A stretch of 64,000 nt of DNA, taken from NCBI GenBank assembly GCA_002104945.1, contig MCFH01000010.1:930001-994000 (forward strand), in the 5' to 3' direction. Numbering within the stretch: position 1 is the first letter of the stretch; each line of letters begins with the position of its first letter. Both the position numbers and the translations under genes were made by a program. Below, in pieces: positions 1 through 64,000 of this stretch. The notes under the pieces were generated by a model, which saw nothing but the letters and a program-made list of their open reading frames with translations, was not told the DNA's origin and did no database searches. This stretch comes from Piromyces finnis finn (taxonomy: Eukaryota; Fungi; Neocallimastigomycota).

Positions 1-576
1 TAACTTTTGGTAATTGACTTCTGTAAACCTTGAAACTATATACAATTAAACAAAATATTAATTATATTCTATTTTTTGTATTTTATCGAGTTTTATTACT
101 AATATTGCTTACCTTTTTTCTTGTGATTCTTTATGACATTTTCCATTTTTACAACAAAATAAATATACACAACGATGATAAGCTTCAGCTGGAACATCTT
201 CTGGTGCATATATCTTTTTTTTAACAATATTTTATAAATGGTGAAAAAGTTATAAAAATTAAGAATGACTTTATATAATTTCTAATAATAATTTAATATA
301 TTAATAAATAATTACTTGAAGTAAAAGAACCATTGGCTTATTGCAAATACCACATCTTACTGATTCAACATCAAGTGGAAATTCTGGATTTAACCAAACC
401 TATAAATTTTATTGGTATAGTTATTATATTAATTACTTAATTTTAAACAATTTCTTTATATTTAATATATAGATAATTACTGGCTTTCCACCGATTTTTG
501 AAGGAAAATCATCTATATCAGGTAAAAATGGTCTTTCTGGTTTTGAAACGAAACCCAATTGAATTCCTGTAGCCAT
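1..576 (-). CDS. PDCD2: PDCD2/TSR4-family protein (uS5 chaperone), 5' part; runs off the window start
   Basis: Spliced exons 576-481, 399-316, 213-113 and 35-1, all with GT-AG introns and consistent phase. They translate to MATGIQLGFVSKPERPFLPDIDDFPSKIGGKP|VWLNPEFPLDVESVRCGICNKPMVLLLQ|IYAPEDVPAEAYHRCVYIFCCKNGKC...FKVYRSQLP, matching the PDCD2 N-terminal signature (LGF..SKxGGxPxWL..CxxC..LLQxYAP..HR..F.C). Confidence 0.93.
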
Positions 577-768
577 ATTTCTATATTTTTTAATATTTTT
601 TGATAGTGTAGAACACTTATAATTTTATAATTTTATTATTTTTTAAAAATATAAATTAAAGATTTTTTTTATTTTGAATTATTATCCAATCATTTTATTG
701 ATTTAATATATATTCAAAATTTTAAATTTTTATTAAAATTAAAAGCTAACAAAAACTCTCTATTTATC

Positions 769-795
769 TAAATAAATAAATAAATAAATAAATAA
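769..795. repeat. short (TAAA)n microsatellite
   Basis: About 6-7 tandem TAAA units, read directly. Confidence 0.85.
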
Positions 796-926
796 TATGA
801 TTATTATATTATTTGTGATTATCAATAAAAAGTATTTTTTATATATTTTATATTTTTTAGTTTATTTTAATTTTTAATTTTTAATTTTTTGTTATATTCA
901 AAAAATTTAAAAACATTTATATTTAT

Positions 927-1110
<184 letters not shown>

Positions 1111-1194
1111 ATATATAAATAAATATTTAAATAAAATATCTAGTTCTATTATAATAGTATATTTAAAATTATTTATAAATTATGAGAATCAAAA

Positions 1195-3141
1195 TTAATT
1201 ATATTTTCTTTTTTTATTATCTATAGAAATAGCTATATTATCCTCAACAATTAATTTTCTTTTATTATTATTACTTAAGGATATAATGGATGATACTGGT
1301 GATGGCAAGATATTATTGCTGGATTTTACTGGTGAATTATTAGTATATTTAGTTGATGATATTTTTGAAGTAGAATCCTCGCTTTTAATATTGTCAATAT
1401 TTATTTTTGGTCTTACGTATTGATGACATTTATGAGCATGTCTATACCATAAAATAGTCATTCCTTTGCTGTTTACAATATCATTAATTTCTTTTTTATT
1501 TTGTTTTATTTGTTGAAGATATGATAGAATAGTGTCAGCAATATTTTTCTTATCATTGTACATATTATATTTTTTCTTTAAGTAGTACTTGTTAAGGGGT
1601 TTTCCATTTTTATTATTATCTTCTATCTTATTATTATTATTATTTTGTTTATATTTCAAAATATTAGTGAAAAACTGATAACACCTTTTTTTAGTGACCA
1701 TTATAGGAATCCATTCATTACAATGATGGCATTGGCCAACAACAAATTTCAAGATACAATCATTTAAATTAAAATCTTCTGGAAGAGTAATAGATGACTC
1801 AATAATTAAATTTTTGAGGGTTAAAAGAAATTCTTCATTATTAACAATGATTGATAAATCATTATTACAGTTATTAGATGAGTTTGAGGAATTATCCTTT
1901 TTGGAATTTTTATTGCCAATCAGATTATCAATAATATTTTTTCTTTCCGTTTCATTAACAAGTTTTAACATCTCTTTGTAATCTACCACTTTTGTGGTTA
2001 ATGGAGCTTGAAATGGTTTACCTGAAACAGAGGAAATACCGTGGAAAAATTGTTTGTGATACCAATAAGCGCTATTTTTTAACTGTAACCAACGACCTGG
2101 ATTACATTGATCACATAAACCTTCTTTTGCATTACCTGAAAATCTTACTAATTTTGGAGTATATATATCACCTTCAAATCTAACTTTTTGGTTTCTAACT
2201 TCATCTTTATTATCACAAGAAATATTATATAAATTGTAATCTAACTTTTTATTTTCATTTTTAACATTGTTTTGTGGTAAGCCATTATTAGTATTAATAT
2301 AATAATTGTTAACATTTCTTTCAGTAGTTGTACTGTAAACTTGAATAGGTTGTGCAATTGGGGCAACTGGAATATTAATGTTATTTATTGGTGATGAGAT
2401 ATTTGAATTTATTGCACAATTATTTGCATTATAAATAATATTATTATTTTCATTAATTAAATTATTATTATATGGAATGTTATTAACAATTGCAGGTTGT
2501 TGAGAGGGGTAAGTCATTTGAACCTGTGTTAATTCCGATGGGAAAGATTGTATATTTTGTGCATTAATTGAAATTGATGGTTGATTTTGAACTGGTGAAA
2601 TTTGAAAAGTTTTTCCATTAAGAATGGTTTGAGAAGGAATTTGTTGAATGAAATTTTTATTTTCAATATATGAATTATTAATCATTATTGGTTGGGAAAT
2701 ATGAGTTAATGAAGATTGTGATTGAGCTAAGGTTGGAGCATTAATAATATATGAAGGATACGATGTGGTAGCAAATAATATGCTAGAAGAGTCAGTTATT
2801 ATTTTGTTAGAAAGAGAGGATTGACTACTTGTTGGTGATAATAAGCCATTATTATTTTGAATGCAAGAAAATTGTGATTGCATATTTATAGTATTAGTAT
2901 TTATGTTATCTATATATGAGTTTTGCTCCATGATAGGAGAACTACTATTATCTAATTTTGTTTTATAATTTTGTTCAAAATTATTCATAAGAGCTGAATT
3001 AATAGAAGCGGTAGCTGCTGTTGTTAAAGTTAAACTTGGTGTAGATGGCGTAACAATATAACAAAAGTTATTATTTTTAGAATCGTATGTGTCTATAGTA
3101 TTTTTATATTGATAGACTGGAGATGGAATCATATTTTCCAT
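1195..3141 (-). CDS. Rua1-C/DUF4451-type fungal zinc-finger transcription regulator, 648 aa, intronless
   Basis: ORF contains DIYTPKLVRFSGNAKEGLCDQCNPGRWLQLKNSAYWYHKQFFHGISSVSGKPFQAP, then GQCHHCNEWIP and LWYRHAHKCH. This is the recalled DUF4451/Rua1 C-terminal motif set. The N-terminal half is Q/N/S/P-rich, like an activation domain. Confidence 0.82.
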   Translation of the reverse strand: MENMIPSPVYQYKNTIDTYDSKNNNFCYIVTPSTPSLTLTTAATASINSALMNNFEQNYKTKLDNSSSPIMEQNSYIDNINTNTINMQSQFSCIQNNNGLLSPTSSQSSLSNKIITDSSSILFATTSYPSYIINAPTLAQSQSSLTHISQPIMINNSYIENKNFIQQIPSQTILNGKTFQISPVQNQPSISINAQNIQSFPSELTQVQMTYPSQQPAIVNNIPYNNNLINENNNIIYNANNCAINSNISSPINNINIPVAPIAQPIQVYSTTTERNVNNYYINTNNGLPQNNVKNENKKLDYNLYNISCDNKDEVRNQKVRFEGDIYTPKLVRFSGNAKEGLCDQCNPGRWLQLKNSAYWYHKQFFHGISSVSGKPFQAPLTTKVVDYKEMLKLVNETERKNIIDNLIGNKNSKKDNSSNSSNNCNNDLSIIVNNEEFLLTLKNLIIESSITLPEDFNLNDCILKFVVGQCHHCNEWIPIMVTKKRCYQFFTNILKYKQNNNNNKIEDNNKNGKPLNKYYLKKKYNMYNDKKNIADTILSYLQQIKQNKKEINDIVNSKGMTILWYRHAHKCHQYVRPKINIDNIKSEDSTSKISSTKYTNNSPVKSSNNILPSPVSSIISLSNNNKRKLIVEDNIAISIDNKKRKYN

Positions 3142-6100
3142 TTTAGATAATTTAAATTGTACTCTTTATATTAATTATTAAATATTATTGTTATTAATAT
3201 TTTTTTGTATTATTATGTATTAGTTCATTTAATAAAATAGTCATAAAAATTTTTTTTATTATTTAATAATCAAAACTTTAAATCACTTTTTTAATTATGT
3301 ATAATGTATAAAAAATAAAATTATATTTTATATTATTTTCTAAAGTTTTAATATATCAATAAAATATTTTTTATTCATTTAATATTCATAGTATATTACT
3401 TTTATAATAATATACTATGATTTATATTATTCAATATAATGTTAAAAATTATATTTTTAAATAATGAAGATAAAAAAAAAAAAAGAAAAAATAGGAGAAA
3501 ATAATCCTATATATATGAAAAATATATATATATATAAAATATATAAAAAATATTAAATATTAAATTATTAATAAAATAAATATTAATATAAAATGGAAAA
3601 TTTAACCAATTTCAAAACAATGGGTTTTAATATAAAAGTCTATTAAAAAATATAAAACACAATGAATAAATTTATTATTTATAGATTTGCATTGTTAATA
3701 AATGAAATTTATCTTGCTTTAATATAAAAATTTTAATAATCATGGTTATTTATAAAAAAAAAAAACAATGTAAAATTTTCATGTATAAGAAAGTATAATT
3801 ATTATTTTTTAATTTATAAAAGCAAAAATATTATTTAAATAAGTTTGTGATTATAAAGTTTGGTAAATCTATAGAAAAGTAATATAACATATATTATATT
3901 ATATGAGTAATATATGTGAAAATAAAACTTTTAATTTAAATATTGAACTATAATATTTATTATAACGGAAAATTTTCGTTTAATATATAAACTTAATTCA
4001 ATAATATAATTTTTTTGGGAAAATTTACATATCTAACATACTTTTAAAGAAAAATTATAATTAAAAATAAAAATATTATAAAGTTTAATTATTAATTATA
4101 ATAATTAACTGGAATTAGAATAAATGATATATTTTCATTCTTTGATATCTACACAGAAAAAAATTGGTATTAAAAAAATAAAGTATTTTTTTAATTAATA
4201 AAAATTACTATTTAATTTTTTTATCATAACAATGGAAATTGTATAAATATCTATTAACATGTTTATTTTTAAGTGTACACAATTGCAATCTATATTTATT
4301 AATAAATATTTAAATAATATATATAAGAATTTAAAAAAATAATAATACTATAATATATGAAAATACAAATTAGTATATATTTTAAAAATTATAAATAGAA
4401 ATTTACCTTGAATAAAATAATATAAATGATAGTGGTAGATTATATGTTACTAAAAAAAGCTTCCTGTTACACATAAAAAAAAGATATGATAAATGTAAAA
4501 AAAAACTTTTTTATATAATTTCATTTTAAGGAAAATACAAAATAATATTAATCTTATAGTAACATATTCTTAAAGAAATAAATTTTAAAAAATATAATAT
4601 TTTAGTATTTTGTATAATAAACATATTTTCATTTGATTTTTTTTTTTTTTTTTTTTTTCAATTTTATCATTTACTTTCTCTTTATTATAATCAATTTATG
4701 TTTTCTATATTATTTATTAAGAATTTAATTTAAATTTACATATTATCATTCATATAGTAAATTTTCCCGTATTGAATTGGAGAAAAATAACCAATAATTT
4801 AGGTTACCAAAAAAAATAAATTTTATTATTATATCTATTTTAATCTTTTAATAATTGGATGTTGTACAAAACTCTTTTTTTTTTAAGTCTATATGTTTAT
4901 TAATAGTCTTCAATTATATTACTTCAAAAGGTTACATTTCTACTTTTAGCTTTTTTATTTTTGTGTTAACATTGTTTTGAATAACAATATGAATTAAACG
5001 AAACAATACGTTTAATATAAAGACATTATTCTTTATTACAATGGATTTAATATTGCTATTATGTTAATAACAATGGTTAAATTATGTTTAAATTAAATAA
5101 TGATATATGAAATTACCTTTTTTTTTTTTTTTTTGAAAAAGAAAAGTTACATTAAGTATTAAATAACAGATAACAGTAATACTATATAAGTATTTATAAA
5201 TTTATAAATATTTATATATGTTCTATGTTCTATACATTATTAATGTTTATTATATTATTAATACTATAATAGTAATAATAATTTTTATATATAATTAATT
5301 TCGTTTTATTCTCAATAAATGAAATAGCGCATAAATATTTATTGGATGATTTTTAATATAATATATGATATAAAACAAAAAATTTTTTTAATTGATTTAA
5401 TTATTTTAGAAATAAAGTCTAACCAATAACAACAATTTTTATTTTTATTACTGAAATTATTAAAAACAAAACGAAGAAATATAATAAAATAAAGAAATAA
5501 TAAAAAATATTAGAATTATGAATTATATAATAATTGTATTTACAAAAAAAACACTTTTAACAAAGGCAATTGTTTTAATATTTACATCTTTTCTTTAATA
5601 ATAATGTTTTGTTACAAATAAAACTTTAAAAAACACTTTTTGTGCTTCATAAATAATTTAATTTTATACTAATAAATTATATTTTATTTTTTAGTATCTA
5701 CAATTTTTGTTTTTATAACTAATAAAGTTTCTGTAGTAAATAATTTAATTTTTTTTCCAATGAATATAAATAATATAAATATTCATTTTATATATTAATA
5801 AATGCGTTTTTTTTTGTATGAAATTGATTAATAAATTGGATAAAAAATTTTTTGGTACATTTATCTTTTTTTTTTAATATAATATCAAGCCGGAAAAAGA
5901 TAATAGATATCATTTTATTTCAATAATAATAATTACATAGCAATATAATTTCAATTTCATAATAATATATTGTAATTTTTATGGAAATATTATAATTAAA
6001 AATTATATCATATTATTATGTAATTGTTATTATTGAAATAGAATGAATAGTAAATAGGAAAAAGTATAACAAAAAAACTTCATGTAGATATTAAAATAAA

Positions 6101-8208
6101 ACTAATGCTTTTGCATATTGCATACTCTTTCTATATTACTCTATTGTTTAAATTACAATAGAAATATTAACTATATTGTTTTAAAAATTAAATTCATTGT
6201 TTTAATGTATTAATATTTTAACTAGTTATTTTATTTTAATATTTAAAATAAAAGTATTCATTAAGGAAAGACATTATATTTAAAAATTTTAAATATTTTT
6301 AGTAAATTTTCAGTTTTGGGAAATTAAAATTTTAAATTAAATTTCTATTTTTGAAAAAATCTTAATAATATTTTTCTAATATTGGGAAATTTAATATTTT
6401 CTTTATTAAATATTTATTACTAATAATACATTTCATTAATTTTTTATTTTTATAATTCAAGAAAAGTGGAAAAAAATATAATGAATTTTTTTTTTTTACA
6501 TTATGGGAAAAAATGAAAATGTAATTTGAAACTAACATTTATTTGTACCAGATAAAAGTCAATTAAAATCTTTAATTATTTTTATATTGATATAATTATT
6601 ATGTTATATGATAAATATATGTTAATATTCATTATGTAATTTTATTAGTATACTAAGTTTAATATACAAATTTTCCATATTTTAGATGGATTCATAAAAA
6701 AAAAACATATGCCAAAAATAAATAAAAAAAATATTATTGATTATTCATTTTTCCTATTTTCATTTTCATTTTTTATTTTTTATTAATTATTAAACTAATT
6801 TACATACAAACACATGTAAAATATATTTAATAAGTAAATAAATATAATTGAGTTTTGTATAAAAAAATATAAACAATAATATATAATTATTATAATTTAT
6901 TATATTATATAAGTATTATTAACAATGAAAGTATATTTTAGTAAAGCAAAAAGTGAATGTTTTCCATTCTTTTAATTATCTCATTGTTTTATTCACAATA
7001 GATACATTACATGACATTGTTATAATCATTAATTAATATAAAAAGTATTGTTTTATTTAAATAAAAAAAAGTAAACATTTAAACAAGCGTTTAAAATATT
7101 ATTAATGATTTTAATTATTTTGTGTAATAAAAGTAGTATTTTCAAAAATTTCAAAATGTATTTTTAGTATATACTTTTTTTTTTTTGTAATAAATTAAAT
7201 TAAAATATTAAATTCAATTACTATTTTTTAACTAATTTTTATTAATTAATTATATAACATCTAATATTAGAAAAAAAACAATTTTTGAAAAACTTTATTT
7301 TAATTTTTAAAAATTGAAATAAAAAGATTATATTTTTATATTTTTATTAATTAAATATTTAACAAATAGGTTAATTATTAATAAAAATATAAAAATATTT
7401 TAATGTATAAAAACGAATATGAAAACAATTGATAATTACCTTAATTAAGTTTAATTATAAAAAATAATTTAATTTTTTAAACCAACTGAAGGATTGAAAA
7501 TCTTTCATTGATTGATGATAAATATTAATATATGTATTATTTCTTGTGTATTAATAATTGTTAAGATATTTCTAAGAATACTATGGCTATTATAATAAAA
7601 AAATATGGGTAATAAACAGAATTAAAAAATATAAAAGTTTTGTTTTATTTCATTTAATTTATAAAAGTTTAAATTACAAAATAATTTAATAATAAATACT
7701 TTTAGAAAATGAAATACTACAACTTTACATCTTATAGTGTTTTTTCAAAAGAAGCCAGTTTCTATTTGAAAATTCTGATTTTATAAAGAATTTTTTAATA
7801 TAACACTTTTTCTTTTTTAATGTAATAAATATTAATTCTATAATAATGTTTTATATATATATTTTAATTATAAAATCATTTTCAAGAAAAACTTTAATAC
7901 TATTTAAATGACTTAAAGTTTTTTATTAATTAAATTAATTAAATTTCTCATTTTAAAATTAAATTAATTTTTATTTTTAATTTTATTTATGTTTTGAATT
8001 TTTTTTAAAATAAAAAATTTACCTTTTCACATAAAACCAGATTAAACTTTTATATATATTATAAATTACTAGACTATTTTTAAAAATTATAATAATTTAG
8101 TATATTTTTACTAATACTATAGAGAAACGATTAATCATATAAATTTTTTTAATAATTATAAAATTTTAAAAAGCTGAAAAGGGATTTAATAAATGTGTAA
8201 CTTAAAAA

Positions 8209-11200
8209 ATGAATGTAAATCCAATTAATGTAACTACTATTAACAAAAACAGAAGCAAAAAACACAAGAAATCAAAAAACTCAACAAATGAACTGTTGAA
8301 TTTAAGCAATAAAAGTTCTAAAACATTATTGAAAGCTATCCAAATAGCTAAAGAAGAAACAAACTATTTCAAAAATTATTATCAATTAAATTTTAAAAAT
8401 GAAAATATAGAAAATGAGAATAATACAAATAGTCCATTGACAATACCATCTCGTTATCAACAACAATTTCTTCAAATCCTACTCAACCAAAATAATAAAA
8501 AATATAATAATAGAAATGCATATGAGAGTCAAGATATTCCATCTATAGCTGCATATTCTCAATCACCTTTATTTCCATCATCCACTATCGTATTACCTAA
8601 ACATTATTATCAACCACAAATTCAACAACAACATATATATCATCAATGTCATCCTTCACCAATAAATAATTGTGTAAATAATACTAATGCTAATAATATA
8701 AATAAATATTCTCATGACATTCATAACATTAATCTACCTAATAGTCAGTATGTTGTTTCAAATTCAAACACGAAATTTACTCAGGATGAAATAGTTTCAA
8801 ATTGTCCTCCTATACCCCAACAGTATCAATTGAAATCATCTATTTCTTCAAATAGAAATAGTCATCATGATAATGTTAAAGTTAATGACACTAAATCAAA
8901 TTATAAATATCATGATGAATCTCAATTTTCTGTAAATTCATATCATAAAGAATTTAACAAACAAAATTTTAACAAATCTAATTCTAATATAAAAGATTCT
9001 GAGAATGTAAAAAAGAATGTAACCATTAATGAAAATAAAAATAGGAATTATTATTCTAAAGAAAAAAAAGAAAACTCTTTAAATAATGTTCAAGGTACTA
9101 TATACTAAAAGTAATAATAATAATTTTTATTCTTTTAATAACTATAATAAATTTTATGAATATAATGTTAATAATATAATTATATAATCTTTTTTATATT
9201 TATTTTTTATTTTTTTTTATAAAAAGATATGGATTTAGAGAAATTATTAAAAATACAAACAATGCAATATGAAGAAATTAAAAGATTAAAAAGTTATATT
9301 TTATCAGACTCATCAAAAAGTAAATCTAATGGTAAAAAAAATATAAATGAAGAGGAAAAAAATAATAATGAAAACATTGAAAATAGTTCAAGTGAATATA
9401 TAAATAATAAAGCAGAGTTTTCTGCAATATCAAATGATAATTATAATTCAAGAGAAGAAAACAATAATTCATATATACAAGAATCACAAGAATATTCTTA
9501 TGATAATAATGAAGGTATTTATGTCTATTGATATAAATTTGAAATGAATATAAAAATGATTAATTAAATAATCACCTATCTGTTTATTAACTACAAAATA
9601 TTATTAATTTATATATATTGATTGTTTTGTTATAGTTTTTTCTGATAAGTATAACGAATCACCAAACCTTTTATATAATAAAAAATATAGTAGTAAAGTT
9701 AAAAATATAAAAAATGCTACTAAAAGTGAGGAAAAACCAAAATTTCAAATAAATATTAATGAGAAGCAAGTATTTAAGTCACGATCTGGATTATTATCAA
9801 AACATACTATTAAAAATGATATAAAGAAAAGTGATGATGCATTAAGAAAAAGTGACGCGAAATTACGAAAATTAACTAAAAAAGTGCCTATATGTGTACC
9901 AAATTATAAACCAAAAATTAATACATATCATCCAAAAAAGAAGATTCATAGAAAAATAAATTCAAATGAAAATAATAATTTTTCTTATGAGGTTACTATT
10001 TATAACTAATAATAACATAATTATATGAAATGTCACATCTTTAAAAATAATATTTATATTTTAATCCCTATTTAATGTGATTTGATTATTTTTTATTATT
10101 AGGAATTAAATGATGTTGATGATGATGTACCTATAAAGTTAAATAATAATGAAAAAAAAGAAGATATTAAAAAAGTTGTAGAAGAAGCGATTAAAGAGAT
10201 ACTTAATAAAGAATTATTAAAAAATTCATTAAGTGATAATAAAATGGAAACCATAATAGATCAAAACAATTATAACACCATAAAATTAACAAATTTTTCT
10301 GAAATAGTGGAATCAAAGCCTCAATTTCCTAATAAAAGCCTCAATTCAAATATACCCAACTTTATTATTGATGATACCTTAGATACCACAAAGCTAGAGA
10401 ACATTAATAATAATTTAAATACCAGTTTTGAAAATATAGAGGATATATCAGCAATTATATATAATAAAGATATTGATTTTACTATAGATGATGAAATATC
10501 TAGAAATATTTCAAAAGAGATAGAAAATTTTAAAGATAGTCAAGCAGGTATAATATTTAAATTATAATAAATATGTTATTAGTCACATATATAGTTAAAA
10601 AAAAAGTAATTGTATTATATTCAATTTTTTAAATATATTCATTCTTTTTAAATAATAATGTTAAATATATAATAATGAATAATATAAAAATTAACATTAA
10701 ATTATGAAGATGATTATGAAAAATCGAAAAAAGAGTTAAATTGTGAAAATTTAAATATTATAAAATTACCTGAATTTCCAAATGTTAATGATTCAAAATC
10801 TATTAATTATAATGTCACTCACGATGATCAATTTATTAGAAAAATGGAAAGAATAGCTAGCAATAATGTTATTAATGATACTACCAAGTCTAATAGAGAT
10901 GATGATAAAATAACATTTGATAATGATTATAATAAAGAAGATACTAATTCTTTTTATAATAAAATGAATATAAATGAAGAATTTAAAAATGAAGATATGA
11001 ATAATGAAAAAGATCAAAATAATGATATTAGTGACAACTATAGTAGCAGTTACAGTGATAAAGATATTTTAAGGAAATTGGATTCTGATAATGGAAGAGA
11101 TTCGAAGAATTTTGCGAAAATGAAATGGAAATCAATGAAAAAAGAAATACAACAGGAAATTAATACAAAATTAAAAGAAAACAAAAAGTTAAAAAAAAAT

Positions 11201-12447
11201 GAAAAACAAAAAAAATTAAAAAATTTATTTATTAATTTAAATAATAATTCAAATATCAATGATACAGAATCATTTGATATTACGTCTTTTGATTCATCGT
11301 CTAAGTCGGCAAATAGTTCTTTGTCTTCCATGTCTCATTTAAAAACAGCCAAAGAATATTGTAAAAAACGAAATAAATTGAAAAAATTGGAAGTATCTAG
11401 AGATAAAATTATTAGTTCAAGGGAAAGAATATATAATAAGGAAAAAGATTTTGATAAAAATTTAAAAAGAGAAAAGATTTTAGAAGAATCATTAAAAAGC
11501 GAAATAATCAATAGTGACATTAATGAAGATTCTACGTATTCTAGTACCTTTGATAAAACAGAGGATGATAACAATGAAGAAAGCTTTGATCAAAACACCA
11601 ATTCCTTATCATATTTTTTTTACAATCCAAATTTAAAAGTAAAAAGAATTATATCCAATCCTATGGTTAAGTCATTTATAGATTCTCGAAATAAGAATAA
11701 TAGAAAAGTAATATCAAGTGGTATACCTGATGAAACTAAAAACAAAAAACAAGGTATAATATAAAGTAAAATTTTTACTGTAAAAAAAAGGTAAAGAATA
11801 TTAATTTTATTATTTATCGTTCTATTTATATATAGAAATTGAGTTATCTGATCCAGAAAGTAATTTATGTTTTTTATAATAATTTATATACAAAATTAAT
11901 TTTTAATAATATATATATATATTTACTTATGACTGTATATTTATATTTAATTTTTTGTATTTTATAAAATGTTATAATTAAATTTAATAATTTATAGAAC
12001 AAATAAATGTGATTCGTTTATCAGCATTAATGAAAAAGAACATTATGCAGGGAAGAGAAAGATTTTTAAATTATTTGAATGAAAACTCATTGAATGGTTT
12101 TGGTTGTGGTACCTTTCCAGATGATTTAAAAATGGAAAATAATGCTATTGAAAATGAAATTTATTCAGTATTTAATCCATGGGAAATTATTGAAAGGTAC
12201 AATTTATATAAATGACAAAAATTACATTATTATTCATCATTCCTTTTATATTTCGGAAAATTTAATCAAAAATTCAAAATACTTAATAATATCCTCTTTT
12301 TTTCAATGTATAAATAATTTTTTTGTTAGTATTTCTGATTTTATTTTAGATGAGATTATTGAAGAAAATGCAGAAGAAATAAACCATAATTTAGATCAAT
12401 TTATTGAGGATTTATTTAATGAAGAATTTAATCCAACAAATGAATGA
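8209..12447 (+). CDS. 8-exon ~1100-aa protein, probable Moonraker/KIAA0753 (MNR/OFIP) centriole protein homologue
   Basis: Phase-consistent exons 8209-9094, 9227-9514, 9636-9991, 10103-10547, ~10710-11753 (acceptor least certain), 11836-11859, 11998-12196 and 12330-12447. The spliced C-terminus reads MKKNIMQGRERFLNYL...SVFNPWEIIESISDFILDEIIEENAEEINHNLDQFIEDLFNEEF, resembling the recalled MNR C-terminal motif. Gene existence is high confidence; the family call is moderate. Confidence 0.65.
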
Positions 12448-14837
12448 TGTTATTCATATTTATCAAATCATTTATTATATAATCTTATGCTATAATAAAA
12501 ATAAAATGCAATAATTATATTTAATATTAAGTATTCTATTATTTAAATTAATGAAGCTTATTAAGTATTTAATTACTCAGCAATAGCTGTCATCATCATA
12601 ATAATAGAAATATATGGATCATATATATTATAACAAATTATAACTATTAAAAATTCTTATAGAAATAATTTCTATTATACTAATAGCAATAACCTTATTA
12701 ATATATCTTAAAAATAACCAATTTTATAATATAATTAATTATATATTATTTCTCTATCAAAGAATTCATTATAATTCATTGAAGTATTTAAAAAATTAAA
12801 GTTTTAAATATTCATTAAAATCACAAATTAAGTTAATGAAACTCTATTTGGCGTAGATTAATATTAAAAAGATTAGAATGATAATTAATATTTATTACAA
12901 TGAATAATAAGGAATAGTGCTAATATTATTTTATAAATATTATTAATTATTATATTAAAATATAAAAATTATGTACTACTTAATAAAAAGAAAGATTATA
13001 TTTTTATAATTAAATTTTAAAAAGGATTAATTAACTATATATAAAATAGTTAAATATTTTTAAATTTATTTTGATTACTCATTTTTTTCTTTCATTTCTT
13101 GATGTTAAGTACTTAATAAATTTAGTAGTAATTTATGGCTAAAGAATTTTTTATACAGAATAAAATAACTTTCCAGGTTAAAGTGTTCCTTTTTTTAACT
13201 TTTTAAACTTTTTATTTTAATCAATAAAACATGAGTTGATCATTTAATTAATAATGTAGTTTTTTTCTTATTTTATCTCAATTTTTTGAATTTAATATAT
13301 TAAAATATATTAAAGTATTAAAGTATTAAATGTTTCCATAAAAGTAAATATTTATTTTTTCTTTTTTTGTAAGAAATAATTAAAATTTATATATTAAAAT
13401 ATATCATAGTATATATAAGATTCGATCAATATATCATTAAATTAATATAAAATATAAGAAAAGTATTTTTTTTTTTTTTATAATGAAAAGTCTAAATAAT
13501 AAAAATATTTATTGATTAGTAGTATAAAAGTATTTAGCATTCGTATAAGCTTTTTTTTCTTTTATTATTCAAATAATACCTATAAAAATATGTAATATTT
13601 ATCAAATAAATGTTATAAATGATATAATTTTATATTTATTGGAGTTTGTGGAATTATTTTTTGTTAATTTTATACTATACCTAGCCATTTTTATTTGAAA
13701 TAGTCCTACCAATAAAATAAGTATATAATAAAAAGATAAATTTTAAATATATTTTTTTATTTTACATGGTTACATTTTACATTTTAGGAGATAAAATATT
13801 TTTAAATAAGATTTAAACTACTTTTCTATGACAATTATAACTATAGATATTGAGCTATACAAAATACAATTACTATAATTTTTATAATATCGCTTTAATG
13901 AGATAATTGTAATAAACTATAACTATATATGATAAATATGTGAAAGATTATTAAAATTCATATTTGGAAAATATTGAATAATAATATTATAATTTTTATA
14001 TATAATTAAATATAATAAAAAAAAATTGAGATTATAATTTAATTAAATTGAACCAATTAAAATTATATATTAAAATCTATTTTATAATATATTTATTTAA
14101 TTTAATTCATTTAGCAAATATATTATTTTTGAATAATAGTAAAAAAAGTTTGAAATTTTAACTATATTTTTATGTTTTCTTTTAGAGTCACAGTTGTGGC
14201 TTGATATTTTATATCATATCTACTATTATAATTATATCCAATAAAATGAATATAAAATTGAAAGATTAAATTAATGTAATACGTTATGTAAGTTAATAAG
14301 ATGTAATACTTATATTATTTTTATTATTTTGAGTTCTTTGCAATTCATTCTTTTTAATATAAAAAATGTTTCAGTTAGACTTTTGCAACATTAATGAAAG
14401 AAAACAGCCTATTTTAATTTTGGCAATTCAATGAAATTTTATTTTCCATATTTCATTTAATTTTAAAAAATATTTAAAATGATAAAGATTGTGTTGAATT
14501 AAAGAAAAGCAAATTAGATAGTTTCATGTATGTGATATTTTTAATAACTTTTTTTTTTTTAAAACTTGGTATAGATAAAAAATCAATATTATTATAAAAT
14601 ATCAAAGAAATAAATAAGGTAATTTGTATGTTTTACTGAAAATAAAAAAAAAAAATTGAAAAGTGTATTTTCTACTTTTCAAATTTAATTATAAAAATCA
14701 TTTAATTATAAATTATAAAAAAGGTAGTATTTATATAATATTATTTAATACCTTTTTAATAGTATTATATATTATATAAATATATTAAAATATAAAATTT
14801 ATCAATCTAATCTTTATAAATAATGAATAAATAATAT

Positions 14838-14840
<3 letters not shown>

Positions 14841-14878
<38 letters not shown>
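14841..14878. repeat. (TAA)n microsatellite
   Basis: About 12 tandem TAA units in intergenic DNA. Confidence 0.85.
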
Positions 14879-16446
14879 TTAAAGTATATTAATAATATTA
14901 CATATAAATTAATATACTTTTTTTTATTATTATACTTTACATATTTAAAAAAATAATAAATTATTTTTTGCTTTTTCTTTCTTTTAAAAAAAGGGAACAA
15001 TTAAATATTTAATATTTCAATTTATTATTTTTTTTTTTGTTATGTTTTTATAATAAATAAATAAAAGATAAATTGAGAAAAAAATAAAAAAAAAAAAATA
15101 AAAATAAAAATAAAATAACAATAGTAATAATAATAAAATAAATAAAATACTTTTTTAAAAAAAATTGAAAGAAAAATATAATAATTAATTGTAATGAAAT
15201 ATTTATTATTTTAAAAGATATTAGACATTCGAGTATTAAGAGAAAACAATAAATAATTTATAAACAAAAAAAGTAAAAAAAAAAAAAAGTATTAATAATT
15301 TAAAAATAAAAGAAACAAATAATATAAAATAATATTTTTATTTTTATATTATATTTAAAATTATTTTTATCAACAATAATAAAAAGAGTACTTTTAAAAT
15401 AAAAATTCAAATCAAACAATATAAAAGACATTTTTATAAAAGTAAAAGAATTAAAAAAAATTATTAAAGTAAGTTCATAAGTTCATATTTGAAAACTATT
15501 ATTAATAATATATTAAAGTATAATAAATATAAGGAAATGTTATTTAAAAAAAAAAAAAACAGTTCATTACGAAAGTAAGAGTAATATATATATATTTTAG
15601 GAAAAATGATAGTAAATTAAAGAATAGTATATAATAAATAATAGAAATAGATATATTAAAGAAATATATATATTTGATTTAAATAAATATGTTAGTAATT
15701 ATTGTAATAAAAAGAATAAAAACTTTATATAAAAAAAAGTTATTTCAAACAACATATGATATAAAAAAAATAAAAAACAAGATATATGATACTTTTATAG
15801 TTTATAGTTCTTTACAATAAAACAATAATTTGCATAAATTAAATTACAAAGAGTAAATATATATATTTTTTTCGAGGAAAAAATAGATTTTGTCTTTTAT
15901 TTTATTTTTTTTTGAAAATTAGAATAAGAGCAAATTTCAAATTAATAACTTTGTTTAATATTATATTAATAATATTATTGATTTTAAATATATTAAAGGA
16001 AATGGTATTAACAATACCGAGAAGAAATATAATAATCATAAAAAAATAATATTAAACAATTAAAATATTAAAGCAATATGTATAAATATATTTAATATAA
16101 TAAAATAAATATCAATTCATTAAAACTAAAGTAAATTATTAAAAATAATAATACTAAATATGTTATTTATATACTTAATATATATTATATAGGAAGCAGT
16201 TATCTTATATATGATGTTTAGAATTTAATCAATAATTTATAAATATTGTAAATTATATAATTATTTACTAAATAAATTTTATTAAAATATTTAATCAAAA
16301 CTATTTTGTAAAAGGTAAAAAAAAAAGAGACTAAATTAAATAATTTATTATTTTTATTTAATTTAATGTAAAATAAATATATTTATTATTATTGTTATTA
16401 TTATCATTTTTACAGAATATTATATTTAGTGGAAAATACATTTAGA

Positions 16447-19400
16447 ATGCAAGAAGGTATCTTTTGTTTAAATATTATTAAATTATATTATTTATAGTCT
16501 TCATTTAACATTATTAATAATTACTTCTGATCATAACTTTATAATTTATTTTTATATTTTAAAATATTTTATTTCTGTATCCGAAAACATTATTAATTAA
16601 TGATTATTATAAATATATGTATATATAAAACCTATAATGTCAATTTTTTTATGTTTTAAATAATAGAAAAACAAACCACACCTATACTTTCTGAGGAAAC
16701 GAAGGAGTTATTAAATTCTCCATTATTCAAAGATTTCATATTAGATGAATCATCAATTCTAAATATTGACAAAACTTCATTATCTCCATCAAATACAAAC
16801 AATAATGCTTTATCTCCATTAAATACAAATAACAATGAATTATTTCCATTAACAGCAGATGGTAATGATACACCTTCATTAAATACCGATAATAAAACCC
16901 CAATGCCTTCTTTAACAGTTGATACAAAAACAAGCACAGATATTTCAAAACAAAGTCCTTTATCATCATTAAAACCATCTGTAACTTGTTCAACTCTTTA
17001 TGATATAGAAAGTATAGAGAAAGAAGACATACGTTCAATAGAAAAATATTTTCACACTTACTCTGAGAAATTATACATTTCAGGTTTACTCTATAAAAGA
17101 AATGATATTCAGCCAGATGGTAAACCATTTCCTTCCGTATCTGGACCAGTATGGACAAAATGGTGGGTTGAACTTTGGGGTCCTGTTTTAAAATTTTGGC
17201 ATGTTACTGATGAAGTTAATTATAGTAAATTAGAAGAAAAAAGTTCTAATAAGGTTAAGCACATTATTCAAACAGAACTTGTGCCACATCCAGATATTGT
17301 TAAAAAAATCAAGGAAAACCAAGAAACTAAGTATATCAATATTTCAGATTCTGTTGTAGATCTAATTAACTATGATGTTGGAGAAGAACCACCATTCCCA
17401 TATAATAATTTTTTGACTTTATCAACTGCAGGATTAAATTTATTTACATTAGCAACTTCGACTTCCTTTTTAGCTAATAGTTGGGTAGTTGCTATTCGAC
17501 TCTCCTGCTTTGAGCAATCCAAATTAAATGAATTATATACATATCGTTTACTTAAACGTTCTTGTTTCTTTAATACTTGGTATTCTTTTGATTATAACCC
17601 ATTAGAATTACCAAATGCATTGATTCAATCTATTACTCCATCGGATTATAAAAATGTTCATTATGAGGGATATATTCAAGCTAGAATTAATTATGCTACG
17701 GAATGGAAACGTTATTGGATTGTTATTTGTTCAAAGCAAAGTAATATCAGTGTAAATTCTGGATCTGTTGGTGGTATTGCAGAATCTGTTGCAAAAAAAT
17801 TTTTAAAAAAGAAGTCAAAGCAACATAATAAGAGTGAAAATAGCTTTTTCTCCTCCTCTGCTTCATCATTAGAAGGTAGTGAAGGCAGTGATAGTTATTT
17901 AAATAGCACTGGTAATATATTTTTCTATGAAGATAAAAAAGACGTCAAGAAAAATAAGCCTGTAATGGAAGTTGCTAGTGCATTCCAAGTATATGGAGTA
18001 TGGCCAGAAAAGCCTGAAATTGTTGAGGCTGGTGCTGGTGGTGTTATTAAGGTTGAAGGTGAAATTATTGCTGCAAATGGCAAAATGAAAACACATTTAG
18101 AAAATCGTCCAAGTACTTCTTTTGTACTTTTTATGCTACCAAATCTTAAAGAATTGATAAAATGTGTTATTTGTACTATAGGTGCTTTTCAACTTTCTCC
18201 AGCTGGTTTGGCGGGAAAGAATAAACAATATATTCTAAATAGTATGCCCCTTTCAGAAAGAAATAATCTTATTATTGATTCAAATTATATTAATAATGTT
18301 AATATTGATAATCTTGGAAATCTTGTTATGGGTAACTCAGGTGAAGATGACTCTACTAACATTGGTATATTTTCAAAGAATTATAATTATAAACCTATTG
18401 ATGATAATTCTGATGAACTAGATATTAGAACTTGGGGTCTTCTTTATCTTTCACTTCCAGAAGTACATAATATTAATATAAGTGGCCTTTCAAATATATT
18501 AACAAAAATAAAGTATTCACAAATATTAGCATTAAAGCGTAATTCCAGACTATCATTAAATCTTCATTATTTTAGAAATGAAGTAGAAGAATCCATTCGT
18601 TGTAAATGTATTAAAGAAAGAAAGGAAATTGAAAAAAAGATTTCTAATATTAAAAAGGCAAGTACTATTAAGGATCGTAATAAAAATAAAGACAGTGCAT
18701 CAAAAGAAATATCTCCTGTAGATGAAATTAAAGATAACACCCCAACTAATTTAAATAAAAATGATATTATACCGCTTCTTAATTTTGGTGATTCCACACC
18801 TGTTTCTCTTGAAAAGGAAATAAACGAAACATTTAATACTCAATCTATGGTTAATGGTTCCTTAGAACTTGAAGGTATTTCTTTAATAAATAAAGAAGCA
18901 AAAGTTGAGGAAGCTAAAGAGGAAGATAGTAGTGATAGTGATGATGATGATACACCATTAGCTCAAATGAGTCCAAAGAATAAAGAATTTAATTTAACAT
19001 CTGTATCTCCAAAGAATGATACAGATAGCGTGAAAGAATCGCCAATAAAAGAACAAAAAACATCTATGATTGAAGAAGAATCAGTAAAACTTGCTAAATT
19101 TGAATTAGATTCCCATACCGAAACCACTTCCCAATCTAATTCTGACTCTGATACTGATTCTGATAATGAATTACCACAAGGAATGACTATTGCAGCTACT
19201 GGTATTGATGTTGCTAATTTAGCAAAATCACCTTTCATGAGTGAAAAATCACCAAGTATATCATCCTTTAATAATATTGAAAATAATGCGGATCAGATAA
19301 CTCCATCAGGTGTATCTTCAAGAGGAGGAGTATCACCAGGATTTGTATCTACTTCATCTCCACTTAATAATGAAAATACCAATAATATATCTGCTAATAA

Positions 19401-19977
19401 TGATGAGCTTGAAATTGAAAAAAAGAAAGATTATGCACCATCAGAGTTTGAAATGCTAGTTATGGATGCTGCTGATGCTGTTGCAGCTTTATCTATTGAT
19501 CATTTTGATGAAATGAAAGAAGAAGATGAGGAGGAAGAAGATGATGGTCAAATTGCTATGGTTGAACCACCAGAAATGCCAAGTACTCCACCACCACCAG
19601 GTAAACAATATGCTTTAGTTGCTCAACCAATTTTATCAGAGGACGGTGAACAGGTTATTTCATGGAGTTACAGTTATCAATTAGTTGACACTGAACAATA
19701 CAATATGGCCCAAAAACTTCAAGAACAAGCTATAGAAAATGATGAAGACGATGATGACGACGAGGACGACGACGACGATGATGACGACGATGAATCTGTT
19801 TCATCAGATGATGTTCCATTAGCTAGTGCTCGTCTACAAAATAATGCAGAAGGCAATAGTAAGTATCTTTTTAATATTTATAATATTATTATGTGATTTT
19901 ACATTATTAATGAAATGCATTAAAATATTTAAAATAATGTTTTTATTTTTTAAAATTAATATTTAAATTTTTACTAA

Positions 19978-20036
<59 letters not shown>

Positions 20037-22370
20037 GTAGTTGGACAAATTCCAATGAGAGACGCTATAAATATGTTCCAAAACTTAGATCCAACTAGTG
20101 AGGAATTTGCAAAACTTTTACAAAGTAAATTAATTAATATTTATATATAAAAAATTTATAATTATATTTTTTTTAAATATAAAATAATAATTTTATTTTT
20201 TTTTTATTTTTTCTAATGTATTTACATAAATAATATAGATCAAAGAATGAGTGTATTAAAGGGTGATTCAACCCTTACACCTGCTGAATTGGCGAATATT
20301 CAATTACAAATACAACAACATAAAGAAGATGAAAATCCTTTACAATTACAACCACCACAACCATTCCAATTATTTGCTCCAAACTCTTTGATGGCTCAAA
20401 GAGAAAAGGTTAATGCTCAAAGAAAAATATTAGAAGAACAACAACAAAAGATTAGAGAAGAATATGGAAATGTACATACTGGACCTTTACTTGGTACTGT
20501 TAATAAGGACTCAAAAAAACCAAAACTTGATGGTGGTTTAGTAGGGGAATTAGATCGTCGTGCTCGTGAAAAAGAAATATTAAAAAAGATGGGATTATAT
20601 AAACCACCACCACCACAAGAACATCTTCCATCCTATCTTCAAAAGAGTGGTGGTGTTACTTCAAATCCTCATTTATCAATACAAAATCAAGCTTTACTTA
20701 ATCGTAATTCAATGATTATGAATCCCCCAAGCATGTTAAATAACCCATTAATGCGTCCACCAGTCATTCAGCCACCACAACTCATTCGAAATTCAATAAT
20801 TCAAAATCCAATGATGAACTTTGGTCAACCTGGTTTTTATCCACCACCTCCAGGATCATTCTATGGAGGAGCATTGCCACCACCACCACCACAAGGAGGT
20901 ATTATACCAAATACAGCTGTACCACGTCATATGGATTATGAATTTGATGATATTAATGTTCATGAAAGAGATAGTCTAGCAAAGAACTGGTTAGAAAAAG
21001 AAAGAGAAAAAGAAAGACAACGTCAATATGAAAGAAAAGCAGAACATAATATGAGAATGTCTAAATCATTCCCATCAAATATGAATAATTTAGCTAAAAA
21101 CTTTAGTGATTCAGAAAATGAGGATGAACCTTTAGGTAATCTTGCTGTTAGTACAAAGAAAAATCTAAAGAAAGGAAAAGGTTCTGATTCATCGGAATCC
21201 GAATCACCATCTTCTTCATCATCATCATCAGAATCCTCATCAGAAACCGAAACCGAATCTGAATCTGAATCAGGCACCGAATCTGAATCTGAATCTAAGA
21301 AATCTAGTAAAAAGAATTTAAGATCTGAACTTAAAGAAAAACAATCTATTAGTGTTGATACAGATAAAAATTCAACAGTAGATGAATTAATGATTCCAAT
21401 TGAAAAAATCAGTACACCAAAATTAGAAAAGAAGAAGGCAAAATCATCCACCGGTGGTGAATTTGAAGAAGCATTTATTAAAAAAGGAAGAAGATCATCT
21501 GATGCTGTATCTAGTAGTAGTTCTAGTAGTTCAGACTATCATCGTAATAAGCATATGTATTCATCCCATTATTCCCAACCATCATCTGCTCGAATGAATC
21601 ATTCTGCTGATTATTATTATAGACATCAACAACCACCACCACCACCACAAAATGTCGTTAGTCCTTATGGTCCTTATGTAAATAGTTATAATCCAAATAT
21701 GTATAATAGAATGTATTCATCACCTGCACTAGGTAATGTCACCCCAGGAGGTAATCGTCGTTATAGTTACTCTAGTAGTGATGATAGTTATTCAGATCGT
21801 CGTCATCATCGTCACCATGATAGAAGTAAACGTAGTAGTAAGCGTCGCCATCGCCGTAGAAGTAGTAGTGAATCTTCTTATTCTGATGATAGTGATTCTA
21901 GTTATTCTTCAGATTATAGTCGTAGAAGACATCGTCACCGTCATCATCGTGATAAGGACAGAAATAAGAATAAATCTCATAAAAAAAGAAGTAGTAAAAA
22001 GAGTCATAAAAAAGAAAGTAGTAGCAATATGTCTACTGAAGAACTTATAGAACCACCAACTATTCCTATTGGATTGAGTGATGAAATTTTAAAAGAGTTA
22101 GAAGAAAGTTTTGATCAATTTATTGATGAATGTATAGAAATGAAACCAAAATATCAAGTTACACAAAATGAACTTTACAATACCTTTAGTCAATGGTGGA
22201 ATCAACAGGAAATTGCTAGAAAAGCAAATGAACAACAACCATCGTTTAAAGATTTAGAAAATATGATGATTGATAATGGATTTACTCTAAGACCATGGAA
22301 AAAATCAAAGTATTCACCAGAACCTCCAGCAGATGGTAAGGATGTATGGCATAATTTAAGGATAAAATAA
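16447..22370 (+). CDS. Skg3/Caf120-like tandem PH-domain protein, ~1805 aa, with long disordered tail and C-terminal winged-helix-like domain
   Basis: Exons 16447-16456 (tentative), 16667-19858, 20041-20124 and 20239-22370 join in frame. Motifs YISGLLYKRNDIQPDGKP..WTKWWVELWGPVLKFW..YINISDS..LSTAGLN..SWVVAIRLSCFEQSKLNELYT and EGYIQARINYATEWKRYWIVI..YGVWPEKP..IKVEG match the Skg3/Caf120 family. Confidence 0.85.
19978..20036. repeat. (TAA)n microsatellite inside an intron, next to the 3' splice site
   Basis: About 19 TAA units ending just before the GTAG acceptor at 20037-20040. Confidence 0.92.
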
Positions 22371-23944
22371 TGACAAGTTTATCAAAATATCGTAGCATAA
22401 TTTAAACAGAAATAAAAATGAAACTAATATAAAATAAAACTATAAAAAAAAAAAAAAGAAAAGAAAGAAAAATACAAGAAATAAACATTGCAAAACAAAA
22501 CAAATAATAATAATAATAATAATTTTTATATAAATATTTGACTATTTAAATTAATATATTAATATATTATATACTACTAATAATCATGAAAAAACAAACT
22601 TTTAACAAATAATTATCTTATAAAATAGTTTTATTTATTTTATTAAATATAATTATTAAATTATACTATTTCTAATATTTAAAATTTAATAAACTAAAAA
22701 CCCTCATATACAAAATAAAAAATAAAAAAAAAAAATAAAAAAAATAAAATAAAAAAAATTTAATAAAAAAAGTTTTTTTTATTAACATTTTAAAATATGA
22801 ATAATATTATATATTAAGTATAATCTTAAAAGAAAAAGAAAAAAAAAGAAAAAAGGAAAAAAAAAAAAAAAGAAAAATAAATATAAAATATAATATGAAT
22901 TGTTATACATATGAATATAAAATAATTTTTTATATTTTATTTTATTTTATTTTTTTTCTTTTATTTTTTAAAAGAAAAGCAAAATATGCATTTTCAAAAT
23001 TTAATTTATACACATCTTCAATTTCATTTTTATTATTATTAATAATATAGATATTATTTTAACGTTATTATTAATAGTAATAGTTAAAAAAAAAATAAAG
23101 TAAAAAAATAAGTATATTAATTTATTAAATAAAATAAAAACTGAATAATCTGTCAAATTTTTTATTTAAATTTTGTGTAACATAAAATAAATTTATTATT
23201 TCTATTTTTAAATATGTAATGTACATATTTAAAAATATAAATAATTGTATAAAATAAATATATTAAATGAATGTTATGTTTTTTTATTATTTACATTATG
23301 TTTTATTGTATTCTAGAAAATAAATAAATATTAAATATGTTAGATGTATCTTTATATTTAGGAATACTCTTTCTTTATGTAATTTTAAATAAGGTTAGAA
23401 ATTAATATTAATAATCTATTAAATTTAATAAAATCTTTCTGTCTTATATGTTTTTACTTTCCCAATATTAAAAGTTTCATCATTTATTAATTAATAAATT
23501 TATTTATTTATATTTTGACCTAATACACATTTATAATATTATTTAATAATATTAAGCATATATATAATATGGATATAAGAATTAAACTTTTATAATACAA
23601 ATTAAAAATTGTTATTTTACTATTCTTATTCTTATTATTGTTATTATTATTATTTATTTAATTTTTTTTTTTTTTTTGTGCTTTCATTTTTATTTTTTAT
23701 TTTTTTGTATATTATTAAGATACTTTCTTTTTTTAATTTAAAATATTATTAAAATTTTGAATGCAAAAATATTGTATAAAATAATTATTAATTATTATAA
23801 CCGTTTTATTTTTTATGCATTTGGAAAAATATCTCTATAATTGATATAATAGATTAAATATGATTTATGATCATGTATTAATATATTTAAAAATTATTCA
23901 TTAATTTGCATTAATTAAAATAATAAAACTTTTCTCCATTTAAT

Positions 23945-25158
23945 TTATTCTCTACGTAAGTTATCTAAACGGTTACGTAAAGCTTGGTCTTCATCAACAG
24001 TATTGGAAACTTTAAGTGATGTTTGTGGAGTATCAACCAACTATTTTTTTAAGATGAAATATATTAATAGTTGTTTTAATAATAATATTTTAAGTAATAA
24101 TACGGATTTATAATATAAATTAAAAATAAGAAAAGAAAAAATTAATTAGTAATATATATAAATTAGACTTACTTCTTGGTTAAGAGAAATACCAATTTCA
24201 TCAAAGATTTGGTTAACAATGTTTTCACTTTCTTCTTCATCATCTTCTTCTTCCATAGCGTTATCAATGGCATCATTCATCATTTCTTCCTTAATATCCA
24301 TTAATTCACTTTCCTTTTCAAAATTCATCATAATTTTGCTAATTTGTGGTAAGTTAATTTGTTTGTTCATAGTTTTCATAGCCTATAATATATATATAAT
24401 ATTTATTAAATATTTAGTTTAGATATTATATTGTATATTAATATTATTTATAATTGTTAAAGTTATAAATATAAAACATAGTATAATACTTACAGAGGAA
24501 ACTCCTTTCATAGCTTCAGTCATTGTTTGGTTTGATTGTAATGTCTATTATTTTAATATTAAGCATAAAAAAAAAGAATAATAAAAATAAATATTTTTTA
24601 CTTTATTAATTAATAATATTATTTTTTTATAATTGTTTAATATAAATAAATTTTACTTGAATTCGTAATGAAACTGCTTGAAGTTGAGTTTTCATTTCAT
24701 AGAACTTTTGAATATAACGTCTAGTTCTAACTAAATCTTTAGCCATAATTTTACAAGCATTCTATAGTTAAAGGTATTATTGTTTTTATATACATTATTT
24801 TATTGTAATAGGTTTATATTATTATATAGTTTGATAAATGAATAAATTAAAATATATATAATTGTTTATAGAAATTTTAATAAATATCATTTTATTATTT
24901 TATTATTTATATAATGATTGTAAAATTAATATTTAATTTAATATATTACAAATATTATGAATTTCATGTTAAGAATTTACTTACAACTTGGTTTTTTTTA
25001 GCTGTATTTTTAATATTAACAATTAATTGTTTTTCTTGTTGTTCGAGTTTAATACGCTCGCGATCTAAATCACGAATAGCTCTATTTAAAGCTCTTTTTT
25101 GTTTTCTTAAAATTTCCTTTGAAGTTGGTTTATGGAAAATATTCTTTACCTTATCCAT
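23945..25158 (-). CDS. DID4: ESCRT-III subunit Vps2/Did4 (CHMP2A)
   Basis: Exons 25158-24985, 24761-24657, 24544-24494, 24382-24173 and 24040-23945. They translate to LRKQKRALNRAIRDLDRERIKLEQQEK..NACKIMAKDLVRTRRYIQKFYEMKTQLQAVSLRIQTLQSNQTMTEAMKGVS..INLPQISKIMMNFEKESELMDIKEEMMNDAID..ALRNRLDNLRRE*, with the C-terminal MIM1 motif. Confidence 0.97.
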
Positions 25159-25981
25159 TTTATATATTTTATATTCTCTTAATTATTTAAAAAAAAAAAA
25201 AAGTTTATTAAAGAAGTATTCGCTTTACTGATATTTTTTTTATTTTTATTTGTATTTTATTAATTGAATTTTGTTTTTGTTTTTGTTTTTGTATTTTTAA
25301 AAAAAAAAATAAAATTTTTTTCTTTTTAAATGATTTAAATAATTAAATATATAAATATATTATGTATATTACTTTATATATATAATATATTTCTCTAAAT
25401 TAAAATATATTTTTTTTACTTTTTAATAATAGAATAAAAATTAAATTTAATATTGATATACAAAAAGCTAACCATTTAATTATTCTTATTTATAATACAT
25501 AATTTAATATTGCATTTAGTATAAGTATTTAAATTTAATAAATAAATAATTATTATTTTAAAATTTATTATTTTAATTCTTCGTTAACACATATATAACT
25601 GAAAAGCATTAAAAAAGAACACTAATACTATTAAATTTTCTTAAAAAAATTTTAAATTTTATTTATTAATAATTAAAAAAGAATTAATATTTATTATATA
25701 AAAAAATGATGTATTTAACTTAGTATTAATGTTTAATGTTTATTATTGTAAAAAATTTAATAACAATAATGATTAAAATGGTAGAATAATGTTATTTAAT
25801 GTTAAGTTGATAAATAAATTTATATATATATAAAGAATAGTAAAATTTAGATATATATATATATATATATTTGGTTTTGGTTTTGATTTTGATATTGTTT
25901 TAATAGTTAAATGAGTTACTAAAATTGTTTTATTATAATAAATAATTACAATTTTTAAAATTTAGTGAATTTATTTTGGAT

Positions 25982-26442
25982 TTAGTTACGGTGACGTCTT
26001 ATTCTGTTATTATTTGGATTTCTCCTATCTGAAAATTTTCTAAAAATTAATAATATGAAAAAAAATTTTTTATTAGATATTATTATTTTTTATAAAGAAA
26101 TTAACTATATATATTTATTAATATTTACTCTCTTCTGTTATACATTTTATTATTATTGATATTATTGATATTATACATTCTATTTTGATTATCACTGCTG
26201 TTTCTAATCATATTATTACTACTAATAGAGGACCTTTCATATCTTTGACGTTTATTAGAATTTGAATTATAATTATCACTTGTTGATTTTAAATCTTGAT
26301 TCTTTTTATAATTATTACTATTTATATTATTAGTATTATTAGTAGACTTGTAATTCTTAACACCAGTACTTATTATATTGCTATTGCTTGTACTTATTGC
26401 ATTATCATTATTATGATTATTACTATTATTATTATTATTTTT

Positions 26443-26475
<33 letters not shown>

Positions 26476-26900
26476 ATGGGTATTGTTATTTGATACATTT
26501 ACATTACTATCATTCATTATGTTATTTTTCTTTAATGAATTATTTGAACTACCTTGAATATTAATACTTTCAGATTTTCTACGTTTAGCATCTCTATTAT
26601 TATCTTCTTTATCATTTCTTTCTCTCTTTCTATCATCTTTATTTGGTTGCACTTGATGCTGTTGTTCTTCATTAAGAGTATTTTCTTTTGATTGACTTTC
26701 ATTAGATCTCGAAGAGTTCTTGGTATCAGATATATTTCTTTTATTATGATTGTTTTTATAATTATTATTATGCATATCCTTACTTGAATTACTATTATTT
26801 CTTATTTCGTTTTCTAAATTTTTCGTATTTAAAATATTGGTTTTTGAATTACTTTTATTTATACTAGTATTATTTTCATTACTACTACTACTACTACTAC

Positions 26901-26989
<89 letters not shown>

Positions 26990-29900
26990 CTATTGCTATT
27001 GCTATTACTACTACTATTATTATTATTATTATTATTATTATTACTTATAGTGGTAGTAGCAGTAATTGAAGAAGTAGTTTTTAATTTATTCTCCATATTT
27101 TTACTATTACTTGAGTTATTAAGATTATTAATATTTATATTACTTTTATGATTAGGATTATTTTGTATTGTACCATCATTTCCCTTATTTATATTTAAAC
27201 TATTATCATCATTATTATTGCTATTGTTTTTGCTAATAATACTATGATTTTCACTGCTAGTTCTAGAAATAGAATGATTTTCATTATTGTGATTCCTATG
27301 AGTAGAATGAACCTCTTTATTATAATTTAAAGAAGATCTTTCTTTAGAAATATATTTAGTATTATTAGCATTAACTTCATTAGAACTACCTTTATTAGAT
27401 TGAATAGAATCACGACGCTTTATTTCATTATTTGTTTTGCTTGATAAACTAGAATCGCTATGTGCACGATGAACTTCATTTGCTGATTTATTTGATTGAA
27501 TCGAATTACTACGAGAACGGTGAACTTCATTATTTGAATTAATAGAATTAATAGATGAACTATGTGGTAATTTTCTAAATGAGCTTTCGGATGCTGATTT
27601 ATGACTATCTTTATTCATTTTATCAGAATTATTTTTTTCTTTACTCTTATTATCTCTTGTTTCTCTAGATTCTTTAGTATCTCTATTATCTCTACTATCT
27701 TTTGAATCTCTAGAATCTCTAGTATTTCTATTATCTCTATTATCTCTGGCATCTCTTGTATTATCTTTGTTATCTCTATTATCTTTAGGTTCTCTAATAT
27801 CTCTAGAATCTCTATTATCTCTTACTTCTCTATTATCTCTACTATTTTCCATTACATCTCTATTGTCCCTGCTATCTCTACTTTCCCTACTTTCTCTGTT
27901 GTCTCTACTCTCTCTATTGTCTCTACTTTCTCTGTTATCTCTACTTTCTCTACTGTCTCTACTTTCTCTGTTATCTCTACTTTCTCTACTGTCTCTACTT
28001 TCTCTGTTATCTCTACTTTCTCTACTGTCTCTACTTTCTCTGTTATCTCTACTTTCTCTACTGTCCCTACTTTCTCTACTTTCTCTATTGTCTTTACTTT
28101 CTCTGTTGTCTCTACTTTCTCTGTTGTCTCTACTCTCTCTGTTGTCTCTACTTTCTCTGTTGTCTCTACTCTCTCTGTTATCTCTACTTTCTCTATTGTC
28201 TTTACTTTCTCTGTTGTCTCTACTTTCTCTGTTGTCTCTACTTTCTCTGTTGTCTCTACTTTCTCTGTTGTCTCTATTTTCTCTGTTGTCTCTACTTTCT
28301 CTGTTGTCTCTACTCTCTCTGTTGTCTCTACTTTCTCTGTTGTCTCTATTCTCTCTGTTGTCTCTACTTTCTCTGTTGTCTCTACTTTCTCTGTTGTCTC
28401 TACTTTCTCTGTTGTCTCTACTTTCTCTGTTGTCTCTACTTTCTCTGTTGTCTCTACTTTCTCTGTTGTCTCTACTTTCTCTGTTGTCTCTACTCTCTCT
28501 GTTGTCTCTACTTTCTCTATTGTCTCTACTTTCTCTATTGTCTCTACTTTCTCTATTGTCTCTACTTTCTCTATTGTCTCTACTTTCTCTGTTGTCTCTA
28601 CTTTCTCTGTTGTCTCTACTTTCTCTGTTGTCTCTACTTTCTCTATTGTCTCTACTTTCTCTGTTGTCTCTACTTTCTCTGTTGTCTCTACTTTCTCTGT
28701 TGTCTCTACTTTCTCTATTGTCTCTACTTTCTCTGTTGTCTTTACTTTCTCTTAATTTTTCCTTTTCCCTTTCTTTATCTCTTTCACTTAATTTTTGACT
28801 ATTACTACGTTCCCATTCTCTATCATTTCTACTATTACGATATTCACGACTTCTTTCACTTCTTTCTCTTTCTTTATCTCTATATTCGCTTCTCTGATCA
28901 CGATTATCCTTTTCATGATCAATCATTTTTACATCCTTATCAATATCCATTTTATCTTTGCTAGACGACTTTTGTTCATTAGTTGAATGAGTATCAGATG
29001 CCATACGTTGATGTCTTTGAGAAATACGAGATGATGATCTTTTATCAGAACGAATATCTCGATTATTAACTTCTTTATTATTTGATTCTTTTGAATCACT
29101 ACTTTTATTATCTCTGGTATCTCTATCTCTTTCTCTGTCACGATCTCTCTCTTTTTCACGTTCTTTTTCCTTTTCACGTTCTTTTTCTTTTTCTCTTTCC
29201 CTATCTTTATCTTTCTCTCTTTCTCTATCTCTCTCTTTATCTCTTTCTTTATCTTTTTCACGTTCTCTATCTTTGTCTCTTTCTCTCTCGCGTTCTTTAT
29301 CTCTGTCTCTATCTCTTTCACGATCTCTTTCACGATCTCTATCTTTTGAGTCCCGTTTGGAATCATTACTATCGGACTTATAATGACTAGAAGGAGTATT
29401 AGATCTTTCTTTGCTTGATTTTTCTCTTTCTTTTTCCCTTTCTCTATCTCTGTCTCTATCCCTGTCTCTATCCCTGTCTCTTTCCCTGTCTCTTTCTCTG
29501 TCTCTATCTCTTTCTCTTTCTCTATCTCTTTCACGATCTCTATCTCTATCTCTTTCTCTATCTCTATCTCTTTCACGATCTCTATCTCTATCTCTTTCTC
29601 TTTCTCTTTCTCTATCTCTTTCATGGGAATGAGTAGATGCTGTTCTTGAACTTTTTAATAAATGAGGATCAACATTGAATTTTTCTGATGGTATCCAAGA
29701 TGATTTCTTTATACTTAATTTTCCAGAATACTGTTTCGCTATTAATTTTAAATCTTCACGTTCTTCATTTTTAACAACATTATTAACATTTTTTTCTATG
29801 CTTACACCGACTTTACTTATAATTGGGAAATAGTCGATAATTATATTTAAAATAATAATAGAATTTCTTATATTCATATATTCAGTAGATTCTAGACACG

Positions 29901-32900
29901 TTTTGAAAGCTTTATGGCATTTAAGATGCCATTTATATACTACCTTTCTATAATCCTCAAATTGCAACAATTCGCTTTCATTAACTTTTGTTTCAGCATT
30001 TTTTACAGGTCCAGCTGTCCATTTCTTTCTAAACCCTGGTAAATTATCACCTTGAGCTTCTTTATCATATAACTTTTGATCATTATACCAATGGTATATA
30101 ATTTTTAATATTTCCTTTAAAAACTTACCATAATGATAAGCTTCATTTTCTGTACATGAAGAAATAATATTTGTAATATCTGTTACATTCATTATCCGAT
30201 CAAATAATGTTAAACTTGAAAAGTTCTCTGTACCAAGTTTATGCATTAATTTTATAAATTCTGAACAATAAAGTGAATCAACATTTGAAAAAAGACATCT
30301 TGGATAGAGACAATATTGTATTAAGTAAGAAATTATATTATAAATATTTGTACAATTTGCAAACCAATAATTTTTTTCCTTTTTTAGACGAGCTAATATT
30401 TTTTTATTATTTTCATTTTGAATATTCAACTCATTCTCTAAACGTGTAATTGCTTCATTACTACGTTCTCTTTCTTTTTTACGTTTACTAGTATTACTAC
30501 TTTCATCTTTATCATTTTCAATATCATAAATTGCTTGTTTTTCTTTTTTAATTTGATCATGATATCTTGATTGTGGAATATAAATATCATATAATGATAG
30601 CTGCCAAAAAGTAACATAGAATTGTGGACTTATAATTGTGAAATTAAAATTAAAATAATTATTAATTAAATTTAATATTACTAAATTGAATTGTTTTTAT
30701 AAATATAAATAATTACAAACCTTATACCCTCCCATACATTATTTGGCAAAATAGATGTGACATCTTCAATAGTTGAAAGTAAACCTTTATTCCAAATATT
30801 TAAAGTTTCATTTCCGTCATTTGATGTTTCTATAACTTTTGTATCTATTTCCATATTATTAGAATTTATTTCTGATTTTTCACTTTTATCATTTGTATTT
30901 GATCCAGAGCTACCCATTAACAAGCTCGTTGATTCTCTTTGTTCCTTTCTTATTAAGTAATTAAGTTTTGGTCTAATGATATAAAATGCTGTTTCTGGGT
31001 CAATATAATAATTATTACATAATTCTTTAATAGATGGAATATTTTTTGAGTAGTTATGTTTATCTACATTAGCCATAAGAAATTCTGCAAATTGCATCAT
31101 AGTATCACTTGTTTGATCAAACATATTACCAATTAATTTAAGATGAGCCAACGATGTATTATATACACATATACTTCTTTGTTGACATAATGAAAGTAAA
31201 AGTGGTGTAATCAAATTATAATCAGATAAAGCACGGATTAATCTATTACTACTTTTTTTTGTATTTTTGAGATGTTCAGAATTATATGCTTCTCTTTTTA
31301 AGGTTTCTCCACCAGCTAAAGCATCTAATTGACTATCACTTAAATTTTCTGTAATTTCAATACCACTCATTTTATGAATTAATTCTTTTAAAATAACTAA
31401 ATCAATTACATTATCGCATTGTAATTGATAAATAATATATCTTAATAAACCTGAAAGTTCCATATTTGCATACTTTTTATATACTGTTCCAATAAATGTA
31501 GCCAAGTTACTTAACCATTGAGCTAAACTTGTACCATCTTCTTTAATTCTATTTCTCATTGATGATGCTAATCTTTCAATTAAAACAAAACTAAGAATAT
31601 CAAATTCTAAATGTGTTAAATATTTACAACCGTCAACTAATGGATTTGTCATATTTTCATAACCTTCAATCATTTCCAACATTTTGTCAAATGCTATTAC
31701 AGGATTAGAATGTACTAATTTACCAAACATTCTACCTATTTGTTTTGTATTATCTTTTGATAATCGTCTTTATTTTTTTAAATTTATATATATGTAAATA
31801 TTTAATAATAAAAGTTGTTATTATTTTATTTAGTTTATTACTGAATTTATTATTTTTGTCATCTTTCTTTATATTACCTCATCAATCTTCTAATTTCCAG
31901 TAATGATGCTTTTTTTATAATAACTAATTCTGGGTTAACATTATAACTTTTATTTTTCCAATTGGAATATAAGCTATATCTTGTTTGAAAAGGAAATTGC
32001 TTTATCAAACTCCAAAGTTCCATTACAAATCCAGGATTTGAATATAATAATGAAACACTTGGTAAGAAATATACTGATATAATTGTTAACCACATATTAC
32101 AATATTCATCAGATACGTTTTTCTTTATATAAAAATTGAAAAAGTATTTAGTAAATAATTTGCATTTTTTATTATATCAAATAATTATTTTTATAATAAT
32201 TTTATAACTACCTCTTTTATATGAGCTCTAGCTAATCTAACAAGTTTAGTTAACACTTTTAATTCTTTATGAATTTGAATACCAACATATTTTAAGAAAT
32301 TTGGGATTATATTTAATAAATCCTCAAAAGTATTACAAAGAGGAATTTCATCTTTCCAATCATGATAGAAAAACATGTATCTTGAAACACGACAACTTTT
32401 CTTTCTTGGAGTAACTAAATTAGCTTCATATAATGGATTACATACTTCAAATCGATGAGTTAATATTGGCGCTGGATCTAATGGTAATTCAACATCCGGA
32501 ACTTTCATAACTCTTCTATAAAGTGGATCAATTGAAACAAGAATTATTCTTCCAATTAAATGTGTTATTTCTTTATACATTATACCTAAATTTGGTGATA
32601 TATCTAATATAATTTTCGAGTTTTTTAAATCACCTATAGATAATAACCCTGCCAAAAGACCAGCTTTTTGATTTGTTTTAACTATTTTTTTCTTCTAAAA
32701 CATTTAATAATATATATATTTCAATAATTTCTCTAAAAATGTTAAAAATGAATAAATATCATTATACCTCTTCTTTTTTCTCACTTTCTTTATCTTCTCT
32801 TTCTTTACTCTCATCCTTACTTCTTCTATGATCTGAAGGAACTGTATCATCTGATAATGAGCCCGCACTCTATTAAAATATTTATTTTAATATTTATTTT

Positions 32901-34406
32901 TTTATTATAATTGTTAAAAATCTACTAAATTTTTCAAATAAAAATTATAAATTGATTAATTATACCAATAATGGGTTTGGCTCATTATCTCTTTCAGTAT
33001 TTTTTTTAACTTCTTTTAAATATAATTTATATTCTTCATCCATTGAATCATTTTCAGGTGTTAAATGTGGATATAAATCGTTGAGATTAACTAAATGATT
33101 TTTAATTAATAAAGCTGCAACTAAGTATAACTTAAATGGATCATTGTTGTCATTATCTGATGATTCAGAATCTTGATAATAAGTAAATTTTTTCCCTAAT
33201 ATTTGACCATTTGATGTTCTTCCCCTTAGTTCATCTAGTATTGTTGATTTGCTATCATCATCTATATTCATTTTATCTTTATTATTAATATCATTACTAC
33301 AATCAATACTTTTCCATGGACTTGCTTTTAATAAATATATAAAAAATTTATAATAATTTACTACATTAACAATAAAAATATCAAATATTATATCTAAAAC
33401 ACGATTTGGATCCAATGCAAAATAACCTATTAAACTCTTTATATTAGTTAATACCAAATTTACTCTCTCATTTAAAGTCTTTTCATGCTTATCAATTTCT
33501 TCCTTTGATAATCCAAAAGGATGATATGAATACATATTAATTGTTATTTCTGTTATCAATTTAGCATACCCTTCTGATTCTTCTCTCAACAAATTAAACT
33601 TTGTCTGCTTATATAATAATGAAGTATTAATTCTTGCAGATTTTTTCGTAAACAATTTTGATGAATTAATAAGTCCTATGGCTTCTAACATTTCAACTTC
33701 AAATCTTTCCTTCATTAATCCTGCAGGAATGAAATTTTTACTCTTTTTTAAATAAAAAAAAAAAATAAAATTATAATTTTAAATATTAATACATAAATAG
33801 TAGTAAAGAAGTTTATCTATTTATCTATTTATACATAAAATATATAAATATTTTAAATTTATTTAAACATTAAAATAAATGTGTTATATATTATTAAGAA
33901 AAAAAAAATACCAATAATTCTTTAGCCAAAACAACAATCTTTGATTTTTGTTCTGTTTTAATTTTTACATTTTCTACTTGATCATTCAGATTTGAATGAA
34001 TACCTTCTATTTCCTGATCTATTAACCATATCCAATCTACAATTAATAAAGGAAGGAAAAGTGGATCTTTACTATCAGTTGGATTCATAAAAGCATATCC
34101 TGATGTTTTTATATTAAATAATTCAATTCCTAATGCTTGAACTAATTCAATATATAAAGTATGAAAGAAAACACTAACTTCATTCGCTGTTATAAATTCA
34201 TTTATATATGATTTTATAATGTTTCTAATGCATACCTTTACAGGTATGAGATCTTTTGAAGTGGATTGTGTTTCTCCTTTACATTTTATTATATAGTTTT
34301 TTAATAATAACTTATAATTATTTTGTTCAGTTTTCCAATTTTTAAATATTTTTTGATAATCTACACTTTTTGTATTATTGTTTGTATTATATGATTTATT
34401 ATCCAT
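25982..34406 (-). CDS. THO2: THO complex subunit 2 (Tho2/THOC2), ~2560 aa, 8 exons
   Basis: Exons 34406-33912, 33742-32966, 32869-32768, 32694-32212, 32122-31878, 31767-30721, 30628-26129 and probable 26024-25982; total length is a multiple of 3. Motifs: LMKERFEVEMLEAIGL, LYKQTKFNLLREESEGYAKL, FALDPNRVLDII, NQKAGLLAGLLSIGD, RRLSKDNTKQIGRMFGKLVHSNP, SPQFYVTFWQLSLYDIYIP, QYCLYPRCLFSNVDSLYC, CTENEAYHYGKFL, EYMNIRNSIIIL. Confidence 0.96.
26880..27046. repeat. (ATT)n/(ACT)n coding trinucleotide tract encoding poly-Asn/poly-Ser in THO2
   Basis: Long ATT run read directly; poly-N in the minus-strand translation. Confidence 0.95.
27860..28752. repeat. 18-bp coding minisatellite (~50 units) encoding RESRDN in THO2
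   Basis: Unit TCTACTTTCTCTGTTGTC (+ strand) repeated in tandem, with synonymous and RENRDN/RESKDN/RESRDS variants. Degenerate copies continue to ~27660. Confidence 0.97.
29130..29635. repeat. (RD/RE/KE)n dipeptide-encoding low-complexity tracts in THO2
   Basis: Two TCTCTA/TCTTTC-rich blocks translating to ERERDRDRERDRD and REREKDKEREKEK. Confidence 0.9.
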
Positions 34407-35599
34407 ATTTTTATTTATATTTGAAATTTCAAAATATGGCAAATTATAAAACTTTTTTCATATACTAATGTTATTATAAATTATAAAATAAATTTTTGTT
34501 TTAGATATTAAAATATAAATTATTATTACTTATACTATTACTATAAATTTTAAATTAATTTATATATTTTTATTTAGTATCAATAAAAAATTTGAAATAT
34601 TATATGGTAATATGGGTATAAAGAATATTTATATAAATAAAATATTTCAAGTTTTTTAATATTATCTAATAAAATCTAATAAAATATTAAATTTAGTTGA
34701 ATAATATCAATAAATATATATATATATGTTTTTATAATTGAATAAGTTTTTGTTTAAGAAAGTTTTAAAAAAATGCAATTATTTTAATTATATTGAATTT
34801 TTAAAACTACTTTAAAAATAAAATACTTTTTTTAATGTAAATTTTATAACAAAAATTAAAGGAAAAAATATACATATATAAAAATTTTATTATTTTTTAA
34901 AATTTATATTAAACTTTAATATTTAATATTATAAATACATAATATTCAATCTAAAAATTAAGTTAAATATCATATATTTAAACAAGCAATAATAAAATGT
35001 ATAATAAAAAAGTACATTTATTTTTTATTTATAATGAAATTAGCTAGTTTACGTTCTTATTAATAAAATGTTTCTATTAAATGATGTAATTAAGACTACT
35101 TGACATATATTTTATTTAAAATTTTTAGAATGAAATTAAATAAATAAGAATTTATATTTTTTTCTATTTATTTATTGTTATATCCTATTCATTTATTTCA
35201 ATGTATATTATTAGATTTTTATATCGATTATAAAAAAATGATTGGTCAGAATAATAATTTTAATTTTTTTTTTAAAAAAATAATTTTCAATATTTTTCAA
35301 TTTTTTTTGAAATTTAATTTATAGTTAGTTAAATGATATTATACTAATATTAACTAAAAATCGAAGTCATTGCATTCAATCAAGATCTTTTTTTTTTTTT
35401 TTGAAAATACTGAAATTTTAATATAATATCAATTAAATTTAACTATTTTATTTAGTTTAGTTCAATTATAAATTTGATTGAATTAATACTTAATATCATT
35501 ATTAAGATATTCATTTACTTTAATTCATACTATCCCTTATATAACTTACATATAATATACAATTTAAACATATAATATATATATAAATTTTAAACTAAA

Positions 35600-38500
35600 T
35601 GGCTGATTCAGAAGACTTTCAAAAAATAGTTTTAAAAACAAAGTAAAAAATCTTTTTTTTTTAATTATTATAATTTTTTTTATTAGTAGTAGTAGTATTC
35701 AATTATATTTTAATAAAATAAGCAATAAATAGGCAAATTTTAGTTAATAGCAATTCATTATTGAAAATCTATATGAATTTTACCGTTATTAACAACTACA
35801 TACATAATATAATTTATTTAGCTTTATTCCTTCAAAAGTTATTGAAACTATTTATACTGGTGGTAAAATTCAAATTACTAGTGATGAAAAATATTTAATT
35901 ACTTCACTTGGTGAAGATGTCAATGTGATAGATCTTGAAACTAATGATGTTGTTCATCAACTTGAAGGAGTATGTTCTATATTTTATTAGAAAGTATAAA
36001 GTAAAAACTACAATAGAATATGCAATTTAAATTAATATTTATTGATTTAATAATTTTAAAAATTCACATTTCAAATTAAATTTCATTTATCAAGAATGCT
36101 GATACTGTAAGTTGTTTTTGTGTTAGACCTGATAACAAAGGCTTAGTCAGTGCTCACAGAAGTTTATTGTTAAAATATTGGGATCTTGAGACTGGATTAA
36201 TTGTTAGAAGTTGGAAGGTAAGTTGATTAAATTAATATCATAAATTTCTAAATATTTCATTTACTAATTATTAATAAATTTTATTTAAAAATTATTTTAA
36301 ATCAAAATAGGCTCATGAAGCACCAGTTATTGCAATGGATTTTGATCCTACCTCAACATTAGTTGCAACTGGTTCAGCTGATAGCACTATTAAGATTTGG
36401 GATGTTGAGAAGGGTTATTGTACCCACAATTTTAGAGGTCATTCTGGTGTAATTAGTGCATTAAAATTCCATTTCATGCCAGATAAACTAGAACTTTACT
36501 CAGGTAGTGATGATTGTCAAATAAGAATTTGGGATTTACGTAAAAAAATGTAAGTTAAAAATTAGAGACAATGCTTTTAGTAAAAAAGTAGAACAAATTT
36601 AAATATTCTAATTATTATGTAATATAATAATATATAATATAATAGGTGTGTTGCCGCACTAGATACACATGTTAGTGTAATTCGTGGTTTGGATGTCACT
36701 AAAGATGGAAAATATCTTATATCAGGTGCTAGAGATAAGATTGTTAGTATTACTGATTTATCAAATTACAAACCAGTTAGAAGTTTCCCAGTTTTTGAAG
36801 TAAGCAAAATGATAAAAAAATTTTAAATATAAAAACAAAATAATTAATTAAATTATAATTATTAATAAAAATATGTTTCAAAATATTGAAATGTTATTAA
36901 AAGACCGTTGAAGCAATCGGTATTGTTGATGAAAAGTATATTCCTTTAGATAAAAGAACAAAAGATGGTGTCTATTTTTACACCGGTGGTGAAAAGGGTA
37001 TTATAAGAATTTGGAACTTTAGTAATGGACAATGTATAAGAACACAAAAAGAAGGTGAAAATGGAACTAATAATCAAATTAATGATATTATGTAAGTAAT
37101 ATAATGTTTAAAAATAATTACAAGTAGTAATGTAATTTATATCTAATAACAATAATAATATTTTTTATATATTGTTTTAAATGTTATTAATTTTATGATT
37201 TTATTTTAAAGGTACTGTAAGAATAGTGATCAAATTGTTGCTGTCACATCAGATCAAAATATATTATTCTATAATATAAACAACTTTAATAGAACCAGAC
37301 AAATTATTGGTTATAATGATGAAATTATTGGCTTAACAACATTAGGTGAAAATGAACAATACTTAGCAGTTGCTTCAAATAGTGAACAAGTAAATTTAAT
37401 TATTTGAATAGTTTTATAATGAATTTATATATAAATATAAATATGTTATTAAATTTTATTTATATTAATAATTTCATTTAATAAATAATAGGTTCGTATA
37501 TATAACTTGGATAATTTAGATAGTGATATTTTACTTGGACATGAAAGTATTGTTATTTGTATTGATAGATCATATGATGGTAAATGGTTAGTTACTGGTT
37601 CAAAGGATAGTAATGTATTCTTATGGGATATAGATATGGAAAAACCACATAACGAAAGGTATATATATTAAATAAAAGAATAATATTTTAAACTTTTATT
37701 AATAATAAATATTTATTATTTTTGTTTATTTATAATAAATATTATCTTTTATAAATAGATACAAATTATTGGCTGAATGTGTTGGTCACACAGAAGCTAT
37801 TAGTGCTGTAGCTCTTTCAAGAAAGAGAAATCAATTTATTTTAACGGGAAGTCAAGATAGAACGATTAAGTGTTGGGATATTACTAAATTAAGTATGTAA
37901 TCAATAAAATAAGACATATCATATAGATAATTCATATAATAGTAATAATATATTTTAAATAAAAAAATTAGAAAAAAACGGTGAAGAAGTTACTAGATTA
38001 ACATCCGTTTACACTCTTACTGCCCATGAAAAAGATATTAATTCTATTGATGTTGCTCCAAATGATAAATTGTTTGCTAGTGGTTCACAAGATAAGACTG
38101 CGAAAGTAAGCTTTTATTACTAATAATAAACTTTAAATTGATTTTTAAAAAATATTAATTTCAGTATTTATAACATATTATTTTTAATAAAAAAATTTAA
38201 TAAAAAAAGATTTGGTCAACAGCCGATGGTTCATTATTGTCAACTTTAAGAGGTCATAGACGTGGTATTTGGTGCGTAAAATTTTCACCAGTAGATCAAG
38301 TTTTAGCTACAAGTTCCAGTGATAAAACTATCAAGATTTGGTCTTTAATCGACTCTTCATGTTTAAAGACATTTGAAGGTCACACAAATTCTGTATTACA
38401 AGTTTCATTCTTAACTAGTGGTATGCAATTAATTTCTTCTGGTTCAGATGGTTTAGTTAAACTTTGGACAATCAAAACTAATTCATGTGAAAATACTTTT

Positions 38501-39400
38501 GATAATCATGATGATAAGGTTTGGGCATTAGTACCAAAGAAAGATGAAAAATATGTTATTACTGGAGGTGCAGATTCTAAAATCAATATATGGGAAGATT
38601 ATACTAAACAAGAAATAGAAGAAAAACAAAAAGCTAATGAAGAATTGATTTTAAAGTAAATATAATCTTTGTAAATATAATCCTTAAAAATAACACTCTT
38701 TCAAATAGATATTACATTTATTTATCATTTATTTTATATATAATAAATAATTTTAAAATATAAGGGAACAAGATTTATCAAACTTTATTATGAAAAAGGA
38801 TTATAAGAATGCTATAATATTATCTATGGAATTAGATCAACCATATAGATTAATGAAATTATTCAGTGAAGTATTATATCAAAAGAAAGATCCAGACAGT
38901 GTATTAGGTTTAGAAGCTGTGGATGACGTTATTTTCAATTTAAGCAATGAACAAGTAAATATTAATCAAATATATAATTAATTATTTTTAATAATTTACT
39001 TATTATAATATCTTTATATTTTTTAAAAATAAAGTTGGAAAAATTATTATTATATGTTCGTGATTGGAACACTAACTCCAAGCATTCAACCATTGCACAA
39101 ACTGTTCTTAATGCTATATTGGGTTATTATGATCAAGAAACATTATTAAAATTGCCAAAACTTAACGAAGTAATTAATCTATAATATTTTAATTTATTTA
39201 TATATAAAATTCTTTACATTTAAATTAATAAAATGTTATCTTTCATTTTCTTTCACCAATAGATTTTAGATTCACTCCTTCCATATACAGAACGTCATTA
39301 TAAGCATTCAGAACAATTAATGATTGATAGTAATATTATTGATTACACCTTACATTCAATGGATTTACTTTCCAGTTTAGATTTAGATACCAATAACTAA
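35600..39400 (+). CDS. UTP13: U3 snoRNA-associated protein Utp13 (TBL3), multi-exon WD40 protein
   Basis: ATG at 35600. Spliced translation includes [131 protein letters not shown] and the Utp12/13 C-terminal [33 protein letters not shown]. Stop at 39398-39400. Confidence 0.96.
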
Positions 39401-39769
39401 AATATTCATAAAAATTATACATACTCAAAAAAAAACATATCTATAGTATAGTTTTATTATTCTCATTTTAACTTAAAAAAAAAAAAAAAAAAAAAAAATA
39501 TTAAAGTTTTTTATTAAATTATCTAATTGTTATTTAATCTATAATATAAAGTATTTAATTTATAATAGAATAATTATAAAAAAAATTTTCAAATAAAGTC
39601 TTTTTTAATAAAATAGATTTATATTTTTTATATATTGAAAAAACATAAAAATTTTTATCGAAATTATTCTTATTATTTATTTTTTTATTAATTTATATTT
39701 TTTTAAATTTTTATTTTTATTTTTTTTTTTTATTATTATTATATTTATTATTTATTATATTTATTTATT

Positions 39770-39811
39770 AGATTGATTGATTTATTGATTTATTTATTGA
39801 TTTATTAATTT

Positions 39812-39842
<31 letters not shown>

Positions 39843-39845
39843 TTT
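39770..39845. repeat. (TTTA/TTGA)n microsatellite between convergent genes
   Basis: Tetranucleotide tract read directly. Confidence 0.8.
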
Positions 39846-40079
39846 TTTTTCTTTTTTAAAATTTTATATTATTGTATTTAATAGTTTACTACGATATAAT
39901 TAATTTATTTCAACATTTTAACAATACTGTATTTAAATATTATATAAAAATTATATACAAAGTTATTTTTTTCTTAGCAAATAAACATTTTTTAACAAAT
40001 TAATTATAATTAATTGAATGTATTATAAATTCTTTTTTTTATTTGATTGCATTATATTTCCATTTATAGTACATAGTAC

Positions 40080-41694
40080 TTAATTATTACTTGAATAAAC
40101 ATAAGATTCGGAATTCTCCTTGCTTCCTCCAAAGTCTGCAAATTTATCTGTAACATAAAATTCTAACAAACAATTTAATGGGAAGAAACCATCTTTTCCT
40201 GATCTAAGATTAACACCAGTGGCCCATCCATCATCAAACATTTTTGTAATATCAACTAAATCATTTGTTTGCAATTCTAATTCATCATCCATTGATTTTT
40301 CAAATGGATAAATTGCTTTGCAGTACTTTGAATCTAACTCTTTTGTATTATAGACTTTTTCATTTGGTGTTAAATTAGTAAGATTTTCATTATTAATAAT
40401 ACTTTTTCTCTTAGCTGAACCTGAACTTTGAACTGTTCCAGATGGGGAACCAAGACTATAATCATCTGAAAATATTGAAGAGCGGTCTTTCTTCTTTCCT
40501 TGGTCTTTTGTAGTAGATGTTTTAATATTAGATGTAGCCGCTGTAGCTTCAACAGTATTTTTAATATTTGATGGGTTTAAATAATTATCAAATGGAGATG
40601 GAGAATTATCAATCGGAACTGGATTTGATACATTACTTGTTATATTATTATTATACATTGATGTACCAGCTACGATATTTTGTTCATTTACATTATTATT
40701 ATTTTCAACCTTATCATTAATATATTGATCATTGTAATAACCATCAACGGAATAATCATAATTAAAATTATTACCATTATAATCCATTAAACCTAAATTT
40801 TGATAACTATTTTCTTTTGAACTTAAGCTATTCTTACTAAGAGCACTATCACTATTTTGATGTGTAATCTTAGCGGTAGCACCATTAACAGTTTGAGCAA
40901 CTTTAAAATCTTCAAGCTCTAATTTGTTATCTACAATTTCATTAATATAATCTTTTTCGGATTTCTTTTCGGAATACCTATCTTCTCCACAAATCTCATT
41001 ACTTCTTTTAATACTCTGTTTTAATTGAAGTAATTCATCAACAGCATTTTGATAGAAACTAAGCTCACTATCAATTAAATTAACAAATTGTTGTGTACGT
41101 TCTGCCTCTTTTCTATTGGAAGTTAAATCAGCCATTTTTTCTGCAAGAGTTGTTAAAGATTGTTGATAATTTTTATATAACAATTCAACCTTTGATTTTT
41201 GTTCTTGGCTTACTGGTTGGTTTTGCTTCTTTAGCTTATTTTGATATGAAACAAAATTTTTAGCATTCTTGGCATATAGATTTTTTGAAGTCTATTATAA
41301 TAAAGAATTAAATATTTAGAGAAAAATATACAAATTATTATTTAAAAATATATAATTAAGAATTATATTGTTATTATTATCATATTTATATTAAAAACTT
41401 TTATATTTAAAAAGAAAAGAAATATCTACTTGATATTTTTTAAAATCATCTAATGATTCATTTAAATATTGTATGTATTTATTAAGTGCTTCAGCCTAAA
41501 ATATATAATTACAAAGATAATTACAAATATTAGAACATAATGAGGAAAAAAAAAAGTAAATTATGTTAAAAAAGAAAATAAATCTTGATTTTTACCATAT
41601 CTTTTTGTTTTTCGTACATATGTCTGTGAGCATCACTGTAATCATTATATACTCTACCTTTATATTTTTATATATGTTATTATTATTATTATTA

Positions 41695-41726
<32 letters not shown>

Positions 41727-42148
41727 GTAAAGTGTACTTAAATAATAAACTTACTTAAATGACAAGTATTATTTAAAGTTTGACTAGCTTGAAGTGCAGC
41801 AAGAGACATAAGCTCTAATGGAAATTTTTTACTATTCTTTGAAGAGCCTTGGTTAACTAAATTTTGTGGAGCCTTTGACTTTTTATTAAAAAGCTTTAAA
41901 TAAGTTTCACTTGATCTTACTAATACCTCTGTATCAATATGGATAGATTCTGATTGTTTTTGTAGATGCATGAAAGTATTTGAATCTTTTTTATATAATT
42001 ATAAAATTAATTTAAACCCATTATTTATGTAAAGCACAAAATTATAAATTAAACTATGTAATTATATTAAAATTGTAATTCAATATATACTTTTATCCTT
42101 GATTGAAGTACTCGAAAACTTATCCGTAATTTTTCCTAATATACCCAT
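40080..42148 (-). CDS. BAR + C-terminal SH3 protein (endophilin-like), ~542 aa
   Basis: Exons 42148-42091, 41985-41755, 41657-41596, 41495-41430 and 41291-40080 are phase-consistent. The SH3 is clear (YCKAIYPFEKSMDDELELQTNDLVDITKMFDDGWATGVNLRSGKDGFFPLNCL). The helical N-terminus has BAR-like segments (KKFPLELMSLAALQASQTL; EAERTQQFVNLIDSELSFYQNAVDELLQL). Confidence 0.8.
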
Positions 42149-43379
42149 TTTGACTTTTAGTTAACTAATTTTTAACCACAATAAAAAATTAATATACTCA
42201 TTAGTTTAAAATAATGAAAATTCACACTTTATTAATCATAATAAATCAATATTTTTATATTTTAATAATGCTATTATTATTATTATTTATATTTAAAGAA
42301 TATAAACAATACAATTCAAATTTTTATTTTATGATATTTTATTGTTTTATTATTATATTCCAATATACTATTCATAAAATAAATTCAATTTTTTAAAAGT
42401 TGTAGATATATTTCTATACTTCTGTATTTATATATTTATCTAAAAATAATACTATATATGTTCATTATTTCAAATATACACTTTGACATTTTTTTTTTTA
42501 CCTCCTATAAATTAGCTTATTACGACATATATAATTATTATTATTTAATACAATATTTTATATTATACAACAATATTAATAACCTTTTCCTTTATAATAT
42601 GTAATTTGTATAATTTATAAAATAATAAATATTTACTTTATTTAAAATTTTATGTACCTTTCTTTTCGTTTTTTGTTTTTTTATGTTTGGTTTTAAATTT
42701 TTAACAATTAATCAATAATTAATATAATTTCAAGTTCATTATTAAAAACCTTAAAATAATTATATATTACAATTATAATAAAATCATATCATATTTCATA
42801 TAATTAGATTTCAATAATTTAATATAATATAAAAAATCACTATATATTAGATTATATATGTAGATATGTAATATGTATTATAATTGTTATGATAGAACAA
42901 TAGTATTATAATATATTATAATATACTGATATATATATATAAATATATTAAGTAAATTTGGAGTTTTTTTATAAAAATGTAACATCATACAAATATATTA
43001 AAATTAATTTATGCCTAATATATTTAATAGAAAAATTATAAAATATAATTTATTTTAAAAATATAATAATATTAATATCTATAAAATAAATATCACGTGT
43101 TTTAACATTATAATCACAATACACATATTTTTTTTAGAATTATATTTAAAATAAATTCTTCTGAAGTTTTTACTCTAAATATTTAGAGAAATAGCTATAA
43201 AATAATAATATAATAGAAAAGTATTTAATAGTTTTTTTATTTTGTCAAATCACATTATTACAAATAGTAAAATATATCTTTAACTTCTATAAATTTTTAG
43301 CTTATATTTAATTGAAAAAGTAAAAATTATATTCATCTTAATTGGTTTAATTTTCTTTCCTTTTAATGAACATTATTTT

Positions 43380-43466
43380 TATTTAGTTAGTTACTTATTT
43401 AATTATTTATTTATTCATTCATTTATTTAGTTAGTTAGTTACTTATTTATTTATTTATTTATTCAT

Positions 43467-43501
<35 letters not shown>

Positions 43502-43522
43502 TTGATTGATTGATTGATTGAT

Positions 43523-43605
<83 letters not shown>

Positions 43606-43618
43606 TTGATTGATTGAT

Positions 43619-43665
<47 letters not shown>

Positions 43666-43706
43666 TTGATTTATTGATTTATTTATTTATTTATTTATTT
43701 ATTGAT

Positions 43707-43737
<31 letters not shown>

Positions 43738-43790
43738 TTGATTTATTGATTTATTTATTGATTTATCGATTTATCATTTAAGCTAAATAA
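43380..43790. repeat. compound tetranucleotide microsatellite (TTTA with TTGA/TTAG/TTCA variants)
   Basis: About 400 bp tract read directly. Confidence 0.95.
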
Positions 43791-45918
43791 ATAAATTTAT
43801 CTTGATTCAATACATTTCAATAAATATAACAATAATTATAGTACACATAAAAATATCATTAATTATTAAAAATATAATTTTTTCAAAAAAGTGTTTATGA
43901 ACATTACTGACTATCCACATAATAATAAAGTTATTTAATTATCAAAAGAAATTATATATTAAAATTGGGAGACTTAAATGTGATGTTATAATAATATAAT
44001 AATAAAAATTTTTTAAAAAGCATTTTATTTATTGTAATAGAATAATTTTTTATAATTAATTAGAAATAAAAATATATATAAATTTTTTTATTTCTTAATT
44101 ACAATAACAAAATAAATTTTATTTTTATTTTTTATTTGTAGTAACCATTAAATCACTAAACATGCTTAATAATAAAAAAATTTCTTTTAATTATTAAAAT
44201 AATATATTATAGTAATTGAATTATTACTATAATTAAAAATATTTTATATTTATTTAACAGATAATTAACTGTTGCACAAAAAAAAACTTAAAATTCTATA
44301 TATATAAACTATTTAAAGTTAAAATTTTAATATTTTCATTCCTAGCATATAATTAAGTTTTTTTTTTTTTTTTTTTATTCTTAAATTTTAAAGAATTATA
44401 AACTTTTTAATATTGATTATAATAAGAATATAAAATATAGTGAAGATAACATCCTTATATAAAGCAATACTTTATAAAATAAAATAATTAAAATACAGTA
44501 AAATGGGTATTAAGTTAAATGTTTTTATGAAATACACTCTTGTGACAACATGTATTGTTCAGTTGGTACATAATATATACTATACATATATACATATAAT
44601 TATGAATGTTTATATTAAATAATTATATCATACTATCAATATAGCAATGATATAAACATTAACAATTTTAATAATTTTAATAGATTTTGATATTTGTAAA
44701 TTCATTTTTTACACATGAATTATCATCATATTTAAATTTAATAGAGTTATTATTCCCTCTGTTTGAATTATTAGCTTTACCAAAATTTAAACCAAAATGT
44801 GTTGATGATGTCAATTTAAATACTTCAATATTAAAATTTCTTAATGCTAAAAGCATTATGTTAATGGTAGTGTTATTATCTCATCAAATAAGATATTAAT
44901 TAATATATTGATTGATTACACTTAATAATTTTAATAATAATTATATAATAAATAATAAAAAGTATATATTCTATTGTGGCATCGGTTTTCTTCTTTATAT
45001 ATTTTATTCCTTAATATTATTTGAAGTAATAAATATTGATAGTGAAACTTCATCAAAATTTTTTGGTTCAGATATTAATAATTCAAAGAAAATAAGCTCA
45101 TTAACATATATTATCTATTTTGTCAGAACAATATTTTATGTATGTTAATATTATTTATATATTATTATATTTCTATTTTACTAAATTATCATATAATTAT
45201 TATAGTTAATCGGTTTAATTTCTTCGATCATAGTTAGACACGTATACAAAAAGAGTCTTGAAATCTACCAAGGATTCTCATAAATAATAATTTTGAAAAA
45301 AAAAAAAATCAATTATCAATTGTTTATTTTAATAAATATAACATTAGGGAAATAGAATATATATATGGATTAGGTTTTAATTTTTTACAGCTATTTTTTT
45401 TCTATACAATAAAAAAAAATAAAAATGATTTTTTAAAATCTATATTATAGTAAACATAAAAAAAAAAAAATAATAAATAAATAAAAAATAAAATAATTAT
45501 GAACAATCATTATTTTATAATTATATTAAATATATAAAAACATGCTTTATTATTTGGTAAATTAAATGTAATAGAAATAGAAATACTTTAATTCTTTTCC
45601 AGAAATTTTAAATTAAAATTTAACTCATTAATTTATATTAATAGACTGATAAAAAGTTTAATTGTAACATTTATTATCTTTCAGGATTTTTTTTTTAAGA
45701 AATATATTTATATATATTATTAAATTTTCTATATTAAACCATAATTATTAATATTATATATTTATAAAATTCCGTTAATCTAAAAGATTGATTTCTATAT
45801 ATATATATAGAATAAAAGTAAAAAAAAAAAAAAAAAAGAAATAAGAAAAAATTGGTATAATTAAAAAATTGGTTTTTAAAAAGAAGATATAATTCATGAA
45901 GTAAATTTTAAATTAAAA

Positions 45919-48900
45919 ATGAAAGATAAATTAATAAATAAAAATCTAAATATTCAACAAAAAAAAAAAATTAACAATAATACAAAATATAATGATATAA
46001 AAATAAACAAATTTTCAAAGAATTCAAATAACACTAATTCGTATACTAAACAAAATAAAAATGTTGAAGATGATACTGAGAAAAATAACAATATTAAAAC
46101 AGAAAGAAATTCAAATGACCAATTAAATCATGCACATCCTGATTTAAAAGAATCGACCGCGTCAAATAAAAGCTTTTGTAAATATATTTTTAAAAATCAA
46201 GACATAGCTAAAACTTTAAAAAAGTCTTATACCTTAAATGATGGAATAGATCAAGAAAAAAAAATAGAAAAAAAAGATGAAAAAGAAAAAAGTTTCCAGA
46301 ATATAAATGCTACAAATACTAATTCAAATATATTAGATAATAATTCTATTAATGAAAATTCTAAAAATTCTTCACCGAAACATGTATCAAAATCATTGGC
46401 AACACTTAAAAAAAATAAAAAAAGTATATCAGAAGTTAATATGGGGAAAAGCAAAATTCAATCTTTAAATAAAAAAGAAACAATTGAAAATATAAACCTA
46501 AAAAGAAAAAGTAATAATAATGATATCATAAATAAATCAAAGTTAGATGAAATTTCATCCACAAAATCTAATAATAATACAATTAAATTTGATAATAAAC
46601 TTGTTAAAATCAATAGTAAAATGTTAAAAAATAAAATAAAATTAAATCCAATAACAAAATCTCAATTTCAATCATTATCAAAAATATCATCAAAAGCTTC
46701 TTTAATTGAAATTAAAAATTCAAGAGAAGAATATATTCATTCAGCATCATCTTTTTATTCAACAACTACTACTTCATCTTCATCTTCATCTTTAAGTTCT
46801 TATAGTAAATCGTTAAATAAAACTCAATTAGAAATTCATCAACGTTTTAAAAAAATGAAACAAGAAAAACTTAATAACATACAGAATAATAACAATATCA
46901 ATAATGGAAATGTTTTAAATGATACTGAAATAAATTATGAAATTAATAAATCTAAATTAAAGGATGCTAAAAATAAAAAATCAAATATTGTGAATTTATC
47001 AATCAGTACTCTTACAGGGCAGCAATTCTTTATAAAGGTTTTGAGTAGCTATACAATCAGTGATGTAAAAGATTTAATTCAAGAAAAGGAAGGGCTTGCT
47101 GCCCAAACTCAAATATTAATTTATCAAGACAAAACATTAGATTGTGATTCAATGACTATTGAAGATTATGGAATAGAAAATGGTTCATCGATTAAACTAA
47201 TGATAAAATTATATGATGGTAATTTAATATAAATAAAAGAAATAACTAATAAATATCATGTTATTTTTTTAATATATTACAAAGAAACAAAAAAAGTTTT
47301 TTTAACTAATTTTCAAAATTTATCTATCTTTTATTTTTTATAATAAATCGTTTATATAATAATACATAGGTTTATGTAATATTGAACAAGAAGATACAAA
47401 AAAAGACAATACTATTGTTTTATTATTATGTAAGAAAAAGGGTTATTTATACTTATTTGAGACGTCTTTAAAATCAACTAGTCAACTATCAAATGAATCT
47501 TTTGATTCAAGTTTATTTGATTTTTACAATTCTTTTGATGATAAATCTATCACGTCTTCTGAAATGTCATCAAAACCTACATCTCCAATTTCTACTACAT
47601 ATAGTAATTCTAGTTTATTTAATAAAGAAAGCTTAAATTTTCTTAATTCTCAAACATCTAAGTCAAGTGTCTATTCATCAAATTGTGATGATAATATTTC
47701 AGTTAATAATTCTTCAAAAAATATTATGGAAAAAAAAAATGACAAAAAGAAAGTACTCTTCAATAATAAAAGTAGATCGTTATCTATTAATTATGATTTG
47801 CTAAAAATAATAGAGAATGCTACTCTATGTGCTAATAAAAGTGGGTATAACGTAACTGTAGCTATTCAAGATTTAGATACCCCTGTATATTCATATCAAT
47901 CTTCTTTAAACTCCTTCAGTGATGATGATACATTTACTGATATTTATAATAATAAAACATATAAAAGTGAAAGTATTTCCTCGAATTCTATTACAAGTAG
48001 TAATTCAAGTAATCAAATAAGTAGTCAAATTAATAGTAATGCTCATTCTAAACAATCAACAAGTTTATCATTAGAATCATCAATAGAATATTTATATAAT
48101 AGTAATAGCGATTCAAATATTTATGTCCCAATATATGAATATAATTTATTATCTTATCATAGCCATCAGACTCCATCATTAAGAAAAACTAAATCAGAAA
48201 TATTTAATATAGGTCAAAAAATGCAAAATAAAAATAATATTTTAACTCTACGTAAACAGAAATCAGATTCTCAGTTATATAAAAGTTTTATGGAATATTT
48301 AAATAAAACATATCAACCTCACTTTCATGATCAAATTAATTCATCTAATAAAAGCACTAATTCAATTCTATTTCCATGTTATTTTTTAATACAAGACTTA
48401 AATAGAAATAATTCATCGAAAAGTGGGAATATCACCATAGAAAATAAAGATGCCACTTCATTTAATAAAATAAAAAGCAATCATAAATTAATTAATTTTA
48501 AAAATAATTCACCTTCATTAATAACTCCTTCTAATACAGAAATTAGATCAAATACACAAAATAGTATAAATATCAATAATATTAAACAAAATAATATACA
48601 TATGATAAATACTAGTAATAGCAATTTAACTAAAAATGATAACAATAAAACCAATAATAATACTAAATTACTATCGAAATCTTATTCACAGGTTATTCAT
48701 CCAGTATCCCAAATAGAGTCATCATTAAAACAATCTTCCTTTCCTTTTATTGGAAACAAAATGGCAGGAAGAGGAGTAGTTGATGGACATCCACAAAATA
48801 GTAAATTAGAAGAAACTCTCTATACTGAACGACCATCAACTTCAGTACCAATTGTTACTTATTATAAAGATATATATAATCCTAATTTAATTAAATCTTC

Positions 48901-49915
48901 ATTTAATATATATGAAGATACAATTTCGAATAATAATAATAAAATTTCTTTACAACAAGAAAAAATAGATAAACTAGAAGAAAATATAGAAATAATATCC
49001 ATAAATAAAAATTTCAACAACGCGGTAACTATCGAAGGAAATAGTGATATTAAACACATATCAAATAATGGTAATAAACAATCAAAGAAAAATAGAAACA
49101 CTATTTCATTACCTGAAATTTCAATTAATAATAGTAATAATAAAACAGAAAAGAAAAATCCATTTCCAAAAGGAAATATACACAGTTTTCCAGATATATA
49201 TAAACATATACCCAATGACAAAATTTATAAACCACAAATTACTATTAAATATAAAGATTCTGATGCAGAAGATGATATTGATAGATATGTTAATGAAGAA
49301 AATCAAAGCTATTATTGTCCTCGTAAAGAAAATTATAAATATTCCTCTAATAAAATAAAAAAATTAGAACCGAAAATATACCATAAAAGACTTTCTTCAA
49401 ATCAAACAAATTATGATAATAAGGAAGTGTTTCATGATACCAATGCTATAATGAAAAAGATTGAATCAGAATATTCAATAAATGATTATAGTGAAGATGA
49501 AGATAATATTATTCTTGATTATTTTGATCAGGGAATGAATTATAAAGAATTGAAACCAGAGCCAATAAATAGCTTAAACAATGAAAATTATCACTATATA
49601 CCGGAACATGAACTTCAAAATTTATTTCAAAAAGAATATATAAATAATCATAATAATAACTATGATGATGAATATATATATTTTTATGATGAAAAGGATA
49701 TTCCTTTTAATAAAATAAAATCATTTATATCAACTAAAAATATTAAAACCGATATAAAAGAAAAAAGTCTAGATCTGAGTTTTAGAAAAAAAAATTCAGA
49801 TTGTCAAAATGAAAATAATAAACTATTAGCATCACCTTTGAGTCAAAATAATAAAACAAATGAAGAAATTAATGATTCCTCTATAAATAAATCAATCAAC
49901 GAAGCTTTATCAATA

Positions 49916-49946
<31 letters not shown>

Positions 49947-50149
49947 TGAAAAAGAAAAATGTTTGTGAATTCTGTCATAAAAAAATACGAATTACTGCAA
50001 CTTATAAATGTAAATGTAATAAAATATTTTGTGCTACCCATCGGTATAGCGAATGTCATAATTGTACATATAATTACAAACAAAATGGCAAAAAAGACTT
50101 GGAAAAAAATAATCCTCTAGTTGTTAAAGATAAAATATCAAAAATTTAA
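45919..50149 (+). CDS. ZFAND4/ANUBL1-like protein: ubiquitin-like domain + C-terminal AN1 zinc finger, ~1360 aa
   Basis: Two exons, 45919-47218 and 47370-50149, joined in phase 1. UBL: LSISTLTGQQFFIKVLSSYTISDVKDLIQEKEGLAAQTQILIYQDKTLDCDSMTIEDYGIENGSSIKL. AN1 finger: CEFCHKKIRITATYKCKCNKIFCATHRYSECHNCTYNYKQNGKKDLEKNNPLVVKDKISKI*. Confidence 0.88.
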
Positions 50150-50473
50150 AAGAATTGTATTAAATATAAACAAAGAATATTTATCAAAAATTATATTTAT
50201 ATTTATTTTATATTTAATATGTAACATTTATATATGATATATTTTATTAAATTCTTAATTATTTTCTTTGTTTAAAAAAAAAAAAATAAAAAACAATTAA
50301 ATGAATTACATATAAAATATTCTGATATTCACTTTTTTTTTTTAAAGATTTATATTTAATTATATCCAATCATGTTTTAATATTTTCATTAAAACTTTAA
50401 AATATATTTTACTTTTTTTTAAAAAAAAATATACCAATACTAAATTTTTTGATAATAATAAAAATTAATAAAA

Positions 50474-51406
50474 ATGAAAGACAATTCCAAAACAAATGCA
50501 AATACAAATAATAAAGTGAGAAAAATTGAAAACAGATCAATTAAAAAGGATACCAAAAAAATAGAAACAAAGATTGTCAAAGATATAACAAAATCTGTAA
50601 AATCAACTATTAAAAAGACTGATGATATAGATTTAATTTTCTCAAAAAAAAAGTCAACAGTAGCAACAAATGCAGCAGATATGAACGATATTGATTTAAT
50701 CTTCTCAAAAAAGAAAACCGCAACAAATTCTAGTACTTCAACTTCAACAGGAAAAACTGGTAATGGACAAAATACTAAAACTTTGGTAACAAAAAAAAAA
50801 AATTCAGAGAATAATTCGGAAAAATTATTATCCCTTCTTGGAACAAAAAAAAATAAAAAAAAAGTAAATGTTGGTAGTACAACAGCTAAAGAAAAAACTA
50901 GTGTTAATGATAATTCAAAGATTGTTATTGCAAGCTCTGGAATTAAAAAGCCAAAAAATACATTTAAACCAAAAGACGATGACGGCTTTGGTGATAGTAG
51001 AGGTTTAAATTCAGGTAAATACATATTAAGATTTTAAAATATAAACTACAAATAATTACTATGTTTAGATTTATTCAATTTATATAATATTATATGTTAT
51101 ATTTTAATATATGTAATATATAAATATAAATTATTAAAAAAATTATAATTTTAAATTTTTAACTTGAATAAATAGGTAGAAGAACTGAAGATGGTTTAAG
51201 AATTTTCACTTTGGAAGAATTAAAAATTGGTGAAGGTGAAGGGGGTAAGTCTTTATTTGAAGATAATAAGAGATAAAATGAAAATTAAAAAAATAAATAA
51301 ATAAAACAATTATATACTAATTCTTTTTAAATCTCTTATTTTATAAATTAAAATGATGTTTAAAGATACACCATTATGTCCTTTCGATTGCAACTGTTGT
51401 TTCTAA
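50474..51406 (+). CDS. DUF1764-family protein
   Basis: Exons 50474-51014, 51176-51244 and 51366-51406. C-terminus DDDGFGDSRGLNSGRRTEDGLRIFTLEELKIGEGEGDTPLCPFDCNCCF* is the DUF1764 signature. Confidence 0.9.
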
Positions 51407-51563
51407 TTAAATACATATAGCAAATACAATAAACACATTAAAATATAATAATGTTAGCATACCCAATAATTTATTTATTAATATTGACCTATTCATTTAA
51501 TAGAATAATTATATATATATTAATACTGTTTAATACACATTAATACCCAAAACTAGACCCCCC

Positions 51564-51600
<37 letters not shown>

Positions 51601-51876
51601 TATTATTTTAATATTAATTTAATATCATTACACAATAATGCATTTTTGTAGAAATTTAATAATAAAAAAAAAAAATAGGAATAAATATATAATTTATATT
51701 TGAATTATAATATTTTATTATTGTTGTTGTTTATATATATTTGTATTTTTACTATATATTTATCATTTCTTATTTCAATTGTATATACTGTTATTAATTT
51801 TTTTTTTTTTAAAAAAAAAAAAAAAAAGAAGTGAAAGAGAACCATTTATATATAACTTTTGGTATTATTAAGTTAT

Positions 51877-53958
51877 TTAATTAAATGGAACATTGGAAGA
51901 AAGGGCTGCGATAATTGGTAATTTTTTTGGATTAGCACATGTTAATTTTACATCATAAGAGTTTTCGTGGTATAATGAAATGCCAATATCATTTAATAGA
52001 GATTGAATTGTTAAAAGAAGTTCGTTTCTTCTCATGTTGTATTTAAAAGTATCTTGAAAGTTAATATTATGTTCAATCATAATACCAAGATTAATGCTAT
52101 ATTAATATTAAAAAATAAAATAATATAAATTAATATATATATTATTAATTTGTTAATATATAACTATATGAATTGATCTTTTAAAATATATATTTAATTA
52201 ATAGTAGAAAATATTCTAAATTTACTGTCCAACATCTTTTAAAGATTTTAATGCAACTTCAGCTCTTAATTGGAAGTCATTGTTGTGTTTCTTTAAGAAT
52301 TCTAAAATTCTACGTTTTAACTCATCTATTTGTTCTTTAGTAGTATTTAAAGAAATTTCTAAATCGATATCTTCAATAATAGTTCCTGATCTTCTTACAT
52401 TTTTAATAAATTGACTAGCAATTTTTTTATTTGGACAATAAGCCCTTTTACCATCTGTACGTCTAAATATTGTACTAATAAGACCAAATTCTGTGACATA
52501 CATAACATTATCACCAACTTGAATCTTGTCCCCTACATCAAATGGATGTGATATCTTAATATCATAATTATAATAAATTAATATATTATATTACTTTTAT
52601 ATTATTCATGTTAAAATTATACTTTTCTTTTGTTTCTTATATTATGCTTACAAATAAGAAGATTATATTTTCAACGATAGTTGTAATAATACCACTAAAA
52701 GCAAACATAGTACTAGCCCAAATTGTACCTAAAGAAATCATTACAGTCTGTTTTATTCATTATATTAATATATTGGTAAATATTTATTATTATATTTATA
52801 TTTATTGCTTTGATATACATACAGAATAGCCAGTTGTGAGTATAGCCATTCCAATTAAGCAAATAATAATAAAGGCAATAAACTTTAATATTCCATCAAA
52901 TTTTCCTAAATTTTATTTAAAATAAAAATAAATTTAATAAATATATATTAAAATATATATTATATATTATATATAAATAAATTTATTGTTATATATCAAC
53001 TCAAGAAAAAAAAAAAAAAATAGAGCATACTTAAAGCCAAACCAGAATCTCTCATAGATTTTTCTATTGCTTCCTTTTCTTTATAAATTGAAATAATAAT
53101 ATTTTTAATTTCAAATTTACTAATATCACCATTTCTATCAACATCGAAAATATTAAATGCCCGTTGAGCTTGACTTTCATCATCAAAGAAAGGTATGAAA
53201 TCATTCAAAACTAAAAATTGAGTATCATCTGAAGTTCTTAAAAATTCAAAAATTAATCTTGCTAATTTTTTAGCATCAGATGGATTTCTTACAATTAATG
53301 TTGCATCATTATTTCTATTAACAATATTTCTTAAACGATTTACGAATTTTTTTCTTTTTGGTGATCTTGTTTCATTACTTCCTTCATTATTATATGCCTT
53401 ATAAAATTTATCTAAAATGCTGATAGAATACTTCAACTTATTAATACGATCTTCAAAGGCTTTTTTATGGAATTTCATCTTTGGTTTTTTATAAAGATGA
53501 AATAATAATATATATCATAAATTATTATAATTATAATTGTGGTAAATATTAATTATTAACTAACTATGATAAAAAATCACAAATATATATTTTATTATTG
53601 AATTTGAAAATTTAATTCAAATAAAACTATAAGACATACAGCAAATGTTTGGAAAAAAACTTTCTCAATTAACCAAATAAAACTAGCGATAAATCCCCAT
53701 AGTAATATTTTTCCAAATGTTTTTGCAAATTTATGCTTTGACTTTTCTACAAAAATATCTTGATAAGCAATAGTTGATACAAACATAAGTACAGTAAATG
53801 TTATATAATTGTGTAAATATTTGATATAATCAATAGTATAATGTCTATATTTCTATATTTTTTAGATATTAAAATTATAATTTTACAAAATAACAATAAA
53901 TAAATAATATAAATAATAATAATAATAAAAATAGAAATTATAAATTTAAATTCAATAT

Positions 53959-53994
<36 letters not shown>

Positions 53995-54771
53995 AATACA
54001 TTATAAAAATGATATAAGTAATGTTTATTCTATACCTCAGAAATTCCACCCAAAAGTATATCAGAAAGCTTTAATAATATATTAGGAAAAACAATAAAGA
54101 AATATCTTAAAATGAAAAACGAACCAAATACAATTTCTAAATAAATCGTCCAAACAAAAAGAGGATATCCTTTACTATCAAATAAACTTGATTTCCAATA
54201 TCTCCAATTAGCAAGTTTATTATCTTCAATAAAAAAGAAATAATCTAATAAGAAAAATATTAAAAGAAAACATGTCACATAAATTATTGATACTATCATT
54301 GCCCAAAATGGTGGAAGGTCTCGATAAGCTTGAATCATTCGTGTAAAACTTTTATTTCAAAAAGTATTTATATTATTATTTAATTTTAATAAATATATAT
54401 ATAATATGAAATAAATTATAGGATATATATTTATTTACAAGCATAATATAAAATTATAAAATTATATATAAATATATAAAATTTTAATTCATGTATTATA
54501 CATTTTTTGTAAATGAATAATATCTATTTTTCATTATAAAAGTAATTTTCATTAAGCAATAAATATTTATATATTTTTACTAATTAGAAGTATTTTATTT
54601 TAATACGTACGCGGTACCTCTGGTTCTTTTTTCATTTTTGGCTTCTAAAATATCATCATTATCCCAGTCGAAATTCTCTTCGTCATTTTTCTTTTCAGCT
54701 AATTTAAATAGATTTTGATCGATGATATCCCCAAAATCATCACCACCATCAGCATCTCCATCAACACTCAT
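51877..54771 (-). CDS. MscS-family mechanosensitive channel with EF-hand (fungal Msy1/Msy2 type)
   Basis: Multi-exon gene starting at ATG 54771 (MSVDGDADGG..ENFDWDNDDIL). Motifs: LIEKVFFQTFAMKFHKKAFEDRI, AKKLARLIF, EF-hand AFNIFDVDRNGDISKFEIK, RKFDGIL, ISHPFDVGDKIQV, TIFRRTDGKRAYCPN, IKNVRRS. Confidence 0.93.
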
Positions 54772-56099
54772 ACTTGTTTATTTTTATTTTATAATAGGAA
54801 TAATTAAACTAATATGAGTTTATATCTTTTTCTTAACAAAAATTTCTAAAAACGAATTTTTGATTTTTATAATAAAATATTTTTCAAATTATTTTAGTTT
54901 ATGTTCAAGTAATTGATATATATTATATATGATATATTATGTATTAATTATTATTTTTAAAAAATTTTAGCTTTTTATTTTCTTAATAGTTAAAATAAAT
55001 ATATCAACTTCAACAAAATATACAACATTTATAAAACAAAATAATTATTTTCTTTTTTTCTTTTTAACATTTAATTAAATTAATTATGGATATGTGGTAA
55101 TAATAAATTAATAAAAATATTATATATATTAAAAATAAATAAAAATATCAAAAATTTATAAAAGAAAATTTCCTTACATAAAATTTAATTTATAATTAAA
55201 TAAATTTTTAAGATTTATAAGCAATTAAATTACAAATATATAGTAAGTGAAATATATATATTATAGTTAAAAATAACCAGATTATAAGCTTTTTAATTTT
55301 TTTTTTTTTTTTTTTTTAATTTTTTGAAAAGAATTAAATAATATCAAATTTAATATGAACTTTGTTATATCAAGGAATTTAAAAATTATACAAGTTTTTT
55401 ATATTATTATAAATTAATGTTAATATTTTATATTAGATTAATTATTAATTATTATAACTTTCACCAAACTTTATACTATAATATTCAGAAATAATTACAT
55501 TAAATAAATTTTGATTTAGAAAAAATTAAAAGCTTCTTATTTCTATCCTTAATACCATAATATTATGAATATATTTCTATAATTTTTTTTGACAATGATA
55601 AAGATCATAGCAATATTTTATTAATACTTAATTTATTTGTATTGTTCTATTATTTTTAATTAAAAAAAATTATAAAAATAAAATTAATATAAATAAATAA
55701 ACAAAAAAAAAGTATTAAAAGTTGATATTTATTAATATTTATTTAAAATTTTATTATTATTTTTTTTTTTATTTCATAATAAAATTATATATTACTTTAT
55801 TTTAGAATGATATTAAAGATTGTCCTTTATTGAATAAATGGTAATATTTTTATATTGATGATAAGTACTGTATTTAAATAATAATTCAATACAAGTTAAA
55901 AGGTTGTTTTTTTCTGTTTTTATTTATTGTTTTTTATTATTATTTTAAAGAATTTCTAGATCTTTGTTAAAAATCTGATTTGTAATCTTATAATTTATAT
56001 TTGGTTTTTATTAATTTTTTATTACTGTTATATATTATTTTGTAGTTAAAAGATATTTCGTCGATTTTTTTTTTTTTTTTTTTTTTTTTTTTGATTTTT

Positions 56100-57383
56100 T
56101 TAAAAACCAAATGGTCTAAATCCCCAATAAGAATGTTTCTTATCATCATTGCGTTCATTCTCCCTTTTAACTTGACTTAATTCACTTTTTAATTCATCTA
56201 CTTGTCTTTCCGCCATATTCTTTTCTTTAATTACTTTTTCCAATTCTTGTGTTTTAACTTCCATTTGTTCTTTTATAAATTCCAATTCATATTTTAATTT
56301 TAATTTTGAATTGAAAAGTTCATTATTTTTTGTAACTAAATCAGTTGTTCTTTCTCTCATTCGATAAATAATATCTCTACTCCTTTCACGTTCTTTTGTT
56401 AACTCTTGTACTTCCTTCTCCTTTGCATTTACAACCATAGTCATCTTTTTCAATCTTATCATACATTCACTAAATTCCTTTTCTAATTGAGCATATGAAG
56501 CAATTTGTTCCTGAAGATTTTCATTGTCTTCTGCCATCTTTTCTAAATCTATATTCAATTGTTTATTTTCTTGCTTTAGACATTCTAACTCATTTTCCTC
56601 TAAAATTCTATCTCCATCTTCCAAAGTACTTTGAAGTTTAGCCTGAAGTTCATCTAATGTACGGAAAGATGGTGATAAACTTGCTTTAGATGCTGTTGAA
56701 AGCATTGACAATTGCCGTGATGAAGATGCAACATCATTGACTGAAAAAGCACTTTCCGAATTTTGTGAAATAGTTGAAAAAGTTTTTGTTTTTTCATTAA
56801 TTTGTTCAATAGAGTGCGAAGTGTCGTTTTTATCATTAATTTCTGTGGTATTATCGGGTATTACAGATACTAATTTAACTTTTTCCTTTATTTCAGTATT
56901 ATCCTCTGATGTTAATTTTCCATTAGAATTGAATGGTTTTTCTTCTAATGATTCAACAGATAAATCATTATTTTTTGAATTTATGTATATATCACTATCG
57001 CTTGTTTTATTTTCATATTTTGCCAACATTTTTCTATATCTTTCTAAAGTTAAATCTTTTTTTGGTTCTTCGAATTCACTGTCATTACTTTTTGATGGTA
57101 ATTCAATATCATTTTTACTTATACTTTGTTTTTCTATTATTACTTCATTCTTTTTTGTATTGATAGATTTTGTTGTAGTATTTAGTACTGATTTTGAAGA
57201 TTGTGGTTTATTTAAAGAATTTTTTCTATTATTTAATAATGTAGTTTTTGAAGATTCACCTATTCTTGAAGATGATCTAGTTGGTAGATAGGATTGTTTC
57301 GAGATATCTTTTTTCCATTGTTTGTTATCTAATTGTTCCCTTTCTGAAGGGGTAACAACTTTGCGTAAAGCATATTTTTGCAT
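56100..57383 (-). CDS. uncharacterised 427-aa protein with S/T-rich N-terminus and long C-terminal coiled coil
   Basis: 1.28-kb intronless ORF with coding-like composition in otherwise ~90% AT DNA. Heptad-rich segment from LDELQAKLQSTL to ELSQVKRENER. No family recognised. Confidence 0.78.
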   Translation of the reverse strand: MQKYALRKVVTPSEREQLDNKQWKKDISKQSYLPTRSSSRIGESSKTTLLNNRKNSLNKPQSSKSVLNTTTKSINTKKNEVIIEKQSISKNDIELPSKSNDSEFEEPKKDLTLERYRKMLAKYENKTSDSDIYINSKNNDLSVESLEEKPFNSNGKLTSEDNTEIKEKVKLVSVIPDNTTEINDKNDTSHSIEQINEKTKTFSTISQNSESAFSVNDVASSSRQLSMLSTASKASLSPSFRTLDELQAKLQSTLEDGDRILEENELECLKQENKQLNIDLEKMAEDNENLQEQIASYAQLEKEFSECMIRLKKMTMVVNAKEKEVQELTKERERSRDIIYRMRERTTDLVTKNNELFNSKLKLKYELEFIKEQMEVKTQELEKVIKEKNMAERQVDELKSELSQVKRENERNDDKKHSYWGFRPFGF

Positions 57384-60300
57384 ATTTTCTTAATAATTAT
57401 TTATTTTTCTTAAAAGATTAATCAATATTTTCTTTATTTATGAAAAAAATGTTTTCTCAAAAAAAAAAAAAAAAAAAAAAAGACTAAAGATATTGATTAA
57501 ATATATAATTTAAATATAGTATATAAATGGAATATTAAAAAAAAATATGAAGGAAAACAAATATATATGTGTGAATATTGTATTTCGAATATTTAATTTT
57601 TTTGATTATTATAAAATTTAATAATGATTATTTTTAACTTGAATAATTTTATATAATAGGTTTCACAACTTCTTATCGAGTTTTCTTTCTTTTTTTTTTT
57701 TTTTTATTTGTTGGTTGGTTGATTTGTTTTATCTTTCTTTTTAAATGTTTATTATCAATAAATTAAATACCGTTTAATATTATAATGTTATAAACTTCGT
57801 TAGTAAATTTATTCAAATATAAGATTTCGTTAGTAGATTAATGACAAATGGAAAAAAAAAAAAAAAAGAAAAAAGAAAATTCATTTAAATAAATGTTAAT
57901 ATTAATACTGCTTTATAATTAACATTTAATACATTTATCCTTTAATTGTTATATTATTTCTTTAATCATTATTTACAATTTTAAAATTATATTTTTTGTT
58001 ATGTATACCGAATATTATTAAAAAAGAATTTAATTTGCTCTTCTATTAAAATAGAATAAAATAAAATAAAATAAACTAAAATAAAATAGAATAAAAAAAA
58101 TTATAAAAATTTTAATTTATAATAAAAAAAATTTATATATATATAATATTGATTATTATATTTATGGGATAATAATAATAATTAAATAAAATTAGCGAAA
58201 ATTATTAAGATTTTCATTATGTAATTAATGATATAATTAAATGACTTTACTAATTATTTCATTATCGTTGTTGTCGAGGTTGTCATTGTTATTTATGTTG
58301 TTAGTTTCTATAATTTATATAATTTTATATAATTTTATTTTCTAACGTTTTTTAAGTAGTTAGCCTAAATATTTTCACTTCAATAATAATTATTATTTTA
58401 TCTTTATTTGTATGTTTGTTACTTTATATTGATAATATATTAAAGAATATATTTCAATTAAAATATTATAGAATTAATATATATAAACTAATTAAAATTA
58501 AACTTTAATTATATATTAAATGAAACATTTATAAGATATATAAATAAAAAATAAGAATATATATCATATTTAATATAGCATTTATATATTTTAATATATT
58601 AAAATATATAACATATTATAATAAATTGAGAAATTTTACTATTAATTTTATAATCATTAAAGTTTCAACATTTTTTAGACCTTATATATAAAAACAAATT
58701 TTCAAATAATATTTTATTATATTTAACTTAAAATTCATTATTAAAAAAAGGTAATCGCAAAATTTTAGTGGATGCATTATGTTACTACATTTTTAGTAAT
58801 TATTACTAAGTGATTGGTTATTTATATTAAAAGTTTTTAAATTGTATATGAACAATATTTTACACATTTTTTTAAATTAGTAGGAACAACCCAGCAACAA
58901 TAAAATAGATATATATTGAAATAAAAAAAAAAAAAAAAAGAATATTATAGTTAAAATAAGATTTTAAACAACATAATATTATTTTTTTTTACTTTATATT
59001 ATATTTTCTAAATTAATGGTTTGTTATATATAATGCATTTGAATAATGTTTATAGAAGTCTCAAAATATTATATATTACATTAATTTAAAAAATTTTTTA
59101 ATCTTCAATAAAAAATTGTAATTCAAAATGAATGAATAAATATTTAAAATTTCTTAATACTCAGAGAGAGAAAAAATATATGAAATGATAGTATTTATTA
59201 TTGAATAAATAACTTTCATAAATTTTATAACTCTGTTGTCGATGTTTTTCAATAACAATTGTTTTTGCCTTTGTTTTGTTTAGTTGAAATATTATTAAAA
59301 AATATATATATTAATATATTAATTATATTAATAATATAAAAAATATATAAAAATCATTCACTTTAATTTTTATAATAATTAATAAGATATTTTAAATGAA
59401 AAATACTATCCACCTTATTGTTAATATAGCTCTTTTATTATTCTTTACAACTGATAATTTAACTTAGAAACATTAAATAAAAAAGAAATAAAACTAATAA
59501 ATGATTTGATATCTATCGGAGTGTTTTTAATAAGATTAGAGTTTTATTTTTAAAATCATATTTATTAATTTACACATAATTATCATTCATATAAAAAAAT
59601 ATAGATTTATGAAATATTAGAAAATATACTTTAATATCGTATCGTAAGAAAATAAAAATAATATTGAAAACAATTTATTCTATTGAATGATTTAATATCA
59701 TTTCCTTTTATGAATAATAAATTTCCATTATTTCAGTTAAAAATATATGATTTTATTTTATTTTAAAAACTGAAATTAAGGTAGATTAATCATAAAAAAT
59801 ATTTATATATATTTAAAATTTTTTAATATAAAAGAAAACTATATTTAATATTTATCTTTTATTTCAAATACTAATTTGTATGTTAAAAAATAAAATAAAA
59901 ATAAAATTTTAAAGTTTTAAAATTGAAATTGTTTAAAAAATAATATTATGAATATTAAAAAAAAAAAGTATTAATATTTATCCTTAACTATATCAAATGT
60001 CCTAAACCTTTATTACATTTTATCATTCATATATATTAAGCTTTAATTTTTTACTAGTATATTTATAAATAACTAGAATTTATCATTTACTAATTTATCA
60101 ATTTATCAATTTAAATCATTCATATTATTACTAATATTACTGTTTTCTAAATAAAATAAAAAAAATTAAAGATATAAAAGAAAAGAAAGAAAAAAAAAAT
60201 AATAGAAATATGAATCAAATCACAATAGTTTAATACTTAAATTTTTTTTTTTATATTACTTGATATTAATAGTTTTAAAATAAAAATAATATTGTTTATT

Positions 60301-60439
60301 AATTACTTTGTTAAATTATAATATTAATATTAATATTTAATAATTTAATTATTTATAAATGCTTATTATTTCAAATTTTTAATCTTTGAAAAAAAAATTT
60401 AAAAAAATTGAATATAAAAAATACTTATAAACATATGAT

Positions 60440-63400
60440 ATGCTATTAAGAGATTATATAAAAACAGAAAGTGAAGAAAAGATTATAAACAAGAAAAAAA
60501 GAATTACTTATAATTCTAATATAACTAATAATAGTGAATATATAGTAAATAATAATAAAAAGGATATTAATTTACAAGAAAATATTTTATCAGATAACGA
60601 AGAAGCAAGCAATAGTAATAATAGTTCCTCAAATCAATACGAAGACTATATAGAAGTTATTCCAGAATTACAAATCAATGAATTGTTCTTGTATTGGATT
60701 AATCTTCCTAAAACACAAAATTTAATTTATAATTATTTAAAGAAACTTGGAACAAAAAGTGATATTTTAAATAATCTTAATAACCAATTATTTAATCCTA
60801 ACAAAGAAAAGTTTGAAAAAGGTGAACAAAAAAGAAAAGAACTTTTAGAATTACAAAAATTTATATTTTCAATAGATAATAAATCAAAAAATAGCACATC
60901 TATAATTAATAATAATTCTAATAACAATAAAATCAATCATTCCTTCAGCCATATTCAAGAAGAAGCAAAAGCAGAAATAAATACTGTTAATAAAACATCA
61001 TTGAATAAAAAAGAAATTATAACACCTACATCTAAAATACATAAATCAAAAGCGTTACAAAGAGAAAGAAGAAAAGTTAGAAAATTGGATTCAAGTACAA
61101 ATACTTATATTAATCATCTTTCCACTTCACTTTACAGAAATAATGATGATATAAGAAATAAAGAAATTGAAAAAGTTACAAAAGAAGAAAACAATATTTA
61201 TAAATTCAAAAATAATTATAATAACGAAGACTCAAAATTAATTGAAACAATAACAGAAAGTATAGATAATAATTTTATTAAATTAACTGAGATGATAACA
61301 GAAAGTAAAGATAATAATATTCATAATAAATTAACTGAAAAAAACATGGCGGATAATTTATTAGCTGAACAAACCAAAAATGAATTAAATAATAATTTAA
61401 ATAATAATATCATAATTGAAGGTTAATATTATAATAATAGCTTTATTGATATATATTAATTATTTACATAATATTATGAAATTATAAATTAAATATAATA
61501 TAATAATTTATTATACCTATTAATGATAATTACATCCATATAATAATAAGTTAAAGAAAATGATGAAACTAGTTTATATTCAAAAACAAAGACAAAAAAA
61601 TATGATTCTGGTGTAGATATATCATTTGACTCTGTAAGATGTCACAATATTTTTTATATTATAATATAGTATTGAAAGTTATTTATAAATATATCAAATA
61701 TAAATATAAAAGTATTAATTTTTTTTTATATTTATAATGATTAAATATAATTTACATAAATAGAAGTCAGTTATCCCTAGATTCTACTTCCCTAAGGGAT
61801 ATCCAGTAGAAAATAATATAAAAAAAGTAATTGACAAGCAGCTTGTATGTATTTTAATTTTATTATATTAAAAATTTACATTATAGAAATAATATATAAA
61901 AAAAGGGCGAGTAAATTAATACATTAATACATTAATAATTAATATTTAATATTTAATATAGCAAAAAATTGAAGAAATATTCAAGCTTTCAAATGATAAT
62001 CAATTAAATGAACAAGAATTTTGGAAAGTAACTGAAGAATGTGAATTACCAAGATATATTAGTGCAGCCTTATTTAAAAAAGTTATTGGTGAACCTGACG
62101 ACATTTCCCAATTAAAGGTTTCGTTTGAAGGTTTCAAGAAGTAAGAAATAATAATAAAAAAAAGTTTATTTAATTTTATTAATAAATGTGTTTAATCATA
62201 ATAATTTTATTTTTTAATAAAACAAAGGGTCTGGATAGAAATAAAAAGTAATAATTATGATATGGATTCATTAATGTTTTCGATTTTAAAACCAAAAAAT
62301 AGAGAAAAATATAGAGGAAAGGATGACTATTTACTTCAAGAAGATTTCTTTATAGTTATTAATGGTAAATAATTATATATATATAAGGCAATATATATTT
62401 TACTAATAATTAAAAAATAACATTTATTATTATATATTAATTAGATGTGGTACAATATCATCCAGGATTAGAATTTTTATCTAATATGCCTATATTCCAA
62501 AATCGATATAGTTAGTTTTCATTTATTATAAAAAATTAAAATTATTTGGTATTAAAATAATAACATTATATATATATATATATATATTATTTAATCTTTC
62601 AGTCGAAACTGTAATATCAAGATTATTCTACAGCAAACCAAGAAATTGGAATGAACGTATGACATTGAATGAATTTAGAAAAGTTAAATTTACTCAAAAA
62701 TTAATAAATTTACAAGATGAAGATGATGATATTAACATTGTAAGGATAAAATAGAAAGAAAGTATATTTTTTTAATTATTGTTACTTTTTGTAGAACTAA
62801 CATAATTTATTATATTACTATAAAAACTATATATATTTATAATTATTTTTATTTAATAGAATAGAGATATTTTCTCCTACAAACATTTCTATGTAATCTA
62901 TTGTAAGTTTTGGGAATTAGATAAGGATCATGATATGAAAATTAATAGAAATGAATTAGCAAAATATGATCAATATAGTATAACACCAATAATGATTGAT
63001 AGAGTAATAGAAGGTTATGGAAAAGTTACATCAAATGATGGTGAAATATTAAAGTCAGGATGGAGAGATAAAATTAATGATCAAAAGTTAAATAATAATC
63101 AATCAAATGTGGATAATTTATCATCTTTACAAGAGGCTTTTAGAAATGTCAGTATAAAAAATAAAAATTATATTTTCAATAGCGTAATAAAAGATTATGA
63201 TAATGAGGATGATCCAAATATTATGCTATACAAAGATTTTATTTGTATGTACTCTCCATATGATAATTTTTTATTATTTTTTTCATATTATAATTTATTT
63301 TATGTTTTTATTTTTTAAATAATTTTATGATTTATAATATTATAGGGTTTATATTATCTGCTGAAGATAAAGGTACAACACAAGCTATTGAATATTGGTT

Positions 63401-64000
63401 TAGATGCCTCGATTTAGATGGCGATGGTGTTATAAGTGTATTTGAAATTGAACAATTTTGGATAGAGCAATATCAAAGAATGGTAGAATGTAGAACAGTT
63501 GATATTTGGTCTTTCAATGATTTCTTATGTTATCTGTAAATTCTTATTATATATAAATTTAATATTAAACTCAAAACTAAATTGTTTCTTATTTATTAAC
63601 TTTCTTTATTTTATTATATATATATATAATAGGTTAGATATGATTCAACCTGAAAATAAAAATGTTATTACCCTTGCTGATTTAAAACGTTCTAAAAATA
63701 CGCCATTATTCTTTGATATGTTATTTGATATTAAGAAATATGAAATGCATCTAAGATGTATGGATCCATTATTTAGAGAAGCAAATGAAGTATGGATTAT
63801 AGAAGGTATTTCATCTGATAATGTTAATATTGATGAAGAAGAAAAAAAGATTAAGCTGGAGTAAGTTAATATATTATATATATAAATTATCACATAAAAA
63901 ATATTAAATATTTAACATATAAATATTTTTATAGAGGGTGGGAAAAATTTGCTGAGAGAACTTATGAACAATTAGCATATGAAGAAATGCAAGCACAACA
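60440..64000 (+). CDS. PP2A regulatory subunit B'' (PPP2R3A/B, PR72-like) EF-hand protein; runs off the window end
   Basis: Multi-exon. Motifs: [150 protein letters not shown]. Confidence 0.94.

Follow-up and report, generated by a model that had tools for sequence, protein, structure and literature searches.

A spliced gut-fungal gene with a strongly conserved C-terminal tail as a candidate divergent orthologue of Moonraker/KIAA0753

The window, the whole stretch of 64,000 nucleotides that was analysed (C2:930001-994000), belongs to the genome assembly of a Neocallimastigomycota-like anaerobic gut fungus, 56.46 Mb in 232 contigs; G+C is about 10-25% (about 15-20% in the narrower estimate). 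On the forward strand, a mechanical list of open reading frames displays only fragments between positions 8209 and 12447, and the earlier note had proposed that a gene was hidden there by splicing. This proved right: when the DNA was read and the open frames were chained through GT..AG introns, a single gene emerged (8209-12447, + strand), whose eight exons join into one frame of 3360 nt encoding 1119 amino acids and a single terminal stop. The gene is single-copy in its own genome.

Four public runs on this organism, belonging to three studies, contained spliced contigs with joints at 9514/9636, 9991/10103, 10547/10710, 11753/11836, 11859/11998 and 12196/12330 (coordinates given after a 2-nt shift). 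Because the introns are absent from them, these transcript contigs represent RNA. One contig of 3793 nt (X1 record 1) spans 8100-12600 without any intron, and this interval (8100..12600, +) is the minimum extent of the mature transcript, as the contig continues for ~53 nt and ~118 nt past its ends. The first intron was placed at 9095-9226 because the contig is divided here: one piece lies on 8100-9094 and the next on 9231-9512, and four further letters sit in a skipped repeat. Three further joints (9972/11167, 10467/11198 and 11224/12409) were rejected as repeat artefacts, their 21-letter sides lying in low-complexity sequence.

Exon 1 (8209..9094, +) opens with an ATG at 8209 and encodes residues 1-295 within an open frame of 8209..9108; it ends in phase 1 at a donor GT at 9095, in agreement with contig piece 8100-9094. 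Exon 2 (9227..9514, +) is supported by contig coverage of 9231-9512 and by joint 9514/9636, and its frame was checked in the joined coding sequence. The basic, conserved exon 3 (9636..9991, +) is bounded by joints 9514/9636 and 9991/10103 and is additionally supported by tblastn and composition, while exon 4 (10103..10547, +) is supported by transcript joints and tblastn. The long low-complexity middle of the protein, rich in N, K, S and E, is encoded by exon 5 (10710..11753, +; joints 10547/10710 and 11753/11836), which has relatives in P0002 and P0003. Exon 6 (11836..11859, +) is a micro-exon of 24 nt encoding EIELSDPE, and both of its joints, 11753/11836 and 11859/11998, were found in all four runs. 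The C-terminal domain is divided between exon 7 (11998..12196, +), supported by transcript joints, three-species identity and a structural model, and exon 8 (12330..12447, +), which follows joint 12196/12330 and whose translation closes with the stop codon at 12445-12447.

These results amend the splice model of the earlier note in two places. Its junction FNPWEIIE|S|ISDF, on whose integrity it had staked its reading, is kept in the transcript contigs and is real, because the contigs display the joints themselves; the micro-exon, which precedes the exon encoding IRLSALMKK, had been overlooked. The C-terminus had been given as ...NEEF, but the translation ends ...LFNEEFNPTNE. The locus is a real, expressed and spliced gene.

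The predicted protein is dominated by a few residues (N 16%, K 13%, S 11%), with acidic and basic residues approximately balanced, and N, S, Q and T together make up 30-47% of most 60-residue windows. It is probably mostly low-complexity and disordered. Two stretches are basic, residues 421-480 and 781-840, with a K+R fraction of 0.28-0.30 (0.28 for residues 421-480, in exon 3). The last 39 residues are acidic, with a D+E fraction of 0.33 and no K or R.

Related loci were recovered on contigs from enrichment or gut metagenomes, and were assigned to species B (loci L002-L005, mutually 99.3-99.9% identical), species D (loci L006-L014) and species C (P0003 alone). No intron-less or cDNA copy was confirmed in the metagenome contigs, and a degenerate pattern for the junction gave 0 matches. 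Species B and D and the window gene have a common exon plan, the intron within IIE|S|IS being present in all three species, and the micro-exon corresponds to a 27-nt exon in B and an 18-nt exon in D.

Identity to the window protein, determined block by block from tblastn and three-species alignments, was distributed very unevenly. Exons 7-8, which encode the last 105 residues, were 80-87% identical in species B and D (exon 7 alone 82-86% across three species, exon 8 alone 84-87%), and exon 3 was 68-74% identical in the same two species. The corresponding values were 40-53% for exon 4 and 35-38% for exon 5. Exon 1 reached 46% (B) and 32% (D) overall; its invariant columns cluster at residues ~18-95 (8260..8493, +), where the three-species alignment gave a conserved N-terminal block, NELL.LS.KSSK.LLKA..AKEE.NY.K.YY ... 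QQQFLQ, and the remainder was poorly alignable. Two conserved islands stand out within exon 5, WK.MKKEIQQEI..KLKENKKLKK and SYFFYNPNLKVKR.ISNPMV.SF. Across the protein there are three conserved islands: the N-terminal helix block, the basic exon-3 block and, foremost, the 105-residue helix-loop-helix tail at the C-terminus. For exons 7 and 8 together, dN/dS was ~0.07 at a dS of 1.1-1.4. The tail is under strong purifying selection and, within a protein that otherwise evolves fast, is the part under the tightest constraint, as expected for a member of the Moonraker (MNR) family.

Exon 7 encodes a helix (RLSALMKKNIMQGRERFLNYLNENS), a loop (NGFGCG.FPDDL) and then SVFNPWEIIE. An AlphaFold2 model built from the three-species alignment placed a helix at residues 2-31 of this exon (pLDDT 70-79). 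Beyond it, where confidence is low, the model has a loop and a short helix around FNPW. The equivalent model of exon 8 was a single long helix covering residues 3-32 with a mean pLDDT of 84, and the exon encodes a long acidic amphipathic helix. Helices of this acidic amphipathic kind can resemble each other by chance, a general property that is to be counted against orthology. As modelled, the C-terminal tail resembles a helix-loop-helix and may fold on a partner.

Searches for more distant kin were largely negative. When the exons were scanned singly against PF15718, the Pfam profile of MNR (964 positions, 27-bit cut-off), there was no match at E<=10, the pieces of 38-65 amino acids being weak queries. 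The same profile gave 0 candidates in the six-frame translation of the genome. HMMER charges a cost for local entry and applies filters, and short pieces are thus unlikely to score, a point that is reasoned rather than measured. The seven larger exons gave no other credible Pfam domain (the 24-nt micro-exon was too short to scan); TcA_TcB_BD (E 0.074), Sigma54_DBD (0.034) and DYNC2H1 (0.18) were at chance level and far below the cut-offs. With exon 7 as the HMMER query against 1.84 billion representative proteins at E<=0.001, the single match was P0001, a gut-fungal ORF fragment of 65 amino acids. This 65-aa query, of short reach in so large a library and one that may lack fungal proteomes, returned no animal, chytrid or non-flagellated-fungal protein. 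When the word index was searched with exon 5 and an exon-7 profile, it returned exon-sized gut-fungal metagenome ORFs only (P0001-P0006), proteins longer than ~600 aa lying outside its length window. A sequence search of the PDB with exons 7 and 8 gave no MNR match, its matches to MORN4, Sso1 and PAN2 being due to chance, and a feature search of the ESM Atlas with the same two exons gave no usable match.

MNR/KIAA0753 is a human ciliopathy gene, associated with oral-facial-digital and Joubert syndromes, and its product tethers OFD1, FOPNL and CEP90 to the distal centriole. The fungal tail may resemble this protein. The human C-terminus, which we take to contain RF..YL, FNPW.I.ES.S and a terminal ..EF five residues from the end, would align to the fungal tail without gaps, so that these three motifs would be common to both proteins; a literature search for the KIAA0753 C-terminal sequence in print did not find it. 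We treat the likeness as a lead and not as evidence.

Other features can also be compared. MNR (human Q2KHM9, 967 aa; PF15718) and the fungal protein (1119 aa) are of similar size. Like MNR, the fungal protein would be a largely disordered scaffold, and it is conserved at the extreme C-terminus, the part that binds FOPNL in human: according to PMC13507227, which cites Chevrier 2016, the C-terminus of KIAA0753 is both necessary and sufficient to bind FOPNL. Residues 1-300 of KIAA0753 bind CEP120 (PMC8559671). MNR is a microtubule-binding protein that recruits OFD1, FOPNL and CEP90 (PMC9484695), and the fungal protein has basic stretches that recall the microtubule-binding property. In contrast to MNR, the fungal protein is extremely rich in N and K and has no exon-by-exon Pfam match, and its alignment would need an insertion of ~25 residues between the RF..YL helix and FNPW.

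A genome search for FOPNL and OFD1, as the earlier note had suggested, was successful. A FOPNL-like gene of the TOF-LisH type is located on contig C13 (841185-841298, minus strand; FOP_dimer, 30.5 bits), and an OFD1-type gene with an OFD1-like LisH sequence on contig C174 (LisH_2, 45.6 bits), its OFD1-like N-terminus lying at 127949-128029. A CEP120 gene was found on contig C152 (CEP120/DUF3668, 96.8 bits). Like MNR, the window gene therefore co-occurs with FOPNL, OFD1 and CEP120, here in a flagellated organism. A 2026 atlas of the fungal flagellum covering 184 proteomes reports fungal homologues of OFD1, CEP20/FOPNL, C2CD3 and CEP120; it lists MOONR (Q2KHM9) and PIBF1, the latter being the further MNR partner CEP90, among the orthogroups without fungal homologues, and files MOONR as likely animal-specific (PMC13358043). 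Outside animals and fungi, Paramecium reportedly has a homologue of OFIP (PMC5374602). This would add a further member from outside the animals, so the family probably predates them and a fungal member is plausible.

Taking these observations together, we favour the reading that the gene is a divergent fungal orthologue of Moonraker/KIAA0753/OFIP, with a probability of about 0.55, the human side of the tail comparison being presumed. The protein may be homologous to MNR, may bind FOPNL and may localise to basal bodies. It would serve as a distal-wall scaffold of the zoospore basal body, where the conserved C-terminal tail would dock the TOF-LisH protein FOPNL and thereby OFD1. The N-terminal part would be recruited via CEP120, and the basic stretches would touch microtubules.

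A competing account holds that the protein is a disordered scaffold specific to the gut-fungal lineage and unrelated to MNR, with C-terminal helices that bind another partner and a likeness to KIAA0753 that stems from chance or from an artefact. The unmatched PF15718 profile, the recovery of relatives from gut-fungal contigs only, the lack of a reported fungal MOONR in the published atlas (PMC13358043) and the compositional bias of the tail, with its D+E of 0.33 in the last 39 residues, would all be explained in this way. However, the exon-by-exon Pfam scan had low power, and the PF15718 negative weighs little because a long local profile is unlikely to report a distant relative's fragments of 38-65 residues. 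Missing distant kin are likewise expected, because exon-sized queries could not reach proteins longer than ~600 aa. The tail also occupies the position of the FOPNL-binding domain of MNR, and the partner genes are present. We regard an unrelated scaffold as a serious possibility, at clearly less than even odds.

Alternatively, some other centriolar or flagellar scaffold may have independently evolved a helix that docks FOPNL/OFD1, making it a functional analogue. In Paramecium, MNR/OFIP is described as 'not functionally conserved' (PMC9484695), so the tether may differ among lineages, and we count this in favour of an analogue. Short helical docking motifs can converge, and the claimed resemblance is at the level of motifs only. 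The presumed alignment, if right, is nevertheless gapless to the very C-terminus, and EF stands equally far from the end in both proteins. Common descent accounts for this more simply, and we consider convergence improbable. The very low complexity and AT-richness of the sequence and the lack of a database name could also point to a pseudogene or to transcribed, non-functional junk. This is hard to reconcile with an uninterrupted frame of 1119 codons after splicing, with spliced transcripts in three studies and with an exon plan conserved across three species at a dN/dS of 0.07, and we give it almost no weight.

Since the 2026 atlas lists no fungal homologue of MOONR, a confirmed fungal orthologue would be new, and if verified it would correct the atlas (PMC13358043). 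It would also place the origin of the MNR-FOPNL contact no later than the opisthokont ancestor. Orthology would allow a broader proposition, for which we see about even odds: that Moonraker is not animal-specific, that its FOPNL-docking tail has been kept from gut fungi to humans, and that the basal bodies of fungal zoospores assemble the distal MNR-FOPNL-OFD1 module in the absence of CEP90/PIBF1, which would make MNR, and not CEP90, the module's ancestral opisthokont tether. If confirmed, the gene would be a very divergent addition to a known family and module, an incremental advance that brings no new mechanism or system.

Verification would further imply that the gene models of AT-rich fungal genomes, rich in introns and micro-exons, hide basal-body proteins. 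C2CD3, CEP135, CEP162 and CEP290, disordered scaffolds of the distal centriole that flagellated fungi are known to have (PMC13358043), are likewise long, low-complexity basal-body proteins that are poorly detected by ordinary searches. Each is marked by a Pfam domain or by coiled coils of its own, and no exon here matched any of them. The FOPNL-like gene of this genome is split into exons of 27-39 amino acids.

The assembly of the P. finnis genome contains genes resembling three published MNR partners, FOPNL, OFD1 and CEP120. A FOPNL/FOR20-like gene lies on the minus strand of locus L001 (contig C13:839685-842798) at about 2164-1330 and matches FOP_dimer with 30.5 bits. Its putative exons, with borders placed by eye from the DNA, are very short (30, 39, 30 and 27 aa); the first 30-aa exon carries a TOF-like start, ELEQLKQLVSDSLVKDGTLGKIK, the other 30-aa exon a LisH, LELICDFLNFYGMTYTKSVLLAEA, and the 27-aa exon a PLLY motif. 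In mammals KIAA0753 is recruited by CEP120, and the plus strand at C152:40441-40929 matches CEP120 (PF12416/DUF3668) with 96.8 bits, within an open frame of 1033 codons. A third locus, L015 (C174:126449-129529), has an OFD1-type LisH_2 match of 45.6 bits at 1468-1701 on the minus strand, in an exon with the sequence ...INSMIIDYLKASSYEFTLSVFLPECGM; this gene is likely to be the OFD1 orthologue.

In the candidate MNR gene itself, a plus-strand micro-exon of 24 nt (11836-11859) precedes the C-terminal domain. It is present in three species but variable in length, with counterparts of 27 nt in the gut-fungal species B (L002, about 3918-3944) and 18 nt in species D (L006, about 4920-4937), and the three sequences share only a loose ...E..DPE/LE pattern. 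Micro-exons of this kind may be the reason that automatic gene models miss the C-terminus of this gene.

Transcripts of run X3 differed from the window at three positions (10338 G>A, 10874 A>G and 11517 A>G, in single contigs), differences that probably stem from a different strain or allele and not from RNA editing. A single X4 contig (10090-10256) starts inside intron 3, 13 nt before exon 4 begins at 10103, which suggests that some RNA is unspliced or partly spliced. The transcribed leader also includes a short upstream ATG (at 8193, in 8193-8222), which is 16 nt 5' of the start codon and in a different frame.
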